A DNA stretch of 64,000 nt from Candidatus Omnitrophota bacterium (GTDB taxonomy: Bacteria > Omnitrophota > Gorgyraeia > JAFGHF01), in NCBI GenBank assembly GCA_043805735.1, contig JAZDHS010000022.1, positions 38,950 through 102,949 of the forward strand, read 5' to 3'. Below, in pieces: positions 1 through 64,000 of this stretch. The notes under the pieces are model-generated. The model saw only the letters and a program-made list of their open reading frames with translations. It did not search any database and had not been told where the DNA came from. How positions within the stretch are numbered: the first letter of the stretch is position 1; each line of letters starts with the position of its first letter. A program made the translations under genes and the position numbers.

Positions 1-626
1 CGCGCAGCTGTTCGAGCTTTTCCGCCTGTTCCAATTCCCCAATGGGTAAATTTTTAAACGTAAAGAGGAAATCTTTCGTATAGGCATAAAGCCCGATGTG
101 CTTATAAAAATTAAACTCCGGCGCGCAAGCATCGGCATCCCTAACATAGGGAATGGTTGAGCGCGAAAAATAAAGCGCAAAGTTACGTTTGTCTTTAACC
201 ACTTTTACGACGCTGGGATTGTTTAATTCGCTGTTATCGCTGATTTTACGGATTACCGTGGCCATCGGGATAGTTTCGTCATCACTAAGGCAACGCACCA
301 ATTCGTCAATCATCGAGAAATGGATTAGCGGCTCATCAGCCTGGATATTCAAAACAATAGCGGCATCGATCGGATTGGCTACCTCGGCAATCCGATCGGT
401 TCCGGAAGTGTGTTCTTTGGCCGTAATCACGACCTTGCCGCCGAAAGACTCTACTGCCCGCACCACCCGTTCATCATCGGTAGCTACAATGAGCTCATCG
501 AGCAGCCTGCTCTTTAAGGCCTCTTCGTAGACATATTGAATCAACGGTTTTCCCAATAGCTCTGCCAAAACCTTCCCCGGAAAACGGCTGGCCTCGTAAC
601 GCGCGGGGATAACACCAATGGCTTTC
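1..626 (-). CDS. kdsB: 3-deoxy-manno-octulosonate cytidylyltransferase (CMP-Kdo synthetase), C-terminally truncated by the window edge. Start GTG lies in the right end of repeat copy A.
   Basis: Own reverse-strand translation begins VKAIGVIPARYEASRFPGKVLAELLGKPLIQYVYEEA...FYKHIGLYAY, typical of KdsB. Not in the ORF track because it is partial. Confidence 0.85.
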
Positions 627-717
627 ACCCCGCCCTTCCTTTCCCGGCATTGCCAATATAAATACTGCTTCTGCTTAATTTCATCTGTATTGCTTTCTCA
701 GGAAGGGCGGGGTTCAT
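624..717 (-). mobile_element. Intergenic TIR repeat (MITE-like), copy A, short variant (~91 bp). In gene orientation it reads TGAA-CCCCGCCCTTCC...GGAAGGGCGGGG-TGAA; it sits between the hldA stop and the kdsB start.
   Basis: Direct sequence comparison with three other copies; shared 12-13 bp inverted termini, shared internal ATGCAGATGAAATTAAGC...TTTATATTGGCAATGCC core, TGAA flanks. Coordinates +/-3. Confidence 0.8.
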
Positions 718-1700
718 TGTATCGCCCTCTCCAACAGTTCTTCTTGCGTAGCCACAGCCACTCCCACTTTTCCGACCACAATTCCGGCCGCATAATTAGC
801 AATATACGCCGCCTCGACCATCGAGGCGCCGCTGGCCAAGGCCAGCGTTGCGGTGGCAATTACGGTATCGCCTGCCCCGGAAACATCAAATACTTCCTGA
901 GCCACCGTCGGGATATGTACCGAATGGCCGCTCTTTTCAAACAGGCGCATCCCGTTTTCACCCAAGGTCACCAATACCGCCTCGGCATTCTGGCTGGCTA
1001 AAAGCGCCCGTCCGGCCACCTCCAGCTCCTGGTCATTTTTAATCTCTTCGCCGATGGCCTTGGCCAGCTCTTGGTGATTCGGGGTAATCAAGGTCACATT
1101 TTGATAATAGGCAAAATGGTTCTCTTTCGGGTCCACGCTGATAATTTTTTTATGCTTATGCGCCAAAAAAACAATCTCCTGAATCAGCCGGGGAACGACC
1201 GCCCCCTTGCCGTAATCTTCCACTACTATCGCATCAATTTCGTTGATCTTTTCGCGCAAAAAGGTGAGCATTTGTCCGATAATATTATCGTCCACCTCTT
1301 CGACTTTTTCGCGGTCAATGCGCACTACCTGCTGGTGATGGGCAATCACACGGGTCTTTAAAGTCGTCGGGCGCTGGGAATCAATAATAATGCCCTCGAC
1401 ATCGATATTTTTCCGCCTTAGTTCTTCGGTTAAAACCCGCCCGCGCTCATCAGCGCCAATTACACCGCAGAGATATACGGTCCCGCCCAAGGCGTGAATA
1501 TTATTGGCCACATTCGAAGCGCCGCCGGGCATAAAAGATTCGGAATTGACCCAAACTACCGGTACCGGCGCCTCAGGAGAAATCCGGTTGACTTTACCCC
1601 AGATAAACTCATCAAGGATCAGATCCCCGATTACGAGAATCTTCACATTTTTAAAGTTTTTGATTATTTTCTTTGCTGATTCCTGGTCATACCCTTTCAT
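714..1700 (-). CDS. hldA: D-glycero-beta-D-manno-heptose-7-phosphate kinase (RfaE domain I-type, pfkB family); kinase domain only.
   Basis: 328 aa, ILVIGDLILDEFIWGKVNRISPEAPVPVV RfaE-I signature, pfkB C-terminal DVSGAGD motif. Confidence 0.85.
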   Translation of the reverse strand: MKGYDQESAKKIIKNFKNVKILVIGDLILDEFIWGKVNRISPEAPVPVVWVNSESFMPGGASNVANNIHALGGTVYLCGVIGADERGRVLTEELRRKNIDVEGIIIDSQRPTTLKTRVIAHHQQVVRIDREKVEEVDDNIIGQMLTFLREKINEIDAIVVEDYGKGAVVPRLIQEIVFLAHKHKKIISVDPKENHFAYYQNVTLITPNHQELAKAIGEEIKNDQELEVAGRALLASQNAEAVLVTLGENGMRLFEKSGHSVHIPTVAQEVFDVSGAGDTVIATATLALASGASMVEAAYIANYAAGIVVGKVGVAVATQEELLERAIQ

Positions 1701-1915
1701 CCCTTAACTCCTTAATGAGCGCTTGATTTACAGAGCACGAAGTGCGAGGTAAATCAAGCTACTTTAGGAATTCTTCTTTAGTTTGTGCGAATTAGCCCCA
1801 AAGCATGCTCGAAGATTTCACAGAAATCTTCGAGCGGTCATGCGAGGGGTAAACTTTTATTGGGCTGTCAACAGAAGTCATATTTTAGCATTTTCATCAG
1901 AGGCAGTCAAGCGAA

Positions 1916-2950
1916 TTAGTGCTGGAGAATCTTACCGGCCGCGGCCAGCGCTTCCTCAGGCGTAATCGCCTTAATGCAGGCAAAACCCTGGCGGCAAAGA
2001 TGGGCCAGGCAAGCCTGACAAGCGCTATCTTTATGCAGCACTACGTCCGCCTCACCCACTGGTCCCCAGCGGCGCGGACTTAACCCTGGCTGGCGACGGC
2101 CAAAAATAGCGATTACCGGCACCGCCAATGCCGAGGCAATGTGTACCGGGCCACTGTCGTTGGAGATAAAGAGCGCGCAGCGGCGCAAAAGACTGGCCAG
2201 TTGGCTCACGGAAGTCTTACCGCAGGCATCAATCGCGGGGCGCTCTAATTGATGAATCAGCTCTTGAGCGATGGCGACATGCTCCGGAGCGCTCACGACG
2301 ACAATCTTAGCCGCATATTGGCGCTGGAGCGCGTTAGCCACACGGGCAAAATGCTCCACCGGCCAAATCTTAGACCGACAACTAGCCGCCGGATGAATAG
2401 CGATTAAGCGTTGCCCTTTTTGCCATCCCTGGGAAGCTAAAAAGTCATCAACGTATTGTTCACTCTCCTTGCGTATCGGCATATACAAAGACTGGTCGAC
2501 CAGCGAAACGCCCAAGCGCTTAAGCATATCCAGCGTATAATCACGTTCGTGTTTAAGGCCGAGCTGTTTTTCATGCTTAATTTTATCGCTAAGCAAGAAA
2601 CTCATTTTTCGGTCATAGCCAATCCTGGTTTTGATCCCGGCTAAAAAGGCAATGATATGCACCCGATTGGTCGGATGCAGCATCAAAGCCAGGTTAAATC
2701 TTTTCCGGCGCAAGGAAAGCGCAAACAGCAGCGTCCGGAAAAAACTACGCTGCGCCGCATCTTTATCATAGACTATTACTTCATTAATATAAGGATTGCC
2801 CAAGACCACATCCTGGGCATACGGCCGGACCATCACGGCAATGTAACTCTCGGGAAAATTCAAGCGCAGGGTTTTCAACACCGGCGTCGAAAGCACAACA
2901 TCGCCGATGCGGTCGGTCCGGGTGACTAAAATCCGTTTAATTTGTCCCAT
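1916..2950 (-). CDS. GT9-family LPS heptosyltransferase (WaaC/WaaF-like)
   Basis: 344 aa, N-terminal ILVTRTDRIGDVVLSTP, C-terminal IASALAVPVIAIFG motifs of glycosyltransferase family 9. Confidence 0.8.
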   Translation of the reverse strand: MGQIKRILVTRTDRIGDVVLSTPVLKTLRLNFPESYIAVMVRPYAQDVVLGNPYINEVIVYDKDAAQRSFFRTLLFALSLRRKRFNLALMLHPTNRVHIIAFLAGIKTRIGYDRKMSFLLSDKIKHEKQLGLKHERDYTLDMLKRLGVSLVDQSLYMPIRKESEQYVDDFLASQGWQKGQRLIAIHPAASCRSKIWPVEHFARVANALQRQYAAKIVVVSAPEHVAIAQELIHQLERPAIDACGKTSVSQLASLLRRCALFISNDSGPVHIASALAVPVIAIFGRRQPGLSPRRWGPVGEADVVLHKDSACQACLAHLCRQGFACIKAITPEEALAAAGKILQH

Positions 2951-3920
2951 TTAAAACTTCCTTACACGCCGTAAACACCTCATCGGCACTAATTGCGATC
3001 AGGCACTCTCTGGTGTTTTTTGGGCAAAGAGACTCCCCGCATGGTGAGCAGGCCAGCTCTTTACGCATTACTATATTGCGCGCCCCTTGCGGGGCATACT
3101 TGCAATAATCGGTCGGGCCAAAAATAGCAATTACCGGAGTATTCACTGCCCAGGCAATATGCATCGGGGCAGAATCATTGGAAATCACTAACGAACATTT
3201 GGATAAGAGGCAAGCCAGCTGGGTAATCGTAATCTCGCCACAGGTATTTACCGCGTCGGCTACCGCGGCGCTGATCTGCTGCGCTAAAGAATAGTCATCG
3301 GTATCGCCAACCATCACAATTTTTGCTTTATATTCTTGGGCTAAGCGGCGCACCAATTCGGTATATCCGCTTTTCTCCCATGATTTGGTTTTATTGCGCG
3401 CCCCCGGGGCAATCGCGACTACCCGTTGACCGGAGCCAATCTGCCAGCTTTGCCACAGCCGCTCAACTGCCTTCTCATCATCGGCGTTCCACTCAAGCGA
3501 CGGCCCTTGTACCGCCTGAGTTTCGATACCCAGCACGTTAAGTTTCCAAAGATGCCGGGTGAGCATATGTTTAAGCGCCGGCGGTGCCTTGACGCCCAGG
3601 GGCGTATGCTGGGCAATGCCAAGAAAAAAACCAAAGGCCGAATTGCGTAAGTCAATCAGCAAATCGTAGCGCTTACGCCGCAGATCAACCAGTAAAGATA
3701 ATTTCTTGCGTAGCGGCGCCCGTTTATCATAGACAATCACCTCATTTACCCGGCGGTCATGCGTAAAGACATCACGGGCGCGCGGGCCAACCAGCACCGC
3801 CAACTCAGCCACGGGGAAAACCCGGCGCAGGGCCGCAATCACGGGTGTAGTCAGCACGGCATCCCCGATATTACTTAAGGTAATTACTAAAATCTTTTTA
3901 ACCCGCTCTTTTCTAATCAT
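2937..3920 (-). CDS. GT9-family LPS heptosyltransferase, paralog 2
   Basis: 327 aa, ILVITLSNIGDAVLTTP ... SNDSAPMHIAWAVNTPVIAIFGPT. Confidence 0.8.
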   Translation of the reverse strand: MIRKERVKKILVITLSNIGDAVLTTPVIAALRRVFPVAELAVLVGPRARDVFTHDRRVNEVIVYDKRAPLRKKLSLLVDLRRKRYDLLIDLRNSAFGFFLGIAQHTPLGVKAPPALKHMLTRHLWKLNVLGIETQAVQGPSLEWNADDEKAVERLWQSWQIGSGQRVVAIAPGARNKTKSWEKSGYTELVRRLAQEYKAKIVMVGDTDDYSLAQQISAAVADAVNTCGEITITQLACLLSKCSLVISNDSAPMHIAWAVNTPVIAIFGPTDYCKYAPQGARNIVMRKELACSPCGESLCPKNTRECLIAISADEVFTACKEVLNGTN

Positions 3921-4939
3921 TTTTTGCTCAGCAGTTTTTCCGCGGCCGAGAGCACGTCTTCAACGGTAATCGCCTGCATACAAAAATTTTGCCGGCATTT
4001 AAGTTCGTAACAGGGTATTTGGCAGTCGGTATTCTTATTAATGACAAAGTAGTTTCCGCCGCCATAGGGGCCGGTAATCAGCGGATCGGTCGGCCCAAAC
4101 AGGGCAATGACCTTGGCCTTTTGGCTGAGCGCGATATGCATCGGCCCGGAATCGTTGGCCACCACCAAATCGGCTTTGGCTAATAAGGCGGCCAGCTCAC
4201 CCAGCGTTGTCTTGGCGCAGAATATCACCGGGCGTTGCCTCATCTGCCCGGCAATTGCTTGGGCTAATGCCAAATCATTTTCGGCTCCGGTTATCAACAC
4301 CTTGGCCTGATATTTTTCACTCAATTCGTCACCCAACCGGCTAAAATTTTCTTTTGGCCAGCGTTTTAAACCCCAATTGCCTCCCGGATTAAGCACGATC
4401 AAACGATCAGCTGCTTTCAGGTCGTGCTCGCTTAAAAGCTGGTCAATAAATTTTTTGTCATCATCATCAAGAAAGAACTCATACTCCTTGTGCGCCGTTT
4501 CGATACCCAAGGCCCGGGCAAGATTTAAAAAATACTCTACTTTATGTAAACGTTCCATGGGTGCAGTAATGCGCCGGGTCAGCAGCCACCCTCTTTTTTT
4601 GGAATTATAACCGATACGCTCAGGAATACCGGCAAGAAAGCATAATAACGCGCGCGTAAGCGAGCGGTGTAGAAAAAACACCGCGGTAAAACGCCGCCGG
4701 CGCAACTGGCCGATCAATTTCAGTTTTCCCCAAAACCCTTTGTGCGGTCCTTCCTCATCGAAGACAATCACCTCATTAAGCCGGGGGTTATGTTCTAAGA
4801 TCTCCACACAGCGCGGGACGACCAGCGCGGCAATAAAACTCTGCGGATATTTGTCGCGCAACGCCCGGATCAAGGGCGTAGAAAACAGTACATCACCCCG
4901 CCAATTCTGGGTCACAATCAATATTCTTTCCATTAGCAC
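3917..4939 (-). CDS. GT9-family LPS heptosyltransferase, paralog 3
   Basis: 340 aa, ILIVTQNWRGDVLFSTP ... ANDSGPMHIALSQKAKVIALFGPT. Confidence 0.8.
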   Translation of the reverse strand: MLMERILIVTQNWRGDVLFSTPLIRALRDKYPQSFIAALVVPRCVEILEHNPRLNEVIVFDEEGPHKGFWGKLKLIGQLRRRRFTAVFFLHRSLTRALLCFLAGIPERIGYNSKKRGWLLTRRITAPMERLHKVEYFLNLARALGIETAHKEYEFFLDDDDKKFIDQLLSEHDLKAADRLIVLNPGGNWGLKRWPKENFSRLGDELSEKYQAKVLITGAENDLALAQAIAGQMRQRPVIFCAKTTLGELAALLAKADLVVANDSGPMHIALSQKAKVIALFGPTDPLITGPYGGGNYFVINKNTDCQIPCYELKCRQNFCMQAITVEDVLSAAEKLLSKK

Positions 4940-6048
4940 TGAGGCCCTTTCCCTATTTCCTGATAAACCCGCTCAATCCCGTCAACCATCTGGGCTAAGG
5001 TAAATTTTTCCCGTGCCTGTTGGGCCGCGGCCCGCCCCAATGTTGCGGCCAAGGCATTATCATGCAGAAGGCGCAGTATCGCCTGAGCCAAGGCCAAGGG
5101 GTCCCGAGGTTTGACTAACAAGCCGTTTTCTCCATCCTTGATTAACGAACCGATACCACCGACTTTGCTGGCAACAACGGCCAGTCCCATCGCCTGGGCT
5201 TCAATAATTGCTAGACCTAAGCCCTCCATCAGCGAAGGCAAAACAAACACATCGATACAAGCAAGGGCCTTACTGGTGTCCGGCGTTGCCGGGCTAAAGA
5301 TCACATTTTGTCCTATGCCCAGCTCTTTTACCAGCTCCTGCAATGGCTTCCTCTCCGGGCCATCGCCCACCAGCAACAGCTGCGCCCGGGGAAATTCCGC
5401 GAGGATCCGCGGCAAGGCCAAGAGCAAATAGCGCTGCCCTTTCACCGAGGACAATCGCCCAATGCTTCCGATAACCGGCGCATCAGGCCTTAAACCCAAT
5501 TCGCTTTTAGATGTATCTTTCTGCTGACGGTTATATCTTTGCGCAGAAAATTTTTCAATTTCTACGCCGTTATGAACTATGACCACGCGGTCTTTAGGAA
5601 TTCTAAAATCATTGATCAGATGCTCCTCAACCGCTTGGCTAATCGCAATCGAGCGTTCACCCCAACAAGGCCACAGCTTTCGCCATAAACGCGGTTTAAA
5701 AAAACCGTGGCAAGTGGCAACATAAGCAACAGTGAGTTTTCGCGAAAGAACCTGCGCCAATACCTGCGTGACTCGGGTGTGCGCATGCAGTACCTCAATC
5801 TTGTTTTGGCGAATAATCGCGCCCAGCTGAACAAATGCCGCCAGAAGCTTGGGATGCAGCTCAGATTTTGTTTGCAGGTCAACGGTAATATGCGTTACGC
5901 CGCCGGCGGCCAGCGTAGAAACTAAATCTCCTCCCGAAGAAACCACGATCACCCGATGCCCTTTGCGTACCAGCCCTTTTGCTAAAGACGAGACATAGAC
6001 TGCAATACCGCCAAGATTCAAGTGAGTTGTCAATAACAGAATACGCAT
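4933..6048 (-). CDS. GT4-family (RfaG-like) glycosyltransferase
   Basis: 371 aa, GT-B fold with C-terminal EGLGLAIIEAQAMGLAVVASKVGG motif. Confidence 0.75.
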   Translation of the reverse strand: MRILLLTTHLNLGGIAVYVSSLAKGLVRKGHRVIVVSSGGDLVSTLAAGGVTHITVDLQTKSELHPKLLAAFVQLGAIIRQNKIEVLHAHTRVTQVLAQVLSRKLTVAYVATCHGFFKPRLWRKLWPCWGERSIAISQAVEEHLINDFRIPKDRVVIVHNGVEIEKFSAQRYNRQQKDTSKSELGLRPDAPVIGSIGRLSSVKGQRYLLLALPRILAEFPRAQLLLVGDGPERKPLQELVKELGIGQNVIFSPATPDTSKALACIDVFVLPSLMEGLGLAIIEAQAMGLAVVASKVGGIGSLIKDGENGLLVKPRDPLALAQAILRLLHDNALAATLGRAAAQQAREKFTLAQMVDGIERVYQEIGKGPQC

Positions 6049-6049
6049 T

Positions 6050-6078
6050 GGTGTACGGTTTACGGTTTACGGTTTACG
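6050..6078. repeat. Heptanucleotide tandem repeat (ACGGTTT)x4 on + strand, (AACCGTA)x4 on the coding strand. It covers the last 5 codons and the stop of the GT4-GT9 fusion gene and the spacer before the GT4 gene's ATG.
   Basis: Seen directly in the sequence. Confidence 0.9.
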
Positions 6079-8180
6079 GTTGATCGAGCTTTTTGTTCCA
6101 ACAGGTGCATCACGGCTCGATAAACTTCTTCCGGTGTAATCTCCTGCATGCATTGGTTGGTCTTACAGCGTCTTTTGTAACAAGGAGCGCAAGGCAACTC
6201 TTTATGAATAATAACCTGTTTGGCCTGCACTAAGGCATGACGTTCGGGGCTAGTCGGGCCAAATAAGGCTACCACCGGGATTTTCATCGCATAGGCGATA
6301 TGCAGCGGCGCGCTATCGCCGGTAATATAGACGCTGCAGTGTTTCACCAGGCTGATTAATTGCCTAACGGAGGTCTCTCCGGTGGCCTGGATTATCGGCT
6401 GGGCCACAAGTGCTTCTAAGCGTTTAGCCAATTTTTCATCGCTGCCCTGGCCGGTAATCAAGATCTCCACTGGCCCAGATCGTAACTTTTTTATCAGTAG
6501 CGCATAATTTTCCAGCGCCCATCTTTTTGTCGGCCATTTAACGCTTGAGCCCAAATTGATGCCGATCAGCGGGCGGTCGCGGTTAATTTTTGCCTTTTCC
6601 AGAAAGTAATCGGCCCAGGCCTGGTCCTCTTTATCCGGCCAAAGCGCCAAATCCTCTTCGACCTTGGTGATCCCCAAAAGCGCCAAGGTCCGCGCCTGGT
6701 GCGCAACCGGAGCAAGCGCAGACTTAAGCGGCCGGACTTTTTCATTTAAAAGAAAACTAAACTTGCCGTTGTGATATCCGTATCTTTTCGGCGCCCCGCT
6801 TAAATAGGCTAAGAGATGGCTGCGCCGGTTATTCTGCAGGTCGAAAGCAAAATCAAAATACTTTTGCCGCAGGCGTTGGGAGAACCTGAGCAAATCCCGA
6901 AAAGCAGTTTTCTGCGGAGAAAACTCCAGCACCTCATTGATATACGGGCAGCCTCTGAGTACCTGGGCATAAGCCTTGTTGACCGCAACGGCAATATGCC
7001 CTTGCGGAAATTTTTCGCGCAGTGCACGCAAAGAAGGAATAGCCAGGATAACGTCTCCCAGCGCACTTAATTTGATTACCAGAATTCTCGGGCAGGCGAG
7101 AACCTCCTCATAGACGGCAATCGTCTTGTCGGCCATCAGTTTAAGCGAGAATTTCTGTTCCACGTTTTTACGGGCGGTGAAGGCAAAACGCTGCCTTAAT
7201 TCGGGGGCCTTATAGAGCGCGATAATCGCCTTGGCCAATTCTTCGCTGTTTCCGGGTGGGACCAGTTTTCCGTTTACGCCGTCCTCGACAATGTCGACTA
7301 TTCCGCCAACCTGCGTAGCGATAACCGGCACACCACAGGCCCCGGCCTCAATCAGCACCCGGCCAAAGGCCTCCTGTGTTAGCGTCGGCAGGACTAAGAG
7401 ATCAAGGCCAGATAATACGGCGGGTATATTATCCAGCTGACCGCTAAATTTTACATAAGGAGATAAACCCAGTCTTCTGGTGAGCATTTTGAGCTCTTCC
7501 TTATATTGCTCTTTTCCCGGTGAGGCCTCACCGACAATCAGGACCTTTACTTTGGGAATAACCCGGATCACCCGGGCAATGGCCTGCAAAAAATGAGTAT
7601 GGCCTTTAATGGGCGTGAGCCTGCTGATTAAACCGATTGTAAATTCGTCGCGGTCTTTACCAGGCGTTATTGCCTTCGGGCGGAAAATAAATTGCTCTAA
7701 GTCCACTCCCCGGGGAATAAAACGTAGCCGTTCTGGGGGTACGCCAAATTGTTCCTGCATATGCCGGGCAATGACGTTGCTCGAAACTATCACCAGTTTC
7801 CCCCAGCCCATTACGCGGCTGAAAAAACTGTTACTGTAATGGCCGTGACAGGTAGTCACAAAATGCACTCCGGCCTGACGGCTTGCCCAAAAAGCAATCA
7901 AGGCCGGAACTCTCGAGCGGGCGTGCACCAGATCAATCTTTTCCTCAACCAAAATTTTTGCCACTTTCGGGATAGCGCGCAGAATTGAAAACAGTGATTT
8001 CTGGTGTACCGCAAGACAATAATGCCGCGCCCCAGCTTTTTCCAGTTCCGCTACCAGCTTTCCGCCGTTGGAAATTACGATCGCTCTGTGCTTACGCAGC
8101 ACTAACTCCCGCGCTAAATCCACGCACCCGCGTTCAACGCCACCGATATTCAGCTCCGGGACAATCTGTAAAATATTCAT
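6060..8180 (-). CDS. Fusion protein: N-terminal GT4 glycosyltransferase plus C-terminal GT9 heptosyltransferase
   Basis: 706 aa. Residues 1-~360 carry GT4 motifs (EAFGRVLIEAGACGVPVIATQVGG). Residues ~360-706 carry GT9 motifs (ILVIKLSALGDVILAIPS ... GDSAPLHIAYAMKIPVVALFGPT). Confidence 0.75.
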   Translation of the reverse strand: MNILQIVPELNIGGVERGCVDLARELVLRKHRAIVISNGGKLVAELEKAGARHYCLAVHQKSLFSILRAIPKVAKILVEEKIDLVHARSRVPALIAFWASRQAGVHFVTTCHGHYSNSFFSRVMGWGKLVIVSSNVIARHMQEQFGVPPERLRFIPRGVDLEQFIFRPKAITPGKDRDEFTIGLISRLTPIKGHTHFLQAIARVIRVIPKVKVLIVGEASPGKEQYKEELKMLTRRLGLSPYVKFSGQLDNIPAVLSGLDLLVLPTLTQEAFGRVLIEAGACGVPVIATQVGGIVDIVEDGVNGKLVPPGNSEELAKAIIALYKAPELRQRFAFTARKNVEQKFSLKLMADKTIAVYEEVLACPRILVIKLSALGDVILAIPSLRALREKFPQGHIAVAVNKAYAQVLRGCPYINEVLEFSPQKTAFRDLLRFSQRLRQKYFDFAFDLQNNRRSHLLAYLSGAPKRYGYHNGKFSFLLNEKVRPLKSALAPVAHQARTLALLGITKVEEDLALWPDKEDQAWADYFLEKAKINRDRPLIGINLGSSVKWPTKRWALENYALLIKKLRSGPVEILITGQGSDEKLAKRLEALVAQPIIQATGETSVRQLISLVKHCSVYITGDSAPLHIAYAMKIPVVALFGPTSPERHALVQAKQVIIHKELPCAPCYKRRCKTNQCMQEITPEEVYRAVMHLLEQKARSTVNRKP

Positions 8181-10330
8181 ACTAGCATCCGTAGCGCTTG
8201 TTCGATTCGCTGCCGGTCGGGAATTTTAGGCTTTTCCGGCTGGGATTTCCATAGTCCTTGCAGCTCCTCACCCAGGGATTGGACCTCGACCAGCTTAATC
8301 AGACCGACCTCTGCCAATCGCTGCAAAAACCGTTCCTGCTTAGTCAGCGCTTTTACTTTCTTTTGGGGCATAAATACGAGCACATATTTTTCCGCGCTCA
8401 CCGCCTCCGAGACCATCGAAATGCTCTCTCCTGAGACCACTACGATATCGCTTAAGCCGACCATCGCCGCCACTGTATCAGGAATATTCTTCTTATTGGC
8501 GATGACCAGAAGAGCGCAGGCAAAATAATTGGCATAATCCTGTTCGCAAAGACGGTCAATTTCGGGGTCAGTCCGCCGTGAAGTAGTCACAAATAATTGG
8601 CCTTTGAGCGAGCTGACTGTCGCTTTAAGTTGGGTGTTAATTGTTTCGATTTGCTCAGGTGAAAGGGAAAAATCCGGGGTGTCCCCGCCGATTAAAAGCG
8701 CAATATTCGGCCCGCCATAATGGCCGCTGACGTCACTTAAGTGAAACCGTTTTTGAAAATCCGCAGCGCGCGCTTGGGCATACTGCGCGTCAATGATCGT
8801 GGGAGTCAAAAGCGTGGATACAACATGGGAGTTTTCCTTTACCCGATCATGCTCGGGTACGATCGCTAAATCAAAGCGGCTTAAGCCCAAAAGCGGCGGT
8901 TTCATCAGCACAACACTGCGCGCCTGATGTTTATAACTCAAGAAAAGATTGAGCGGGGCCAGCGCAGAACCGGCGGAAATAATCATCCGCACGGGGGTGC
9001 GCGCTAATTTACGCCAATGCTCAGGACTAAGCGCAGCTTGCACACAACCAAGGCAGCGCCGACAGGCCGGTCGGGAAAACAAAGCGCAAAACAACAACAG
9101 CCCCCGCCAGAGCCTGTTTTTAAATTTGACCTCCACCACTTCCGTAAATATTTCCTGCACCGCTGGAATATCTTCGGTTTTTATCTTTTGGACCATCCGG
9201 GCAATCGCCCAAGACTGATTGAGATGCCCGGCCTTACCATCGCTGAGCAACAGAATCGTATAATCCTGTTTTCGCGCTAAAGAACGTTCGATTAGCCCAG
9301 TGAGAACGGCTTCGTCTTCTTGAGGCAGCGTAACTGAAATCGATAGCGCCCATATTTCTATCGCCACGCGCATCTGGCGCAACAGCGGAATAAGCTTGGT
9401 GGCATCTTTTTCCGTGGTCACCACCAGCTCAACGTGAGCGTCCAAACACTGTTTTTCAATTACCTGCAAGTCTTGCCGGGAATAGACATGGTGGTCGGGA
9501 AAATAAATGGCTGGGCCAATCTGCGCGCCTTGCGCGCTTACGGAGCGAGCCAGGCTCTGGGGATTGGCGATGCCGCAAACGAGGGCCACTTTTTTATTTT
9601 GAATTGTTGGCAGCGGATGTTTGCACCCGCTGGAAAGATTGCGTAATTCGTAAGGTGTATGCGCAGCCAACAGCACCGGCGCCAAGGCATTACGTCTTTC
9701 TAATTCGCCCTTAATTGCCGCCAATTCCGTTGCTTGAACCTCATTGGCATGAGTAATGATTAAGACATCGGCGCGAGCCAAGCCGCTTGGCGCCTCCCGT
9801 AAAGGACCGGCGGGAATCAGGCGCTTGTTGCCCAACGGCGAAAGGGCATTGACCAAAACAATGTCTAAATTGCGCGCCATCTTCCAATGTTGAAAGCCAT
9901 CGTCTAAAATGAGGACATCAGCTTTGCGCTTGAGCTGAGCTTCCCGGGCATTGTTAATTCTGTTTTTCCCCGCCAGCACCGCGCCTTTGCCTAACTTCTC
10001 CTCCAAAAGTGCGGTTTCATCCTGGCCGTATCCGCGCAGTAAAACGCAAGGTGAATAGCCTTTATTTTTTAAATGCTCAGCTAAAAAAATACTAAACGGG
10101 GTCTTACCGCTTCCGCCCCAAGTGATATTGCCTACACTGATTACCGGACACTCAGGCTCGTAAGGGCGAAAGATTATCGTCTGTAGATAAAAGGCTAATC
10201 TGGTTATTATTCGGTAGAGAAGAGAAAATGGGCTAAGGAGAAAGATAAGAAATAGCTTAAACGGGGACTGGGTTTTTCCCAGTACAATATCAAGATAAAA
10301 CAAAATTGCCTTTTCGATTATGCGCATCAT
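8177..10330 (-). CDS. lpxK: Tetraacyldisaccharide 4'-kinase LpxK fused to a C-terminal ELM1/DUF1022-like putative GT-B glycosyltransferase domain
   Basis: 717 aa. N-terminus has VISVGNITWGGSGKTPF, the LpxK P-loop. C-terminal ~380 aa has LLLSDGKAGHLNQ and LIGGDTPDF motifs reminiscent of the ELM1 family. Confidence 0.7.
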   Translation of the reverse strand: MMRIIEKAILFYLDIVLGKTQSPFKLFLIFLLSPFSLLYRIITRLAFYLQTIIFRPYEPECPVISVGNITWGGSGKTPFSIFLAEHLKNKGYSPCVLLRGYGQDETALLEEKLGKGAVLAGKNRINNAREAQLKRKADVLILDDGFQHWKMARNLDIVLVNALSPLGNKRLIPAGPLREAPSGLARADVLIITHANEVQATELAAIKGELERRNALAPVLLAAHTPYELRNLSSGCKHPLPTIQNKKVALVCGIANPQSLARSVSAQGAQIGPAIYFPDHHVYSRQDLQVIEKQCLDAHVELVVTTEKDATKLIPLLRQMRVAIEIWALSISVTLPQEDEAVLTGLIERSLARKQDYTILLLSDGKAGHLNQSWAIARMVQKIKTEDIPAVQEIFTEVVEVKFKNRLWRGLLLFCALFSRPACRRCLGCVQAALSPEHWRKLARTPVRMIISAGSALAPLNLFLSYKHQARSVVLMKPPLLGLSRFDLAIVPEHDRVKENSHVVSTLLTPTIIDAQYAQARAADFQKRFHLSDVSGHYGGPNIALLIGGDTPDFSLSPEQIETINTQLKATVSSLKGQLFVTTSRRTDPEIDRLCEQDYANYFACALLVIANKKNIPDTVAAMVGLSDIVVVSGESISMVSEAVSAEKYVLVFMPQKKVKALTKQERFLQRLAEVGLIKLVEVQSLGEELQGLWKSQPEKPKIPDRQRIEQALRMLV

Positions 10331-10343
10331 TGCCTTTAGCCTA

Positions 10344-11606
10344 TCACGGCGCGAAAGATTTGATCAACTCCATAGTCCGAACCGTGGCTCCAGAGTTCTC
10401 TTCGACTAACCCCCTGGCTTTCCTGCCTAATGCCTCGGCTAGCTGCGGTTCATTAAGCAGGCGCTGGCACATTGCCGATAATTGGCGCCCATCCTTAATC
10501 ATCACCGCCGCTTTTTTGCTTAAAAACAGCTCGGCAATATTTGCGAAATTAAACATATAGGGTCCAAAGAGAATCGGACGGGAAAATAATGCCGGCTCAA
10601 TCGGATTCTGCCCCCCATGCGTCACCAAACTCCCGCCAATAAAGACGATATCGGCTAAGGCGTAGAGGCCTTTGAGCTGGCCAATGGTATCCACAATCAA
10701 GATTTGTTTTCCTGCAGCGGGCTCGTTATCTTTAAGACGGGAAAAACGCAGTGCGCTAAAACCGCTTTTCTCGACCAGCCGCTGGATTTCCGCCGTACGT
10801 TCAATATGCCGCGGGGCAATCGCTAAACGCATTCCGGGTTGGCTTTTTAATAAATTCTTATAGGTGTCCAAAAGAATCAGTTCTTCTCCCCGATGCGTGC
10901 TTCCGCCAAGCAATAATTTTTCTTGCTCACTTAATCCTAATTCCGCTCTCTTAAACTCAAGCGCAAGCAGCTGCAGGTCAAATTTCATATTGCCAGTTAC
11001 TTTTACTTTTGTCGCCGGCGCCCCCAAGTGAATAATCCGCTGGGCATCCTCTGCAGACTGCATGCAAAAAAGCGAGATGCGTTCCAGCACTCGCTTTAAA
11101 AAAGGGCGCACCAATAAATATCCCTGCAGTGAGCCCGGGGATATCCGGCCGTTGACGACCACGATGGGAATATTTTTGCGGCTAACATTGCTGATAAATC
11201 GCGGCCAGAGTTCGGTTTCAGCCAGCAATACCAGGCCCGGCCGAATCTGGGCAATGGCCCTGTTGATCGCCCAGGTTAAGTCCAGGGGAAAATAAATCAC
11301 GGCATCGTCGACCTGGGCGATCTTCTGGGCAATATTGTTGCCGGTTTTAGTTACGGTGGAAATCACCAGGCGTACTCCCGGAAAGTTACGTTTTAACACC
11401 TGCGCCAGCGAAACTACGGCCTGGGCCTCCCCTACGCTTACCGTATGCAGCCAAATTATCTTTTGCCCGTTTAGTTTTTTAAGTAAGGCTTTAGGAAAGA
11501 TTCCTAATCGCATTAAAAATCCACGGTGGCACTTTCCACGTAGGAGAAAAATCGGAAAGTAACACAGCACGAATAATAAATATAAGATTTCATACAGTAC
11601 AAACAT
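10344..11606 (-). CDS. waaA: 3-deoxy-D-manno-octulosonic acid (Kdo) transferase
   Basis: 420 aa, IWLHTVSVGEAQAV signature of WaaA/KdtA. Confidence 0.85.
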   Translation of the reverse strand: MFVLYEILYLLFVLCYFPIFLLRGKCHRGFLMRLGIFPKALLKKLNGQKIIWLHTVSVGEAQAVVSLAQVLKRNFPGVRLVISTVTKTGNNIAQKIAQVDDAVIYFPLDLTWAINRAIAQIRPGLVLLAETELWPRFISNVSRKNIPIVVVNGRISPGSLQGYLLVRPFLKRVLERISLFCMQSAEDAQRIIHLGAPATKVKVTGNMKFDLQLLALEFKRAELGLSEQEKLLLGGSTHRGEELILLDTYKNLLKSQPGMRLAIAPRHIERTAEIQRLVEKSGFSALRFSRLKDNEPAAGKQILIVDTIGQLKGLYALADIVFIGGSLVTHGGQNPIEPALFSRPILFGPYMFNFANIAELFLSKKAAVMIKDGRQLSAMCQRLLNEPQLAEALGRKARGLVEENSGATVRTMELIKSFAP

Positions 11607-11649
11607 TATTGGACACCATTCTTTGTTAACTAGCTAACCAGTAAACTAA

Positions 11650-12519
11650 TTAGGCCCGGGGGTGGGCCTTAGCGTAAACTGTTTTTAGCCGCTCTGTAGT
11701 AATATGGGTATAAATCTGTGTGGTCGAAAGACTGACATGCCCAAGAAGTTCCTGAACGCTTCTTAAGTCAGCACCCTTATCCAGTAAGTGTGTGGCAAAG
11801 GAATGGCGCAGGGTATGCGCCGAAACACCTTCTCTGAGCGAAGTGAGCCGGATATATTTATCAATCAGGCTTTGTACCCCGCGGTCAGTAAGCCTGCGGT
11901 TATACTTGTTCAAAAATACCGCCCGGCTGTCTTTTTTGGGCACGGTTTGCTGATCCAGATAATCCCGAATCGCCCGTAAGGCCTTATCCCCAATAGGAAG
12001 CAGCCGCTCTTTTTTACCCTTTCCCAACACCTTGACCATACCGGCAATAAAGTCAATGCTTGCAATGGTTAGGCCAACCAGCTCGCTAATGCGCATGCCT
12101 GTACTGTAGAGCGCCTCTAAGATGGCCCGGTCGCGCAGGCCCAGCGCCGTGGAGACATCCGGGGATTCGATCAGCCTAGTCACCTCAGCAATATCTAAAA
12201 ATAGCGGTAATTTTTTTTCCATTTTTGGCGACGAGATCGCCGCCAAAGGATTGACCTTTAAGTAGCCTTCGCGCACGAGAAAGCGGAAAAAGGAACGCAG
12301 CGTCGAAAGCTTGCGGTTAATGCTACGCCTTTGGAGATTGCGCGCTTTTAAATGGGTGAGGTATTTACGCACATCTAAACGGTCAACGGATAAGGCATCT
12401 TTTTTTTGCAAAAATTCATTGATCTGTTTTAAGTCAATGCGGTAATTTAAAAGGGTATGCGTGGATACATTCTTTTCTATTTCCAGATAGGTCAGAAATT
12501 TCTCAATATAGCGGTCCAT
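11650..12519 (-). CDS. xerC: Tyrosine recombinase XerC/XerD family (CodV-like)
   Basis: 289 aa, C-terminal HTLRHSFATHLL...LGH..LSTTQIYTH catalytic motifs; dprA-topA-xerC order. Confidence 0.85.
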   Translation of the reverse strand: MDRYIEKFLTYLEIEKNVSTHTLLNYRIDLKQINEFLQKKDALSVDRLDVRKYLTHLKARNLQRRSINRKLSTLRSFFRFLVREGYLKVNPLAAISSPKMEKKLPLFLDIAEVTRLIESPDVSTALGLRDRAILEALYSTGMRISELVGLTIASIDFIAGMVKVLGKGKKERLLPIGDKALRAIRDYLDQQTVPKKDSRAVFLNKYNRRLTDRGVQSLIDKYIRLTSLREGVSAHTLRHSFATHLLDKGADLRSVQELLGHVSLSTTQIYTHITTERLKTVYAKAHPRA

Positions 12520-12524
12520 AACCT

Positions 12525-14504
12525 TTAGCTTTTATCGGCTGCTTCGGTTTTAGCGGCTTGAGGCAAGGTATTGGTTAGATAGTGGCAACGCGGATAGTTG
12601 GAACAACCGTAAAAAACTCCACCCTGGCGTGTGCGTCGTTCGACCAGCCATCCGCCACAGCCCTCCAGCGGGCACTTTACCTCAGTAGTAATACTACGCG
12701 CGCTTTTACATTTGGGAAATCCCGAACAGCTCAGGAACTTTCCGTGCCGGCCCCACTTAATCACCATCGGTAAACCGCATAATTCGCAGGTCTCATTGGT
12801 CGGGATGGATTCCTTCTTGATTTTGGTCTGGGCAACCGAAAGCTCGGCAATGAAGGGTTCGTAAAAAAACTTGACCACTTCCACCCAAGGCAGTTTTCCC
12901 TCCTCAACTTCATCAAGCTGGCTTTCCAGTTGAGCCGTAAATTCGGCATCAAGAATCTTGGGGAAGTTCTTGGTTAAGAGGTCATTGACCGTAAAACCAA
13001 GTTCGGTGGGGAAAAAGTAGCCTTTATCCCGGCGCACATAATCCCGGGCAATAATCGTCTGAATGATCGGGGCGTAGGTACTGGGACGCCCGATACCTTT
13101 TTCCTCCAGGGTCTTGACCAGCGTAGCGTCGGAATAGCGCGCGGGGGGTTGCGTGAAATGCTGTTCGCCTTTTAAATCTAAAGCGTCGAGCTCTTCGCCT
13201 TTTTCCAGATGTGGCAGATCAATCTTTTTCTCATCTTTTGGTATACCCATTACCTTAAGGAAGCCGTCAAAGACTATCGTTGAACCAACGGACTTAAACA
13301 AAAAGTCTCCGGCCGCCACTTCTACGCTCGTCTGGGCATATATGGCCGGGCGCATTTGACTGGATAGAAACTTATTCCAAATCAGGCTATAAAGCCGGAA
13401 TTGGTCATTATTGAGATATTGTTTTATCTCTTGCGGTGAATGCAGCGGCAACGAAGGCCGAATAGCTTCATGCGCTCCTTGAGCCGATTTCTTAGACTTA
13501 TATTCGGGAGATTTTGGCGGTAAATACTCTTTGCCCAGGTTCTCGCTGATATAGTCACGCGCGGCTTTAAGGGCTTCCTCGGAAACTCGTACCGCGTCAG
13601 TACGCATATACGTAATCAAACCAAAACTTTCCGAGTTACCAATTTCCAACCCTTCATATAATCCCTGGGCAATACGCATCGTCTTACTGGCTGAAAAATG
13701 CAGCTGGTTAAAGGCCTCTTGCTGCAGCTTGCTGGTAGTATAGGGGGCCTGGGGATTGCGTTTCTTTTCTTTCTCCTGGATGTCACAGACAATAAATTTT
13801 TCTTGACGCACCTTTTCCAAGAGCGCGTCGGCCTGTTCTTTATTTTCAATCTTCGGTTTTTGCCCGGAGATTTTATCCAGTGCGGCGATAAAAGTCGCGG
13901 CAGTGGTTTTTTTCTTAAGCATCGCCTCGATACCCCAGTACTCTTGGGGGATAAACAAACCAATCTGGCGTTCTCTTTCCACGATAAAACGCACCGCCAC
14001 GGACTGCACTCTTCCTGCCGAAAGGCCGCGGGTGATTTTTTTCCAAAGCAGCGGGCTTAAGCTATACCCAACCAGGCGGTCAAGTACACGCCGGGCGGTC
14101 TGAGCCTCGACTTTATTCATATCGATCGCCCGGGGGTGAGCAAAAGCCTCTTTAACCGCCCGTTCGGTAATTTCGTGAAAAACCACGCGGTAAAGGGTGG
14201 GTTGGCCTTTAAGGCATTGCTGGATATGCCAGCAAATCGCCTCGCCTTCCCGATCAGGGTCAGCAGCAAGGTAAACGTTGTCAGCTGCCGCGGCATCTTT
14301 CTTAATTTGCGCGACAATTTTCTTTCTCGTGGCAATCACGACATATTCCGGCTTAAACCCGTCCTCGACGTTTACGCCCATCTTTTTTAAGGGTAAATCC
14401 CGGATATGGCCTCCGGAGGCCTCAACTAAAAAGTCGTCGCCGAGAAATTTATTAATCGTCTTGGCCTTGGCCGGTGATTCCACTATTACTAGCGATTTTG
14501 CCAT
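12525..14504 (-). CDS. topA: DNA topoisomerase I
   Basis: 659 aa, N-terminal LVIVESPAKAKTI TOPRIM, C-terminal Cys4 zinc ribbons. Confidence 0.9.
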   Translation of the reverse strand: MAKSLVIVESPAKAKTINKFLGDDFLVEASGGHIRDLPLKKMGVNVEDGFKPEYVVIATRKKIVAQIKKDAAAADNVYLAADPDREGEAICWHIQQCLKGQPTLYRVVFHEITERAVKEAFAHPRAIDMNKVEAQTARRVLDRLVGYSLSPLLWKKITRGLSAGRVQSVAVRFIVERERQIGLFIPQEYWGIEAMLKKKTTAATFIAALDKISGQKPKIENKEQADALLEKVRQEKFIVCDIQEKEKKRNPQAPYTTSKLQQEAFNQLHFSASKTMRIAQGLYEGLEIGNSESFGLITYMRTDAVRVSEEALKAARDYISENLGKEYLPPKSPEYKSKKSAQGAHEAIRPSLPLHSPQEIKQYLNNDQFRLYSLIWNKFLSSQMRPAIYAQTSVEVAAGDFLFKSVGSTIVFDGFLKVMGIPKDEKKIDLPHLEKGEELDALDLKGEQHFTQPPARYSDATLVKTLEEKGIGRPSTYAPIIQTIIARDYVRRDKGYFFPTELGFTVNDLLTKNFPKILDAEFTAQLESQLDEVEEGKLPWVEVVKFFYEPFIAELSVAQTKIKKESIPTNETCELCGLPMVIKWGRHGKFLSCSGFPKCKSARSITTEVKCPLEGCGGWLVERRTRQGGVFYGCSNYPRCHYLTNTLPQAAKTEAADKS

Positions 14505-14525
14505 TCGTTCATCCTTTAACTGGTT

Positions 14526-15455
14526 TTAGATACGCACGTATCTTTTCCCGGGCAGCTCCTGGACCAGTTTCTTCTGTTGTAATCTTAAGAGCGTGGTCAT
14601 CAGCACCCCGTATCCCAGGCCCGCTTTTTCAATTATACTATCCAGAGACCGGCCTTCTGAATTTAACAGGGCGCAGACCGCCTGTTCTTCTTGTGAAAGC
14701 ACCGCCAGCTGCTGGCCTGCTTCTTTTTCTAGCGCCACGGCCGCCGTGTAAACTTGCAGCGGTTGCAGCTCCTCAATGATATCTTCTACCGATTGGACTA
14801 GCTTGGCGCCCTCTTTAATTAACTCGTGCGTGCCGAAAGAGGTAAGCGAATCCACTTTACCCGGAAGCGCGCAAACCTCCCGGCCCTGCTCCAAGGCGCA
14901 GTGCGCCGTAATTAAGGCCCCGCTTTTCCTGGCCGCCTCAATGACCACCACGGCCAACGAAAGGCCGCTAATAATGCGGTTGCGCCGCGGAAAGTTTTGT
15001 TTATGTGGTGGGGTATCAAGCGTAAATTCCGAAACCACCGCGCCGGACTCGGCGATTTGATCAGCCAGCGCGGCATGCTCGGGAGGATAAATCATATTCA
15101 GGCCGCTGCCTAATACCGCGATCGTCCGGCCTTTTGCGGCTAAGGCCCCGCGGTGGGCCGCGCTATCCACGCCCCGAGCCAGTCCGCTGACTATTGTAAT
15201 ACCTCTGGCCGCCAGCTGATAACCCAGCTGCTCGGCATTTTTTAAACCATAGTAGGTGGCTCGGCGCGAACCAACTATGGCCACTGCCAACGCATCCTCA
15301 GCAACGAGATCGCCTTTTATGTAAAGCATCGGCGGGGGATCAAAAATATATCTTAAGTTAAGCGGATAATCCTGATCCTTAACGGCAATAGTTTTAACTT
15401 TGCGCTGCAGTCTGTTCGGCGTTCCCATCAAGTTTTTGCTTAATCTCCTGAGCAA
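14526..15455 (-). CDS. dprA: DNA processing protein DprA (Smf). True start probably internal; the ORF as called overlaps aroK.
   Basis: IVGSRRATYYG...IVSGLARGVDSAAH Rossmann motif. Confidence 0.85.
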   Translation of the reverse strand: MLRRLSKNLMGTPNRLQRKVKTIAVKDQDYPLNLRYIFDPPPMLYIKGDLVAEDALAVAIVGSRRATYYGLKNAEQLGYQLAARGITIVSGLARGVDSAAHRGALAAKGRTIAVLGSGLNMIYPPEHAALADQIAESGAVVSEFTLDTPPHKQNFPRRNRIISGLSLAVVVIEAARKSGALITAHCALEQGREVCALPGKVDSLTSFGTHELIKEGAKLVQSVEDIIEELQPLQVYTAAVALEKEAGQQLAVLSQEEQAVCALLNSEGRSLDSIIEKAGLGYGVLMTTLLRLQQKKLVQELPGKRYVRI

Positions 15456-15921
15456 TCTGCTCTACGGTCGCGCTAGTGGCATCAACGGAAAAATCGGCCT
15501 GGGCATACGCTTGGGCCCTGGCCTGCAATAGATCATTCACCTTTTGTTTGGGGTCGCGGACATTTAAGAGCGGTCGGTGGCGATAGCGTTTGGTCCGCTC
15601 TAAAATTATCTCCGCGGAGGCATTTAAGCAAACGAGTTTGCCATTAACTTTAAGCTGCCGGACATTTTCGGCATCGAGCATTACCCCGCCACCGGCATCA
15701 ATGATAAAGCGGTCTAATTCCGCTACTTTCTTAACCACTTCTTTCTCTACGCTGCGAAAATACGGTTCTCCGTTTTGCCGAAAAATCTCAGCGATCGTCC
15801 GGCGCTCTTTATCTTCAATTACCTCATCCGTGGAAATATATTTCCAGGCCAATAATTTTGCCAAGGCCTTGGCTACGGATGTTTTGCCCGTTCCCATAAA
15901 CCCTACGATTACTATATTCAT
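15394..15921 (-). CDS. aroK: Shikimate kinase
   Basis: 175 aa, GFMGTGKTSVAK P-loop. Confidence 0.85.
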   Translation of the reverse strand: MNIVIVGFMGTGKTSVAKALAKLLAWKYISTDEVIEDKERRTIAEIFRQNGEPYFRSVEKEVVKKVAELDRFIIDAGGGVMLDAENVRQLKVNGKLVCLNASAEIILERTKRYRHRPLLNVRDPKQKVNDLLQARAQAYAQADFSVDATSATVEQIAQEIKQKLDGNAEQTAAQS

Positions 15922-15922
15922 T

Positions 15923-17056
15923 TCACATCGCTTTCACTTGCTTTAAATACCCCTGGTAATTACGCCGGAACTCTCCCAGTGAATCGCCGCCAAATTTTTC
16001 CAACCCCGCCTGAGCCAGGCAGAAAGATACTACGGACTCGGCGACTACCGCCGCGGCGGCAACTGCGCAGACATCCGCGCGTTCAACGGCTGCGGCCTGA
16101 ACCTGTTTCGTCTTAATATTCACGCTGGCTAAAGGCTCACCTAACGTAGCAATGGGCTTCATTGCGCAACGGATAACCACAGGCTGGCCATTAGTCATAC
16201 CGCCCTCTAATCCTCCGGCATGGTTAGTCTTGCGCCAGAAGCCCAAGGCCTTAGAATAGAAAATCGGGTCATGAACCTGAGAACCTCTCTGAAAGGCACC
16301 AATGAAACCGGCACCAATTTCCACGCCTTTTACCGCCGGAATTGACATTAAACCGCCGGCTAGTGTAGAATCAAGACGCCGGTCCCAATGCATCAGACTG
16401 CCCAGGCCAAAAGGCACGCCTACGGCAATCACCTCCAAAATTCCACCCAAGGTATCACCGGTATCTTTCACCCGGTCAATTTCCGCCTTCATCGCGCTTT
16501 CCGCTTTTTTATCGGCACAACTAAACAGCGAATGCTCCGCCCGTTTGTGAATCGCCGCAATGCTTAATCCTTCGCAATGCGCGCAAACCTTGCCAATACT
16601 TAAAACATGGCTGACGATATCAACTCCGATTTCCTGGATCAGTGCCTTACAGAGCGCGCCAATGGCTACGCGCATTGCCGTTTCCCTCGCGCTCGCCCGT
16701 TCTAAAATATCGCGCATATCCGCGGTATTATATTTTAATGCCCCCGCTAAATCGGCATGCCCGGGGCGAGGAGAAACAATCTTCGCTAAGGTATTAATCG
16801 AAAAATCCTTATTCTCCACCATTAAGGCAATCGGAGAACCAAGCGTGCGGCCTTTGCGCACTCCCGAGAGTATCGCTACCTTGTCTTTCTCAATCTTCAT
16901 CCGTCCTCCGCGGCCGTACCCTTTCTGCCGGCGGGCTAATTCCCGGTCAATGCCGGCTTGCTCTATCCTTAGGCCAGAGGGCATTCCTTCCAATATTCCA
17001 ACTAGGCACTTTCCGTGCGATTCACCAGCGGTTAAGAACCGTAGCATCTGCCTCAC
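15923..17056 (-). CDS. aroC: Chorismate synthase
   Basis: 377 aa, GESHG motif. Confidence 0.9.
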   Translation of the reverse strand: MRQMLRFLTAGESHGKCLVGILEGMPSGLRIEQAGIDRELARRQKGYGRGGRMKIEKDKVAILSGVRKGRTLGSPIALMVENKDFSINTLAKIVSPRPGHADLAGALKYNTADMRDILERASARETAMRVAIGALCKALIQEIGVDIVSHVLSIGKVCAHCEGLSIAAIHKRAEHSLFSCADKKAESAMKAEIDRVKDTGDTLGGILEVIAVGVPFGLGSLMHWDRRLDSTLAGGLMSIPAVKGVEIGAGFIGAFQRGSQVHDPIFYSKALGFWRKTNHAGGLEGGMTNGQPVVIRCAMKPIATLGEPLASVNIKTKQVQAAAVERADVCAVAAAAVVAESVVSFCLAQAGLEKFGGDSLGEFRRNYQGYLKQVKAM

Positions 17057-17075
17057 CTCTTTTTAGTTTGCAGTT

Positions 17076-17432
17076 TCAATGTGTCCGGCGATAAACGTAG
17101 CCGGTAATCCTTTTACGGTTTTTTTCCTCTATTTCATCAAATTCAATCCCAATATAAAAAAATTCTTTGCGTTTTTCGTGCTCGCTCTCTTCAGTCTCCC
17201 GACATTTTTGCACCCAGACCACTTTTCCTTTGGCGCTGAGCGCCTGCGAATCCCCGGGCAGATATAACTCTATTTCCACTGCCGCGCCCATATCCAATTT
17301 TTTGTCGATAATCAGGCGCACCCCGACACCGCTGACATCAAACGCGGAACATTTTCCCTCAATCTTGGTCCCGCGGTAATCAACTAACACCAATCCGTCC
17401 GAACGCACAAATCTTCTTTTCTCCTGCATCAT
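17076..17432 (-). CDS. PilZ-domain c-di-GMP-binding protein
   Basis: 118 aa, RRFVR (RxxxR) and DVSGVG (DxSxGG) PilZ motifs. Confidence 0.7.
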   Translation of the reverse strand: MMQEKRRFVRSDGLVLVDYRGTKIEGKCSAFDVSGVGVRLIIDKKLDMGAAVEIELYLPGDSQALSAKGKVVWVQKCRETEESEHEKRKEFFYIGIEFDEIEEKNRKRITGYVYRRTH

Positions 17433-17442
17433 TCACCTCTAG

Positions 17443-18228
17443 CTAAGTTAATAATAACCAACCTAAAATTAGTTCACCCCAAACCATCGTCAACAACGTG
17501 GCCAGGGAGAGAAACGGCCCATAAGGAATAAAACTTTCGCCTTTTTTAATCTTCAATATGATTCCAAAAATCGCGCCAAAAAAAGGCGCCAGAAAAAAGG
17601 TCAACAGCACTAATTTCCAGCCGATAAAGGCGCCGACCATGGCCAGGAGTTTAACATCCCCGCCGCCCATGGTCTCTTTCTTAAAAATCGCATCGCCGAT
17701 GAGGCCAGTGAGAAAAATACTGCCGCCGCCAACGATCATTCCTAAAGACGCCCGCCCTAAGGCCAAGAGGTGCTGCGGCGTCCCTTGAAGCGCAGGCACT
17801 AAGAGGCTCAGTAGCAGCCCGATCACAATTCCGGAAAGGGTTATTTCATCGGGAATTTCCCGAATCGCGATATCAATGAAACTGGCCACAATTAACGCGG
17901 AATAAAAAACACAATAAATCAGAAACTGTGGCGTTAGGCCGTGCAACTTAAACAATAATAAAAACAGCAGCGCCGTAATCAACTCGACCACGAAATAGCG
18001 CGGGGAAATCTTAATTCGGCAGTCGCGGCAACAACCACGCAGCAAAAGATAGCTTATCAGAGGGATGTTATCGTACCAGCGCAGGGCGTGTTTGCACCCT
18101 GGGCAATGCGATGCGGGATGAACGATTGATTCCTTGCGCGGCATCCGATAGATACATACATTTAAAAAGCTACCGATCGCCGAACCCAAACAGAAAACGA
18201 ATATTTTCAGGATTAATTCTAGGGCCAT
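17443..18228 (-). CDS. pilD: Type IV prepilin peptidase (A24 family)
   Basis: 261 aa, CPGCKH...CRDC zinc motif, multi-TM. Confidence 0.8.
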   Translation of the reverse strand: MALELILKIFVFCLGSAIGSFLNVCIYRMPRKESIVHPASHCPGCKHALRWYDNIPLISYLLLRGCCRDCRIKISPRYFVVELITALLFLLLFKLHGLTPQFLIYCVFYSALIVASFIDIAIREIPDEITLSGIVIGLLLSLLVPALQGTPQHLLALGRASLGMIVGGGSIFLTGLIGDAIFKKETMGGGDVKLLAMVGAFIGWKLVLLTFFLAPFFGAIFGIILKIKKGESFIPYGPFLSLATLLTMVWGELILGWLLLT

Positions 18229-18237
18229 GTTTAATTT

Positions 18238-19089
18238 TTAGCGGTTATGGTTATTCACCAGCGCATCTCTGAGCGCCTCTTCCATCACTTCCACCGGTGG
18301 CTCGAACTCCAGCCAAATTTTAAAGGCCAGCACTCCCTGATATAAAAGCATCCCCAGGCCGTTAAATACGCCGTGGCAACCCTGGGCCTTAGCCGCCAGC
18401 AAAAGCGACGTTTGCGCCGGGTTGTAGATCAAATCATAAACCAGCATTTTAGAATGAAAAAGATCGGGGTTCAAAATCATCCGGTCATTACGATGCAGCC
18501 CCAGAGGTGTGGCATTAATCAGAAGCTCCGGCGCGTTGCCGAGCAGATCATTTGGTTCCTTGACGCTGTGTATCCAGCACTGGGAAAAATGGCCCTGTAT
18601 TTTATTCACCAAGGCATCGGTTTTTTCCTGGTCAATATCAAATAAGGCAATCTCGGAGGCATTCTGCCGGGCGAGCTGGCTCACCAGTGCCCGGGCCGCG
18701 CCGCCAGCGCCTAAAAGGGCTACGCGTTTATCGGCCGGATTAAACCCGACTATTGTTTTGAGGTGGTAAATAAACCCTAAGCCATCGGTATTAAATCCTT
18801 TGGTAGTCGCGTCCTCATTTACTTTGATCGTATTGACCGCGCCGATGAATTCGGCCTCTTCATCAATTTCATCCAAAAGGGTGAGTATTTTTTCTTTATG
18901 CGGGATGGTGACATTAAAACCACGCACGCCCTGTTTAATTTTTTGACGAAATTTTTCCTCTAAACCTGCCGGCTCGATTTCAAAGAGCTCATAGCGCGCA
19001 TCCAGGCCTAGGGCCGCAAAAGCGGCATTGTGCATCAGCGCCGAATAACTGTGTTTTACCGGAAAACCGATTAAACCAAAAAGTTTCAT
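18238..19089 (-). CDS. aroE: Shikimate dehydrogenase
   Basis: 283 aa, GFPVKHSYS, GAGGAARA motifs. Confidence 0.85.
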   Translation of the reverse strand: MKLFGLIGFPVKHSYSALMHNAAFAALGLDARYELFEIEPAGLEEKFRQKIKQGVRGFNVTIPHKEKILTLLDEIDEEAEFIGAVNTIKVNEDATTKGFNTDGLGFIYHLKTIVGFNPADKRVALLGAGGAARALVSQLARQNASEIALFDIDQEKTDALVNKIQGHFSQCWIHSVKEPNDLLGNAPELLINATPLGLHRNDRMILNPDLFHSKMLVYDLIYNPAQTSLLLAAKAQGCHGVFNGLGMLLYQGVLAFKIWLEFEPPVEVMEEALRDALVNNHNR

Positions 19090-19170
19090 TTTTTAGCCTA
19101 TACTTATTAATATGGGCGAGTAAACCACTCGCCCATAGTCAAGAATTCACCTAGTAAGAAAATACCTGCT

Positions 19171-20682
19171 TTATTTTCTTTGCAGCAGTTTATTAATCGC
19201 ATCTAGATAAGCGCAGGCTGAAGCCTCAATGATATCTGTCCTGGAGGAGTGGCCGAAAATTTCCTTACCCTTGGCCTGTATCGTCAGGCGCACTTCACCC
19301 AGCGCATCCTTACCTCTGGTGACCGCCTGAATCGAATAATCCAGCAGCTTACCCTTAATGCCCGTAATTTTATCGATCGCCTTATAACAGGCATCTACCG
19401 GCCCGTCGCCCCTAGATTCGGCGCTGCGCACCTTTGTTTTCGACCTTAAGGTGATGCGGGCCGAAGGGGTAATTTTATTACCGCTGGTAACTTTCAACTC
19501 GACCAGTTGCCAGATTTTAGGAATGACCGATATCTCTTCTTCAACTAAGGCAATCAAGTCTTCATCAAAGACTTCTTTTTTCTTATCGGCCAGATTTTTA
19601 AAACGCTCGAAAAACAGCTTGTCGATTTGTCCGGCTGAAAGATGAAATCCCAGCTTTCCCAGGCGTTCCGAAAAGGCATGACGTCCCGAATGCTTTCCTA
19701 AAACCAATCCGCCACCAATTGCCAAACCGATGTCTTGCGAGCGCATAATCTCGTAGGTGCTTCGGCTTTTCAGCACCCCATCCTGATGGATTCCTGCCTC
19801 ATGGCGAAAGGCATTCTGCCCGACGATGGCCTTATTTGGCTGCACGACAATGCCAGTGAGTTTGCTCACCAAACGCGAGGTCTTGTAAATCTCCTGAGTA
19901 TTAATCGTGGTAGTTTTATGCAAAAAATCCCGGCGCGTGCGCAGGGCCATCACGATTTCTTCCAACGAGGCATTGCCGGCGCGCTCACCCAGGCCATTGA
20001 CCGTACATTCTACCTGACCGGCGCCACTGGCAATCGCGGCCAGTGAGTTAGCCACACCTAAGCCTAAGTCATTATGGCAATGAACGCTTAATACGGCCCG
20101 ATTAATATTGGGTACATTTTCTTTTATCCCTTTGATCAGCCGACTGAATTCATCAGGGACGGTATAGCCGACGGTATCGGGAATATTAATTGTTTTTGCG
20201 CCGGCTTTAATCGCTGTCTCGACTACCCGATAGAGAAACTCTTTTTCGGTACGCGTGGCATCTTCCGGTGAAAATTCGACATCGTTAACCAAAGTTCGCG
20301 CATATTGCACAAACTCCGCGCTCATGCGCAGGATTTCCTCTTTGGCTTTATTCAACTTATATTGGCGGTGTATTTTGGAAGTGGCTAAAAAAACGTGAAT
20401 GCGTTTACGCCGTGCCGAACACAGCGCCTGGGCCGCGGTATCAATATCTTTTTTAATCGCCCGGGCCAAGGCGCAAATAACCGGGCCCTTAACTTTCTCA
20501 CCCACCAATTTTACGGCCGCAAAATCGCCGGGTGAGGAAATCGGAAAACCGGCCTCGATGACATTAACACCCAATTTGACCAGCTGATGGGCAATCTCTA
20601 ACTTCTTCTGAGTATCCAGGCTTGCCCCGGGCGACTGCTCCCCATCCCTTAAAGTTGTATCAAAAATTATTATTTTTTCCAT
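19171..20682 (-). CDS. leuA: 2-isopropylmalate synthase / (R)-citramalate synthase family
   Basis: 503 aa, DTTLRDGEQSPG, HCHNDLGLGVANSLAA motifs. Confidence 0.85.
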   Translation of the reverse strand: MEKIIIFDTTLRDGEQSPGASLDTQKKLEIAHQLVKLGVNVIEAGFPISSPGDFAAVKLVGEKVKGPVICALARAIKKDIDTAAQALCSARRKRIHVFLATSKIHRQYKLNKAKEEILRMSAEFVQYARTLVNDVEFSPEDATRTEKEFLYRVVETAIKAGAKTINIPDTVGYTVPDEFSRLIKGIKENVPNINRAVLSVHCHNDLGLGVANSLAAIASGAGQVECTVNGLGERAGNASLEEIVMALRTRRDFLHKTTTINTQEIYKTSRLVSKLTGIVVQPNKAIVGQNAFRHEAGIHQDGVLKSRSTYEIMRSQDIGLAIGGGLVLGKHSGRHAFSERLGKLGFHLSAGQIDKLFFERFKNLADKKKEVFDEDLIALVEEEISVIPKIWQLVELKVTSGNKITPSARITLRSKTKVRSAESRGDGPVDACYKAIDKITGIKGKLLDYSIQAVTRGKDALGEVRLTIQAKGKEIFGHSSRTDIIEASACAYLDAINKLLQRK

Positions 20683-20712
20683 TGGTTTTGTCCATAAACT
20701 ATAAACAATAAA

Positions 20713-21705
20713 CTACTTCATCCATGGCATCATTTCCCTTAGCCGCTTCCCCACCTCTTCAATTTTGTGCCCTGCTTCTTTCTTGCGCATCTCGTTAAAT
20801 TTGGGCCGCCCGGCTTCGTTTTCTTTTATCCACTCACGGGCAAATTTTCCCGTCTGCACGTCTTTAAGCATCTTTTTCATTCTTTTTCTGGTCTGATCAT
20901 TTATGATCACCTTGCCACGGGTCATATCTCCATATTCCGCTGTATCGGAAACCCGCTGGCGCATCCCCTGAATGCCATATTGATAAATCAGGTCGGTAAT
21001 CAATTTTAACTCGTGCAGACATTCAAAATAAGCGATCTCCGGCTGATATCCGGCTTCGACGAGAGTATCAAAACCAGCCTTAACCAATTCCGAGGCTCCG
21101 CCGCAAAGTACCGCCTGTTCGCCAAAAAGATCAGTTTCGGTCTCTTCGGCAAAGGTCGTTTCAATAACTCCGGCTCGCGTAGCGCCAATTCCTTTGGCAT
21201 AGGCCAGGCCTAATTGCTTGGCTTGTCCTGAGGCATCCTGAAACACGGCCAAAAGCGAAGGCACGCCCTTACCTTCTTCATACATCCGGCGCACCAACGC
21301 ACCCGGTCCTTTGGGAGCAACCATAAACACATCTACTTTTTTCGGTGGGCGAATTTGCTTAAAGCGGATATTAAACCCGTGCGAAAACACCAGGGCCTTA
21401 GCCTTAGTCAAATGCTCCCGGATCGACTCGTCATAAACTTTCTTTTGGGCATGGTCCTGGGTGAGAATTTGAATAATTTCGGCGCTTTGTGCGGCCTCCG
21501 CGGCTGGAACAGGATTAAAACCGTCTTGTTTGGCTTGCTCATAATTCGGCGTGCCGGGTAGCTCCGAAACAATTACCTGTAAGCCCGAATCGCGCAGGTT
21601 TAAGCCCTGGCCTCTTCCCTGAATGCCATAACCGATAATCGCGATTTTTTTGTCTTTGATTATCCCTAAATCCGCGTCTTTGTCGTAGTAAATCTTTGCC
21701 ATCAT
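20713..21705 (-). CDS. ilvC: Ketol-acid reductoisomerase
   Basis: 330 aa, [19 protein letters not shown]. Confidence 0.9.
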
Positions 21706-21717
21706 TTCCCCCTTGTA

Positions 21718-22191
21718 TTATCGGCTCATGGCGATGCGGCCGGTGCGCACGATTTCTTTAATTTCGAAGTTCTTCAGCAACTCCAAAAACGTATGAATCT
21801 TATTTTGATCGCCGACCACTTCCAGAGTTAGGGCATTAGTCGCGGCCTCATCGATCTTGGCCTCTAAAGTCTGGGCAATTTCCAGAAGCTGTGGACGGAT
21901 CTTTGGCGTCACCACCACTTTGACTAATACCAACTCTCGGTCAATAAAATTTTCGCCAGTCAAATCCTGGACCCTGATCGTATCGACTAATTTGTTCAGC
22001 TGTTTCTTAATCTGCTCGAGGATCTTTTCATCCGGGGCATTGACCACAATAGTCATCTGGGAAACTGTGGGATCATTAGTCGGGCTAACCGATAAAGAAT
22101 CAATATTAAAGCCGCGCGCGGCAAACAAACCGGCCACCCGCGCCAAAACCCCAAATTTATTTTCCACTAAGACCGAGAATATATGTTTCAC
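21718..22191 (-). CDS. ilvN: Acetolactate synthase small (regulatory) subunit. GTG start created at the repeat copy B junction.
   Basis: 157 aa, ACT domain LVENKFGVLARVAGLF. Confidence 0.85.
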   Translation of the reverse strand: MKHIFSVLVENKFGVLARVAGLFAARGFNIDSLSVSPTNDPTVSQMTIVVNAPDEKILEQIKKQLNKLVDTIRVQDLTGENFIDRELVLVKVVVTPKIRPQLLEIAQTLEAKIDEAATNALTLEVVGDQNKIHTFLELLKNFEIKEIVRTGRIAMSR

Positions 22192-22318
22192 CCCGCTCTT
22201 CCTTTCCAGGCATTGCCAATATAAATATTGCCTTTGCTTAATTTCATCTGCATTGCCTAAACCTTTCTGGCTATGCTTATGTTTGTTACGATCGCTTGTT
22301 TAGGAAGGGCGGGGTTCA
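22187..22318 (-). mobile_element. Intergenic TIR repeat, copy B (~131 bp), between the ilvB stop (TGA then TGAACCCC) and the ilvN GTG start
   Basis: Same termini and core as copies A, C and D. Confidence 0.8.
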
Positions 22319-23992
22319 TCAGGCCAGCCCTCCTCCGATCATCCGGTTAATCGCTTCGCCGGCCGGTACCATCGGAAAGACGTTTTCTTCTTTTTCGACC
22401 ACGAAATCGAGAATCACCGGCTTATCCTTGATCGCCAGGGCCTTTTTGAGCGCGGCGCGCACATCCTTTTTCTTATCGATGCGCAATCCCAGCGCGCCAT
22501 AAGCTTCGGCCAGCTTCACGAAGTCCGGGTTAACGAGATTGGTATAGGAATATCTTTTCTTATAGAACAGTTCCTGCCATTGGCGAACCATACCGAGATA
22601 GCTATTGTTCAGGATAGCAATCTTAATCGGCAATTTATTATTCACCGCGGTGGCCAGTTCCTGAATATTCATCTGAATACTGCCGTCTCCGGCAATATCA
22701 AAGACGATCGCCTTGGGTTTTCCCAGTTGTGCGCCGATCGCCGCGGGAAAACCGTATCCCATCGTACCTAGGCCACCGCTGGAAATAAAACTGCGCGGTT
22801 CGATATATTGATAATACTGCGCCGCCCACATCTGATTTTGGCCTACTTCGGTCGTAATAATCGCTTTCCCTTTGGTAAGCTCAGAAATTTGTTCGACGAC
22901 ATACTGCGGACGCAACTTATTGTCGTCTTTATACTTTAAGGGATGCTTTTGTTTCCATTGTTTGACTTTCTCATCCCAGGCCGCAATCTGCGGTTTTTGG
23001 ACGATTTTATTCAACTGGGTCAAAATATTTTTAGCGTCGCCGACTATCGGAATATCCACTTCCACGTTTTTGCTGATTGCCGAAGGGTCGATATCAATAT
23101 GAATAATCTTAGCGTGCGGGGCAAAGGCATCAAGCCGGCCGGTAACACGGTCATCAAAGCGGGCACCCACGGCAATAATTAAATCCGCCTCCATAATCGC
23201 GTGGTTGGCGTAAGCGGTGCCGTGCATGCCAAGCATCCCTAAAGAAAGCTTATGCGTTCCGGGAAAACAACCCAGTCCTAAAAGCGTAGTGGTGACCGGA
23301 ATTGCCGTTTTTTCCGCTAGCTTTCTCAATTCCTCGGAGGCCTCGGAAAGAATCACCCCGCCGCCGGCATAGATAATCGGCCTTTTGCTTTCGGAAATTA
23401 TCTTTGCCGCACGTTTAATCTGTCCGGGATGGCCGGTAATTGTCGGCTTATATCCGCGTAAATCCGGATCCTTCGGATAATGGAATTCACATTCGGCACT
23501 GGCGACATCAGACGGTAAATCAATTAGCACCGGGCCCGGCCGTCCGGTCCGCGCGATAAAAAAGGCGTTTTTGATCGTCTGGGCCAACTCGCGCACATCC
23601 TTGACCAAGTAATTGTGTTTGGTGATCGAACGGGTAACCCCGGTCACATCGGCCTCTTGAAAGGCATCATTTCCGATCAGGTGCGTTTTCACCTGGCCGG
23701 TAATTGCCACTACGGGAATGGAATCCATATAGGCCGTAGCCAAACCGGTGACTAAATTGGTCGCCCCTGGCCCGGAAGTAGCCAGACAGACGCCGACCTT
23801 ACCGGTAGCCCGGGCATAGCCGTCGGCCGCGTGCGCCGCGCCCTGTTCATGCCGGGTCAAAATCAATTTAATCTCGGCATCATAAAGTACATCAAAAATA
23901 GCCAGCACCTGCCCTCCGGGATAGCCAAAAATTATCTTCACCCCTTCGTGCTGCAGGCTTTCGATGAGAATCTTTGCGCCGCTGAGTTTCAC
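22319..23992 (-). CDS. ilvB: Acetolactate synthase large subunit. GTG start inside the right end of repeat copy C.
   Basis: 557 aa, TPP enzyme motifs. Confidence 0.9.
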
Positions 23993-24119
23993 CCCGCCCT
24001 TCCTTTCACGGTATTACCAATATAAACATTACTTTTGCTTAATTTTATCTGCATTGCTTAAACCTTTTTATTCCCGCCTTTGCTTATATGCGTTGCTTGT
24101 TTAGGAAGGGCGGGGTTCA
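23988..24119 (-). mobile_element. Intergenic TIR repeat, copy C (~129 bp). Its first TGA is the ilvD stop; its terminal GGGG+TG forms the ilvB GTG start.
   Basis: Same termini and core. Confidence 0.8.
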
Positions 24120-25769
24120 TTTCAGAATTGCTCCTTCATTGGCCTGCGAGACTAACCGGGCATAACGATATAAGTACCCTTCGCTCACTTTCGGCTGCGG
24201 GGCTTTCCAGCTCGCCAAGCGCTCATTAATCTCCCTCTGGCTTAACTTCACTTCTAATTTGCGATTCGGCAGATCAATAGTAATGATATCGCCGTCCTTA
24301 ATGATCGCTAAAGGACCACCCACGGCCGCTTCCGGGGCAATGTGTCCGATACAAGGCCCGCGCGTACCGCCGGAGAATCTACCGTCGGTAATCAGGGCCA
24401 CGCTTTCGGCCAGGCCCATTCCCACTACGGCCGCCGTTGGTGAAAGCATTTCGCGCATCCCCGGGCCGCCTTTGGGCCCTTCATAGCGGATGACAATCAC
24501 TTCGCCGCGGCGGATTTTACCCTCTAAGATTACCCGCATCGCTTCTTCTTCGGTATTAAAACAGCGAGCGACGCCGCTAAAATGCTGCATTTTCTTGCCC
24601 ACGGCCGACTGTTTTACCACTGCCCCATCAGGAGCAAGATTGCCTTTTAAAATAGCAATACCGCCTTCGCTATGATAAGGATTGCTCAAACGTCGGATCA
24701 CCTCTTCGTTATACACCGGGGCGCTGGCGGCAATTTGCTGCACAGTTTTACCGCTAACGGTAGGCAGATTATGCAATTTATCTTTTAGCCGTTTAAAAAT
24801 GGCCGGTATTCCGCCGGCGGCATCAAAGTCTTCCATAAAATATTCGCCCCCAGGGAGTAAATCGACGATATGCGGCACCTGCCGGCTGATTTTATCAAAG
24901 GTCTCTAAGGTTAAACTCAGGCCAAATTCCCGGGCGATGGCCATAAGGTGCAGCACCGAGTTGGAGGAACCGCCCAGAGCCATATCGACTATAATCGCAT
25001 TTTCCAGGGTCTGTTTTTTCACTATGGTCCGCGGCAAGACGTTACGGCGCACTAACTGCACAATTTGTTCGCCGCTTAAAGAGGCAATTCTATCCTTACG
25101 GGCCGAAACGGCCAAAGCGCTGGCGCACCCCGGCAGAGAAAGCCCGATCGCTTCAGTTAGACAGCTCATCGTATTGGCGGTATAAAGCCCCTGGCAAGAA
25201 CCGGCTCCGGGGCAGGCCTCAATTTCCAAATTATTCAACTCATCCTGGGAGATTTCCCCTTTTTTAAATCTGGCCAGGGCCTCAAAGCTATCCTTCACTA
25301 AAGACAAGCGCCGCTGTTTATATCTTCCTGAAATCATCGGACCGGCCGTAACCACGATCGCGGGGATATTGAGCCGGCCGATAGCCATCAGCATGCCGGG
25401 TGTAATTTTATCACAGTTAGTCAGGCAGACCAACCCGTCAAAACAGTGCGCGCGGACCATCGTTTCCACGCAGTCGGCGATTAATTCCCGGGAGGCCAGC
25501 GAATATTTCATCCCCTGATGGCCCATAGCAATACCGTCGCAGATTCCGGGCACGCCGAAGAAAAACGGCACTCCGCCTCCTGAGCAAACCCCCCGTTCAA
25601 TAAAGCGCTCCAGGCGGCGCATCCCAATGTGCCCAGGTATAATATCGCTAAAGCTGCTAGCCACACCGATAAAAGGCTTGCGCATTTCGGCACGGGTAAT
25701 CCCGGTAGCATAGAGTAAAGCCCGATTACCGGTGCGTTCCAGACCTTTCTTGATTCGATCGCTTCTCAT
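24117..25769 (-). CDS. ilvD: Dihydroxy-acid dehydratase. Its TGA stop is the first three bases of repeat copy C.
   Basis: 550 aa, CDKITPG Fe-S cluster motif. Confidence 0.9.
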
Positions 25770-25843
25770 ACGCTTCTCCTAATAGTTTTATCACTAGCGC
25801 TTACCGGTAGCTAAGTTACGCCATCACCCGGCAAAAACAATGG

Positions 25844-25872
25844 TATTATACCACGCAAGCGCTAATTGTCAA
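25844..25872 (-). promoter_or_regulatory. Consensus sigma70-type promoter (TTGACA-17-TATAAT) upstream of ilvD, with a ~70 nt leader
   Basis: Coding-strand sequence TTGACAATTAGCGCTTGCGTGGTATAAT. Confidence 0.6.
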
Positions 25873-26996
25873 TACTTATAAACTCTTGGAACACGATTAG
25901 TTATGGAGCAGACAATTTCGTAGGGAATGGTTTTAGACACGCGCGCGATCTCTTCAGTACGCATTTCGGCCTGGCGCTGGCGCCCGATCAGCACTACTTC
26001 ATCGCCAATCTTGACCCCTTTAATGTGGCTGACATCAACCATGGTCTGGTCCATCGTCACTTTGCCGACCACCGGCGCCTTTTGCCCCCGTACTAAAACC
26101 GAGGCCCGGTTGGAAAGAATACGGCCATACCCATCGGCATAGCCAATGGGTAAAGTCGCAATACGTGAGGTTTTTTCGGTAATAAAAGTGCGGCCATAGC
26201 TGATTGACCTGCCTGGCGGCACAGTCTTCAAGAAGCTGATTTTCGTTTTTAGCGCAAGCGCGGGCTTGAGTTTTAAGATCCGGTTAAAATTACGCTTCGG
26301 ATACATCCCGTAAACGATAATCCCCGGCCGCACTAAATTGAAATGTGACTTTTTAAGATCAACCAAGGCAATGCTATTGGCCGCATGCCGGTACTGAAAA
26401 TGGATATTGTTCTCCTGGAGCCTCTGCAATAAATGCTCGAATGACTGCAATTGGTAGTTGGTAAAAAAGTTATCGCGCGAGGCGCTGGCAAAATGCATAT
26501 AAATACCCTCAACGTGAAGATGCGGCATCTTCTTAATTGCCTTGATAAATTCCAGGGCCTCTTCGTGCCAAACGCCAATCCGGCCCATTCCGGTATCGAT
26601 CTTAATGTGCACGGCGGCAATTTTGTTCAGTTCGGCGGCTTTCTTTTCTAATGCGCTGGCCAGTTCGCTATTGCAAAGTGTTAGGGTAATATCGTAAGCA
26701 ATGGCATTGCCCGCCTCTTCCGGTAATACCGAACCTAGAACCAGCACCGGAGGTTTCACTTTAGCCTTGCGCAGCGTAATCGCCTCGTCTAAGGTCGCCA
26801 CCCCCAGGTAGTCCACCCCTAAGGCTTCTAAAGTACGCGATACCGGAATAATTCCGTGGCCGTAAGCATTGGCCTTGACCACGACCATAATTTTAGGCGC
26901 GTTTTTTTTGCCGGCCCCAATTAATTTACGGATGCGCAGCAAATTATATTTAATCGCGCCTAAATCAATTTCTACCCATGTCGGCCGGGACGTCAT
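25869..26996 (-). CDS. alr: Alanine racemase
   Basis: 375 aa, VVKANAYGHG PLP-lysine motif. Confidence 0.85.
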   Translation of the reverse strand: MTSRPTWVEIDLGAIKYNLLRIRKLIGAGKKNAPKIMVVVKANAYGHGIIPVSRTLEALGVDYLGVATLDEAITLRKAKVKPPVLVLGSVLPEEAGNAIAYDITLTLCNSELASALEKKAAELNKIAAVHIKIDTGMGRIGVWHEEALEFIKAIKKMPHLHVEGIYMHFASASRDNFFTNYQLQSFEHLLQRLQENNIHFQYRHAANSIALVDLKKSHFNLVRPGIIVYGMYPKRNFNRILKLKPALALKTKISFLKTVPPGRSISYGRTFITEKTSRIATLPIGYADGYGRILSNRASVLVRGQKAPVVGKVTMDQTMVDVSHIKGVKIGDEVVLIGRQRQAEMRTEEIARVSKTIPYEIVCSITNRVPRVYKY

Positions 26997-27067
26997 TGTT
27001 ATTAAAAGCCCCTCTGTAACGTTAGGTTGTAGGTAATAGGTGATCGGTTGTAGTTTTTTCCTACTAC

Positions 27068-27778
27068 CTACTCCCTACGTCCTACCACCTTTTTGATCTG
27101 GCAATCCTTGGGATAAAGATAAAGCGGCACCAGTCGATCGGCATCGTCGCATTCGCCGCGGGAAAAACGCGCTACACTTAAGTCCACCCCGGCCGGCGCG
27201 CGCGGATACCAATACCTTTGCGGAGCAAAGTGAACCTCGCCGGCATAGCTTTTCTTTATTTGCTGGTCATGAAGCGTCAGCGCGTCGCCTAAAAACAGCA
27301 CATTTTCCGGAAGCCGCGCCAGGAGCGCCTCAAAAGGTAACAGGGCATACGCCAAGATGCGCTTAGGTGCCCCGTTTTTAAAAGCATAAAGGCTGGTATA
27401 AACCTTGTTTTGCTTGGCGTCCACTATCGGGCAGATATAGGCGCACTGTTTTTGCCGGCAGAGTACCTTGGCCCCCTGTGCGAGAATATCCAAACTGGGA
27501 ATTGCCACTACCGGTTTGTTCCAGATATAGGCTAATCCCTTGATCGTGGTAATGCCGATGCGTAATCCCGTAAATGAACCTGGCCCCTTGCCGACAGAAA
27601 AACCGTCAATGTCTTTTAAAGAAAGGCGGGCTTGTTTTAACAGCGCCGCGATATTTAAGGTCAGGCGGGCCGAATGCCGGCGATCGAGCAGCGAATGCCG
27701 CTGCGCCAGCATCTTGCCGTCTCGCGCAAGGCCTAAGCTTAAATATTTACTGGAGGTATCTAAAAAAAGGATGCGCAT
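27068..27778 (-). CDS. tsaB: tRNA t6A biosynthesis protein TsaB (YeaZ)
   Basis: 236 aa, ILFLDTSS...GPGSFTGLRIG. Confidence 0.8.
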   Translation of the reverse strand: MRILFLDTSSKYLSLGLARDGKMLAQRHSLLDRRHSARLTLNIAALLKQARLSLKDIDGFSVGKGPGSFTGLRIGITTIKGLAYIWNKPVVAIPSLDILAQGAKVLCRQKQCAYICPIVDAKQNKVYTSLYAFKNGAPKRILAYALLPFEALLARLPENVLFLGDALTLHDQQIKKSYAGEVHFAPQRYWYPRAPAGVDLSVARFSRGECDDADRLVPLYLYPKDCQIKKVVGRRE

Positions 27779-27784
27779 TGCCGG

Positions 27785-28243
27785 TTAAGTTTTCATTAAA
27801 GCCATAACTTTTTCATAACGTTTGCTCAAAGGGCGCAGGGTAATTGCCCTTTTGGTTGGCCCTTTGAGCTCTAAATGCACCTGCAGATAATCAGGAAGCA
27901 GCATTTTCATTTTTTCCGCCCATTCAATAACACAAACCCCCTGGTCAAAAAGATATTCCTCTACACCTAAAAGCCGGATATCGGCGGTGAGATCTAGACG
28001 GTATAAATCGAAGTGAAACAGCGGAATCCGCCCGGAGTATTCTTTAATTAAGACGAATGTTGGGCTGGAAATTTCTTCTTTTTCCTTCACGCCTAAACCT
28101 AAGGCAATGCCTTTGACCAGTGTAGTCTTGCCCGCGCCCAATTCTCCAATCAGGCCAAGGATATCCCCCGCTTGTAAATGGGTGCCTAAGGCCCGGCCGA
28201 GATCAATCGTTTCTTGTGCAGAATTGGTGGTGAAGTTCATCAA
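27785..28243 (-). CDS. tsaE: tRNA t6A biosynthesis ATPase TsaE (YjeE)
   Basis: 152 aa, GELGAGKTTLVKG Walker A. Confidence 0.8.
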   Translation of the reverse strand: MMNFTTNSAQETIDLGRALGTHLQAGDILGLIGELGAGKTTLVKGIALGLGVKEKEEISSPTFVLIKEYSGRIPLFHFDLYRLDLTADIRLLGVEEYLFDQGVCVIEWAEKMKMLLPDYLQVHLELKGPTKRAITLRPLSKRYEKVMALMKT

Positions 28244-29190
28244 AAGTGGGTGAATCCTTTAGGCGTTAGACCCCTCCTTAAAAGGAATGAGGAGGGTCTA
28301 CCCTTTAGGGTTAACGTTATCTGACGCGCCTTTTTGTCAATTAAGGTCAGGCCTTCTTTTCGGGTGACAATCTTACCGACGCAGGTACAAAAATCCGGTA
28401 AGGCTCTTTTGGCATAGAGTGCGCGCACCCGCTCCAGCGGTAAGGTAAAGAGCAGTTCAAAGTCTTCTCCGTCGTAGAGTGCCCCTCTTGCAGTAGCCCC
28501 AGGTGCAAGCGGAAGAAGCTCTTCAAAAAGCACTGCCCCGACCCGGCTTTGCTCGCTGATGCGCCTCAGATCCGAGGCCAGTCCGTCAGAAAGGTCAATC
28601 ATTGACGATGGCTTGTACTGTTTAACCAGGTAACGCGCCTCTTTAAGGCGGGGAATAAAATTATATTGTTTCAAGCGCCGGGTATTACCCAGAGTTCCGC
28701 TGACAAAAATCAGGTCATTGACCTTGGCTCCGGAGCGTAAAACTAGTTCGTTCTTCTTAACCTTACCCAAAAGAGCAATATTAATCACGATAACCGGTGA
28801 GCGCACGGTATCGCCGCCGACAATATTGACACCAAATTCCTTGGCCAAGGTCGATATTCCCCGGATCATCTCATCAGCGGCCGACAGGGGAAGCGCCGCC
28901 GGTAAACCACAAGAAACTACGGCATAGGTAGGGATACCACCCATGGCCGCGATATCGCTGATATTTACCGCCAGGCTCTTTCTGCCGATTTGATAAAAAC
29001 TAGCCTCCCGGCGGGTAAAATGCACTCCCTCGACCAGCATATCGGTGGTAAAGAGCAAATAAGAGTCCCCGGAATCAGAAATGACCGCCGCGTCATCGCC
29101 AATGCCGCGGATAACTGTTTTATCCGTAGTTAGCTGTTTGGCAATACGTTCAATCAGGCCAAATTCACCGATCTGTTTCAAAGTCTTCAT
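28240..29190 (-). CDS. thiL: Thiamine-monophosphate kinase. The C-terminal ~12 codons are encoded by a palindromic repeat.
   Basis: 316 aa, GDDAAV...TTDMLVEGVHF AIR-synthase-like motifs. Confidence 0.8.
   Translation of the reverse strand: MKTLKQIGEFGLIERIAKQLTTDKTVIRGIGDDAAVISDSGDSYLLFTTDMLVEGVHFTRREASFYQIGRKSLAVNISDIAAMGGIPTYAVVSCGLPAALPLSAADEMIRGISTLAKEFGVNIVGGDTVRSPVIVINIALLGKVKKNELVLRSGAKVNDLIFVSGTLGNTRRLKQYNFIPRLKEARYLVKQYKPSSMIDLSDGLASDLRRISEQSRVGAVLFEELLPLAPGATARGALYDGEDFELLFTLPLERVRALYAKRALPDFCTCVGKIVTRKEGLTLIDKKARQITLTLKGRPSSFLLRRGLTPKGFTHF
28261..28315. repeat. Palindromic REP-like repeat (GTTAGACCCCTCC...GGAGGGTCTACCCTTTAGGGTTAAC) embedded in the 3' end of thiL; encodes ...FLLRRGLTPKGFTHF*
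   Basis: Core TACCCTTTAGGGTTA recurs at 47153-47210 (twice) and 53410-53440. Confidence 0.6.
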
Positions 29191-30224
29191 TTTTTACCGT
29201 GCAGCTTTCTTAAAGCCGTGGCATACGGCGCGCGCATAATCCCCTTTTCGGTAATAATAGCGGAAATTAAATGCTGCGGGGTGACATCGAATGCCGGATT
29301 ATAAACCTTTACCTGTTTGGGAGCTACGGGCTTGCCGTAAACCTGACGGACCTCTTGGGGGTCTCTTTGCTCAATCGGTATATCTTTACCGGATTTAAGG
29401 CGCAGATCCAAACTTGACGATGGCGCGACTACGTAAAACGGGACACGATGATACTTCGCCAGTACCGCCAGGTTATAGGTCCCGATTTTATTCGCGGTAT
29501 CACCGTTGGCGGCAATCCGGTCGGCGCCGACAAAAATCTTATCAATCTTTTTCTTCTGCATTAAGTCCGCGGCCATATTGTCGCAAATCAGGGTCACGTC
29601 AACATGATGTTGCAGCAGTTCCCAGGTGGTGAGGCGCGCGCCTTGTAGCAACGGGCGGGTTTCATCGGCAAACACCTGAACCGGCTTTTTTTGTTGGCGG
29701 GCGGCATAGATTACGCCAAGTGCCGTGCCATAGTCCGCGGTAGCCAGGGCCCCGGCATTGCAATGTGTCAGGATCACATCATTTTTCCGAATCAGCTTAC
29801 TGCCGAACTCAGCCATTTTTCGGCACATTGCTTTATCTTCGGCTAAAATCGCCAACGCTTCTTTGAGTAGCAGTTGTTTTAAAAAACGGATTCGGGAATG
29901 GGGATGGGTTTTTACTTTGTTTTCCAGCCGCTCTAACGCCCAGCTAAGATTGACTGCCGTGGGCCGTGATGTTTTCAAATAGTGAATCACCGCGCGCAGG
30001 CGACGGTAAAATTGGGTAAAGGTGTTCGCCCGGCAATCACGCATCCCCAAATAGACGCCTAATCCCGCGGCAATCCCGATCGCCGGCGCCCCGCGCACTT
30101 TGAGCTTTTTAATCGCCCACCATAAGCCTCGCAAGTCGACAAGGTCGAGATAAACCAGCTGGGCCGGTAATTTGGTCTGGTCAATAATGCGTATTGCGTT
30201 GTTACGCCACTGGACCGTTTTCAT
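29187..30224 (-). CDS. mtnA: S-methyl-5-thioribose-1-phosphate isomerase (eIF-2B alpha/beta/delta family)
   Basis: 345 aa, VRGAPAIGIAAG motif. Confidence 0.75.
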   Translation of the reverse strand: MKTVQWRNNAIRIIDQTKLPAQLVYLDLVDLRGLWWAIKKLKVRGAPAIGIAAGLGVYLGMRDCRANTFTQFYRRLRAVIHYLKTSRPTAVNLSWALERLENKVKTHPHSRIRFLKQLLLKEALAILAEDKAMCRKMAEFGSKLIRKNDVILTHCNAGALATADYGTALGVIYAARQQKKPVQVFADETRPLLQGARLTTWELLQHHVDVTLICDNMAADLMQKKKIDKIFVGADRIAANGDTANKIGTYNLAVLAKYHRVPFYVVAPSSSLDLRLKSGKDIPIEQRDPQEVRQVYGKPVAPKQVKVYNPAFDVTPQHLISAIITEKGIMRAPYATALRKLHGKK

Positions 30225-30231
30225 CGTTTTC

Positions 30232-31338
30232 TCATTGCGCTAACTGCGTCAGGTATCGGCCAAAAAACAGCATCCCGATCATCAGTGAATTATGAACAAT
30301 ATGAATCGTAATCGAGCTCACTAAAGAGCCGGTAATTTCGTAGGCGTAAGCCAATAATAGCCCTAAGGCCATAATCGGCACAAACCCGAGAAGATTGGCG
30401 TGCAGCCCGGCAAAGACCGTGGCGGTCAACACCGCGGCCAACGGTGCCCCCCAGCGCCTTTTGAGGGCATTATAAGCAAAACCGCGGAAAAATACCTCTT
30501 CGACTACCGGCCCAACCAGTACGGCTAAAACCGCCCCGGTAATAATTAACCAGGTCCTTTTCTCCCGAAAAAATAATTTATACAACACTTGATGCGGAGA
30601 ATTATAATCGGATGCTTGGGCAAACCAGACGAGCGCCAGCAGCAAAAAAAACAGCACCGGCAGAAAAGCGATATAACCTAAGAGCGCCGTATAGATGTTT
30701 TTAGCGCAGCTCTTCATTTTTAAGCCCAGCGCCGAGAGGCCCTGCCGATATTTAATCTTTACAAAATAAACCAGCACCGCTAAAAAAAGAAGATCCATTA
30801 CCCCGGTTTTAATTAACGGGCTATAGCGTTGTATTTCTTTATCGCTGAATAAATAAGGGGCAAGCTGCGCATCGACAATATTCAAAATATAGGCCACCGA
30901 GATAAAGATAATCACCAGGCGAAAAACATCCGGCAGTTCCCAGCGAACCGGCTCGTGTTCAGGGGCCTGAGTAAAAATCCAGCGCCTTCTGATCCTGGCC
31001 ATAACCAGGCGAATGTCCAGAAAAAGGCCAAGCACAAAAAAATAGGTCGCCACCGCTGCCAAAACGTAAAGATATTTTGTCGCCGGGCCTTTTTTGCTTA
31101 AAAGTTCATTAATTAACTGCTGGTCCTGGGACCAGGTATCATCGTCCTGATCCAGCTTGGCGCTGCCGGCATCGCCAGCTAAGGACCCTTGCTTAGCGGC
31201 CGAAGCCTTCTTCAGTTGGGTCATTCCTCCGGCAAAAATAAGCCCGGCATTAACCAATAAAATAAAAGAGAGCATCCACACATATAGGCGCTCTCTATTG
31301 AGTAATTTCCGAACTTCGGCAACACTGGCTAAACGCAT
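30232..31338 (-). CDS. CPBP-family intramembrane metalloprotease (CAAX protease/Abi-like)
   Basis: 368 aa, multi-TM, EEVFFRG and FAGLH motifs. Confidence 0.7.
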   Translation of the reverse strand: MRLASVAEVRKLLNRERLYVWMLSFILLVNAGLIFAGGMTQLKKASAAKQGSLAGDAGSAKLDQDDDTWSQDQQLINELLSKKGPATKYLYVLAAVATYFFVLGLFLDIRLVMARIRRRWIFTQAPEHEPVRWELPDVFRLVIIFISVAYILNIVDAQLAPYLFSDKEIQRYSPLIKTGVMDLLFLAVLVYFVKIKYRQGLSALGLKMKSCAKNIYTALLGYIAFLPVLFFLLLALVWFAQASDYNSPHQVLYKLFFREKRTWLIITGAVLAVLVGPVVEEVFFRGFAYNALKRRWGAPLAAVLTATVFAGLHANLLGFVPIMALGLLLAYAYEITGSLVSSITIHIVHNSLMIGMLFFGRYLTQLAQ

Positions 31339-31341
31339 GCC

Positions 31342-32874
31342 TTACTCCACCCGCGGAAAAAGGGGCTTGTCTTTATTTACTTTCGTGGCTGCGGCCAAAC
31401 CTTCCCATTGGAGTAATACGTCAAAAGAACTTTTTGCCCAGTCCACCCCTACCCCCAGTTGTGTGAGCATCTTTTCGGCAGAAGTAGGCATAAATGGATA
31501 GACACTCACCGCGACTATCCGCACTACTTCCAGCACATTGTAAATTACCCCGCCCAGTCGCGCCAAATCCTTCTTTTTGGCGATTTCCCAGGGCTTAGCA
31601 TCTTCAATATACTTGTTGGCCTTATTAATTAAGGACCAAACCGCATCTAGGCCTAAGCCAAATTCCAACTTATCCATCGCCCGGTAATAGGCGTTGGGGA
31701 GTTCCTTGGCCTGGGTAATTAAGTCCTGATCAAAGGGCGCGGTTTGGCGCTCGGCCGGCACTACCCCTTGAAAATACTTTTCCAGCATCGTCAGAGAACG
31801 ATGCAGCAGGTTTCCTAAATCATTGGCTAAATCGCTATTGAGCCGGCCGACCAAGGCCTTTTCACTATAGCTTCCATCAAGCCCAAAAGGAACTTCGCGC
31901 AGGAGAAAATAACGCAATACATCCACGCCGTAAGCGGAAATAACCGCCTCGGGGTCAACAATATTGCCTCGTGATTTCGAGATCTTGACGTCTTCAATCT
32001 TCCACCAGCCATGGGCAAAGACCTCACGCGGCGGCTCAAGATCAAGGGCATGGAGCATAATCGGCCAGTATACCGCATGCTGTCTTAAAATATCCTTCCC
32101 GATTACCTGCAGGTCCGCCGGCCAAAGCGCATTAAATCGTTGTTGGTCGCTATAAAATCCGACGGCGCTAATATAATTAATCAGGGCATCAAACCAGACA
32201 TAGGTAACATGCTCGCGGCTAAACGGCAGCGGTATTCCCCAGTTCAGCCGTGATTTCGGCCGGGAGACGCAGAGATCAGCCAGCGGGTTGGTCAGAAAAC
32301 TGATCACCTCTTGTCTTGCCGAACGCGGTAAAATAAAATCGGGGTGAGTATTGATGTAGTCGATCAGCCACTGCTGATATTTCGACATTTTAAAAAAATA
32401 ATTTTCTTCGCAAATCCTTTCTACCGGCCGCAAACAATCCGGGCAGCGCTTATCTTTAAGCTGGCCATCGGTCCAGAAGGTTTCGCAAGGCGTGCAATAC
32501 CATCCTGCGTATTTTCCTAAATAGAGATCTTCTTTCTGCAGTAAAACTTCCAGCACCTTGCCTACGGCATCAGTGTGCCTTATTTCCGTCGTGCGGATAA
32601 AATCGTCATAGGAAACAGCCAGGGTTTGCCAGAGATGGGCAAAACGCGGCACAATCTGGTCGGTAAAGGCCTGCGCTGTCATCTTGGCTTCTTCGGCCAC
32701 CTGGGCTACCTTCTGCCCATGCTCATCGGTACCGGTAAGAAAAAAAACCGCGTAGCCCTTAAGCCGCTTATAACGGGCAATACAGTCACAGGCAATATTA
32801 GTGTAGGAATGCCCAATATGCGGCCGGGCATTGACATAATAAAGTGGCGTAGTAAGGTAAAATTTTTCTTTCAT
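31342..32874 (-). CDS. metG: Methionyl-tRNA synthetase
   Basis: 510 aa, HIGH (PHIGHSYT) and KISKS motifs. Confidence 0.9.
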   Translation of the reverse strand: MKEKFYLTTPLYYVNARPHIGHSYTNIACDCIARYKRLKGYAVFFLTGTDEHGQKVAQVAEEAKMTAQAFTDQIVPRFAHLWQTLAVSYDDFIRTTEIRHTDAVGKVLEVLLQKEDLYLGKYAGWYCTPCETFWTDGQLKDKRCPDCLRPVERICEENYFFKMSKYQQWLIDYINTHPDFILPRSARQEVISFLTNPLADLCVSRPKSRLNWGIPLPFSREHVTYVWFDALINYISAVGFYSDQQRFNALWPADLQVIGKDILRQHAVYWPIMLHALDLEPPREVFAHGWWKIEDVKISKSRGNIVDPEAVISAYGVDVLRYFLLREVPFGLDGSYSEKALVGRLNSDLANDLGNLLHRSLTMLEKYFQGVVPAERQTAPFDQDLITQAKELPNAYYRAMDKLEFGLGLDAVWSLINKANKYIEDAKPWEIAKKKDLARLGGVIYNVLEVVRIVAVSVYPFMPTSAEKMLTQLGVGVDWAKSSFDVLLQWEGLAAATKVNKDKPLFPRVE

Positions 32875-33749
32875 TTGAACGGAAAGGGAATTTCGATTTG
32901 CCGCGCGTCTTCGCCGAGTTCTACAAGCACGGTCCGTTTAAGCGGGTTAGTGCCAAGCACACGCGCCTTGCCTTCTTTAATCTGGATAGTTTCTCCCACC
33001 TTAGGCATATCCTTTAATAATTCCTTATATACTTTATATTCATACCCCAGGCAACACATCAATCTTCCGCAAAGGCCGGAAATTTTGGAAGGGTTAAGGG
33101 GCAGATTTTGCTCTTTGGCCATGCGCACGGTCACCGGCTCAAAATCCTTTAAGAAACTTTTACAGCAGAGGACGCGCCCGCAGGGGCCGAATCCACCGAA
33201 CATCTTCGCCTCATCGCGCACGCCAATTTGGCGCAGCTCGATCCGGGCCTTAAAATGGCGGGCCAGGTCTTTAACCAGCTCGCGGAAATCCACCCGCCCT
33301 TCGGCAATAAAATAAAAAATAAATTTAGTGCGGTCAAAGGTATATTCGGCGCTGACCAGTTTCATCGACAAATTGTGTTCGGCAATCTTCTTTTCGCAGA
33401 TGTTTAAAGCGTCTTTGGTCTCCTTCTTATTCTCTTCGATTTGGGCCAGGTCTTCCTTGGTCGCCACCCGCATCACTTTACGCAGCGGCGCCTCGATTTC
33501 CGATTCCGAAACCATCTCCGGCTCGGCAATAACCTGGCCGTATTCCCGCCCACGTTCGGCTTCAATAATAACACAATCGCCAATTTTGGCTTTTTTTCTA
33601 TATGAATAATCCGTGGAATCGCTTAAGGGGCTTTTCTCCACCACTGCCTCAGGCGGTTTTACTGCCTGTGGGGCGCTCAGGTCTTTAGTGCTAAAATAGG
33701 CGACCTTGTCGCCCTCTCTAATTCTGACTAAAACTACTTCGTACTGCAT
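32871..33749 (-). CDS. ricT: PSP1-domain protein RicT/YaaT
   Basis: 292 aa, PSP1 C-terminal domain with Cys cluster (CGRVLCC...CGRLMCC); conserved position downstream of holB. Confidence 0.75.
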   Translation of the reverse strand: MQYEVVLVRIREGDKVAYFSTKDLSAPQAVKPPEAVVEKSPLSDSTDYSYRKKAKIGDCVIIEAERGREYGQVIAEPEMVSESEIEAPLRKVMRVATKEDLAQIEENKKETKDALNICEKKIAEHNLSMKLVSAEYTFDRTKFIFYFIAEGRVDFRELVKDLARHFKARIELRQIGVRDEAKMFGGFGPCGRVLCCKSFLKDFEPVTVRMAKEQNLPLNPSKISGLCGRLMCCLGYEYKVYKELLKDMPKVGETIQIKEGKARVLGTNPLKRTVLVELGEDARQIEIPFPFK

Positions 33750-34732
33750 TGCGCCAACTCCTCACGCATAACTTCCAACGCCACTTTGACATTGACGTTG
33801 CGTTCAATCAGCCGGTGGGTGCGCAGGATCCGCTCGATACTTGATTCCAACTCGGCAAACGAATATGTCTTAGCTAAAGCCTGTATCTCATCCAGGCGAT
33901 CGCTGTTAACCAGGTATTGCTCCCTAAGTCCGGTTTTAGAGAGTAAAATATCCCGGAACCAGTTGACCAGATAGCCTAATTGAGTCTCCAGCTTTTGCTT
34001 GTCTTTACTCGCAAAGATATCCTGGGCATTGCCTCCCGACGAACCAGCGCTCACCCGGTCAATAAGCAGGTTTTTCTGTCTGAAGGCATCCTCTTCGTTA
34101 AGTAAAAGCGCCTGGCCAATTCTTCCCTGGGCATACGCGCTTAAAAATTTCGCCCTTTGCGGCTGAATAGTATACTCAGTAAGCAAAATCTGCAGCAGGC
34201 GCTCCAGGCTTAGGGGGTAAAACTTAATTATTTGGCAGCGGGAAATAATCGTCGGCAAAAGGCCATCGCTGTCGCTTGAGGTTAACAATATTTGACTCCC
34301 CGCCGGAGGCTCTTCCAGGACTTTAAGCAGGCTATTAGCCGCCTCTTCGGTCAAATCCTCGGCCCGCGCAATCACAAACACTTTATACCGGCCTTCGTAG
34401 GGCTTAAGCGAGGCCTCTTTTTGTACCAGGCGAATGTCGTCGATAGAAATAGTCTGCGCCCTTCCTTGAGGCTCGATCCAGTGCACGTCGGGATGGCTAC
34501 GCGCCTCAATCTTGCGGCAAGAGGCGCACTGGTCACAACAATCCAACACCCGGCCATTTTCCTGGAGCGGATTTTCGCAATTAAGAAATTTCGCCAGGTT
34601 TAAGGCGAATAATCTTTTGCCGACGCCTTGCGGCCCGCAAAAAAGGTAGGCATGCGCTAGTTTATTCTCACCGAAGCAGTTGCGCAAAAACGCAATCGCC
34701 GCCTCCTGTCCTTTGATATCCGCAAAAGCCAT
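33734..34732 (-). CDS. holB: DNA polymerase III delta-prime subunit
   Basis: 332 aa, HAYLFCGPQGVGK, C..C..C zinc module. Confidence 0.8.
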   Translation of the reverse strand: MAFADIKGQEAAIAFLRNCFGENKLAHAYLFCGPQGVGKRLFALNLAKFLNCENPLQENGRVLDCCDQCASCRKIEARSHPDVHWIEPQGRAQTISIDDIRLVQKEASLKPYEGRYKVFVIARAEDLTEEAANSLLKVLEEPPAGSQILLTSSDSDGLLPTIISRCQIIKFYPLSLERLLQILLTEYTIQPQRAKFLSAYAQGRIGQALLLNEEDAFRQKNLLIDRVSAGSSGGNAQDIFASKDKQKLETQLGYLVNWFRDILLSKTGLREQYLVNSDRLDEIQALAKTYSFAELESSIERILRTHRLIERNVNVKVALEVMREELAQCSTK

Positions 34733-34749
34733 AACCCACCAGTTATATT

Positions 34750-35379
34750 TTACTTAAGTTTTGCCAGGACTAATTTTCTGACCGCCCTTTGAGTCTGATC
34801 AATTTCTTCGGCTACCGTAACTACTTTGATCCGGCCAGGATAAACAGCTGCTAAGTCCAAATAACCACGCAAGACCTTGCGGTGAAAATTTAACGGTTTT
34901 CTCTCCATCCGGTCATACCTTTTTGCCCGGCGCAAGCCCTCCCGGGCGTCGAGCTTTAAGAGTATGGTCAAATCCGGCTCAATCCCGTAGGTAGCTACTT
35001 TGCCAATGCGTTTAATGAAGGAAATATCTATTCCCGCCCCGTAGCCCTGATAACAGATTGTCGCGTCCAAAAAACGGTCCATAATCACGATTTGCTTTTT
35101 GGCGAGCGCCGGGATGACCTTTTCCTGCACCAGCTGGGCGCGCGCGCCCTGATAGAGAAATGTTTCACATTCGGCGTTCATCTCTTTGTTGCGCGGATCA
35201 AGCAAAATCTGACGGATTTTTTCGCTGATGCGCGTGCCGCCCGGTTCTCTTAATTGTAAAACAGAAAAACCTAAAGAACTTAAAAAATCAGCCAACAAAC
35301 GCGCCTGCGTACTCTTACCGCTGCCCTCCGGGCCCTCGAACGTAATCAGCATTCCACGGCCTAAATTTTTCTTCGCCAT
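34750..35379 (-). CDS. tmk: Thymidylate kinase
   Basis: 209 aa, ITFEGPEGSGKST P-loop. Confidence 0.9.
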   Translation of the reverse strand: MAKKNLGRGMLITFEGPEGSGKSTQARLLADFLSSLGFSVLQLREPGGTRISEKIRQILLDPRNKEMNAECETFLYQGARAQLVQEKVIPALAKKQIVIMDRFLDATICYQGYGAGIDISFIKRIGKVATYGIEPDLTILLKLDAREGLRRAKRYDRMERKPLNFHRKVLRGYLDLAAVYPGRIKVVTVAEEIDQTQRAVRKLVLAKLK

Positions 35380-36779
35380 AGCGACCCTTCTTTAGTATCT
35401 TCCAGCACTACCCCTTGCGCCTCAATCATCTTGCGGATTTCGTCAGCTCGTGTAAAATCTCGTTCTTTTCGCGCCTCTTCGCGCAAACTGATTAGCGTCT
35501 CGATCTCAGCTGTTTGCAGCCTATCTTTTTCAGGCACAGCGCTAAAGTCCAGACCGAAAATTGCGCCGCATTCTAAGAGTATCTCTTGGGCGGCTTGCAG
35601 TGTTTGTCGATCCTTTTCTGCCGATGAAGCTAAAAGCTTATTCGCAAAACTAACCAGCTCAAATAAGGCCGCCAGCGCTTCCGGGGTATTAAAATCATCG
35701 TCCATGGCCTTAAGAAACTGCTTCTTGAACGCCAAGGCCTTGGCCGATTCCGGCTTTTTGCTTAGCTTTTCCTGCTCTAACTTTTTCCCGGCCCCAGAGT
35801 AAAAAATCGCAAATCGCTTATAGGCCTCTTTGGCCTGTTGAATTCTCTCGGCGTTAAAATCAACGGGGCTGCGGTAGTGGGCGGACAAAAAGAAGAGCTT
35901 TAGTACCGGCGCCGGGTGCTCCTTTAAGAAGTCCTGCACCGAGACAAAGTTGCCCAGCGATTTAGCCATTTTCTGCCCGGCGATAGTGAGCAGGCCATTA
36001 TGAATCCAGATCCGCGCAAATCCCGCGCCGCTATAACAGCGGGACTGGGCAATTTCATTTTCGTGATGGGGAAAAATTAAATCGCGGCCGCCGCCGTGGA
36101 TATCAAATTCATCACCGAGGAGCGCGCTACTCATCACTGAACATTCAATATGCCAGCCGGGCCGGCCTTTACCCCAGGGGCTCATCCAGGCCGGTTCGCC
36201 AACTTTCGCCTTTTTCCAGAGCGCAAAGTCAAGCGCGTCTTTTTTCTTCTCGTCCTTTTCAATCCTGACAGCGCTACGAATCTGGTCGATGTCCTGATGG
36301 GAAAGTGCGCCGTAGGCCGCAAATTTACGCACATCAAAATAGACATCGCCCGCTTGCTCGTAAGCAAAACCTTTCTCAATCAGGCGGCGGATATACTGCT
36401 GCATCCGTTCAATATACTCGGTGGCCCGAGGGGCGTAGTTGGCCCGGCGGATCCCCAAGGCACCCATATCCTCGTAATAACTCTGGGTGTACTTTTCGGC
36501 AACCTCGGCTACGGCGCTATTAATTTCTTTTTCCGGAAGTTCCTCTTTAGCCCGGGCAATGATTTTATCGTCAACATCGGTAATATTCTTAACCAGGGTA
36601 ACGGAGTAACCCTGGTATTCAAAGTAGGAACGGATGAGTTCAAAGATATAGGCCGCGCGCGCATGGCCGATATGCGCATTATCATATACGGTCGGGCCGC
36701 AGACATAGATGCTGACTTGATTGGGCTTAAGCGGGTAAAATTCTTCTTTTTTTCCGGTAAGCGAATTGTAAATTTCCAT
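35361..36779 (-). CDS. cysS: Cysteinyl-tRNA synthetase
   Basis: 472 aa, HIGH (AHIGHARA) and KMAKS motifs. Confidence 0.9.
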   Translation of the reverse strand: MEIYNSLTGKKEEFYPLKPNQVSIYVCGPTVYDNAHIGHARAAYIFELIRSYFEYQGYSVTLVKNITDVDDKIIARAKEELPEKEINSAVAEVAEKYTQSYYEDMGALGIRRANYAPRATEYIERMQQYIRRLIEKGFAYEQAGDVYFDVRKFAAYGALSHQDIDQIRSAVRIEKDEKKKDALDFALWKKAKVGEPAWMSPWGKGRPGWHIECSVMSSALLGDEFDIHGGGRDLIFPHHENEIAQSRCYSGAGFARIWIHNGLLTIAGQKMAKSLGNFVSVQDFLKEHPAPVLKLFFLSAHYRSPVDFNAERIQQAKEAYKRFAIFYSGAGKKLEQEKLSKKPESAKALAFKKQFLKAMDDDFNTPEALAALFELVSFANKLLASSAEKDRQTLQAAQEILLECGAIFGLDFSAVPEKDRLQTAEIETLISLREEARKERDFTRADEIRKMIEAQGVVLEDTKEGSLWRRKI

Positions 36780-37258
36780 TATTTGCCTTTACGCAATAAC
36801 GCCACGGCCTGCGCGGCGATCGCCTGGGCTTTTCCGATCTCGCCTAAGCCTTCGGCAGTCGTAGCCTTGACATTGACCCGGGCCAAAGAAATTCCCATGG
36901 CGCGGCCGATGGTTGCGCAGATTGTTTCTTTGAAAGGGGTAAGTTTTGGTCCCTCGGCAATCACCACGGCATCGATATTTTCTACCGAGAATCCACGGCG
37001 CCGGATGAGTTTAATGACCTGTTTTAATAAAAGAAGGCTGGAAATATTTTTATACCTTGGTGAGGCATCGGGGAAATGTTCTCCGATATCCCCCTCACCC
37101 GCGGCACCGAGAAGCGCATCGCAGATAGCATGCACCAGCACATCGCCGTCGGAATGGGCGAGCAGCCCTTTTTTATAGGGTAGATGCACTCCCCCTAAAA
37201 AAAGTTTCCGCCCTTTAACCAGGCGGTGAACGTCATATCCGATTCCCACTCTATACAT
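36779..37258 (-). CDS. ispF: 2-C-methyl-D-erythritol 2,4-cyclodiphosphate synthase
   Basis: 159 aa, GIGYDVHRL...HSDGDV motifs. Confidence 0.9.
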   Translation of the reverse strand: MYRVGIGYDVHRLVKGRKLFLGGVHLPYKKGLLAHSDGDVLVHAICDALLGAAGEGDIGEHFPDASPRYKNISSLLLLKQVIKLIRRRGFSVENIDAVVIAEGPKLTPFKETICATIGRAMGISLARVNVKATTAEGLGEIGKAQAIAAQAVALLRKGK

Positions 37259-37273
37259 TAATACGCGCCTAAG

Positions 37274-38302
37274 TTACAACTTCGGCTTGTCGGGTTGGCT
37301 TCTCGTGTTTTCCAGCTTAGTAAAAATCATGCGTCCGGCGGTGGTTTGCAAGACGCTGGTAACAGTAGTAGCGATCGTCTGACCCAGCAGGTGTTTTCCG
37401 TTTTCCACGACCACCATCGTACCATCATCGAGATAAGCAATGCCCTGATTATACTCCTTACCTTCCTTGATAACTTTCACTTCCAGCATTTCACCCGGCA
37501 GGACAATTGGTTTTAAGGCACTGGCCAACTCATTGACATTGAGCACCTTGACACCCTGTAACTCCGCCACTTTACCCAGGTTAAAGTCATTAGTAAAGAT
37601 TTTACCGTCAATCACCTTGGCTAATTTAATCAACTTTCCGTCGACTTCTGCAATATCAGGAAAATCGTCTTCGTGAATCCGCACATCGATTTGCGGATTT
37701 TTTTGGATTTTGCTTAAGATTTCCAGGCCGCGGCGGCCGCGGTTTCTTTTCAAGCTGTCCTTGGAATCGGCGATTTGCTGCAATTCCTTCAAGACAAAAC
37801 GCGGAACGATAAAGCGGCCCTCAATAAACTTAGTCTGGCTAATATCGCAAATTCTTCCGTCAATAATGACGCTAGTGTCCAGGATGATAATATCTTCTTT
37901 AATGTCCTGGCGGGAGAGGCGGATATAAGGGATAACCAGATTAAACTCATCCTTGCCGCGCATCGCAATCACCATACCCAGATAACAGAAGATTAACATT
38001 AAGATTACCCGCAGCGACGCCCGCAGTGTCTCAGTCATTGGGACCATGCTTAAGGCAAAGGAAACTAATACCGCCATAATTAATCCGAAGATTAATCCAA
38101 AGACCGCGGCGGAGAGACCCGATACCGACACCCGGCGTAGCCTGACCTCGGCGATAATGATCACCAGCGCACCGATAATCCCTACGCTTAATCCGGGTAA
38201 GCCCAAGGCCTTGCCGCTAATCGTACCGTAGGTACCGCCTAACTGATACCCGACTAAACCGCAGACGATCATAAAAAACAGGCGCATCCATAATAAAGGC
38301 AT
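37274..38302 (-). CDS. yacL: PIN/TRAM-domain membrane protein (YacL family)
   Basis: 342 aa, N-terminal TM helices, PIN motif [12 protein letters not shown]-terminal TRAM; synteny with ispF/cysS as in Bacillus. Confidence 0.7.
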
Positions 38303-38314
38303 AACTTACCTCCT

Positions 38315-39571
38315 CTACGTTCCTATCTCCCAAGACGATAAATATGTCTTCTGTTCTGGCGTAAGCGTATCGATTTTCGTCCCCAGGGATTTTAGTTTTA
38401 AAGCGGCAATCTGCCGGTCTATTTCTAAAGGCACCCGATATACTTTTTTTTCCAAGGTGGTCGAATTACGGCGCACGAATTCACAAGAAAGCGCCTGATT
38501 GGCAAAGCTCATATCCATTACTGATGGCGGATGGCCATCCGCGGAGACTAGATTAATCAAGCGGCCCTCGCCTAAAACGAAAATTCGTTTCCCGCCGCTG
38601 AGCAGATATTCGTCCACATATTCGCGAATCCGTTTTTTATGTTTGGCCATTTTCTCTAAAGCCACCAAGTCAATTTCTACGTTGAAATGTCCGGCATTGG
38701 CTAAAAGCGCGCCGTCTTTCATCCGCTGAAAATGTTCCTTGCGGATGACGCTCGTATCTCCAGATACCGTCACAAAAATATCACCGATTTTCGCCGCATC
38801 CCGAAGAGGCATCACGCTATAGCCGTCCATCACCGCCTCCAGGGCCCGCAGCGGATCAACTTCGCAGACAATCACATTGGCGCCCATGCCTTTGGCGCGC
38901 ATCGCCACACCCCGGCCGCACCAGCCGTAGCCGCAAACCACAAAAGACGTTCCGGCTAAGAGCTTATTCGTAGCGCGGATAATCCCATCGATGGTAGACT
39001 GGCCGGTGCCATAGCGATTGTCAAACAGATGTTTGGTATCGGCATCATTGACCGCGATAATCGGAAAAAGCAATAACCCTTTCTTCTCCAGGCTACGCAA
39101 TCTGATTACCCCCGTGGTCGTCTCTTCCGTGCCGGCAAGTACGGTGCGCGCGAGATCTCGCCGCTGTTTGTGGATTGTCGAAACCAAATCCGCCCCGTCA
39201 TCCATCGTAACATGCGGCTGCATGTCCAGAAGGCGGTTAATATGAGCGTAATACCTCTTATTGTCTTCCCCTTTGATGGCAAAGGTAGCAATACCATAAT
39301 ATTTTACCAGCGCCGCGGCAATATCATCTTGAGTGCTCAAGGGATTGGACGCGCACAGCGCCACCTCGGCCCCGGCGGCCTTGAGCGTAATCATCAGGTT
39401 AGCGGTTTCGCAGGTTACGTGCAGACAACAGGCAACCTTGGTGTTTTTCAACGGTTTTTCCCGGATGAAACGCTCCTTGGTTAATCTCAATACCGGCATA
39501 TCCAGTTCCGCCCATTCGATCCGCAGTTTACCTTTTTGGGCCAAGGCGATATCTTTAATGTCGTATTTCAC
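38315..39571 (-). CDS. ahcY: Adenosylhomocysteinase
   Basis: 418 aa, NAD-binding [11 protein letters not shown] motif. Confidence 0.9.
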
Positions 39572-39599
39572 GCTTAGCTTTCCTTTCCTCTTCAGGGTT

Positions 39600-40760
39600 T
39601 TAGAGTAGTTTGCGTAACTGGGCTACCTTATCGGTTTTTTCCCAGGTGAAATGCTCATCCTCCCGGCCGAAGTGGCCATAGGCCGCGGTCTTAACATAAA
39701 TCGGCCGCAATAAATCGAGGGCCTCGATAATACCACGCGGCGTAAGAGCGAAGTGCTTGCGCACCTCCGCCGAGATTTTATCTTCGGAGACCTCACCCGT
39801 GCCATAAGTATCGACATACACGGCCAAGGGCTCGGCCTTGCCGATTACATACGCCAGCTGAATGAGGCATTTTTTGGCTAAGCCGGCGGCAACGATATTT
39901 TTGGCAATGTACCTGGCCATATAAGCCGCGGAACGGTCAACCTTGGTCGGGTCTTTACCGCTAAAGGCCCCGCCGCCATGCGAAACCGCGCCACCATAGG
40001 TATCGACGATAATTTTTCTGCCGGTCATCCCGGTATCCGACTGCGGGCCGCCGATCACAAATTTTCCAGTTTCGTTGATATAAAAATTTGTTTCTTTATC
40101 AATCCATTTACCCAATATCGGTTCGGCTACGGCTTGAATAATTTGCTTACGTGCCTTCTCCGTAATGCGTTGTCCGCTATGGTCCAAGACAGCGGGACTA
40201 TGTTGTGCGGCCAAGACCACACTATCTACACGCTTGGGTTTTCCGTTTTTATATTCAACGCAGACCTGCGATTTTCCATCGGGCCCAAGAAAATCAAGAA
40301 TCGCTTTCCGGCGCACCTCGGCCAGGCGCATACTCAGTTTATGCGCCAGCATGATCGGCAGCGGCATCAGCTCCGGCGTTTCGTCGCAGGCATAACCAAT
40401 CATGATCCCCTGGTCACCCGCCCCGCCCCGATTTACACCCTGGGCAATATCCGGCGACTGGGAGTGGATCGCGTTGAGGATAGCGCAGGACTCATAGTCA
40501 AAACCAAAATGCGCCGACGTATAGCCAATCTCCTTAATCAACTTGCGGACTATTTTATGGACATCCACATAGGCATTGGTGGTAATTTCCCCGCCTACTA
40601 TAACCAAGCCCATGCTGACAAAAGTTTCGCAGGCCACGCGGCCATTCTTATCCTGGCGCATCACCTCATCCAAAACTGAATCCGAAATTTGGTCGCTGAC
40701 TTTATCGGGATGGCCCTCGGTTACCGATTCTGAAGTTAACAGCCGTTTTTCCTTAGACAT
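39600..40760 (-). CDS. metK: S-adenosylmethionine synthetase
   Basis: 386 aa, [18 protein letters not shown] motif. Confidence 0.9.
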
Positions 40761-40763
40761 TGA

Positions 40764-41649
<886 letters not shown>

Positions 41650-41652
<3 letters not shown>

Positions 41653-42720
41653 CCTTCGCTCCTTGAGCTGTTTTTTAAGATAGTCTATTCTTTCCACTGG
41701 CAGCGGATCTTCTTCATTCAACAGGGCTAAATAGTAACTGACAAAATCGCCTTTATAAATAAGCGAAAACATCCGGGCCAAAAGCCCATCGCCGCGCGAC
41801 CAGATTTCCTTAAGCGTAATCGATTCTTTCTGCAGAAGTTCGCGAGTAATGTCGATGCGTTTTTTCACCTGTGGGTGTTCGCCGGGATCGCGTAAAAAAA
41901 CCACCACAAAGCGTTCGAGTGCCGAGCGCGGATGGCGCCAGCCGACAATCTCATTATGCGTCATTTCCGGAAAAACATGCGTCGAAGAAAGCATTTTACT
42001 GTTTTCGGCCAGCTGCTGCCTCCAGCGCGTGGCCACCGCAGAAAAATGTTCATCCGCCGCGTAAATCACACAATAGTGGTCTTTGAGCCGATGAGCCAGG
42101 GTCTTGGCGGGATTCCTTTCGCTGGGTACGGCCACGCCGAAGGCTTCTTTTTCCAGCTTTTTTAAAAGCTTCACCGTCTCCCGCACTTCCTGTTCCTTAT
42201 TTTTTATCAGGCCGATGTTAGCAAAAATGGCCAGCAGCGGAAGCGATAGAAAAGCTAAGGCCGAACGCGGCGGATACCCTTGCGGCAAGAGCACACAGAG
42301 ATCGCCATTTTTTTTTGCCGCTTCAGCCAGTTCGCCCCCGCAAGTCAGGGCAATAATCTTCGCCTTTTTGCTGCGTGCCTGCTGGTAGGCGCCCAGCACC
42401 TCTTCGGTATTTCCCGAATAGCTCATTAGAATCGCCAGCGTCTCTTTACCGACATATCCCGGCAGCGTATAATCGCGGTTAACCGCGAGCGGAATACGCA
42501 GATCTTTGCGCAAATACCCGCTCATTATTTCCGCGCCGATCGCCGAACCGCCCATGCCGCAGCACACGCTATTGCGCACCTTGGCCAAAGCACGGCCCGG
42601 TGAAACATGTTTACCTAAAGCAAAGGCCTGGGTGCACTGTTGCGAAAAGGCGCCGATAATCTCGCGCATCTTCAAGCGGTCAATCCGCTCAATATATCGG
42701 GGATCATCCAGAGAACGCAC
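41650..42720 (-). CDS. Bifunctional phosphoglucose/phosphomannose isomerase (SIS domain). Its TGA stop is supplied by repeat copy D.
   Basis: 356 aa, SIS domain motifs (SYSGNTEE). Confidence 0.7.
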
Positions 42721-42722
42721 GG

Positions 42723-44468
42723 TTATGGGATTATCTCCTTCATTTTTTTCTTGGCAAACTCTTCCACTTCCCGGCCCGTAGTCAGGGTGAGCGCCTGGTT
42801 AGCGATTTCCTGAGCCTGCTTAAGCGATATCAGACGAATGATCTGTTTAATTCCCGGAACCGCCGCCGGGGAAACGCTGAATTCATCCAGGCCAAAACCT
42901 AACAGTAAAACCGCGAACGCCGGTTCGGAAGCCATTTCTCCGCACATCCCCACCCAGATATTTTCCTTATGCCCGCAGTCAATAACATTTTTGATCAAAC
43001 GCAATACCGCCGGGTGTGTCGGTTCATATAAATAGGCGATTTTTTCATTGACCCGATCCACGGCAATCGAATACTGGATTAAGTCATTGGTACCAATGCT
43101 AAAGAAATCAGCTTCTTTCGCCAGTATATCGCTGGTCAGGGCGGCGGAAGGAATTTCGATCATTGCCCCCACTTCCAAATCTTCATCAAAGGCAATCTTT
43201 TGCCGGCGTAAATCTTCCCTGACTTCTTCTAACATCTGATTGGCTTTACGCAATTCCTCGATCCCGGAGATCATCGGATACATCAGTTTCAAATCTCCGT
43301 ACGCTGAGGCCCTTAAGGCCGCCCGTAGCTGCACCTTAAACACATCGGGCCGGGCCAGGCAAAAGCGGATCGCCCGCCAGCCAAGGTAGGGGTTCATCTC
43401 ATGCGGAATGTGCAGCTGGGAGAGAAATTTATCGCCGCCTAAATCGAGCGTTCGGACAACTACCGAATGAGGCTTGACCTGCTGCAGCACTTTCTTATAG
43501 GCCTCAAATTGCTCATCTTCTCCCGGTAAATCGGCCCGGTTCATATAGAAATACTCCGTCCTGTACAAACCTACCCCGCACGCCCCGTGAGCAATGACCG
43601 AAGGAACCTCATTGGGCAATTCGATGTTCGCCGCTAATTTCAGTTCGTAACCATCGGTCGTCGTCGCCGGTAAATCGCGCAACTTGAACAAAGTTTTTAC
43701 CGAGCGGGTTAGCTGTTCACCCTGCTGTTTGTATTTTGCCAGGATCGCCTTATCCGGGTTAATCCAGACTTCTCCCGACGCGCCGTCAACGATGAGGACA
43801 TCGCCGGTAATAATTTTGGCCGTGGCATCTTCCAAACCCACCACTGCCGGAATTTCCAGGGCCTTGGCCATGATCGCGGTATGCGAGGTCTTACCGCCGA
43901 TATCAGTAATAAAACCAATAACCTTATCCTTGTGCATTGAGGCCGTATCCGAAGGCGAAAGGTCATAGGCAACAATAATCAGTTTTTCTTTGAGGCTACT
44001 TAATAACTCGCGCCGGACACCGCGTAGATTACGTAAAATGCGCCGGCCGACGTCTTCAATATCACTTAAGCGTTCGCGCAAATAGGTGTCGTCGATATGC
44101 GCAAAGGTATTAATATATTTATTCAGCACCTGCAGAAAAACATACTCAATACAGAGCTTTTCCTTCTTCAAGCGGGTAATTACCCCTTCGATCAAGGTCC
44201 GATCTTCGAGAACCAAAAGGTGGGCGTTAAAAATTTGGGCATGGCGCACGCCCATTTCCTTGGAAATCTTTTTCTGGATATCCAGGATTTCCTCGCGCGT
44301 CTTCATCAAGGCTTCTTCAAAGCGGGTAATCTCTTTAGGGATTTGCGCCTCAGTGATAGGCTCTTTATCCACTTCCATCGATTCACTGCCTAAGACAAAG
44401 GCCTGGCCAATTACCAATCCCGGAGCCGCCGGTATGCCCTTTATGTGCAGATTCTGCTTTTTGGTCAT
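42723..44468 (-). CDS. ptsI: Phosphoenolpyruvate-protein phosphotransferase (PTS enzyme I)
   Basis: 581 aa, GGKTSHTAIMAKALEIPAVVG phosphohistidine region. Confidence 0.9.
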   Translation of the reverse strand: MTKKQNLHIKGIPAAPGLVIGQAFVLGSESMEVDKEPITEAQIPKEITRFEEALMKTREEILDIQKKISKEMGVRHAQIFNAHLLVLEDRTLIEGVITRLKKEKLCIEYVFLQVLNKYINTFAHIDDTYLRERLSDIEDVGRRILRNLRGVRRELLSSLKEKLIIVAYDLSPSDTASMHKDKVIGFITDIGGKTSHTAIMAKALEIPAVVGLEDATAKIITGDVLIVDGASGEVWINPDKAILAKYKQQGEQLTRSVKTLFKLRDLPATTTDGYELKLAANIELPNEVPSVIAHGACGVGLYRTEYFYMNRADLPGEDEQFEAYKKVLQQVKPHSVVVRTLDLGGDKFLSQLHIPHEMNPYLGWRAIRFCLARPDVFKVQLRAALRASAYGDLKLMYPMISGIEELRKANQMLEEVREDLRRQKIAFDEDLEVGAMIEIPSAALTSDILAKEADFFSIGTNDLIQYSIAVDRVNEKIAYLYEPTHPAVLRLIKNVIDCGHKENIWVGMCGEMASEPAFAVLLLGFGLDEFSVSPAAVPGIKQIIRLISLKQAQEIANQALTLTTGREVEEFAKKKMKEIIP

Positions 44469-44743
44469 TCTTCGCTCATTACTAATTTGGACAATTCTTC
44501 CACTGCCTGTTGGGCATCCTCGCCCTTGGCAATAATATAAATTTTACTCCCCTGAGTAGCCGCCAGCATCATAATCCCCATAATTGATTTGCCGTTTACT
44601 TCCTCGTCATCCTTTTGCACGGTAATCTCGGCCTCAAATTTATTAGCCAGCTGGACAAATAATGCCGCCGGCCGCGCATGCAGGCCCATCTTATTGCGCA
44701 CAATCATCTCTTTTCGAACCACCGCCGGATTAAAGTTGTTCAT
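44465..44743 (-). CDS. ptsH: Phosphocarrier protein HPr
   Basis: 92 aa, GLHARPA active-site His15 region. Confidence 0.85.
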   Translation of the reverse strand: MNNFNPAVVRKEMIVRNKMGLHARPAALFVQLANKFEAEITVQKDDEEVNGKSIMGIMMLAATQGSKIYIIAKGEDAQQAVEELSKLVMSEE

Positions 44744-45965
44744 AGGTTTTGGTATTGAGTAAATCTAAAATAATTTTGGTTAATTTTTGTGAGTCGTGGC
44801 GTACATAATCCAGGGCGTTGACTAAATTATCCTTAATCACGCTAAAGCCCATCTCCTGGACTTTATCGGTATCCGCAAGAACCGGATAGGCATCCTCCAA
44901 CTTGTATTTTTCCAGAAATTCAGCCGGTATTTCCGCGGCGTTGAGGATACAGTAATTAAACACCTTGGATTTGGCGTGCGCAACAATCGCCTCCACATGG
45001 TCAGAGGCGCGATAATTATCGGTTTCGCCGCTTTGGGTCATAATATTGCAAATATAGACTTTGATTGCCGGTGATCCTAAAATAGCCTTAGTGATATCTT
45101 CGATCAGTAAATTGGGAATAATGCTGGTATAGAGCGATCCCGGACCGAAAATAATTATTTCGGCCCGGCTAATCGCGTTAATTGCCTCGGGAGTAGCCAG
45201 ACATTTTTTTTGATTGAGAGAAATCCGGTGAATTTGCTTCTTTTCGCGGGCAATTTTACTTTCTCCCAAGACCTTAGACCCGTCTTCATATTCGGCAATC
45301 AGCCTGACCTCTTGCAGCGTTGAGGGAATCACCTGCCCGCGAATTGCCAAAACCTTACTCGATTCCTTCACCGCGCGTTCAAAATCTCCGGTGACCTTGG
45401 TCATCGCGGTAATAAAGAGGTTACCGAAGCTGTGCCCGTCAAGCTCAGCCTTGCCCCCGAAACGAAACTGGAACAAATTTCGCATCAAAGGCTCGGTATC
45501 GGCCAGGGCTACCAAGCAGTTACGAATATCGCCGGGGGCCACCAGGCCAAATTGTTCTCGTAAACGCCCGGAGCTACCGCCTTCATCGGCAACGGTAACA
45601 ACGGCCGTAATATTACTGGTATATTCTTTTAGGCCCACCAAAAGCGTGGATAACCCCGTCCCCCCGCCAATCGCCACAATCCGCGGGCCCTTGGCCAACT
45701 GTCTTTTGCGATAAATCATATCGAGGATTTTTCCGTCTTCCCGGGGTAAAAAGGCATAGAGAAAAGATTTTACTGTCCTTTCCAAACCGACAAAAATAAT
45801 AATCACACCCAGAAAAAGACTAAAACCTCCCAGGACGCGCACTCCGACATAATCGGGATTGATCAAATCGATTGAGCCGACGGATACCATAGCAATGCCC
45901 AGCACGCACATCAATACCCAGCGCTTAATCTTAATCCCCGGATAGAGCCACTTAAATCTTTCCAT
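44730..45965 (-). CDS. yvcK: Gluconeogenesis factor YvcK/UPF0052 (CofD-like) with N-terminal TM helices
   Basis: 411 aa, IVAIGGGTGLSTLL...TVADEGGSSGRLR motifs. Confidence 0.8.
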   Translation of the reverse strand: MERFKWLYPGIKIKRWVLMCVLGIAMVSVGSIDLINPDYVGVRVLGGFSLFLGVIIIFVGLERTVKSFLYAFLPREDGKILDMIYRKRQLAKGPRIVAIGGGTGLSTLLVGLKEYTSNITAVVTVADEGGSSGRLREQFGLVAPGDIRNCLVALADTEPLMRNLFQFRFGGKAELDGHSFGNLFITAMTKVTGDFERAVKESSKVLAIRGQVIPSTLQEVRLIAEYEDGSKVLGESKIAREKKQIHRISLNQKKCLATPEAINAISRAEIIIFGPGSLYTSIIPNLLIEDITKAILGSPAIKVYICNIMTQSGETDNYRASDHVEAIVAHAKSKVFNYCILNAAEIPAEFLEKYKLEDAYPVLADTDKVQEMGFSVIKDNLVNALDYVRHDSQKLTKIILDLLNTKTYEQL

Positions 45966-45990
45966 GATCCTAAGTAAAGAGCCTTTGGCC

Positions 45991-46457
45991 TTATTTTTTC
46001 AGATCTTCTTGCTTGATGATTTTAACAAGCGTTTTATCGTCTAGGGCAGCTCGAAGTGTTTCACGAAAATACTTGTCTTTTAAAAGCCGGGAAACCCTCG
46101 CCAGGGCCTTCAGGTGCGGTCCAGCCGAATCCTCCGGGGCTAGAAGTAAGAAAAAGATATATACCTTTTCTCCGTCTAGAGATTCAAAATCCACGCCTTT
46201 ATGCGAAATGCCACAGGCGCCGATAAGTTTATTCACTCCGGGATACTTGCCGTGAGGAATACCGATTCCCTGGCCAATTCCGGTTGAACCCAGGGCCTCA
46301 CGTTCGAGCAGCACCTTAATTACCTTATCTTTATCTTTAGCCTTGATTTCGTCCGCAGCGATCAAAAGATCGACGAGTTCACGAATGGCCTCCTTTTTAT
46401 CAGTGGACTCGATATTCGCACTTACGGCTACGGGGTTGAGAAATTCCATAATCTTCA
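45991..46457 (-). CDS. ptsN: PTS EIIA type-2 (EIIA-Ntr/PtsN-like). The ORF track extends to 46560, but that N-terminal extension overlaps tRNA-Gly; a start at MKIMEF with an upstream AAGGAG RBS is preferred.
   Basis: GSTGIGQGIGIPHGK phosphorylation-site motif. Confidence 0.75.
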
Positions 46458-46515
46458 TTCTTTCCTGCTCCTTTCTCCGTCCTCTCTTATAGCCAAAAGA
46501 TCCTCTTAAAATCAA

Positions 46516-46591
46516 TGGAGCGGGCGATGGGGTTCGAACCCACGACAACAACGTTGGCAACGTTGTGCTCTACCAACTGAGCTACGCCCGC
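46516..46591 (-). tRNA. tRNA-Gly (anticodon GCC), CCA encoded
   Basis: Manual fold: acceptor GCGGGCG/CGCCCGC, D-arm GCTC-AGTTGGTA-GAGC, anticodon loop TTGCCAA, T-loop TTCGAAC. Confidence 0.85.
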
Positions 46592-46615
46592 TGGTTTAGT
46601 TTATGCTTTAGAATA

Positions 46616-46700
46616 TGGTGCGGACGAAGGGAGTTGAACCCCCACGGGTTTCCCCACAAGATCCTAAGTCTTGCGCGTCTGCCAATTCCGCCACGTCCGC
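46616..46700 (-). tRNA. tRNA-Leu (anticodon TAG), long variable arm, CCA encoded
   Basis: Manual fold: acceptor GCGGACG/CGTCCGC, anticodon stem CAAGA/TCTTG with loop CTTAGGA, 85 nt. Confidence 0.75.
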
Positions 46701-46717
46701 CCGCCTTCTTCTTACCG

Positions 46718-46793
46718 TGGTACCCCCACAAGGATTCGAACCTTGGACCTTGTCCTTAAGAGGGACCTGCTCTGCCAACTGAGCTATGGGGGC
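46718..46793 (-). tRNA. tRNA-Lys (anticodon CTT), CCA encoded
   Basis: Manual fold: acceptor GCCCCCA, D-arm GCTC-AGTTGGCA-GAGC, anticodon loop CTCTTAA, T-arm CAAGG-TTCGAAT-CCTTG. Confidence 0.8.
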
Positions 46794-46824
46794 TCCTGCT
46801 ATATGCTAATAAGGTGGATAATTA

Positions 46825-46853
46825 TAACATAAAGAGAAAAGCTGGTCAATTAA
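46825..46853 (-). promoter_or_regulatory. Sigma70-type promoter (TTGACC-17-TATAAT) ~25 nt upstream of tRNA-Lys; probable promoter of the Lys-Leu-Gly tRNA operon
   Basis: TTGACCAGCTTTTCTCTTTATGTTATAAT on the minus strand. Confidence 0.6.
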
Positions 46854-46929
46854 AATGGTGTTCAGCGAATCCTAACCGGCCAAAAATTTCCTCACCACAA
46901 GACGGTTCGGAAATTTCTTGGCCAGGATT

Positions 46930-46980
46930 CGATGTAAAATTAAAAAGCACCACTACATATGATAAAAGAGCTTTTTAATT
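46930..46980 (-). terminator. Hairpin TTAAAAAGC-N21-GCTTTTTAA followed by a T-rich tract, immediately 3' of tRNA-Arg
   Basis: 9-bp inverted repeat. Confidence 0.45.
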
Positions 46981-46983
46981 TTA

Positions 46984-47060
46984 TGGCGCGCTCGGCAGGA
47001 CTCGAACCTGCGACCAACTGGTTCGAAGCCAGCTACTCTATCCAACTGAGCTACGAGCGC
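46984..47060 (-). tRNA. tRNA-Arg (anticodon TCG), CCA encoded
   Basis: Manual fold: acceptor GCGCTCG/CGAGCGC, anticodon stem-loop GCTGG-CTTCGAA-CCAGT, T-arm GCAGG-TTCGAGT-CCTGC. Confidence 0.8.
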
Positions 47061-47152
47061 ACCCAATAGCGTCATTTATAAAGTGTTATTATAGCTTAAG
47101 TTCCCCCGCTTGTCCACCTTCTTAGACCTTTCATTATTATGGAATGATGAAA

Positions 47153-47210
47153 GTCTACCCTTTAGGGTTAGACCCCTGCTTAAAGCTAGGGTTTACCCTT
47201 TAGGGTTATC
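47153..47210. repeat. Two tandem copies of the GTCTACCCTTTAGGGTTAGAC-type palindrome, spanning the stop codon of the M48 peptidase gene (encodes ...ITLKGKP*)
   Basis: Direct sequence match to the 28290 and 53415 copies. An adjacent hairpin CTTTCAT-N12-ATGAAAG lies at ~47127-47152. Confidence 0.6.
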
Positions 47211-48430
47211 GCCTGGATTCTTGCCAATACCGGGGGATGGCTGTAGTCAAATAGTACTTTTAAGCGATGTGGTGTAAGGTTGGATAAATTAGCGACGGTC
47301 AGTTTTTTCAGGGCCTCAATAAAGGCATCGGGCCGGAAATAGGTTTTCGCGACGTAGGCATCGGCCTCATATTCGTGCCGGCGGGAGGAGGCCTGGCCGA
47401 TTAAAGAAAACAGTAGATTCAAGGGGCTATAAAGAAAGCTGAAAAAGAAAAGGCTGGCATAAACAGAAATATGCGCCATGCCAAAGGCGGCAAAGAGCTT
47501 GGGGCTATTCATGAATAACGAGAGAATAAAAAACATCACTCCGTTGGTAGCCACGGAAAAGGCCAGTTGTTTAAGCAGGTGCCTTTTTTTGCAATGCCCC
47601 ACTTCGTGGGCAAGCACAGCGACTAATTCCTCCACGCTGTGCTTAGCGATGAGCGTATCAAACAAGGCAATTCTTTTGGACTTGCCAATCCCGGTAAAAA
47701 AGGCATTGGTTTTTGCCGACCGCCGGGAGGCGTCGATGCTAAAAATACCCTTAATTTTATACTCTTCCTTACGGGCATAGTTTTCGATAGCCTCTTTGAG
47801 CTCGCCCTCGGGCAAAGGGGTAAATTTATTAAACAGCGGCAAAATCACTAACGGGCCGATAAACAAAACAAAAACTTGAAACACGCTCGCCGCAATCCAG
47901 CAATAGATCCAGGCCTTTTGCCCAGACCAGTTGAAAAACCACAACACTAGTGAAAAGATGATTGCCCCGAGCACGCTGCTGACTAATAATCCTTTAACGA
48001 CATCGAGAATGAAAGTTTTTACGCTGGAGCGGTTGAAACCAAACTTCTCCTCAATTACGAATGTATGATATGCGGTAAAAAGAATATTTATCAGTTGGCC
48101 AAGCACAAGCAGCGCTCCGGCAAAGAGTAATCCGGTCAATACCGGCCCGTAGCCGGCTCCCCGGGCCAGGCGGTCCACTATATTGAATCCACCGCTTAGA
48201 ATAAAGACAATCAGCGCAGCAGTGTAGAAAGTATTTTTAACCAGCGCAAAACGGGTGTTTTGCCTTAAATACTGCTGCGACTTTTTGTACTGCGCGACAT
48301 CATAATACCCGATAAATTCCTCTGGCAGTTCGGGTGATGCCGCACGAATGTTTAAACTCTCAACGAATAAATTCAAAATATATTCGGTAATTAAGATGCC
48401 CAAAACAAAGACAAGATAGATATTCAGCAT
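47186..48430 (-). CDS. M48-family (Ste24/HtpX-like) zinc metallopeptidase with N-terminal multi-TM region. The last codons and stop lie in a palindromic repeat.
   Basis: 414 aa, HEVGH zinc motif. Confidence 0.75.
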   Translation of the reverse strand: MLNIYLVFVLGILITEYILNLFVESLNIRAASPELPEEFIGYYDVAQYKKSQQYLRQNTRFALVKNTFYTAALIVFILSGGFNIVDRLARGAGYGPVLTGLLFAGALLVLGQLINILFTAYHTFVIEEKFGFNRSSVKTFILDVVKGLLVSSVLGAIIFSLVLWFFNWSGQKAWIYCWIAASVFQVFVLFIGPLVILPLFNKFTPLPEGELKEAIENYARKEEYKIKGIFSIDASRRSAKTNAFFTGIGKSKRIALFDTLIAKHSVEELVAVLAHEVGHCKKRHLLKQLAFSVATNGVMFFILSLFMNSPKLFAAFGMAHISVYASLFFFSFLYSPLNLLFSLIGQASSRRHEYEADAYVAKTYFRPDAFIEALKKLTVANLSNLTPHRLKVLFDYSHPPVLARIQAITLKGKP

Positions 48431-48449
48431 AACTATAACTCGCTTATAT

Positions 48450-48508
48450 AAAAAACGTAAAAGAAAAAAGCAGGCAGCCCCAAGAACTTCTCTTGAGGCT
48501 GCCTGCGC
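48450..48508 (-). terminator. Rho-independent terminator after the TrpB2 gene: GCAGGCAGCC-loop-GGCTGCCTGC followed by TTTTTTCTTTTACGTTTTTT
   Basis: 10-bp GC-rich stem plus U-tract on the minus strand. Confidence 0.8.
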
Positions 48509-48532
48509 AAATGCTTAAACGGCATGATGCGT

Positions 48533-49912
48533 CTACGCACTCCGCTTCGGTTTAGGATAATTCTTCAGGCATTCTAGCGACTTCTTCAGATCCGCTTCCG
48601 GAAGCCGGTAATCAGTTAATTTGCCGTCGAGGAAGTTACTGTACCCGGCCAGGTCCATTAAACCATGGCCGCTGTAACTAAACAGGATTACTTTTTCTTT
48701 ACCTTCTTTTTTCGCCTTTTCCGCTTCTTCGATGACACAGGCAATGGCATGGCTCGTTTCCGGAGCGCAGATCGCGCCTTCCGTCCTGGCCCAGAGCATG
48801 GCCGACTCATAACATTTGACTTGGTCATAGGCCCGAGGCGTAATCAGTTTATCGACGATCGCGGCGCAAACAAGAGGCGCCATGCCATGGTAGCGTAAAC
48901 CGCCGGCATGAATCGGCGGCGGCACAAAGGCATGGCCCAGCGTGTACATCGCCAGTAGTGGCGTGGTGCAGGCCGTATCACCGAAATCATAGGCAAATTC
49001 GCCGCGGGTCATTGATGGACAGGCCGTGGGTTCAGTAGGAATAATCTCGATTTTGGCGCCATTGATTTTTTCATATATAAAAGGAAAGGCCAGACCGGCA
49101 AAATTACTGCCGCCGCCGGCACAGCCGATGACGATATCGGGCAGTTTCTCGTTGATCAGCGCCAGCTGTTTTTTGGCCTCCAGGCCAATAATGGTCTGGT
49201 GGAGCAAGACATGGTTAAGCACGCTGCCTAAAGAGTAGCGCGTTTTACCGGTCTTGTCGCCCACCGCCTCTTCAATCGCCTCACTGATGGCAATACCTAA
49301 ACTACCTGGCGTATCCGGCATTTTTTTGAGCACTTCCCGGCCAAAACGCGTCTCTTCACTCGGGCTGGCTACGCAATTGGCGCCCCAGACGCGCATCATG
49401 ATTTTACGCGCCGGCTTTTGGTCAAAGCTAATGCGAACCATAAAGACCTTACACTCCAGGCCAACCAGCTTACAGGCAAAGGCTAAAGCGCTGCCCCATT
49501 GTCCGGCGCCGGTTTCGGTAGTCAACTTTTTAATCCCGAATTGTTTATTATACCAGGCCTGGGCAACGGCGGTGTTGGGCTTATGACTGCCTGGTGGGCT
49601 TAAGCTTTCGTCCTTGTAATAAATCCGCGTCGGGGTTTTGAGGTATTGCTCCAAATAGACCGCCCGCCGTAACGGCGCCGGCCGCCAACGATAGAGCATC
49701 TCCAATATCTCCTGCGGAATGTCGATCCAACGCTTCTGGCTTACTTCCTGTTCAATCAGGTTCATTGGGAACACCGACGCAAGCATCTCTGGGCCAATTG
49801 GTTTGCCGTCGGGGCCCAGCGGTGGCTGTAATGGCGTCGGTAAGTCCGGGGCCAGGTTATACCATTGCCGGGGTATTTCGGAGTCCGGTAAGAATACTTT
49901 GATTTCTTTCAT
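48533..49912 (-). CDS. TrpB2-type tryptophan synthase beta-subunit-like PLP enzyme (stand-alone)
   Basis: 459 aa, PGSHKPNTA PLP-lysine region, TrpB2-like length. Confidence 0.7.
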   Translation of the reverse strand: MKEIKVFLPDSEIPRQWYNLAPDLPTPLQPPLGPDGKPIGPEMLASVFPMNLIEQEVSQKRWIDIPQEILEMLYRWRPAPLRRAVYLEQYLKTPTRIYYKDESLSPPGSHKPNTAVAQAWYNKQFGIKKLTTETGAGQWGSALAFACKLVGLECKVFMVRISFDQKPARKIMMRVWGANCVASPSEETRFGREVLKKMPDTPGSLGIAISEAIEEAVGDKTGKTRYSLGSVLNHVLLHQTIIGLEAKKQLALINEKLPDIVIGCAGGGSNFAGLAFPFIYEKINGAKIEIIPTEPTACPSMTRGEFAYDFGDTACTTPLLAMYTLGHAFVPPPIHAGGLRYHGMAPLVCAAIVDKLITPRAYDQVKCYESAMLWARTEGAICAPETSHAIACVIEEAEKAKKEGKEKVILFSYSGHGLMDLAGYSNFLDGKLTDYRLPEADLKKSLECLKNYPKPKRSA

Positions 49913-49943
49913 CTGCTCTTTCTCCTTTGTGTTTAGTGGGAAA

Positions 49944-49972
49944 ATTATACCATAACAAGGGCACTATTTCAA
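49944..49972 (-). promoter_or_regulatory. Sigma70-type promoter (TTGAAA-17-TATAAT) upstream of the TrpB2 gene
   Basis: TTGAAATAGTGCCCTTGTTATGGTATAAT on the minus strand. Confidence 0.55.
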
Positions 49973-51303
49973 GGTTTTAGGAGGGTGTGCATCCGTATTA
50001 GTTCTCTTATCGATACCAGCGGGCCTTGGGGATGGCTTTTTAACTTATGCCACACTAGGACCATATCTTTAAAACGAGCGATCATCAGCCCGGAAATATT
50101 GATTGCCGCGATTAATCCCTGCCGGCTGGCGCAGAATGAATGCCGGGCGCGGATTAATTTCATTAACCCCGGGGGGGTAATTTTCGCCTTCGCCGCAATA
50201 CCCTGGGTGTATTGTTTGAATAGCGGTGATCTTTTTAATCCCTCAACTAATAATTTGACCTGGGAGGCATCCTGACGCGGAACAACTAAAGTAGCCTCTT
50301 CGGTATTAACAACCACCAGTTCCCGTAAACCGATCAGCACCAGCCTCACCTGGGCGCGGTTACAGAGCACACACTGTTTTGTATTATAGAGCGCAAGCCC
50401 TGAACCCTTCAGGATGACATTAGCGTCTTTATCGGCCGGGATGGCCAGGGCGTTCCAATTGCCCAGGTCATTCCAGCCAAAATCACTTTTTATTACCGCT
50501 ACGCCAATTGGGTGATCAATTTTTACTTTTTGCATTAGGCCAAAATCAAGAGAAATCTTATCAAGGCCTGAAAAAACTTTTTTGATTATTTTTTCCCTTT
50601 TTCGCAGATGCCAGGAACTCTCTATTTCCGCAAGGCCCTTGGCCAAATGCGGCATATACATCGCGATCGCCTGGCGCAACGTGTTTATTTCCCAAACAAA
50701 CATTCCGCTATTCCAAAGATACTTTCCTTGTTTGAGAAATTGGCGTGCCGTCTTGAGATTAGGCTTTTCCTTAAATTCTAAGGCCCACCTCGCCCCGCGC
50801 ACTGAGAGCCGTTTGCCGGTCCTGATATATCCGTATTCTACTGATGGACCACGGGGCGTTATTCCTAAGGTGACCAGATACGGGCCGGTTCGCGCCAAGC
50901 GAATTGCCGCGCTGAGTTTTTGGCGAAATAGCCGTTCCCGGCTGATTTCGTGATCCGCCGGCAATACCACCATCACTGCCTGGGGATAGCGCCGTTGCAA
51001 GACCGAGGCGGCATAGCCGATTGCCGCCGCCGTATCTTTTGTCATCGGTTCAAAAATATAATTACCTTCCGGAATATCGGGCAGTTGGAGCTTAATTTTC
51101 GCGGCTACCGCGCGCGTGGTAATAAAAAAAATTCTTTCCCTGGGGATGAGCGGACGAATTCGCTCCACCGTTTTCTGCACCATGGTCAAGCCATCTGGGG
51201 AAAAAGAACATACCGGCTTCGGCAGCGCCTCGGTACTGATCGGCCATAAGCGGGTCCCCCCGCCTCCCGCCAAAATTACCGCAATCACTTTTTGTGTAGG
51301 CAT
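49969..51303 (-). CDS. manC: Mannose-1-phosphate guanylyltransferase (GDP-mannose pyrophosphorylase family)
   Basis: 444 aa, AVILAGGGGTRLWPIS signature. Confidence 0.7.
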   Translation of the reverse strand: MPTQKVIAVILAGGGGTRLWPISTEALPKPVCSFSPDGLTMVQKTVERIRPLIPRERIFFITTRAVAAKIKLQLPDIPEGNYIFEPMTKDTAAAIGYAASVLQRRYPQAVMVVLPADHEISRERLFRQKLSAAIRLARTGPYLVTLGITPRGPSVEYGYIRTGKRLSVRGARWALEFKEKPNLKTARQFLKQGKYLWNSGMFVWEINTLRQAIAMYMPHLAKGLAEIESSWHLRKREKIIKKVFSGLDKISLDFGLMQKVKIDHPIGVAVIKSDFGWNDLGNWNALAIPADKDANVILKGSGLALYNTKQCVLCNRAQVRLVLIGLRELVVVNTEEATLVVPRQDASQVKLLVEGLKRSPLFKQYTQGIAAKAKITPPGLMKLIRARHSFCASRQGLIAAINISGLMIARFKDMVLVWHKLKSHPQGPLVSIRELIRMHTLLKP

Positions 51304-51326
51304 TTGAAACTTTACCTTTTATCTAA

Positions 51327-51366
51327 CGAAAAATCCCAAACGACACTCCGCCTGGGATTTTTCACG
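51327..51366 (-). terminator. Terminator after csp: AAAAATCCCA-loop-TGGGATTTTT
   Basis: Stem with flanking A/U tracts (bidirectional type). Confidence 0.6.
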
Positions 51367-51410
51367 CATTTGAAAAACCACTTATATAAGTTCTGCGCAC
51401 TTAGGAGACG

Positions 51411-51611
51411 CTACACCCGTGTTACGTTTTTAGCCTGCTCGCCTTTAGGGCCTGCTTCCACCTCAAATTCGACTTCTTGGCCTTCTTCTAACGATTTGTA
51501 GCCATCACCTTGGACCGCGCTGAAGTGTACGAAAATATCGCTGCCGCTGTCAGTGGTAATAAAGCCGTAACCTTTTTGGTTGGAAAACCATTTTACCTTG
51601 CCTCTTGCCAT
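51411..51611 (-). CDS. cspA: Cold-shock protein, CspA family
   Basis: 66 aa, [12 protein letters not shown] (RNP1) and FVHF (RNP2). Confidence 0.9.
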
Positions 51612-51639
51612 TACTCACTACCCCCCCTTCTGATACAGA

Positions 51640-51686
51640 CAACAAAAAACCGTAAGGCCTTTAAAGTTGCTTTCTGTCCTTACGGT
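51640..51686 (-). promoter_or_regulatory. Hairpin (CCGTAAGG-N20-CCTTACGG) followed by UUUUUUGUUG within the csp 5' leader: a terminator-like/attenuator structure
   Basis: Seen in the sequence; it lies between the predicted promoter and the csp RBS. Confidence 0.45.
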
Positions 51687-51720
51687 CAACCATTCCTACT
51701 CCCTGCATTTCTTCACTTTT

Positions 51721-51749
51721 TTTATACCACATTTATTTTTTTGTGTCAA
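51721..51749 (-). promoter_or_regulatory. Sigma70-type promoter (TTGACA-17-TATAAA) for the cold-shock gene, with a ~100 nt leader
   Basis: TTGACACAAAAAAATAAATGTGGTATAAA on the minus strand. Confidence 0.6.
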
Positions 51750-51764
51750 GTGAATTTCCAAAAA

Positions 51765-52094
51765 TCAAGGCTTAAGCAAGGCGATTTTAAGCGTGATGTG
51801 CACTTTATCCTGCCAGGGCCAAAACATCGCCAGCATTAGCGCGTCTTGAGTCTCTTTTTGAAACAGGGTTTGGTTGGGAAAGATCCCGCCAAACTCCTCC
51901 GTTACGGCCTCATCACGCGGCGAAGGTTCTTTACCTGCCGGTTTTACGGCTGGGCCCAAAAATTCACTCAGCGTTTTCTGCCACTGGCTCTCATCCTTGT
52001 TAAAAAAGACCAACTCACAGTAGTCTTCGCTTAAAGTCCGCTGCTCCTTAACTTCGAGGGTGCTACATTTATCAATAATTTCTTTAATGCTCAT
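51765..52094 (-). CDS. Hypothetical protein; start taken at the internal Met (MSIKEII) to avoid overlap with the upstream gene
   Basis: ORF only; no recognisable motif. Confidence 0.35.
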   Translation of the reverse strand: MSIKEIIDKCSTLEVKEQRTLSEDYCELVFFNKDESQWQKTLSEFLGPAVKPAGKEPSPRDEAVTEEFGGIFPNQTLFQKETQDALMLAMFWPWQDKVHITLKIALLKP

Positions 52095-52113
52095 TTTGAG
52101 CCTTTCTTTAAGC

Positions 52114-53412
52114 CTAAAGGACAAAAAGCTGGTCGCGGATTTTATTGGCGATATCCCTGGCCACAACGACCTTATCGTAAAGCTGTGTCTTGGAATCATC
52201 TTTTTTCTGGTCCGAGACCTTAATTGCTTTATAGGCGTTAACGATTACCTCTTCCTGCAGCATCAAGCCTTTATTAATCATGTTTAAGTTCCACATCCCC
52301 CGGTCCTTATTCGCCCACCAGAATTGACAGCTGTGAATCGCCTCGTCAACCAGCGAACGGGCAATCGTAAAAAACCGCTTGCTTTCCTCGTTGCCTTTAA
52401 GCCGTTCCGCCTCATCGACCAATGCAAAGCAGATATTGATATGCCGCCAGAGCAGCTCATGGATATAATTGCCCGGCCCCTTCCAGAGCGGATAATAGTT
52501 CCCTTGCTCAATATCTCCTTCGGTCGTGCTCCAGGAAGAAGGCTTAGGCGCCCTGGCGTCTTTAACCGGGAAAATCTTTAACAGCTCGCTAATCGTGACC
52601 ACGCGAATTTTATCAATCTCTTTGGACTCTAAGATATCTTTATGCGCCGAGGCTAAGTCCGTTCTCTGCTTGATATTTTCGTAATGTTTGGCGCCTTCGT
52701 CTATTTTTTCGTAAACATCAGCCAAAAATATTTCTTCCCAATTTTGAACATGGTGGCCGAAGGTTTCCGCATCCATAGCGGTAATTACATAGGCGTCTTT
52801 TTTGTCTTTGCTTAAATTAACGAGCTCGGCGACAAACCCGGCGCTGTCAATGTTATGAAAACTGATTTTATTGCTTAAGATGTCGTCGCGATAAAGCACG
52901 ACCATACCGTTAACGCCCAGCGGTATCTTATTGAGCGTGTCCAGGGGCCATTTCGTCCCGCAGGCCACGCCGCTGATCAGCACCCAGCGGTAGGCCATCG
53001 CACTCAGGACGCTGACCAGCTCATCGGAATAACACATTTCCGGAGGAAAAAAACCTTCCGTCTTATAGGCCTGTTTGAAAAAAAAGGCATTGGTCTTATG
53101 GTTAAGCTCAATTTGCCGGCGGATTTCTTTCTTCGGGATCAGCGACAGGATCGGGTGGTATTTTCCGGAATCAACAAATTCAATCTGGCCATTTTCGGCC
53201 AACTCTTTGATATCAGAAACGATATCAATAGCGCCATGGGCGCTGAGCATCTCGGTAAGCACCCCGCAGATATTAATTGTCGCTTTGGCACTGGGATGCT
53301 CTTTAAGCATCTTTAACAGCGGCCGGTAGGATTCCTTGCAGACCTTTTCCAGGATAGCGTGGAATTGCGTCGGCGGCTGATAGAAATGCAAAAACGGCGC
53401 CCAATAAATCAT
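52114..53412 (-). CDS. Glycoside hydrolase family 57 protein (alpha-glucan-active)
   Basis: 432 aa; N-terminal LHFYQP matches the GH57 HxHQP region, followed by YxPLL...E.P motifs. Confidence 0.6.
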   Translation of the reverse strand: MIYWAPFLHFYQPPTQFHAILEKVCKESYRPLLKMLKEHPSAKATINICGVLTEMLSAHGAIDIVSDIKELAENGQIEFVDSGKYHPILSLIPKKEIRRQIELNHKTNAFFFKQAYKTEGFFPPEMCYSDELVSVLSAMAYRWVLISGVACGTKWPLDTLNKIPLGVNGMVVLYRDDILSNKISFHNIDSAGFVAELVNLSKDKKDAYVITAMDAETFGHHVQNWEEIFLADVYEKIDEGAKHYENIKQRTDLASAHKDILESKEIDKIRVVTISELLKIFPVKDARAPKPSSWSTTEGDIEQGNYYPLWKGPGNYIHELLWRHINICFALVDEAERLKGNEESKRFFTIARSLVDEAIHSCQFWWANKDRGMWNLNMINKGLMLQEEVIVNAYKAIKVSDQKKDDSKTQLYDKVVVARDIANKIRDQLFVL

Positions 53413-53440
53413 CGGTCTCCTCCTAACCCTAAAGGGTAGG
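53410..53440. repeat. Copy of the TACCCTTTAGGGTTA palindrome immediately upstream of the GH57 gene RBS (AGGAGG), next to an imperfect 9-10 bp hairpin (~53429-53468)
   Basis: Reverse-complement match to the core repeat. Confidence 0.55.
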
Positions 53441-53523
53441 CCTTCGTAATTCCATATTAACGAAGGGCCTAAATAAGTATTATTACCTTTAACTTAGCAT
53501 TATCGCAAATTAATCGGATACTG

Positions 53524-53898
53524 TCAATACTCGTCTGCACCGGGGCGAAAGGAACGCGCGTTTTTCTTTTCCGAACGCTCGCGCTTTGATTGCAGCATTT
53601 TTTCTTTGGCCCGTTTTGAGCGCTTGCGTTTTTGCCGGCGGATTTTTGCGATCCGCTTTTGCTCCTCGGAAAGCCGGCCCTTAACAAGGGTTTCAATTTT
53701 GTCGGCTAAAATCCTTCTGGCTAAAAAACGGTTGAGCGCCTGCGAGCGTTCAATTTGGCATTTCACCTCAATACCCGAAGGCCGGTGGCATAAATAGACG
53801 CAGCTAGAGGACTTATTGACCTTCTGCCCGCCCTTTCCGCCAGAGCGAATAAACATCTCCGTCAGGTCGGCCTCGCGAATTCCCAGTTCGCGCATTTT
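53524..53898 (-). CDS. arfB: Peptidyl-tRNA hydrolase ArfB (alternative ribosome-rescue factor, GGQ domain); start placed at an internal Met
   Basis: GGKGGQKVNK GGQ motif, basic C-terminal tail. Confidence 0.7.
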   Translation of the reverse strand, partial: KMRELGIREADLTEMFIRSGGKGGQKVNKSSSCVYLCHRPSGIEVKCQIERSQALNRFLARRILADKIETLVKGRLSEEQKRIAKIRRQKRKRSKRAKEKMLQSKRERSEKKNARSFRPGADEY

Positions 53899-53965
53899 CT
53901 CGCCCAAGGCATCTTGTTTGGCTTTACTGATAAACATCTCTATAGAGACACTCCGTTTCGAACCA

Positions 53966-54772
53966 TTACTCTTTGTGTAATAGGCTACGGGCGATTCTTT
54001 CCTCAACTTTAGGATGAAGCAGAACAATCAGTAATCCCCCGATAATATTTCCGATTGTGACCGGGATCAGATTATTGAAGATATTCAAGAACTGGGAAAA
54101 TCCCTCGCCACTTGCCAAAAGTCCCGCCGGCAAAAAATACATGTTGGCCACAGAGTGCTCATATCCTGAGACGACAAAGGTCAAAATGGGAAAATAAATT
54201 CCGAAAATCTTACCGATTACGGTACGCGAGGCGAGCGACATAATCACCGCAAGACACACCAGCATATTACAAAGTATCCCCAGTGCTATGGCCGACCCAA
54301 AACCGAGTTGTAACTTGGTCTGGGCAATTTTAACTGCAGTAATACCCACGGCGGTAACGTTGCCCCCTTGCCCCAAAAGTCCCGCTTTAAAAACCAACCA
54401 GACAATCAGTAACGCACCACACAAATTGCCAAAATATACGATCAACCAGTTACGTAACATTTTGGTAAAAGTGTAGCGATGGTAAATAAAACCGATCGCC
54501 ATCAGAATGTTACCGGTAAAAAGTTCTGAGCCAGGGATTAATACGAGCATCAGTCCTACACTAAAAACGCTGCCAGCAAGAAATTTAGCAATACAAGGGT
54601 TAAGCGTGCTGTCACTTAAGACGGCAATAGCACAATGAGCACCAAAAGAAATGTATATCCCGGCTAGTACTCCAAAAATAAAAAGCTCAAGAAGACCGGC
54701 ATTGGCCTTTTTTTCCCCAATGCTTCTTATGGCCCTGGAAATTTCCAGAGGACTTAATATCGTGTTTTCCAT
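53966..54772 (-). CDS. Formate/nitrite transporter (FNT) family channel
   Basis: About 268 aa, multi-TM, FNT signatures (LAGSVFSVGLMLV...GSELFTGN). Confidence 0.75.
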   Translation of the reverse strand: MENTILSPLEISRAIRSIGEKKANAGLLELFIFGVLAGIYISFGAHCAIAVLSDSTLNPCIAKFLAGSVFSVGLMLVLIPGSELFTGNILMAIGFIYHRYTFTKMLRNWLIVYFGNLCGALLIVWLVFKAGLLGQGGNVTAVGITAVKIAQTKLQLGFGSAIALGILCNMLVCLAVIMSLASRTVIGKIFGIYFPILTFVVSGYEHSVANMYFLPAGLLASGEGFSQFLNIFNNLIPVTIGNIIGGLLIVLLHPKVEERIARSLLHKE

Positions 54773-54805
54773 CAAGGTTCCTCCTTTTGAATGGTGTAGC
54801 AAATG

Positions 54806-55579
54806 TCAGAGTAATTCAATGTCTGTTTTTTTAATCCACCCTTGTTTTGCGTCGGCGCGCTTAATCTTGAACCATTCTTTTTTAGCCGGTCCGACAATCA
54901 CGCTTTCGCCTTCGCTAAGCATAAAAAAGGTAGTGGCATCGGCAAACGGTTCAAATTTGCACTCCGCGTTAGCGACTACAATCACCGCTTTTTTGTACAC
55001 GACCGTATTATAGAATTGAATGCCCCAGAGGCTCGTGGCTATCAATAAGGCCGCTAATGACGCTGCCGTAAAATAGCCTAGGATTCTGCGCGCCCTTTTA
55101 AAGAAGATAAAAAGAACCGTAAAAAGAGCAGCCGCTACATATAAAAATACAGTTAAAACCGTGATTTTATCCAAATTAAACTCACCGGCCAAAGTAAGCA
55201 GCTGATCCGCCAGCCAATGCCTCTGGGCGGTGACCCGCCCTCCTTTAATCAGCGATTGCGCATAGGCAAGATTTGCTTTTAAGTCGGCGTCGTCCGGCAT
55301 CAGCCTCTGGGCGCGTAAATAATTAACGATGGCCTCCCCGAGGATCCCCTGTTTAAAATAGGCATTAGCTAAATTGTAATAGAGCGGACCACTTTCGTAA
55401 TCTAATTTCAGCGCTTCTTCATAAGCGGCAATCGCCTGGTCGAATTTCTCTTCGGCGTAACTGGCGTTCGCCTGGTAAAATAGCGCCTGGGCCGAGGCAA
55501 TTTCGTCGGCCCGGGCAGCCGATACGCCGATAGATAACATACTTACAATCAATAATATTTTAGCGCAGGGCTTAAGCAT
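54806..55579 (-). CDS. batE: Aerotolerance protein BatE-like (TPR repeats plus TM plus C-terminal SH3-like domain)
   Basis: 257 aa; TPR motifs (YYNLANAYFKQG); operon context. Confidence 0.6.
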   Translation of the reverse strand: MLKPCAKILLIVSMLSIGVSAARADEIASAQALFYQANASYAEEKFDQAIAAYEEALKLDYESGPLYYNLANAYFKQGILGEAIVNYLRAQRLMPDDADLKANLAYAQSLIKGGRVTAQRHWLADQLLTLAGEFNLDKITVLTVFLYVAAALFTVLFIFFKRARRILGYFTAASLAALLIATSLWGIQFYNTVVYKKAVIVVANAECKFEPFADATTFFMLSEGESVIVGPAKKEWFKIKRADAKQGWIKKTDIELL

Positions 55580-55582
55580 CGT

Positions 55583-57403
55583 TTATCCCTTCACCTTTTC
55601 CAGGGCGTCAATAATTTCCTCCAAAAGCGCTAAGGTGCCGCGCATTTCCTCCTTAGTAATACTCGCCGGGGCATAGCGGGCCATATCGCAGCGGTTAAAA
55701 CAATCCTTAAGCTTGGCTAAGAGTTCCGCGGCAATAGCCCGGGCTTGTAGTTGGGTAATTACGTCAGCGGTAATACCGCCTCTGGGCAAATGGAACTTAT
55801 CGCCCAGATATTCCTGCAGTGTTTTAAACACGGCGTCAAAAAAACGCTGTGGCTGGTTGGCACCAAGCAAATGCCGTAGCTGGCGGATATTTTTTCGCGC
55901 CTTTCCGGGAGCACGCAGCCGTCGCGCATAACGCACATCGGTCTCTAAACGCTCTCTTCTCTTTTGTAACACGGCCACTAAAATAACGGCCAATAACGGT
56001 ACTACTAACAGCATTAGAAAAATCCGGTTCTTATATAAGGCCTGGCCCCTTCGTTGAATTACCCCCGGGGAATCCTTAATGAAAATTATATCTTTGCCCA
56101 GCACTTCTTTATGCTGCAGCGATTCTTTGCCTTCTTCGCTGCGTTCAAAAATAGCCAGCTGGTCTGACTTCGCCAGGGGCGTGACCGTAATCGGTATTGG
56201 GCCGCGGGTCAGCTCTTCAAAGGCCTGCGTTTCGGGGTTAAAGGAACTGAATTTTACTGCCGGCACGAATTTAACACTCTCGTTGGTGGGGATAATTACC
56301 TGCTCAAATACTTTCGCGCTGTTTTCCTGGACTACCTGCGGATCGTATATTTTGAAATCGTTGCCGAAGTCCAGCGCCGGCGGTTTAACGGTTTTAAAAT
56401 TACCGCTGCCGAAGATGCTGATTTTTAACGTAATCGGATCGCCCACTTTTACTTCTCTGGGGTTAGCCTGGAGGTCAAATTTATAATTTCCGATCGCGCC
56501 ATTAAAAGACGAAGGCGCATTTTCTTCCGGTAGGGGCAATATCGCCATCGGCACATCCAGGGCCTTTAATTCCAAAGGATATAAATCATACTGATTAAAA
56601 AAGTTTCCTCCGAAAAAGTCGTCGTCAAACCAGGAAGGAGCTGCCGAGTGTTGGCGCACCAAGGCGTTACATTTTATCACCGCCGGCCCCAAACGTAAAT
56701 CGCCGCCCCAGAGCCCAAACGCCTCGGTTGTAAATTCGACCACGGTATAAGCAATGCCGTTCATTGCTTCTTGATATTGCCGCGGCACAGAATATTCGCC
56801 TACGGAAAAACCCTCATGGGCAAATTCCGGATACTGGATATCGCGGATGGCCATTCGGCTGACATATAGCTTCACTTTAATCGGAATAGCCTCATTAACA
56901 TAGGCCTGGCGCTTGCCTACTTCCATAACCACCAAGGCCCTGTTCTCCAATCCCTCGGGTTGGACCGGCGGAGCCTTTTCTTGCTGTCTGGGAGGCTGGT
57001 TATACTGGCCAGGCGACCCGGAAACCACCTCGATGGTAATTGGCGGAGATGTGTAAGTCTGGCCACGGTATTGTACGCTCAGCGCCGGAATCTCATAAGT
57101 GCCGGCTTGGTGGGTCAGCAAACGGTAGCGGTGGGTAATGGACACCGTGGTCACGCCGTTAATAATCGACATCATCCGCGCCGGGCCAAGGTATTGCCAA
57201 TCCATGCCCTCTACTCCCGGAAAATAAGGAGTAGCTATATCCTGAGTACCGTAAAAAGCGAAGTCGAGCTGGATATCCTCTCCCACAGAAACACGGGTGC
57301 GGTCTACTTTGACCTCAAAGGTAACCTCCTCGGCAAAACTAGACCCGCAGAGGCTCAAGAATACACAGAAAATAATCGCCCGCCTAAACTGTTTCATCAC
57401 CAA
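55583..57403 (-). CDS. batD: Aerotolerance protein BatD (large secreted/membrane-anchored protein)
   Basis: 606 aa, signal peptide, C-terminal TM; operon context. Confidence 0.6.
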   Translation of the reverse strand: MVMKQFRRAIIFCVFLSLCGSSFAEEVTFEVKVDRTRVSVGEDIQLDFAFYGTQDIATPYFPGVEGMDWQYLGPARMMSIINGVTTVSITHRYRLLTHQAGTYEIPALSVQYRGQTYTSPPITIEVVSGSPGQYNQPPRQQEKAPPVQPEGLENRALVVMEVGKRQAYVNEAIPIKVKLYVSRMAIRDIQYPEFAHEGFSVGEYSVPRQYQEAMNGIAYTVVEFTTEAFGLWGGDLRLGPAVIKCNALVRQHSAAPSWFDDDFFGGNFFNQYDLYPLELKALDVPMAILPLPEENAPSSFNGAIGNYKFDLQANPREVKVGDPITLKISIFGSGNFKTVKPPALDFGNDFKIYDPQVVQENSAKVFEQVIIPTNESVKFVPAVKFSSFNPETQAFEELTRGPIPITVTPLAKSDQLAIFERSEEGKESLQHKEVLGKDIIFIKDSPGVIQRRGQALYKNRIFLMLLVVPLLAVILVAVLQKRRERLETDVRYARRLRAPGKARKNIRQLRHLLGANQPQRFFDAVFKTLQEYLGDKFHLPRGGITADVITQLQARAIAAELLAKLKDCFNRCDMARYAPASITKEEMRGTLALLEEIIDALEKVKG

Positions 57404-58236
57404 TCCTTTAATGTCTCCGGCAAAGCGTGCACCGGTATTTTTTCCTTATAAAGCCCTTTGGGCTCTTCTTCACGGCTATAGTCTTCCAAAAGCCCCAACG
57501 CCTCTTTCTCGCTTAATTCATTGTTTGCCGACTGGCTTTGCTCAGCAGAACTTTTTTGTTCTTGCTGCTGGTTTTGCTCTTGCTCTTGCCGTTGCTGCTC
57601 TTGCCGTTGCTGCTCTTGCTGTTGCTGCTCTTCCTGGGCCTGCTGTTGTTCGCTCTGCTGCTGTTGTTCATTTTGCTGCCCACTCAGCCCGTTTTGCTGC
57701 TGTTGTTGCTGTTGCTGCTGCTGTTGTTGCTGTTTTTGCTGCTGCTTTTGCTCTTCTTTTTTAAGTAGCCGCTCGAGCTCTTTTTTTACGAATTCGTAAT
57801 TATACTTAGCGTCTTCGTCTTGGCCATTGAGCTCAATTGCCCGTTCATAATGCCGTAACGATTGTTTCAACAACCCAATCGCCCGCTCGAGATCCGTTTG
57901 CTCAAACCCAATACCGTATTTGTATTTGGCATTGCCAATATTATAGCTGGCGTTTTGCTCTAAAACCGGGATATCAGAAAGGAGGGATTTTTCGTATTGG
58001 CCAATCGCCGGTTCGTAATCTTGCATTTTATAGCTGGTGTTACCCAGGTTAAAATTTACAATATCAGAATCGGGCTGGCGCTTTTGCGCCTGCTCATACT
58101 CTTTTTGCGCTTCCTGAAAATGCCCTTCTTCGTACAAGACATTACCCTTTTTCACCTGACTTTTTAGCGAAGGCGCCGCCCAGGCGCTAGGCGCACAAAG
58201 GACAATGAACACTGCGACGATTAGAAAATATCTCAT
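57397..58236 (-). CDS. batC: Aerotolerance protein BatC-like TPR protein with Gln/Glu-rich low-complexity C-terminal region
   Basis: 279 aa, signal peptide, TPR, poly-Q tract. Confidence 0.6.
   Translation of the reverse strand: MRYFLIVAVFIVLCAPSAWAAPSLKSQVKKGNVLYEEGHFQEAQKEYEQAQKRQPDSDIVNFNLGNTSYKMQDYEPAIGQYEKSLLSDIPVLEQNASYNIGNAKYKYGIGFEQTDLERAIGLLKQSLRHYERAIELNGQDEDAKYNYEFVKKELERLLKKEEQKQQQKQQQQQQQQQQQQQNGLSGQQNEQQQQSEQQQAQEEQQQQEQQRQEQQRQEQEQNQQQEQKSSAEQSQSANNELSEKEALGLLEDYSREEEPKGLYKEKIPVHALPETLKDW
57520..57780 (-). repeat. CAG/CAA trinucleotide-rich tract encoding the poly-Gln/Glu region of BatC
   Basis: (CTG/TTG)n on + strand with internal sub-repeats (TTGCTGCTCTTGCCG x3). Confidence 0.85.
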
Positions 58237-59234
58237 ATTTTTCTTCTATCGTTAATACAGGGTTCTAATACTAAAAGCACAAGAGCCAGGCCAAGAGGAA
58301 TCTGGAAGCGCTCAAAATAATATTTGCTCATCTCGGCTTTAATATCCCTTTTTTCCATTTTAGAGAGTTTTTCTTCGTAAATCAAGTCCAGGCCAAACTC
58401 GGCCCCGCTGGCGCGGACAAATGTGGCGTCGGTGGCGATAGCGATTTTCTGTAGGATCTCCTCATTCAGCCGCGATTTGACTACATTGCCGGAATTATCC
58501 TTAAGAAAGGCCTTTTTCCCGGCCTGATCCTCGACCTGGATTAAATCCCCTTCACTGGTACCGATACCGATACAAAAAATCTTAATCCCTTGTGCCTTGG
58601 CCTCTTCGGCTAAGCCTAAGGGGTCGCCCTCATGATCTTCCCCATCAGTAATAATTACTAACGCCTTATATTTTTTCGCCGGTCCTTCAAAACTCTTGAT
58701 TGCGCTACGGATAGCGCTGGCCAGCGACGTACCGCCGCGGGGGATAGTCGTAATATTTAAATCGTTTAAGGCCAGTAAGAATCCGTCATAGTCCACGGTT
58801 AAAGGGCACTGCAGATAGGCCGTACCGGCAAAAGCGATTAAACCCAGGCGGTCGCCCTTTAACTTGCGGATCAGGTCCTTGACTGCCAGTTTTGACCTTT
58901 CCAGCCGGTTAGGTTTTACGTCGGCAGCGAGCATGCTCTTGGACACATCAATGGCGATTAAAATATCCAGGCCTCTTCTTTTTACCTCATGCCACTGGAA
59001 TCCCCACTGCGGCTGCAATAATGCCGTAATGCTTAAGGCCAACGCGCCGACCAAAAATGCCGCCTTCCAAAACTGTTTTTTGGGATTGACCGCCTGCGTT
59101 AATTCCGGCAACAGCTCGCTAGAGGCAAAAGAACGCAGCCGCGCCTGTCTGGCCTTACTGGACCAAAACAGAAAAAGGATTAGTAAAATAACCAGCCAAA
59201 ATGCTGATATATATTCAGCGTGGGCAAATCTCAT
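58233..59234 (-). CDS. batB: Aerotolerance protein BatB (TM plus von Willebrand factor A domain)
   Basis: 333 aa, VWA MIDAS motif DVSKSM. Confidence 0.7.
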   Translation of the reverse strand: MRFAHAEYISAFWLVILLILFLFWSSKARQARLRSFASSELLPELTQAVNPKKQFWKAAFLVGALALSITALLQPQWGFQWHEVKRRGLDILIAIDVSKSMLAADVKPNRLERSKLAVKDLIRKLKGDRLGLIAFAGTAYLQCPLTVDYDGFLLALNDLNITTIPRGGTSLASAIRSAIKSFEGPAKKYKALVIITDGEDHEGDPLGLAEEAKAQGIKIFCIGIGTSEGDLIQVEDQAGKKAFLKDNSGNVVKSRLNEEILQKIAIATDATFVRASGAEFGLDLIYEEKLSKMEKRDIKAEMSKYYFERFQIPLGLALVLLVLEPCINDRRKI

Positions 59235-59235
59235 C

Positions 59236-60231
59236 TTAGGGTAACTTTCTTAATACAGTATGGGAAAGCACGATTTCGATGATCAATAAGGCTACTGCCG
59301 CCGCTAAAAAGCGGAAAAACAATTCTTCGAAGTCGGAAAAACCCTCTGCCTCTACCGAAGTTCTTTCCAGGGAATCGATCTGCTGGTAAATATCACGGAG
59401 TGATTCCGTATCCGTAGCCCGGTAATATTTGCCTTGGGTGGTTTGGGCAATCTGCTGCAGGGCATCCTCGTCAATCTCAATTTCAATATTTTGATAGAGC
59501 TTTCGGCCCAAGAGATCGACAGCGGGATAAGGTACCGCCCCCTTGGTCCCTACGCCGATAGTATAAATTTTAATCCCCAAGGCCTGCGCCGCTTCGGCGG
59601 CAGTCAGCGGCGAAATCCGGCCGACGTTATTGATTCCGTCAGTGAGTAAAATAATAATTTTCGACTTGGCGAGGCTATTTTTTAGCCGATTAACCGAGGA
59701 GCTGATTGCTGAACCAATGGCTGTCCCGTCTTCGATATTACCGATTTCTACCCGTTCCAAATTTTTAATCAACCAGTCATAATCCAATGTTAACGGGCAA
59801 ACCGTATAGGCCCGCGCGGCAAAGGCGATCATCCCGATGCGGTCGCTCTTACGCTGGCGAATAAACTCTTCGACTACCTCTTTGACTACAGCCAGGCGGT
59901 TACGGCGCAGATTGCCGATTTTAAAATCTTCAGCCAGCATGCTGCCCGAAGAATCCAGCGCCAAAACGATATCTACCCCTTCCGATTCCACTTTCGCTTC
60001 TTCAATCGGCAGTTGCGGCCGGGCCAAGGCCAGTAGAACCAGGCAAATCACGAAAAAACGGACCAGGATGAGATTGCGCGCCAATATTAACTTAAGCGTC
60101 GGCCGGGCGCCTATAATCAGCTCTTCGGAGGAAAAACGTAAGGAAGCCGAATCTTCTCTGCGGCGTAAAAAATAAAAGCCTACGCCAATAAAAAGAATGA
60201 GTAATAGAACCCAGGGGTCATAAAAAATCAT
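59236..60231 (-). CDS. batA: Aerotolerance protein BatA (TM plus von Willebrand factor A domain)
   Basis: 331 aa, VWA MIDAS motif DSSGSM. Confidence 0.7.
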   Translation of the reverse strand: MIFYDPWVLLLILFIGVGFYFLRRREDSASLRFSSEELIIGARPTLKLILARNLILVRFFVICLVLLALARPQLPIEEAKVESEGVDIVLALDSSGSMLAEDFKIGNLRRNRLAVVKEVVEEFIRQRKSDRIGMIAFAARAYTVCPLTLDYDWLIKNLERVEIGNIEDGTAIGSAISSSVNRLKNSLAKSKIIILLTDGINNVGRISPLTAAEAAQALGIKIYTIGVGTKGAVPYPAVDLLGRKLYQNIEIEIDEDALQQIAQTTQGKYYRATDTESLRDIYQQIDSLERTSVEAEGFSDFEELFFRFLAAAVALLIIEIVLSHTVLRKLP

Positions 60232-60767
60232 TTTTTCAGGGAATATTCTTTCTCTTCGCGCAACTGTTTCGTTTCATCAACAAAACGCTTGGCGGCTAAA
60301 AAGCTTTGTTCGACCTCTAAAAGTGTCGGGCCGTACTTGGCGAATTTAACCACGTCGCAGAGCGTCAAAAATTCCTTTAATAAATCTTTGTGCGCCTGGG
60401 AAAGGAAAGCGGAAAACCGTAAAGAAAAAAGAAACTCTTCCGTAGTCATCTCCGGCGCCCGTATTTCCAATTTATCTTCAATATAGCGGCGCACGATATC
60501 GGAAAGCTCGTAATAGTATTCCTTGATTTTTCCTTTCGCTGGCAGGTTCTTGGCCGCAAGCGCCGCTAACGCATCATAGGCAATCTGCTCCGGCGTTTTT
60601 GGCGGCTCAAGCGTATTCGACCGCGCGCTCAGGCGCTTCTTTATCAAACGCCCCAGCAGATAAAGCAATCCACTCACCAGGAGTATAGCCAGGGTAATAA
60701 TCAGCGGACGGTAATTGCTCAGAAAATAAAGCACCGGCTTGATATCGCGGATATCCTCGGCATTCAT
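60228..60767 (-). CDS. Membrane protein of the Bat operon (DUF4381-like)
   Basis: 179 aa, one TM; position between the DUF58 gene and batA. Confidence 0.45.
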   Translation of the reverse strand: MNAEDIRDIKPVLYFLSNYRPLIITLAILLVSGLLYLLGRLIKKRLSARSNTLEPPKTPEQIAYDALAALAAKNLPAKGKIKEYYYELSDIVRRYIEDKLEIRAPEMTTEEFLFSLRFSAFLSQAHKDLLKEFLTLCDVVKFAKYGPTLLEVEQSFLAAKRFVDETKQLREEKEYSLKK

Positions 60768-61646
60768 TTAAGCGAATTTCCTTTCCCGCATCCGGAAAAA
60801 TTTAATCAGTTCTTTGACATAAGCGGTATCAGTACGGATATCGATATTATCGACATGCGCGGAAATAAATATTTTTTTGCGCTCATTACGCCTGTTTAAC
60901 GCCCCTTCCCGGTACTGCCGGCGAAAGGCGCGGTTACTGGTATCGACAAAAAAACTCGCCTGGGTCTCGGGATCCTGGAGCCTTACAATGCCGATGTCGG
61001 GAAGTTCCACTTCGCGGGGATCAGTGATGGTCACGCCGATAACATCATGCCTTCTATTAGCAATGGTCAGGCTTTTTTGAAAGCCCGAAGCGTAAAAATC
61101 AGAGATAACAAAGGCGATAGTCTTACGTTTAGTAACCCGGCTTAAATATTCTAAAGCCATCGGGATATCCGTTCCCACGCCACGCGGTGAATAATACAAG
61201 GCCTCCCTGATTACCCGCAATACATGGCGAACACCTTTACGCGGCGGCACAAATTTTTCGATCCGGTCGGTAAAAATAATCAGGCCAACCTTGTCGTTAT
61301 TCTGGATTGCCGAAAAGGCCAGCACCGAACAAAGCTCGGCGGCCAGTTGGCTCTTGAGCTGTTTAACGCTGCCAAAATGGCAGGACATCGAGGCATCCAA
61401 CAAAAGCATTACGGTAAGCTCCCTTTCCTCGACGAATTTTTTGACAAAGGGATGGCCCATGCGCGCGGTCACGTTCCAATCGATGGAACGGATTTCATCA
61501 CCGGGTGAATATTCGCGCACCTCGTAGAACTCCATACCCTGGCCTTTAAACACGCTCTGGTATTTTCCCGCGAAGACGTCGTTAACGATACGCGAGGTCG
61601 TGATCTGGATTTTACGAATCTTCTTTAAAATCTCTTTGGGAATCAT
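60768..61646 (-). CDS. DUF58-domain protein (MoxR partner)
   Basis: 292 aa, FKGQGMEFYEVREYSPGDEIRSIDW motif. Confidence 0.75.
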   Translation of the reverse strand: MIPKEILKKIRKIQITTSRIVNDVFAGKYQSVFKGQGMEFYEVREYSPGDEIRSIDWNVTARMGHPFVKKFVEERELTVMLLLDASMSCHFGSVKQLKSQLAAELCSVLAFSAIQNNDKVGLIIFTDRIEKFVPPRKGVRHVLRVIREALYYSPRGVGTDIPMALEYLSRVTKRKTIAFVISDFYASGFQKSLTIANRRHDVIGVTITDPREVELPDIGIVRLQDPETQASFFVDTSNRAFRRQYREGALNRRNERKKIFISAHVDNIDIRTDTAYVKELIKFFRMRERKFA

Positions 61647-62638
61647 TACGGGACTTCAATCTCCTCAAAGATTTTTTTAATGATATCCTCGGAGTTTTTC
61701 TCCTCGGCCTCGGCCTCGTAGCTGACAATGACACGATGGCGCAGCACATCCAAACCGATACTTTTGACATCCTGGGGCGTGACATAACCCCGGCCTTGCA
61801 CAAAGGCATAGGCCTTGGCCGCCAGGGTGAGATAAATACTGGCGCGAGGCGAGGCGCCGTATTTAATTAAGCCCGCCAATTCTTCGAGCTTATAGAGTTT
61901 CGGCTCGCGCGTGGCAAAGACGATATCGATAATATACTTTTTAATTTTATCGTCCATATATACCTCGTCAACCACTTTGCGCGCGCGCAGGATGTCCTCC
62001 GGGCCGACTACGTAGCTCGCCTGGATTTTCTTGTCCGTAAAACTCATCCGCTCTAAGATTGCCAACTCCTCCTCTTTATTCGGATAGGTAACATTGAGCT
62101 TGAGCATAAAACGGTCGATCTGGGCCTCGGGCAGCGGATAGGTCCCTTCCTGTTCAATCGGATTTTGTGTTGCCAACACCAAAAAAGGATCATCGAGTTT
62201 AAAGGTATTTTCCCCGATCGTAACCTGGCGTTCCTGCATTGCCTCTAAAAGCGCGCTCTGGACCTTAGCCGGCGCGCGGTTGATTTCATCGGCTAAGATA
62301 ATATTGGCGAAAATCGGCCCTTTCTTGGTGGTAAAGGCCCCGTCTTTGGGGTTATAGACCAAGGTACCAATCAGGTCGGCGGGTAAAAGGTCGGGCGTAA
62401 ACTGCAGGCGTTGAAACTTGGTTTTAATCGCCTGGGAAAGTACGCGCACGGATAGGGTCTTGGCCAATCCCGGTACGCCCTCAATCAAAATATGGCCGTT
62501 GGCCAAAAGCCCGACTAATAAACGCTCGATTAAATAATGCTGCCCGACAATAACCTTGGAAATCTCCATTTTCAAGGCCTCGATAAAGGCGCTTTCTTTT
62601 TTCACTCTTTCGTTAATTACCCCAATGCCCTCATTCAT
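61646..62638 (-). CDS. moxR: MoxR-family AAA+ ATPase
   Basis: 330 aa, GVPGLAKT Walker A. Confidence 0.85.
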   Translation of the reverse strand: MNEGIGVINERVKKESAFIEALKMEISKVIVGQHYLIERLLVGLLANGHILIEGVPGLAKTLSVRVLSQAIKTKFQRLQFTPDLLPADLIGTLVYNPKDGAFTTKKGPIFANIILADEINRAPAKVQSALLEAMQERQVTIGENTFKLDDPFLVLATQNPIEQEGTYPLPEAQIDRFMLKLNVTYPNKEEELAILERMSFTDKKIQASYVVGPEDILRARKVVDEVYMDDKIKKYIIDIVFATREPKLYKLEELAGLIKYGASPRASIYLTLAAKAYAFVQGRGYVTPQDVKSIGLDVLRHRVIVSYEAEAEEKNSEDIIKKIFEEIEVP

Positions 62639-62647
62639 CGTTTCCTC

Positions 62648-63325
62648 CTATTCGGGAATGCGTTCTCCGCGCAAAATTGTGGCCAGCGGCTGGGAATCGA
62701 TCCTGATTCCTCCGTCATGCTCAATTTTGAGCGTATAAAGCGTTCCCGGAACGAACATTGTGCCCGGCGCCTCGATTTGCGCATTCTTAATACCAACGTG
62801 TTTGGCTTGTTTATAATCAAGCGCGTAGTTCCAAAATTTCTCCCATAATTTTTTCTCAAAAGGATGATCCAGGCCCGGGACTTTATAGCCCTGGGGGATT
62901 TCGTTGATTTTGGCGATGTCAAATTCGTGGGTGTTGGCGCCGTCAAGCATAAACACCTTCCAAAAAAGATAGGCGCTTTTGCCTTTGAGTGAATCACCCA
63001 GGCGCACATATAAATCATCAAAGCGGATGACCAGTGTCTGGAACTGAATGATATTGCCGGGGAAAGTAAAGTATTGAGGTGTTAGCGGCTGCTGCTGGGT
63101 ATCGAATTCCAGGAATTTGATCGTCGTAAACGCCTGGGCCGTTACCTCCTGGACACGGACATTAGTTACCAGCACCTCGGCGACGCGCGTATCGGCCTGC
63201 AGGCGCGCAATTACTTCTTTCAAAACGCGCTTTTCATTAATAAATTTTAAGATGTTTTGGTAAAGAAATACGCCGGCTAATACAATCAGTATTACCGTAA
63301 TCGCCGATCGCGCCCTATTTGCCAT
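62648..63325 (-). CDS. Hypothetical membrane-anchored protein (possibly DUF4230-like)
   Basis: 225 aa, N-terminal TM. Confidence 0.3.
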   Translation of the reverse strand: MANRARSAITVILIVLAGVFLYQNILKFINEKRVLKEVIARLQADTRVAEVLVTNVRVQEVTAQAFTTIKFLEFDTQQQPLTPQYFTFPGNIIQFQTLVIRFDDLYVRLGDSLKGKSAYLFWKVFMLDGANTHEFDIAKINEIPQGYKVPGLDHPFEKKLWEKFWNYALDYKQAKHVGIKNAQIEAPGTMFVPGTLYTLKIEHDGGIRIDSQPLATILRGERIPE

Positions 63326-63339
63326 TATGCACCTCTTTT

Positions 63340-63903
63340 TTAGCTGTTTAAATCATCGATATAAGTAAATTGATATCGTGTCTTGGATAGCTTATCAAAA
63401 AAAGTTTCTTCTTGAATATGCGCCGGCGAGGTATCGATCAGCTTGGAAAGGCCTTCCCAAAAACCAAACCATCCTAAAGGCATCAGGATAATTTCGGCGA
63501 TTTGAATTGTCAGCGGGCTTAAAAATTTGTAATAGGTGGCTAGCGCAAGAAAGCTTAAAGAGGCCACCCCCACGCCGACAAACATCGCGCCACGTACACG
63601 CGCGCGCACCAGGGCCTTTTTTTTCTGCAGCAGCAAATGGCGAAAGTGCCTTTTTAAATGTTCGGCGACCATGCGTTCAGACTCCTCGTCCTTAAGTGAA
63701 ATCGGCGCGTAAATCATCACCACGAAATCACCGGAACGCGTCTCCAGATAGCGTTTTTTGAGCTCCTCCACAAAGTCTCCGGAAATGGTCCGTTCTATTA
63801 ATGGCCGGGGGTCAAAATCGGAAAAGATATCATCCCAGGTATCGATCACTATGGCAATTTCTTTTAAGTCTCTTATTCTTTGCGTCCTTGTGTCTTTTTT
63901 CAT
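63340..63903 (-). CDS. Hypothetical protein with a C-terminal two-TM region
   Basis: 187 aa ORF; strong -10 TATAAT upstream at ~63940. Confidence 0.35.
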   Translation of the reverse strand: MKKDTRTQRIRDLKEIAIVIDTWDDIFSDFDPRPLIERTISGDFVEELKKRYLETRSGDFVVMIYAPISLKDEESERMVAEHLKRHFRHLLLQKKKALVRARVRGAMFVGVGVASLSFLALATYYKFLSPLTIQIAEIILMPLGWFGFWEGLSKLIDTSPAHIQEETFFDKLSKTRYQFTYIDDLNS

Positions 63904-64000
63904 GTCTCCATCCCTTCAATGACAATATAGAGCGTTATTATACAACAAAAAGAACCTCCTCTCAAGCGGAATAAACTTTGTGAATCCTAGTATTTAGTGT

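Follow-up and report, generated by a model that had tools for sequence, protein, structure and literature searches.

A family of MITEs, non-autonomous transposons bounded by terminal inverted repeats (TIRs), has spread through Candidatus Omnitrophota, and its target is the start codon of genes. We consider it probable that these elements insert in a fixed orientation at start codons and that the translation restart they carry keeps the host gene translated. The family was met in a 64-kb stretch of Omnitrophota DNA, here called the window (64,000 nucleotides, the whole of the DNA analysed), and was then followed through other genomes and metagenomes of the phylum. The searchable literature yielded no account of a mobile element that inserts in this way.

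The window holds four copies (c1–c4, Table 1) of 85–124 bp, all on the minus strand, which is the gene strand, each between TGAA duplicates. Their TIRs are perfect over 12 bp (CCCCGCCCTTCC...GGAAG(G/A)GCGGGG); family-wide, the pair is CCCCGCCCTTCC/GGAAGGGCGGGG with one polymorphic position. Scanning the 64-kb window for the TIR with at most one mismatch gave eight matches, exactly the eight ends of c1–c4. Full-length window copies share 74–80% ungapped identity, and the common right half 75–92%. The 12-bp arms close a stem with z-scores of -2.5 to -5.4 against shuffled sequence; given these scores and the recurrence of the architecture in ∼180 other copies, it is not a chance arrangement. A first-pass annotation had located four TIR-bounded segments with TGAA (plus-strand TTCA) on both sides, and all four were confirmed, with exact coordinates now assigned. 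Its reading of the junctions was also correct: in three copies the upstream gene (pfkB-type kinase, IlvD and PGI/PMI) stops at the left TGA, which in c2 comes immediately after the ilvB stop, and the final G of the element joins TG to form the GTG start of kdsB, ilvN, ilvB and the nucleotidyltransferase gene. Pfam domains begin at residues 1–5 in all four of these GTG-initiated products. The genes carrying the element are functionally unrelated.

Table 1. Element copies, their parts and the host genes in the window (positions are those of the window)
Feature	Position	Strand	Remarks
kdsB (CMP-KDO synthetase)	2..628	-	truncated by window end; start codon struck by c1
c1 right TGAA copy (gene orientation)	624..627	-	with G628 gives new kdsB GTG, 626-628
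TGA of c1 right TGAA copy	625-627	-	terminates c1 leader ORF
c1 leader ORF, MNPALPEKAIQMKLSRSSIYIGNAGKGRAG then stop	625..717	-	old ATG through entire element to TGA overlapping new GTG
c1, short form, 85 nt	628..712	-	pfkB-type kinase/kdsB junction; TIRs 628-639 and 701-712
c1 left TGAA copy	713..716	-	TGA 714-716 is pfkB-type kinase stop; with A717, old ATG
pfkB-family sugar kinase (hldA-like)	714..1700	-	stop codon within c1 left TSD copy
ilvN, acetolactate synthase small subunit	21718..22191	-	start codon struck by c2
c2 new ilvN GTG	22189-22191	-	
c2 Shine-Dalgarno, GGAAAGGAAG	22198-22207	-	
c2, 124 nt	22191..22314	-	ilvB/ilvN junction; TSD copies 22187-22190 and 22315-22318
c2 leader	22257..22319	-	old ATG shares A with ilvB stop (TGATG); ends within element
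ilvB, acetolactate synthase large subunit	22319..23992	-	start struck by c3; stop adjoins c2
c3 new ilvB GTG	23990-23992	-	
c3 Shine-Dalgarno, GAAAGGAAGG	23998-24007	-	
c3, 124 nt	23992..24115	-	ilvD/ilvB junction; TSD copies 23988-23991 and 24116-24119
c3 leader	24058..24120	-	from old ATG overlapping ilvD stop (ATGA)
ilvD	24117..25769	-	TGA stop within c3 left TSD copy
nucleotidyltransferase	40764..41525	-	start codon struck by c4
c4 new nucleotidyltransferase GTG	41523-41525	-	
c4 Shine-Dalgarno, GGAAAGGAAG	41532-41541	-	
c4, 124 nt	41525..41648	-	PGI/PMI-nucleotidyltransferase junction; TSD copies 41521-41524 and 41649-41652
c4 leader ORF, (V/M)NPALPKYAVHIK then stop	41612..41653	-	from old GTG overlapping PGI stop (GTGA)
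bifunctional PGI/PMI (SIS domains)	41650..42720	-	TGA stop within c4 left TSD copy

Outside the window, ∼180 more copies were found in Omnitrophota genomes and metagenomes, and length across the family ranges from 46 to 128 nt. The flanks are TGAA/TGAA in 69 of 77 copies; six others have variant flanks that agree on both sides (TGAG/TGAG three times, and CTGA/CTGA, TTGA/TTGA and TAAA/TAAA). Because the two flanks change together, TGAA is a true target-site duplication (TSD). Relatives have empty sites at three of the four window positions, where the genes meet in clean ATGA or GTGA overlaps: ilvD/ilvB reads AAATGAAAATT and ilvB/ilvN reads GGCGTGAAGCAT at two relative loci (L002 and L003), a third (L001) is empty at ilvD/ilvB and filled at ilvB/ilvN, and the PGI/NTP-transferase junction is empty at loci L194–L197, reading GGAAATGAAGGC in L194 and L196. 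The first-pass annotation had deduced a 4-bp TGAA duplication that converted ATG to GTG, and had suggested looking for empty orthologous junctions and for further copies elsewhere; the empty sites and concordant flanks back its deduction, and both searches succeeded.

Copy number reaches at least 34 in CP070837.1 and at least 27 in JAUWBJ01. Pairs from the same genome are up to 98.8% identical, near-identical copies sit at unrelated genes inside one genome, and the nearest neighbour lies within the copy's own genome for 64 of 65 copies. Identical gene starts have been hit by different subfamilies in different genomes: ilvN in the window and CP070837.1, kdsB in the window, CP070837.1 and JAUWBJ01, and ilvB in the window and JADHYN01; copies at orthologous sites are not mutual closest relatives. 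Subfamily interiors are diverse, forming 25 clusters at 70% identity, with only the TIRs and the Shine-Dalgarno sequence in common. At occupied orthologous sites, element interiors are 0.95–1.0 identical vs 0.52–0.55 at 4-fold sites, so that at some of these sites the interior is conserved beyond synonymous saturation. Size, TIRs, variable TSDs, empty sites and dispersed copies identify the family as a MITE, the non-autonomous TIR element that the annotation had supposed.

The rule of insertion is simple: the target is a start codon of the form RTGAA, that is, (A/G)TG followed by AA. The duplicated TGAA consists of the last two bases of the start codon and the first two of an AAN second codon; among 77 copies the base preceding the TSD was A 63 times, G 13 times and T once, and the upstream flank carries an ordinary Shine-Dalgarno signal. 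For a start-codon census we used 73 independent copies from a genome scan blind to flank sequence, and 71 of them coincide with the start codon of a long ORF, one of 80 codons or more. The upstream ORF ends in the duplicated TGA in 27 of the 73 and just before it in 7 more, ∼47% together. This overturns one claim of the first-pass annotation, a preference for translationally coupled stop/start junctions: it had named copies away from such junctions as evidence against itself, and the census contains them, only ∼47% of the 73 abutting an upstream stop. The overlapping junctions are the subset of targets in which, by coincidence, a TGA stop overlaps the start codon.

The enrichment is strong. 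There are 4504 TGAA/TTCA sites in 507 kb, and the ∼150 (∼3%) at starts hold >90% of copies (binomial P < 1e-40, under the null that intergenic insertions are neutral). A TGAA TSD is found in 92% of insertions, vs TGAA at 45% of unoccupied starts with an A-initial second codon (P = 4e-18), a preference for TGAA at the level of DNA. Exceptions are few: one 72-nt in-frame insertion within a 450-aa ORF (L009) is the sole internal in-frame case in ∼80 genome copies, in-frame N-terminal fusions account for 8 of 95 metagenome copies, and one copy (L180) lies at ATGAA 23 nt upstream of groES. Upstream of RTGAA starts the sequence is no different where a copy is present than where none is, so the comparison isolated no specific determinant of the target other than TGAA; the argument for active targeting rests on statistics and on the assumed tolerance of intergenic insertions. 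Targeting by end mimicry, in which occupied starts would resemble the right end of the element, was rejected, since they do not differ in this respect from other starts.

Insertion rebuilds what it disrupts. The terminal G of the element and the duplicated TG make a new GTG start, to which the element contributes only that G. At 6 nt before the new GTG, the right end of the element has an extended Shine-Dalgarno sequence, AGAAAGGAAG. The displaced old start is still preceded by its original Shine-Dalgarno sequence, or still overlaps the upstream TGA, and opens a leader (MNPALP(K/N)...) of 13–43 codons, the sole ORF in the element. In ∼40–45% of copies the leader meets no stop within the element and terminates at the duplicated TGA, which overlaps the GTG (GTGA); such through-open leaders occur in at least nine subfamilies, and gene callers list the leader as a 37–43 aa gene with 4-nt overlaps at either side. 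Stop density is 4.2% in the leader frame vs 10.2% and 12.8% in the remaining sense frames; the antisense frames of the element are likewise stop-poor, so leader openness is partly compositional. More than half of copies, c2–c4 included, have internal leader stops, and termination-reinitiation at GTGA is therefore not needed for persistence. The first-pass annotation had the stop/start anatomy right, but it missed that orientation is strict, that the element brings a Shine-Dalgarno sequence of its own and that there is a leader ORF.

Folding predicts that the two TIRs pair (probability 0.9–0.97) as a stem of ∼12–14 bp, in which the new GTG and its Shine-Dalgarno sequence would be buried; the predicted stem hides both in all 172 copies folded. 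RNA-type covariation was not seen at the polymorphic TIR position (C/A mismatch in 18 copies vs U-G wobble in 14). An internal GGGCTGGGG acting as a decoy that frees the Shine-Dalgarno sequence in short forms was rejected, at least at equilibrium; in thermodynamic folding the left arm pairs with the terminal right arm with probability ∼0.9, which counts against the decoy. Translational bypass of the T4 gene 60 type is unneeded, because stop, start and Shine-Dalgarno sequence are all present.

Since the element brings a Shine-Dalgarno sequence, a replacement start and a leader ORF, the interrupted gene should remain translated. We propose that a ribosome starting at the old ATG, or terminating the upstream gene at the left TGA, would melt the 5′ arm of the stem, which would free the Shine-Dalgarno sequence and GTG for re-initiation; by re-initiating at the new GTG, the ribosome would keep up host gene expression and translational coupling. 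The element would then be a mobile two-cistron translation-initiation cassette, and selection would lock copies in, each having become its gene's ribosome-binding site. That copies occupy starts almost exclusively, and in one orientation, is most likely decided when the element integrates: a putative transposase or target selector, acting in trans, would prefer TGAA where a Shine-Dalgarno sequence and a start codon accompany it. We put at about even the stronger version of this proposal, in which targeting is active and directional and a candidate selector reads ‘Shine-Dalgarno + RTGAA’, or some property of the start region, and exchanges the ribosome-binding site and start of the gene for the two-cistron restart cassette of the element.

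No parent transposase with these TIRs turned up, whether in the window, among 66 genome loci and 120 metagenome loci, or on viral contigs, and the first-pass statement that the window has none stands. Neither the window nor the 66 genome loci had unpaired TIRs or TIR pairs at long range, none of the 186 loci (66 genome and 120 metagenome) had a multi-copy long ORF, and a scan of viral contigs for the element gave no matches. Long metagenome ORFs beginning ATGAACCCCGCCCTTCC were considered as a transposase and rejected as chance matches in high-GC organisms. A profile search for the leader as the N- and C-terminus of a transposase read from the host ATG, blind to sharing of only ∼7 residues, returned only peptides of 34–76 aa and so gave that idea no support. 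At the Rfam gathering score the window gave four tRNAs only, and the element region one chance miRNA match (E = 0.96). Promoter-like sites in the element are not above chance, and a terminator scan of it gave nothing. The searchable literature yielded no start-codon-targeting MITE or IS and no account of Omnitrophota repeats, only general reviews being relevant; with no Rfam match and no published equivalent found, this agrees with the first-pass annotation, which had not recognised the family as any described bacterial MITE.

The start-codon pattern might instead arise after insertion. A transposase needing only TGAA, or any 4 bp, would insert everywhere; genic insertions would be purged, intergenic copies deleted in streamlined genomes, and right-oriented copies at starts, harmless at first and later indispensable as ribosome-binding site and start, would survive. 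The design of the element does make start-codon insertion uniquely tolerable, the rare non-start copies are also of tolerable kinds (the in-frame insertion, the N-terminal fusions and the copy near groES), occupied and unoccupied starts are alike upstream, and the conservation of orthologous copies fits lock-in. We nevertheless hold this explanation to be somewhat unlikely. Intergenic TGAA exceeds start-linked TGAA ∼4:1 (∼7:1 counting both orientations), yet the intergenic share is <5% of copies. Even in the youngest pairs (at least 95% identical, 95–99%) every member is directly on a gene start, except the copy at L050, whose tandem partner comes after it. Orientation relative to the gene is the same in 77 of 77 copies, although a hypothetical flip would still supply GGAAGG and GTG, with similar energies for the Shine-Dalgarno duplex (-10.9 vs -11.7 kcal/mol) and a similar share of leader ORFs open (26 vs 34). 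Tandem insertions are moreover recurrent, at the GTGAA rebuilt by a prior copy. It is more doubtful still that the host keeps the copies as a common translational control of many housekeeping genes, like Neisseria REP2, with the Shine-Dalgarno-masking stem or the leader peptide as control point (a thermometer, or a protein or sRNA binding site). A precedent exists in REP2 and the Borrelia IR repeats (PMC3184786), the predicted stem masks Shine-Dalgarno sequence and start in every folded copy, and some orthologous interiors are conserved past synonymous saturation; against these points, interiors vary widely over the 25 clusters, lengths span 46–128 nt, the genes targeted have unrelated functions, and there is no Rfam match. 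As only the TIRs and the Shine-Dalgarno sequence are common to subfamilies, there is no conserved ligand- or protein-binding module.

Two other explanations concern the nature of the element itself. A single-strand element of HUH/Y1 type (IS200/IS605-PATE or REP/REPIN-RAYT), inserting 3′ of TGAA so that the right TGAA is part of the element and not a duplicate, would account for the strict orientation relative to an asymmetric tetranucleotide, for the strong hairpin formed as a single strand, and for the window copies all lying on one strand, where GC skew is uniform. It is very improbable: the six variant-flank copies match on both sides, as expected of a staggered-cut duplication and not of a fixed end, the ends are true TIRs and not separate subterminal hairpins, and copies outside the window follow gene orientation on both strands. 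The occupation of ilvN, ilvB and kdsB starts in several genomes could suggest an ancient intercistronic RNA structure, immobile and vertically inherited at junctions, but equally close relatives have clean empty sites, TSDs are present, near-identical copies occur at unrelated genes of one genome, and orthologous-site copies are not closest kin. The empty sites and duplications effectively refute this explanation, to which we give hardly any credence.

If the stronger version, with active and directional targeting, is the true description, this would be the first mobile element to target the start codon as a generic genetic feature, and a selfish element that could be lost only by exact excision because it is now the initiation region of housekeeping genes. 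Bacterial MITEs are usually viewed as intergenic passengers; this family would occupy the most sensitive base pairs of a gene by bringing along a small device that makes translation possible again. It points to a way of selecting targets that is precise to one codon and constant in orientation, which is of interest to genome engineers. In annotation, it accounts for spurious 37–43 aa ‘genes’ and unexpected GTG starts in Omnitrophota MAGs, and, for a phylum that is largely uncultivated and poorly understood, it supplies markers that are polymorphic and perhaps an added level of translational control.

The family resembles the classical bacterial MITEs (Correia/NEMIS, ERIC/IRU, RUP, MITEAba12) in its size class (∼50–130 bp), TIRs, TSD, many copies and lack of a transposase. 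Classical MITEs are co-transcribed with their neighbours, and their RNA folds into a long stem (PMC2229807), two traits that the Omnitrophota family would share. They duplicate TA or longer AT-rich targets and lie between genes in either orientation, with no tie to start codons, whereas in the Omnitrophota family TGAA is duplicated, the landing site is the start codon, the orientation is constant, and both Shine-Dalgarno sequence and start are rebuilt. Neisseria REP2 and Borrelia IR repeats lie upstream of co-regulated genes and give them a ribosome-binding site and a start codon (PMC3184786). Those repeats have no TIRs or TSD, carry a promoter and a complete ATG, and spread in a way that is not known; the Omnitrophota family has TIRs, TSDs and empty sites, gives only the first base of the start codon, and shows no promoter signal, promoter-like sites being at chance level. 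With the Rickettsia palindromic elements (RPE), YPAL and the 107-bp Correia element it shares 12-bp TIRs and an ORF through the element that makes it tolerable if translated. RPEs are in-frame peptide insertions in coding regions; here there is a separate leader cistron whose stop overlaps the new start, and in-frame insertion is not habitual (the one internal case and eight N-terminal fusions counted above). IS200/IS605-derived PATEs are defined by subterminal hairpins, no TIR or TSD and a fixed right-end cleavage tetranucleotide, and the present family has true TIRs and flanks that vary together. RAYT-mobilised REP/REPIN sequences are imperfect palindromes of 20–40 nt with a 5′ GTAG-type tetranucleotide, extragenic, mostly 3′ of genes and without TSD; the present family has TSDs and sits at the 5′ start codon.

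Transposons of the piggyBac/IS1380 type duplicate a 4-bp TTAA and have CCC...GGG termini, and piggyBac inserts either way with no link to gene starts. On that general description only, the Omnitrophota family is similar in its specific 4-bp TSD (here TGAA) and its CCC...GGG termini. It also resembles elements that find safe havens, such as Tn7 at attTn7, IS1397 and ISKpn1 in REP sequences, and group IIC introns after terminators, in having a target that spares the host and orientation-specific insertion. These recognise one locus or one repeated non-coding sequence, whereas the Omnitrophota family appears to recognise a generic feature at hundreds of genes, and to repair it. The nearest parallel to the restart is synthetic: the bicistronic design (BCD) translation-initiation elements, reportedly described by Mutalik et al. 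in 2013. In a BCD, a short leader cistron has one Shine-Dalgarno sequence for itself and another embedded in it, its stop overlaps the gene start, and its translation unwinds structure at the second start. BCDs are engineered and immobile; the Omnitrophota element would be their natural, transposable counterpart, presumably equivalent in function, a mobile version of the bicistronic leaders that synthetic biologists use for context-independent expression.

The four segments of the family, c1 to c4, read TTCA-CCCCGC(C/T)CTTCC...GGAAGGGCGGGG-TTCA on the + strand. All genes of the window are carried on the - strand, and in gene orientation the segments take the form TGAA-CCCCGCCCTTCC...GGAAG(G/A)GCGGGG-TGAA. 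A mismatch-tolerant search for the 12-bp terminal inverted repeat (TIR) returned eight good matches in the window, exactly both ends of the four copies, which are 74–92% identical to one another by repeat finding and alignment. Pfam confirms the identities of the flanking genes, and its domains begin at residues 1–5 of the four products opened by the new GTG. The first-pass annotation, which had described four TIR-bounded copies flanked by TGAA at gene junctions and a GTG start assembled from the last G of the element and the adjoining TG, is thereby borne out in every detail.

Coordinates of the elements, dimers, unusual copies and other features (window-relative for the window, locus-relative for fetched loci)
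Feature	Sequence	Coordinates	Strand	Details
Element c1	window	628-712		85 nt; pfkB-type kinase/kdsB
Element c2	window	22191-22314		124 nt; ilvB/ilvN
Element c3	window	23992-24115		124 nt; ilvD/ilvB
Element c4	window	41525-41648		124 nt; PGI-PMI/nucleotidyltransferase
Second repeat family	window	28267-28313, 47122-47171, 47179-47208	+	~50 nt; three of four copies
Second repeat family	window	53423-53472	inverted	~50 nt; fourth copy
tRNA cluster	window	46519-47060	-	four genes; the window's only Rfam matches
Degenerate CTG/TTG-rich repeats	window	57574-57763		15-21 nt (gene strand CAG/CAA); inside ORF 57397..58236 (-)
Head-to-tail dimer	L024	2743-2955		one shared TGAA
Head-to-tail dimer	L040	5331-5547		one shared TGAA
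Head-to-tail dimer	L067	877-1095		one shared TGAA
In-frame coding insertion	L009 (CP070837.1)	7667-7734		68 nt
Copy upstream of groES	L180	519-600		
Copy with second TIR-like pair	L025 (CP070837.1)	3934-4186		

The wider family was collected by scanning a single genome for each species, with the two TIRs as the only pattern, agnostic to flanks and orientation. It matched 66 loci, ∼60 of them from Omnitrophota metagenome-assembled genomes (MAGs); six were set aside as unrelated high-GC chance matches. CP070837.1 has at least 34 copies and JAUWBJ01 at least 27. For five loci (L004, L017, L022, L044 and L049) the MAG contig bears the label Elusimicrobia, ‘uncultured Clostridia’ or ‘uncultured Planctomycetia’; either these contigs are mis-binned or mislabelled, or the family has spread beyond Omnitrophota. 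A metagenome scan, biased by its ATGAA pattern, added at least 103 further copies and gave the same picture; the commonest length among the metagenome matches listed was 46–55 nt. Inside these short forms (loci L074–L193; e.g. L080, L124 and L143) the left TIR is usually followed, after a few bases, by a near-copy of the right TIR core (GGGCTGGGG), and an internal GGAAGGGCTGGGG-like segment is also seen in longer forms (e.g. L056 and L066); such segments could be left over from tandem copies or serve as a subterminal binding site.

TGAA stands on both sides of 69 of the 77 distinct copies, and the rare variant flanks agree left and right (TGAG/TGAG three times, CTGA/CTGA, TTGA/TTGA and TAAA/TAAA). 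Such concordance is what duplication by a staggered cut leaves behind, in line with the target-site duplication of the first-pass annotation, and argues against an element of the IS200/IS605 or REP type. The nearest relative of a copy was found in the same genome in 64 of 65 cases, with pairs up to 98.8% identical, which indicates bursts that are specific to lineages and in part recent. Tandem dimers with one common TGAA recur (the three in the table and others; proteins P0136, P0143 and P0146), so that the newer copy must have entered the GTGAA re-created by the older one. In some dimers a single leader ORF, the short frame opened by the old start codon, reads through both copies.

The element occupies start codons of the form RTG-AA. 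With the first members of tandems left out, 71 of 73 copies have the new GTG at the head of an ORF of 80 codons or more; the left TGAA is preceded by A in 63 copies, by G in 13 and by T in one, a start-codon spectrum; and an upstream ORF ends in the duplicated TGA in only 27 copies and just before it in seven more. The flank upstream of the element has a correctly spaced Shine-Dalgarno sequence of the ordinary kind. The junction preference first proposed thus describes all four window copies but not the family: stop/start overlaps are the subset in which the start codon overlaps a TGA stop. The reading as a MITE with TGAA duplication and conversion of ATG to GTG stands, with the target having been drawn too narrowly.

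Empty counterparts of the predicted form exist for three of the four window sites, as the earlier proposal anticipated. An IlvB homologue search yielded relatives at ∼83% identity, two of which have ilvD/ilvB and ilvB/ilvN as element-free 4-nt overlaps, AAATGAAAATT and GGCGTGAAGCAT. In the complete genome CP070837.1 ilvD/ilvB is empty, and ilvB/ilvN is occupied by an element of 124 nt from another subfamily (GGCA-TGAA[...]TGAA-GCAT). The c4 site is an empty ATGA overlap, GGAAATGAAGGC, in CP070837.1 and another relative.

The occupancy of start codons might be imposed at integration or might arise by selection alone, acting on insertions made elsewhere as well. Across the fetched genome loci (507 kb) there are 4504 TGAA/TTCA sites, ∼546 of them intergenic and ∼150 at gene starts; neutral intergenic insertion would place 12–21% at starts, whereas over 90% are observed there (P < 1e-40). 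Of the members of the youngest pairs, all lie right at a gene start except a copy in L050, which is followed by a tandem partner. Orientation is identical in 77 of 77 copies, although a hypothetically flipped element would still present GGAAGG, GTG and a similarly open leader frame. TGAA is present in 45% of unoccupied starts with an A-initial second codon versus 92% of insertions (P = 4e-18), indicating a DNA-level preference for this sequence. In favour of a selective filter, occupied and unoccupied RTGAA starts show no upstream difference, so that no further target determinant has been isolated. On balance we infer that oriented targeting at integration is the more likely explanation and a pure filter the less likely.

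What the element brings is a start region. In 70 of 77 copies its right end, AGAAAGGAAG(G/A)GCGGGG-TG, supplies an extended Shine-Dalgarno sequence that matches 7–9 of 10 consensus positions (8 or 9 in 55 copies) and is placed 6 nt ahead of the GTG. From the displaced start codon runs a leader, MNPALP(K/N)..., which is open across the whole element in 34/77 genome and 39/95 metagenome copies, spanning at least nine subfamilies, and then closes with ...KGRAG*, its stop being the duplicated TGA that overlaps the new GTG. The c1 leader is complete (30 codons, ending at GTGA); those of c2–c4 stop after 13–20 codons. The predominant element lengths are congruent to 1 mod 3, stop codons are 2.5–3 times rarer in the leader frame than in the two remaining sense frames, and gene callers have annotated leaders as genes of 37–43 aa with 4-nt overlaps at both ends. 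TIR pairing, predicted with probability 0.9–0.97 in all 172 copies folded, would enclose the new Shine-Dalgarno sequence and start codon. Promoter and terminator scans, and Rfam searches of the window and element region, gave no such signal for the element.

These features suggest how insertion might be tolerated. A ribosome starting at the old ATG, or finishing the upstream gene at the left TGA, would occupy or unwind the 5′ TIR arm, which forms leader codons 2–6, and so free the 3′ arm, on which the Shine-Dalgarno sequence and GTG lie. Where the leader is full-length, that ribosome would terminate at GTGA and could re-initiate. Insertion would thus be nearly transparent to translation, with coupling kept, and the element would become the gene's initiation region, removable only by exact excision. 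Such lock-in fits the finding that at some orthologous occupied sites the element interior is 0.95–1.0 identical, against 0.52–0.55 at 4-fold sites.

Occasional copies are tolerated as in-frame coding insertions or N-terminal fusions. The L009 copy, with a TAAA duplication and 72 nt added in total, lies inside a 450-aa ORF past codon 7 and is translated in the leader frame without a stop (NPALPDTTPCIIDVDEGNRRKGGV); it is an RPE-like in-frame insertion. The L180 copy lies not on the groES start but 23 nt upstream of it, at an ATGAA, and its leader continues in the frame of groES, adding an N-terminal extension. In L025 a dehydratase/epimerase-like gene (MKKILVTGGAGF...) carries a normal copy on its start, and twelve codons downstream is a second TIR-like pair, CCCCGCCCCTC/GAGGGGCGGGG, with TTTA on either side, whose inner end encodes ATG and MRKKQILVTGGAG in frame with the remaining gene (FIGSNF...). 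This pair could represent a variant element in reverse orientation, a duplication of the 5′ part of the gene or the hairpin of a terminator.

The window also contains a second repeat family, in which a palindrome that never varies, TACCCTTTAGGGTTA, comes after a stem (AGACCCCTCC...GGAGGGTCT); two of its copies are adjacent and lie beside the tRNA cluster. The CTG/TTG-rich repeats probably encode a Gln-rich low-complexity protein segment.

The family has all structural features of a MITE, save that no parent insertion sequence (IS) with these TIRs was found in the window, the 66 genome loci, 120 metagenome loci or viral contigs. The searched literature contained no start-codon-targeting MITE or IS, no repeats in Omnitrophota and no matching element, in agreement with its initial reading as a new MITE; that start-codon occupancy with a built-in restart cassette is an unusual property of this MITE is well supported. 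By analogy, the specific 4-bp duplication and CCC...GGG termini recall piggyBac/IS1380 elements, and the leader-cistron layout resembles synthetic bicistronic designs. From Correia, ERIC, RUP and similar repeats the family differs in target, orientation and start-repair function (PMC2229807). The Neisseria REP2 and Borrelia IR repeats likewise bring a ribosome-binding site and start codon to the genes behind them, but differ in having promoters and neither TIRs nor target-site duplications (PMC3184786), and RPEs sit within coding sequence, where they are tolerated because they are translated (PMC2229807).

Follow-up and report, generated by a model that had tools for sequence, protein, structure and literature searches.

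The four short repeats at operon junctions of the window (the whole 64,000-nt stretch of Candidatus Omnitrophota DNA analyzed here) are MITE-like internal-deletion derivatives of an element of about 290 bp. In our reading, which is probably correct, these are derivatives of a GIY-YIG element that inserts into host start codons at RTGAA; they carry a relic uORF and keep the interrupted genes translationally coupled through a captured host ATG at one end and a GTGA stop/start overlap at the other. An earlier note on the window had described the uORF, of some 21 codons, and had taken it for a built-in coupling relay. The observation itself, that is, the uORF, the stop/start overlap, the SD and the stem formed by the two repeat ends, is confirmed, and the interpretation is partly supported; the element itself is the more interesting result.

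All long ORFs of the window are encoded on the minus strand and, in gene orientation, the four copies share one layout: (R)TGAA, CCCCGCCCTTCC ... GGAAGRGCGGGG, TGAA (Table 1). The TIRs are 12-13 nt long and near-perfect, CCCCGCCCTTCC(T) and (A)GGAAGRGCGGGG, in all four window copies and in more than 80 public copies. The downstream GTG opens a long ORF in each case (KdsB, IlvN, IlvB and an NTP-transferase), with Pfam domains that align from residues 1-5. As previously reported, an ATG-initiated frame runs to the terminal TGA in all four copies, and the translations quoted for it are correct; the TGA overlaps the downstream GTG in all four, an arrangement that turned out to be universal in the family; an AGG lies ahead of the uORF ATG in copies B, C, and D, at 8 nt; and the right TIR contains an SD, GGAAGG or GGAAGA, 5 nt ahead of the GTG. 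Upstream of the uORF, the same frame continues through the left TIR (AAC CCC GCC CTT CC.) to an RTG just outside of it. This RTG is the original host start codon (ATG or GTG), kept in the left copy of the target site, and in copies A, C, and D it overlaps the TGA of the upstream gene. Copy A, only 85 nt from TIR to TIR, has a 39-nt in-frame internal deletion. Copies B-D are interrupted by one or two stops, with an ATG for a restart beyond them; a first ORF of 13-20 codons ends 1-5 codons ahead of this ATG; in copies B and C, the first ORF has 20 codons and is followed by a stop, one more codon, and the internal ATG. In copy B, the first ORF is in the frame of the uORF, the ATG of which comes one codon after its stop.

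Table 1 Coordinates of the four repeats, their reading frames and the adjoining genes, numbered from the first letter of the window.
Feature	Position	Strand	Description
Copy A	624..717	-	between PfkB-family kinase gene and kdsB; 713-624 plus flanks
Copy A neighbors	kinase stop TGA 716..714; kdsB GTG 628..626	-	kinase stop overlaps ATG 717..715
Copy A frame	717..625	-	31 codons, native ATG to TGA 627..625, no stop (MNPALPEKAIQMKLSRSSIYIGNAGKGRAG*)
Copy A uORF	684..625	-	internal ATG of the earlier note, 684..682
Copy B	22187..22318	-	between ilvB (stop TGA 22321..22319) and ilvN; includes both TGAA copies
Copy B left end	TSD 22318..22315; TIR 22314..22303	-	TIR CCCCGCCCTTCC
Copy B right end	TIR 22202..22191; TSD 22190..22187	-	TIR GGAAGAGCGGGG
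Copy B uORF	22188..22253	-	peptide MQMKLSKGNIYIGNAWKGRAG*; TGA 22190..22188 overlaps ilvN GTG 22191..22189
Copy B first ORF	22257..22319	-	captured native ilvN ATG 22319..22317 to TAG 22259..22257
ilvN	21718..22191	-	acetolactate synthase small subunit; present GTG = last right-TIR G + TSD
Copy C	23988..24120	-	between ilvD and ilvB
Copy C neighbors	ilvD stop 24119..24117; ilvB GTG 23992..23990	-	ilvD stop overlaps ATG 24120..24118
Copy C ORFs	first ORF 24120..24058; uORF 24054..23989	-	
Copy D	41521..41653	-	between PGI/SIS-domain gene and sugar-phosphate nucleotidyltransferase gene
Copy D neighbors	PGI/SIS stop 41652..41650; nucleotidyltransferase GTG 41525..41523	-	PGI/SIS stop overlaps native GTG 41653..41651
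Copy D uORF	41587..41522	-	two stops in native-GTG frame ahead of internal ATG

The window proteins KdsB and IlvN are, respectively, 73% and 86% identical to their counterparts in CP070837.1; an exact-protein look-up with the window IlvD matched no record. An Rfam scan of the whole window returned four tRNAs only, with no family at the elements, and a promoter and terminator scan at the elements stayed at chance level: promoters were not enriched, and no T-run resembling a terminator was present. A tblastn search of the 64-kb window found neither a full-length element nor a GIY-YIG gene. The window peptides produced no Pfam match and thus contain no complete GIY-YIG catalytic domain; what can be recognized in them is limited to the ~18 codons at the 3' end of the ORF.

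The autonomous form of the element, which occurs mainly in Omnitrophota, is about 290 bp long, with 12-bp TIRs (CCCCGCCCTTCC / GGAAGGGCGGGG) and a TGAA duplication. It contains a single ORF that extends from TIR to TIR and encodes a protein of 96 amino acids (MNPALP...KKGRAG*), in which the codons for the first residues, (M)NPALP, lie in the left TIR and those for the last, (K)GRAG*, in the right one. The ends of the full-length element, ATGAA, CCCCGCCCTTCC...GGAAGGGCGGGG, TGAA, equal those of the window repeats; the ATG of its ORF lies on or beside the stop of the upstream gene, and its TGA overlaps the GTG of the host gene. The full-length genes are found inside operons: between the genes for MTHFR and a CooC-like ATPase, between argD and argF, between nuo genes, and between two trkA genes. 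Element peptides MNPALPKNWYYVYLLKS..WIYIGCTNDLEKKGRAG* match the Pfam GIY-YIG domain over its first part (E=4e-4), and a protein database contains about 100 intact proteins of roughly 96 amino acids that start with MNPALP, end with (K)KGRAG and are labeled 'GIY-YIG nuclease family protein [Candidatus Omnitrophota]'.

The parent protein is a minimal stand-alone Slx1-like/UPF0213 GIY-YIG nuclease. The parent ORF scores 52.5 bits against PF01541 (cut-off 22.6), and among 28 sequences the catalytic residues Y13, Y24, R34, H38, and E58 show no variation. Profile matches in the PDB are 1zg2 (E=4e-8), 1ywl and SLX1; the AF2 model (pLDDT 84) has UPF0213 (1zg2) and Slx1 as its top Foldseek matches. The dN/dS ratio between two full-length genes (L087 and L088) is about 0.10, indicating strong purifying selection on the parent protein. 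The GIY-YIG protein is the putative mobility enzyme. A search of the loci for long TIR pairs (200-2500 nt) yielded chance pairs only, and the autonomous copies were found by way of the protein database. A profile search of 1.84 billion representatives identified 1,709 relatives at E<=1e-10, most of them without TIR-encoded termini, and some with analogous termini that derive from other TIR sequences. Two such TIR variants have right ends of their own: TAAATG in L095 and, in L096, a right end that regenerates ATG in the classic ATGA overlap. These variants suggest a wider superfamily of such elements.

The uORF can be traced to this gene. Ungapped comparisons, anchored at the right TIR and covering the last 54 nt ahead of AAAGGAAGG, give 70% identity between the parent and the MITE L065 (z about 7), 70% between L065 and the 124-nt type of CP070837 (L011), and 52-56% between this 124-nt type (L011/L004) and copy B of the window (z 4.1-4.6). 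The MITE peptides that end in ...SLAKLKSKLGIAKKGRAG are the C-terminus of the parent protein, and the window uORF (KLSKGNIYIGNAWKGRAG) is, on this alignment, evidently the in-frame, in-register remnant of LAKLKSRLGIxKKGRAG*. Descent from the nuclease ORF in its original frame and register explains why the uORF has no indels and closes on the terminal TGA. Instead of the purpose-built device envisaged in the earlier note, the uORF is thus what is left, in register, of the 3' part of the parent GIY-YIG gene.

Pattern scans of genome and metagenome contigs, in which both TIRs were required with a gap of 85-115 nt, and the addition of neighboring copies in the matched loci gave 76 unique copies of 44-132 nt. 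The elements were found almost exclusively in MAGs of Candidatus Omnitrophota, including the complete chromosome CP070837.1. Pattern matches in Streptomyces, Actinomadura, Terriglobia, Pyrinomonadaceae, and others were rejected as unrelated GC-rich inverted repeats because their flanks differ (extended palindromes). The flanks are TGAA/TGAA in 71 copies; the variants, TGAG (six cases), CTGA and TTGA, are identical on both sides and hence represent a true target-site duplication. At the 66 non-tandem sites, the base ahead of the duplication is A in 57 cases, G in nine, and never C or T, that is, a host start codon RTG is present at the insertion point in 66 of 66; a purine-rich SD is found at these sites at -17..-13 (8-12 nt upstream). 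The upstream stop overlaps the start as RTGA at 25 sites and is 2-8 nt away at most of the others. The nine tandem insertions each occurred in the GTGAA created by an earlier element. The GTG at the right end opens ORFs of 100-900 codons in nearly all copies, and the internal orientation relative to the asymmetric duplication is the same in all of the approximately 76 copies. Five pairs of filled and empty orthologous starts were identified, in which the empty site reads ATGAA(T/G) behind a normal SD; examples include L014 (filled) versus L031 (empty, ...AAAGGAGCTATAATGAATATC), and L027/L082 (filled) versus the gene start at 8180 of the window (empty).

Every copy ends in the 4-nt GTGA, in which the stop of the ORF overlaps the start of the host gene, and carries an SD-like AAAGGAAGG in the right TIR, 5-8 nt ahead of the GTG. 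The pairing of the two TIRs that had been proposed was recovered by RNA folding as a stem of 13-14 bp, in both the MFE and the centroid structures of all four window copies (dG -38 to -45 kcal/mol, z -3.3 to -4.9). This GC-rich stem buries the SD together with the first base of the GTG, so that some mechanism for opening it is needed. Covariation of the TIRs is uninformative with respect to an RNA stem, given that recognition by a protein predicts it equally well.

The captured RTG is in frame with the terminal TGA in 42 of the 76 unique copies and out of frame in the other 34. Among the 42 in-frame copies, 31 are open from end to end and 11, including copies B-D of the window, contain stops. 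Taken together, the broken copies number 45, 27 of which have no ATG-initiated terminal uORF, and all of them precede intact host genes; the uORF is therefore dispensable. The same copies, out of frame or bearing stops in front of intact genes, imply that the relay is not required, and the SD carried by the TIR together with the GTG may alone suffice for the host gene. The earlier note had named additional copies with a broken frame as evidence against its proposal, and such copies are abundant in the family. The four window copies in themselves are weak evidence of conservation: given the observed substitutions, a 21-codon frame would stay open with P of about 0.08, so these copies show no more than shared descent, and the open-frame signal becomes significant only once the ~76 copies from public contigs are included.

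This signal was assessed on minimum-spanning trees of in-frame copies of the same length, with or without stops, along edges of at least 50% identity, by re-placing the observed substitutions at random positions; the test assumes independent edges and uniform placement of mutations. Five stops were observed in frame 0 compared to the 26.4 expected (Poisson P=4e-7), whereas frames 1 and 2 contained 80 and 93 stops, close to the respective expectations of 73.7 and 89.7. Two other designs were dropped: scoring of stops on a majority consensus, which at such divergence counts stops that are absent from the real sequences, and an edge-wise simulation restricted to open copies, which is biased. Along the same edges, there was no excess of synonymous changes (fraction 0.117 versus 0.146 expected), and the differences were spread evenly over the three codon positions (158/175/178). 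On the question whether selection across many copies acts on the peptide or on the nucleotide sequence, which the earlier note had posed, the in-frame copies are depleted of stops but show no amino acid constraint, as would be expected if translation as such, and not its product, were what counts. Thus, selection appears to favor translatability rather than the peptide in the in-frame MITEs. In the window lineage, no stop depletion was detected (1-2 stops observed, about 1.9 simulated). Length is a further variable: 36 of the 54 copies of at least 100 nt are in frame (p=6e-7 in a naive count, p=0.02 with lineages as the units), with lengths 109 and 124, both in-frame, being the most successful, and 6 of the 22 shorter copies (<100 nt) are in frame, which is about random.

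These features can be combined into a mechanism. The element enters RTGAA, a host start codon with AA behind it. At the left duplication, the host ATG and its SD are retained and now start the frame of the element; at the right one, the terminal G of the TIR and the duplication together give the host gene a new GTG that overlaps the TGA of the element. Ribosomes that terminate beside the left TIR, at the end of the upstream gene, would melt the stem that hides the SD and GTG; those that start at the captured host RTG would likewise cover the left arm and thereby melt it. On reaching GTGA, ribosomes translating the element frame would stop and promote initiation on the host gene, by termination-reinitiation, unfolding of the RNA, or both. 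Both processes are recognized models of coupling, and coupling at a spacing of -4 is considered plausible (PMC12548453, PMC6728339). In copy A, this path would be uninterrupted; in copies B-D, it would depend on ribosomes restarting 1-5 codons past a stop, at the internal ATG, which may act in this manner. Where the frame is broken, the host gene would probably rely on the opening of the stem by upstream ribosomes and on the SD carried by the TIR. The autonomous element would profit as well, its nuclease being made from the translation signals of the host. We infer that translation of the element frame would raise the expression of the host gene. The coupling relay proposed earlier thus stands in part: the architecture is invariant at operon junctions, stops are depleted in the in-frame copies, and translatability is favored in the longer of these, but the uORF is dispensable, and 34 of the 76 copies are out of frame. 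The entry point, in particular, differs from that proposed: the natural entry is the captured host start, and the internal ATG is a lineage-specific restart after a stop.

The view that the internal ATG, with a weak SD of its own (AGG at 8 nt), heads a dedicated, conserved coupling relay draws on the uORF being open in all four window copies, on the AGG-N8-ATG of copies B-D, on the universal GTGA overlap, and on a terminal in-frame ATG that is present in 18 of the 45 broken copies, above the number in shuffled sequences (7.8 +/- 2.5). This excess, however, is confounded with the openness of the relic frame, the internal ATGs are confined to the lineage of the window and CP070837, the AGG by itself is a poor SD, and most of the broken copies do without any ATG uORF; with the frame inherited from the nuclease gene and the window-only probability given above, we regard a dedicated relay as unlikely. 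The opposite view, that the open frame plays no role, its openness reflecting recent coding descent and the host gene being initiated de novo at the SD and GTG of the TIR, is possible although doubtful. It fits the many short, out-of-frame or stop-bearing copies ahead of intact genes, the SD-like motif that the right TIR places before the GTG in every copy, and the lack of stop depletion in the window lineage. It is at odds with the depletion of stops in frame 0 but not in the other frames, with the success of the in-frame lengths 109 and 124, with the burial of the SD and of the first GTG base in a GC-rich stem of 13-14 bp, and with the single orientation relative to an asymmetric target in all the copies.

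Two further explanations place the function elsewhere. A functional micro-peptide might be suspected because KGRAG is conserved at the C-terminus and motifs such as LAKLK/IYIG recur, but KGRAG is encoded by the TIR itself, synonymous changes are not in excess and substitutions fall evenly over codon positions, and the peptides of different subfamilies have diverged beyond recognition, which makes this explanation extremely improbable. A role of the element chiefly at the level of RNA structure, as a hairpin for processing, stability or attenuation in which the frame is incidental, has a better claim, considering the strong TIR stem in all copies and the fact that Correia and ERIC MITEs act at the RNA level; still, we consider it improbable. 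The Rfam, promoter, and terminator scans offer nothing in its favor; TIR variants mostly affect a single arm (41, against 4 shared by both arms, in a sample biased by a search pattern that accepted Y/R where the TIRs vary most); and the frame-specific depletion of stops is left unexplained.

The idea of a coupled ORF at a start codon is not new; what differs is the nature of the element. Mycobacterial interspersed repetitive units (MIRUs) are described in PMC12548453 (citing Supply et al. 1997) as mobile repeats that enter start codons and carry an ORF coupled to the host gene with a spacing of -4, an arrangement thought there to keep insertion neutral by way of translational coupling. As so described, they resemble the Omnitrophota repeats in being short in-operon repeats at start codons with a small ORF the stop of which overlaps the host start and the start of which overlaps the upstream stop. 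MIRUs are tandem-repeat (VNTR-like) units and, to our knowledge, have no TIRs, no TGAA duplication and no autonomous protein-coding parent. The Omnitrophota ORF, by contrast, is demonstrably a nuclease gene in decay, TIRs and a target-site duplication bound the elements, and the phylum is another one; this anatomy argues for a family that is analogous to the MIRUs but unrelated.

Bacterial MITEs that are tolerated in operons include Chunjie of Geobacter, Correia/NEMIS and ERIC (PMC10969869). The Omnitrophota repeats are similar to these in that they are small, TIR-bounded, flanked by target-site duplications, non-autonomous, co-transcribed with their neighbors and able to form a long hairpin. 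The known MITEs derive from IS of the DDE or HUH type and are intergenic, whereas the present family has a GIY-YIG parent and inserts in one orientation at the start codon, which it replaces. Free-standing GIY-YIG homing endonuclease genes (T4 seg, the I-TevI family; PMC2988022) are likewise selfish, located between host genes and often tied to their neighbors in expression. The parent protein differs from these in consisting of a 96-aa catalytic domain only, with copies at dozens of unrelated genes. Homing endonucleases are larger, possess a DNA-binding domain and home by recombination into one cognate allele, and we know of none with TIRs, target-site duplications or MITE derivatives. The nearest relatives of the parent ORF in sequence and fold are the UPF0213 proteins BH0048 (1zg2) and EF2693 (1ywl), which share with it the minimal domain and the catalytic residues; generic UPF0213 members are without the TIR-encoded NPALP and GRAG termini. 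Stand-alone prokaryotic Slx1-like proteins have been treated as housekeeping or repair-type proteins of unknown function (PMC1564403). Finally, engineered coupling designs use the same principle, a short translated ORF that brings ribosomes to, or unfolds structure at, a downstream start by means of a stop/start overlap, but in Omnitrophota it comes with a mobile element that occurs in nature.

No description of a GIY-YIG element with TIRs at start codons was found in the open-access full-text literature; an earlier description is possible, but the ~290-bp element apparently has not been described so far. We lean, if only slightly, toward regarding it as a new class of prokaryotic mobile elements: a TIR transposon with an Slx1-like GIY-YIG nuclease as its sole gene, which inserts at start codons, hands ribosomes back to the host gene, gives rise to MITEs kept translatable by selection and belongs to a superfamily, with a mobile role for some UPF0213 proteins. 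If this is true, the harm of insertion would be avoided by targeting the start codon, the one replaceable place, which would explain how the repeats persist in essential operons (ilv, Kdo, arg, nuo, Wood-Ljungdahl) of small, gene-dense genomes. The family would, furthermore, be a natural multi-copy system in which to test termination-reinitiation versus RNA unfolding, part of the large, uncharacterized family of stand-alone Slx1-like GIY-YIG proteins might have a selfish function, and TIR/TSD transposition in prokaryotes would be driven by a type of nuclease that is not known to do so. The elements also bear on genome annotation, as they create GTG starts and ORFs of 20-40 codons that are easily mis-called.

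The start codons of kdsB and ilvN are occupied by an element in both the Omnitrophota genome analyzed here (window 624-717 and 22187-22318, respectively) and the complete Omnitrophota chromosome CP070837.1 (loci L005:2321-2445 and L011, respectively); the encoded proteins are 73% (KdsB) and 86% (IlvN) identical between the two genomes. The elements at these two sites are closer to other copies in their own genome than to the copy at the orthologous site, a pattern that implies either concerted evolution or successive rounds of replacement or re-insertion at one site.

Several copies, including the one at L022:5861-5970 of a public contig, have lengths that leave a remainder of 2 on division by three; in some of these, the captured host ATG is in the frame of the host gene and this frame is open, so that translation of the element would add about 39 residues to the N-terminus of the host protein. 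Such an extension is reminiscent of the Rickettsia palindromic elements.

Two public contigs carry related GIY-YIG elements that differ in their TIR sequences, which suggests a superfamily. The element in L096, flanked by two GalT-like genes, has the TIRs TCCCGCACCTTC / GAAGGTGCGGGA and a TGAA TSD, regenerates an ATG at its right end (ATGA overlap), and is found in tandem with a 51-nt MITE. The element in L095 has the TIRs CCCCRCCCCTC / GGAGGGGCGGGG and is in tandem with a 27-nt, TIR-only copy; here, TAA is directly followed by the host ATG. A more distant GIY-YIG homolog in CP070837.1, which matches the element protein at about 45% of positions across residues 15-87 and in which no TIR-encoded termini were recognized, could be either a housekeeping UPF0213 gene or another type of element. 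The insert that interrupts the full-length element in L085 contains short GC-rich palindromes and may represent a different small mobile element nested within the GIY-YIG element.

Coordinates of element relatives and of other features of the window
Feature	Location	Strand	Remark
GIY-YIG element, differing TIRs	L096:1501-1842		public contig
GIY-YIG element, differing TIRs	L095:165-485		public contig
Distant GIY-YIG homolog	L033:851-1066	minus	CP070837.1
Unrelated insert, ~100 nt	L085:1948-2040 (also L086:898-990)		breaks ORF of full-length GIY-YIG element
Three consecutive paralogous genes	window 1916-4939	minus	~330-344 codons each
Cluster of four tRNA genes	window 46519-47060	minus	Rfam RF00005, 55-70 bits

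Elsewhere in the window, the three paralogues share a 75-nt repeat family (D5; 60-71% identity). Four tandem copies of the heptamer AACCGTA (6052-6081, minus strand) lie at the 3' end of gene 6060..8180, the stop codon of which falls within the repeat; the start codon at 6048 follows immediately downstream. At 57557-57774, CTG/TTG-rich triplets form a long, imperfect repeat (13 overlapping 44-nt matches), which on the gene strand would encode a Gln-rich low-complexity stretch.
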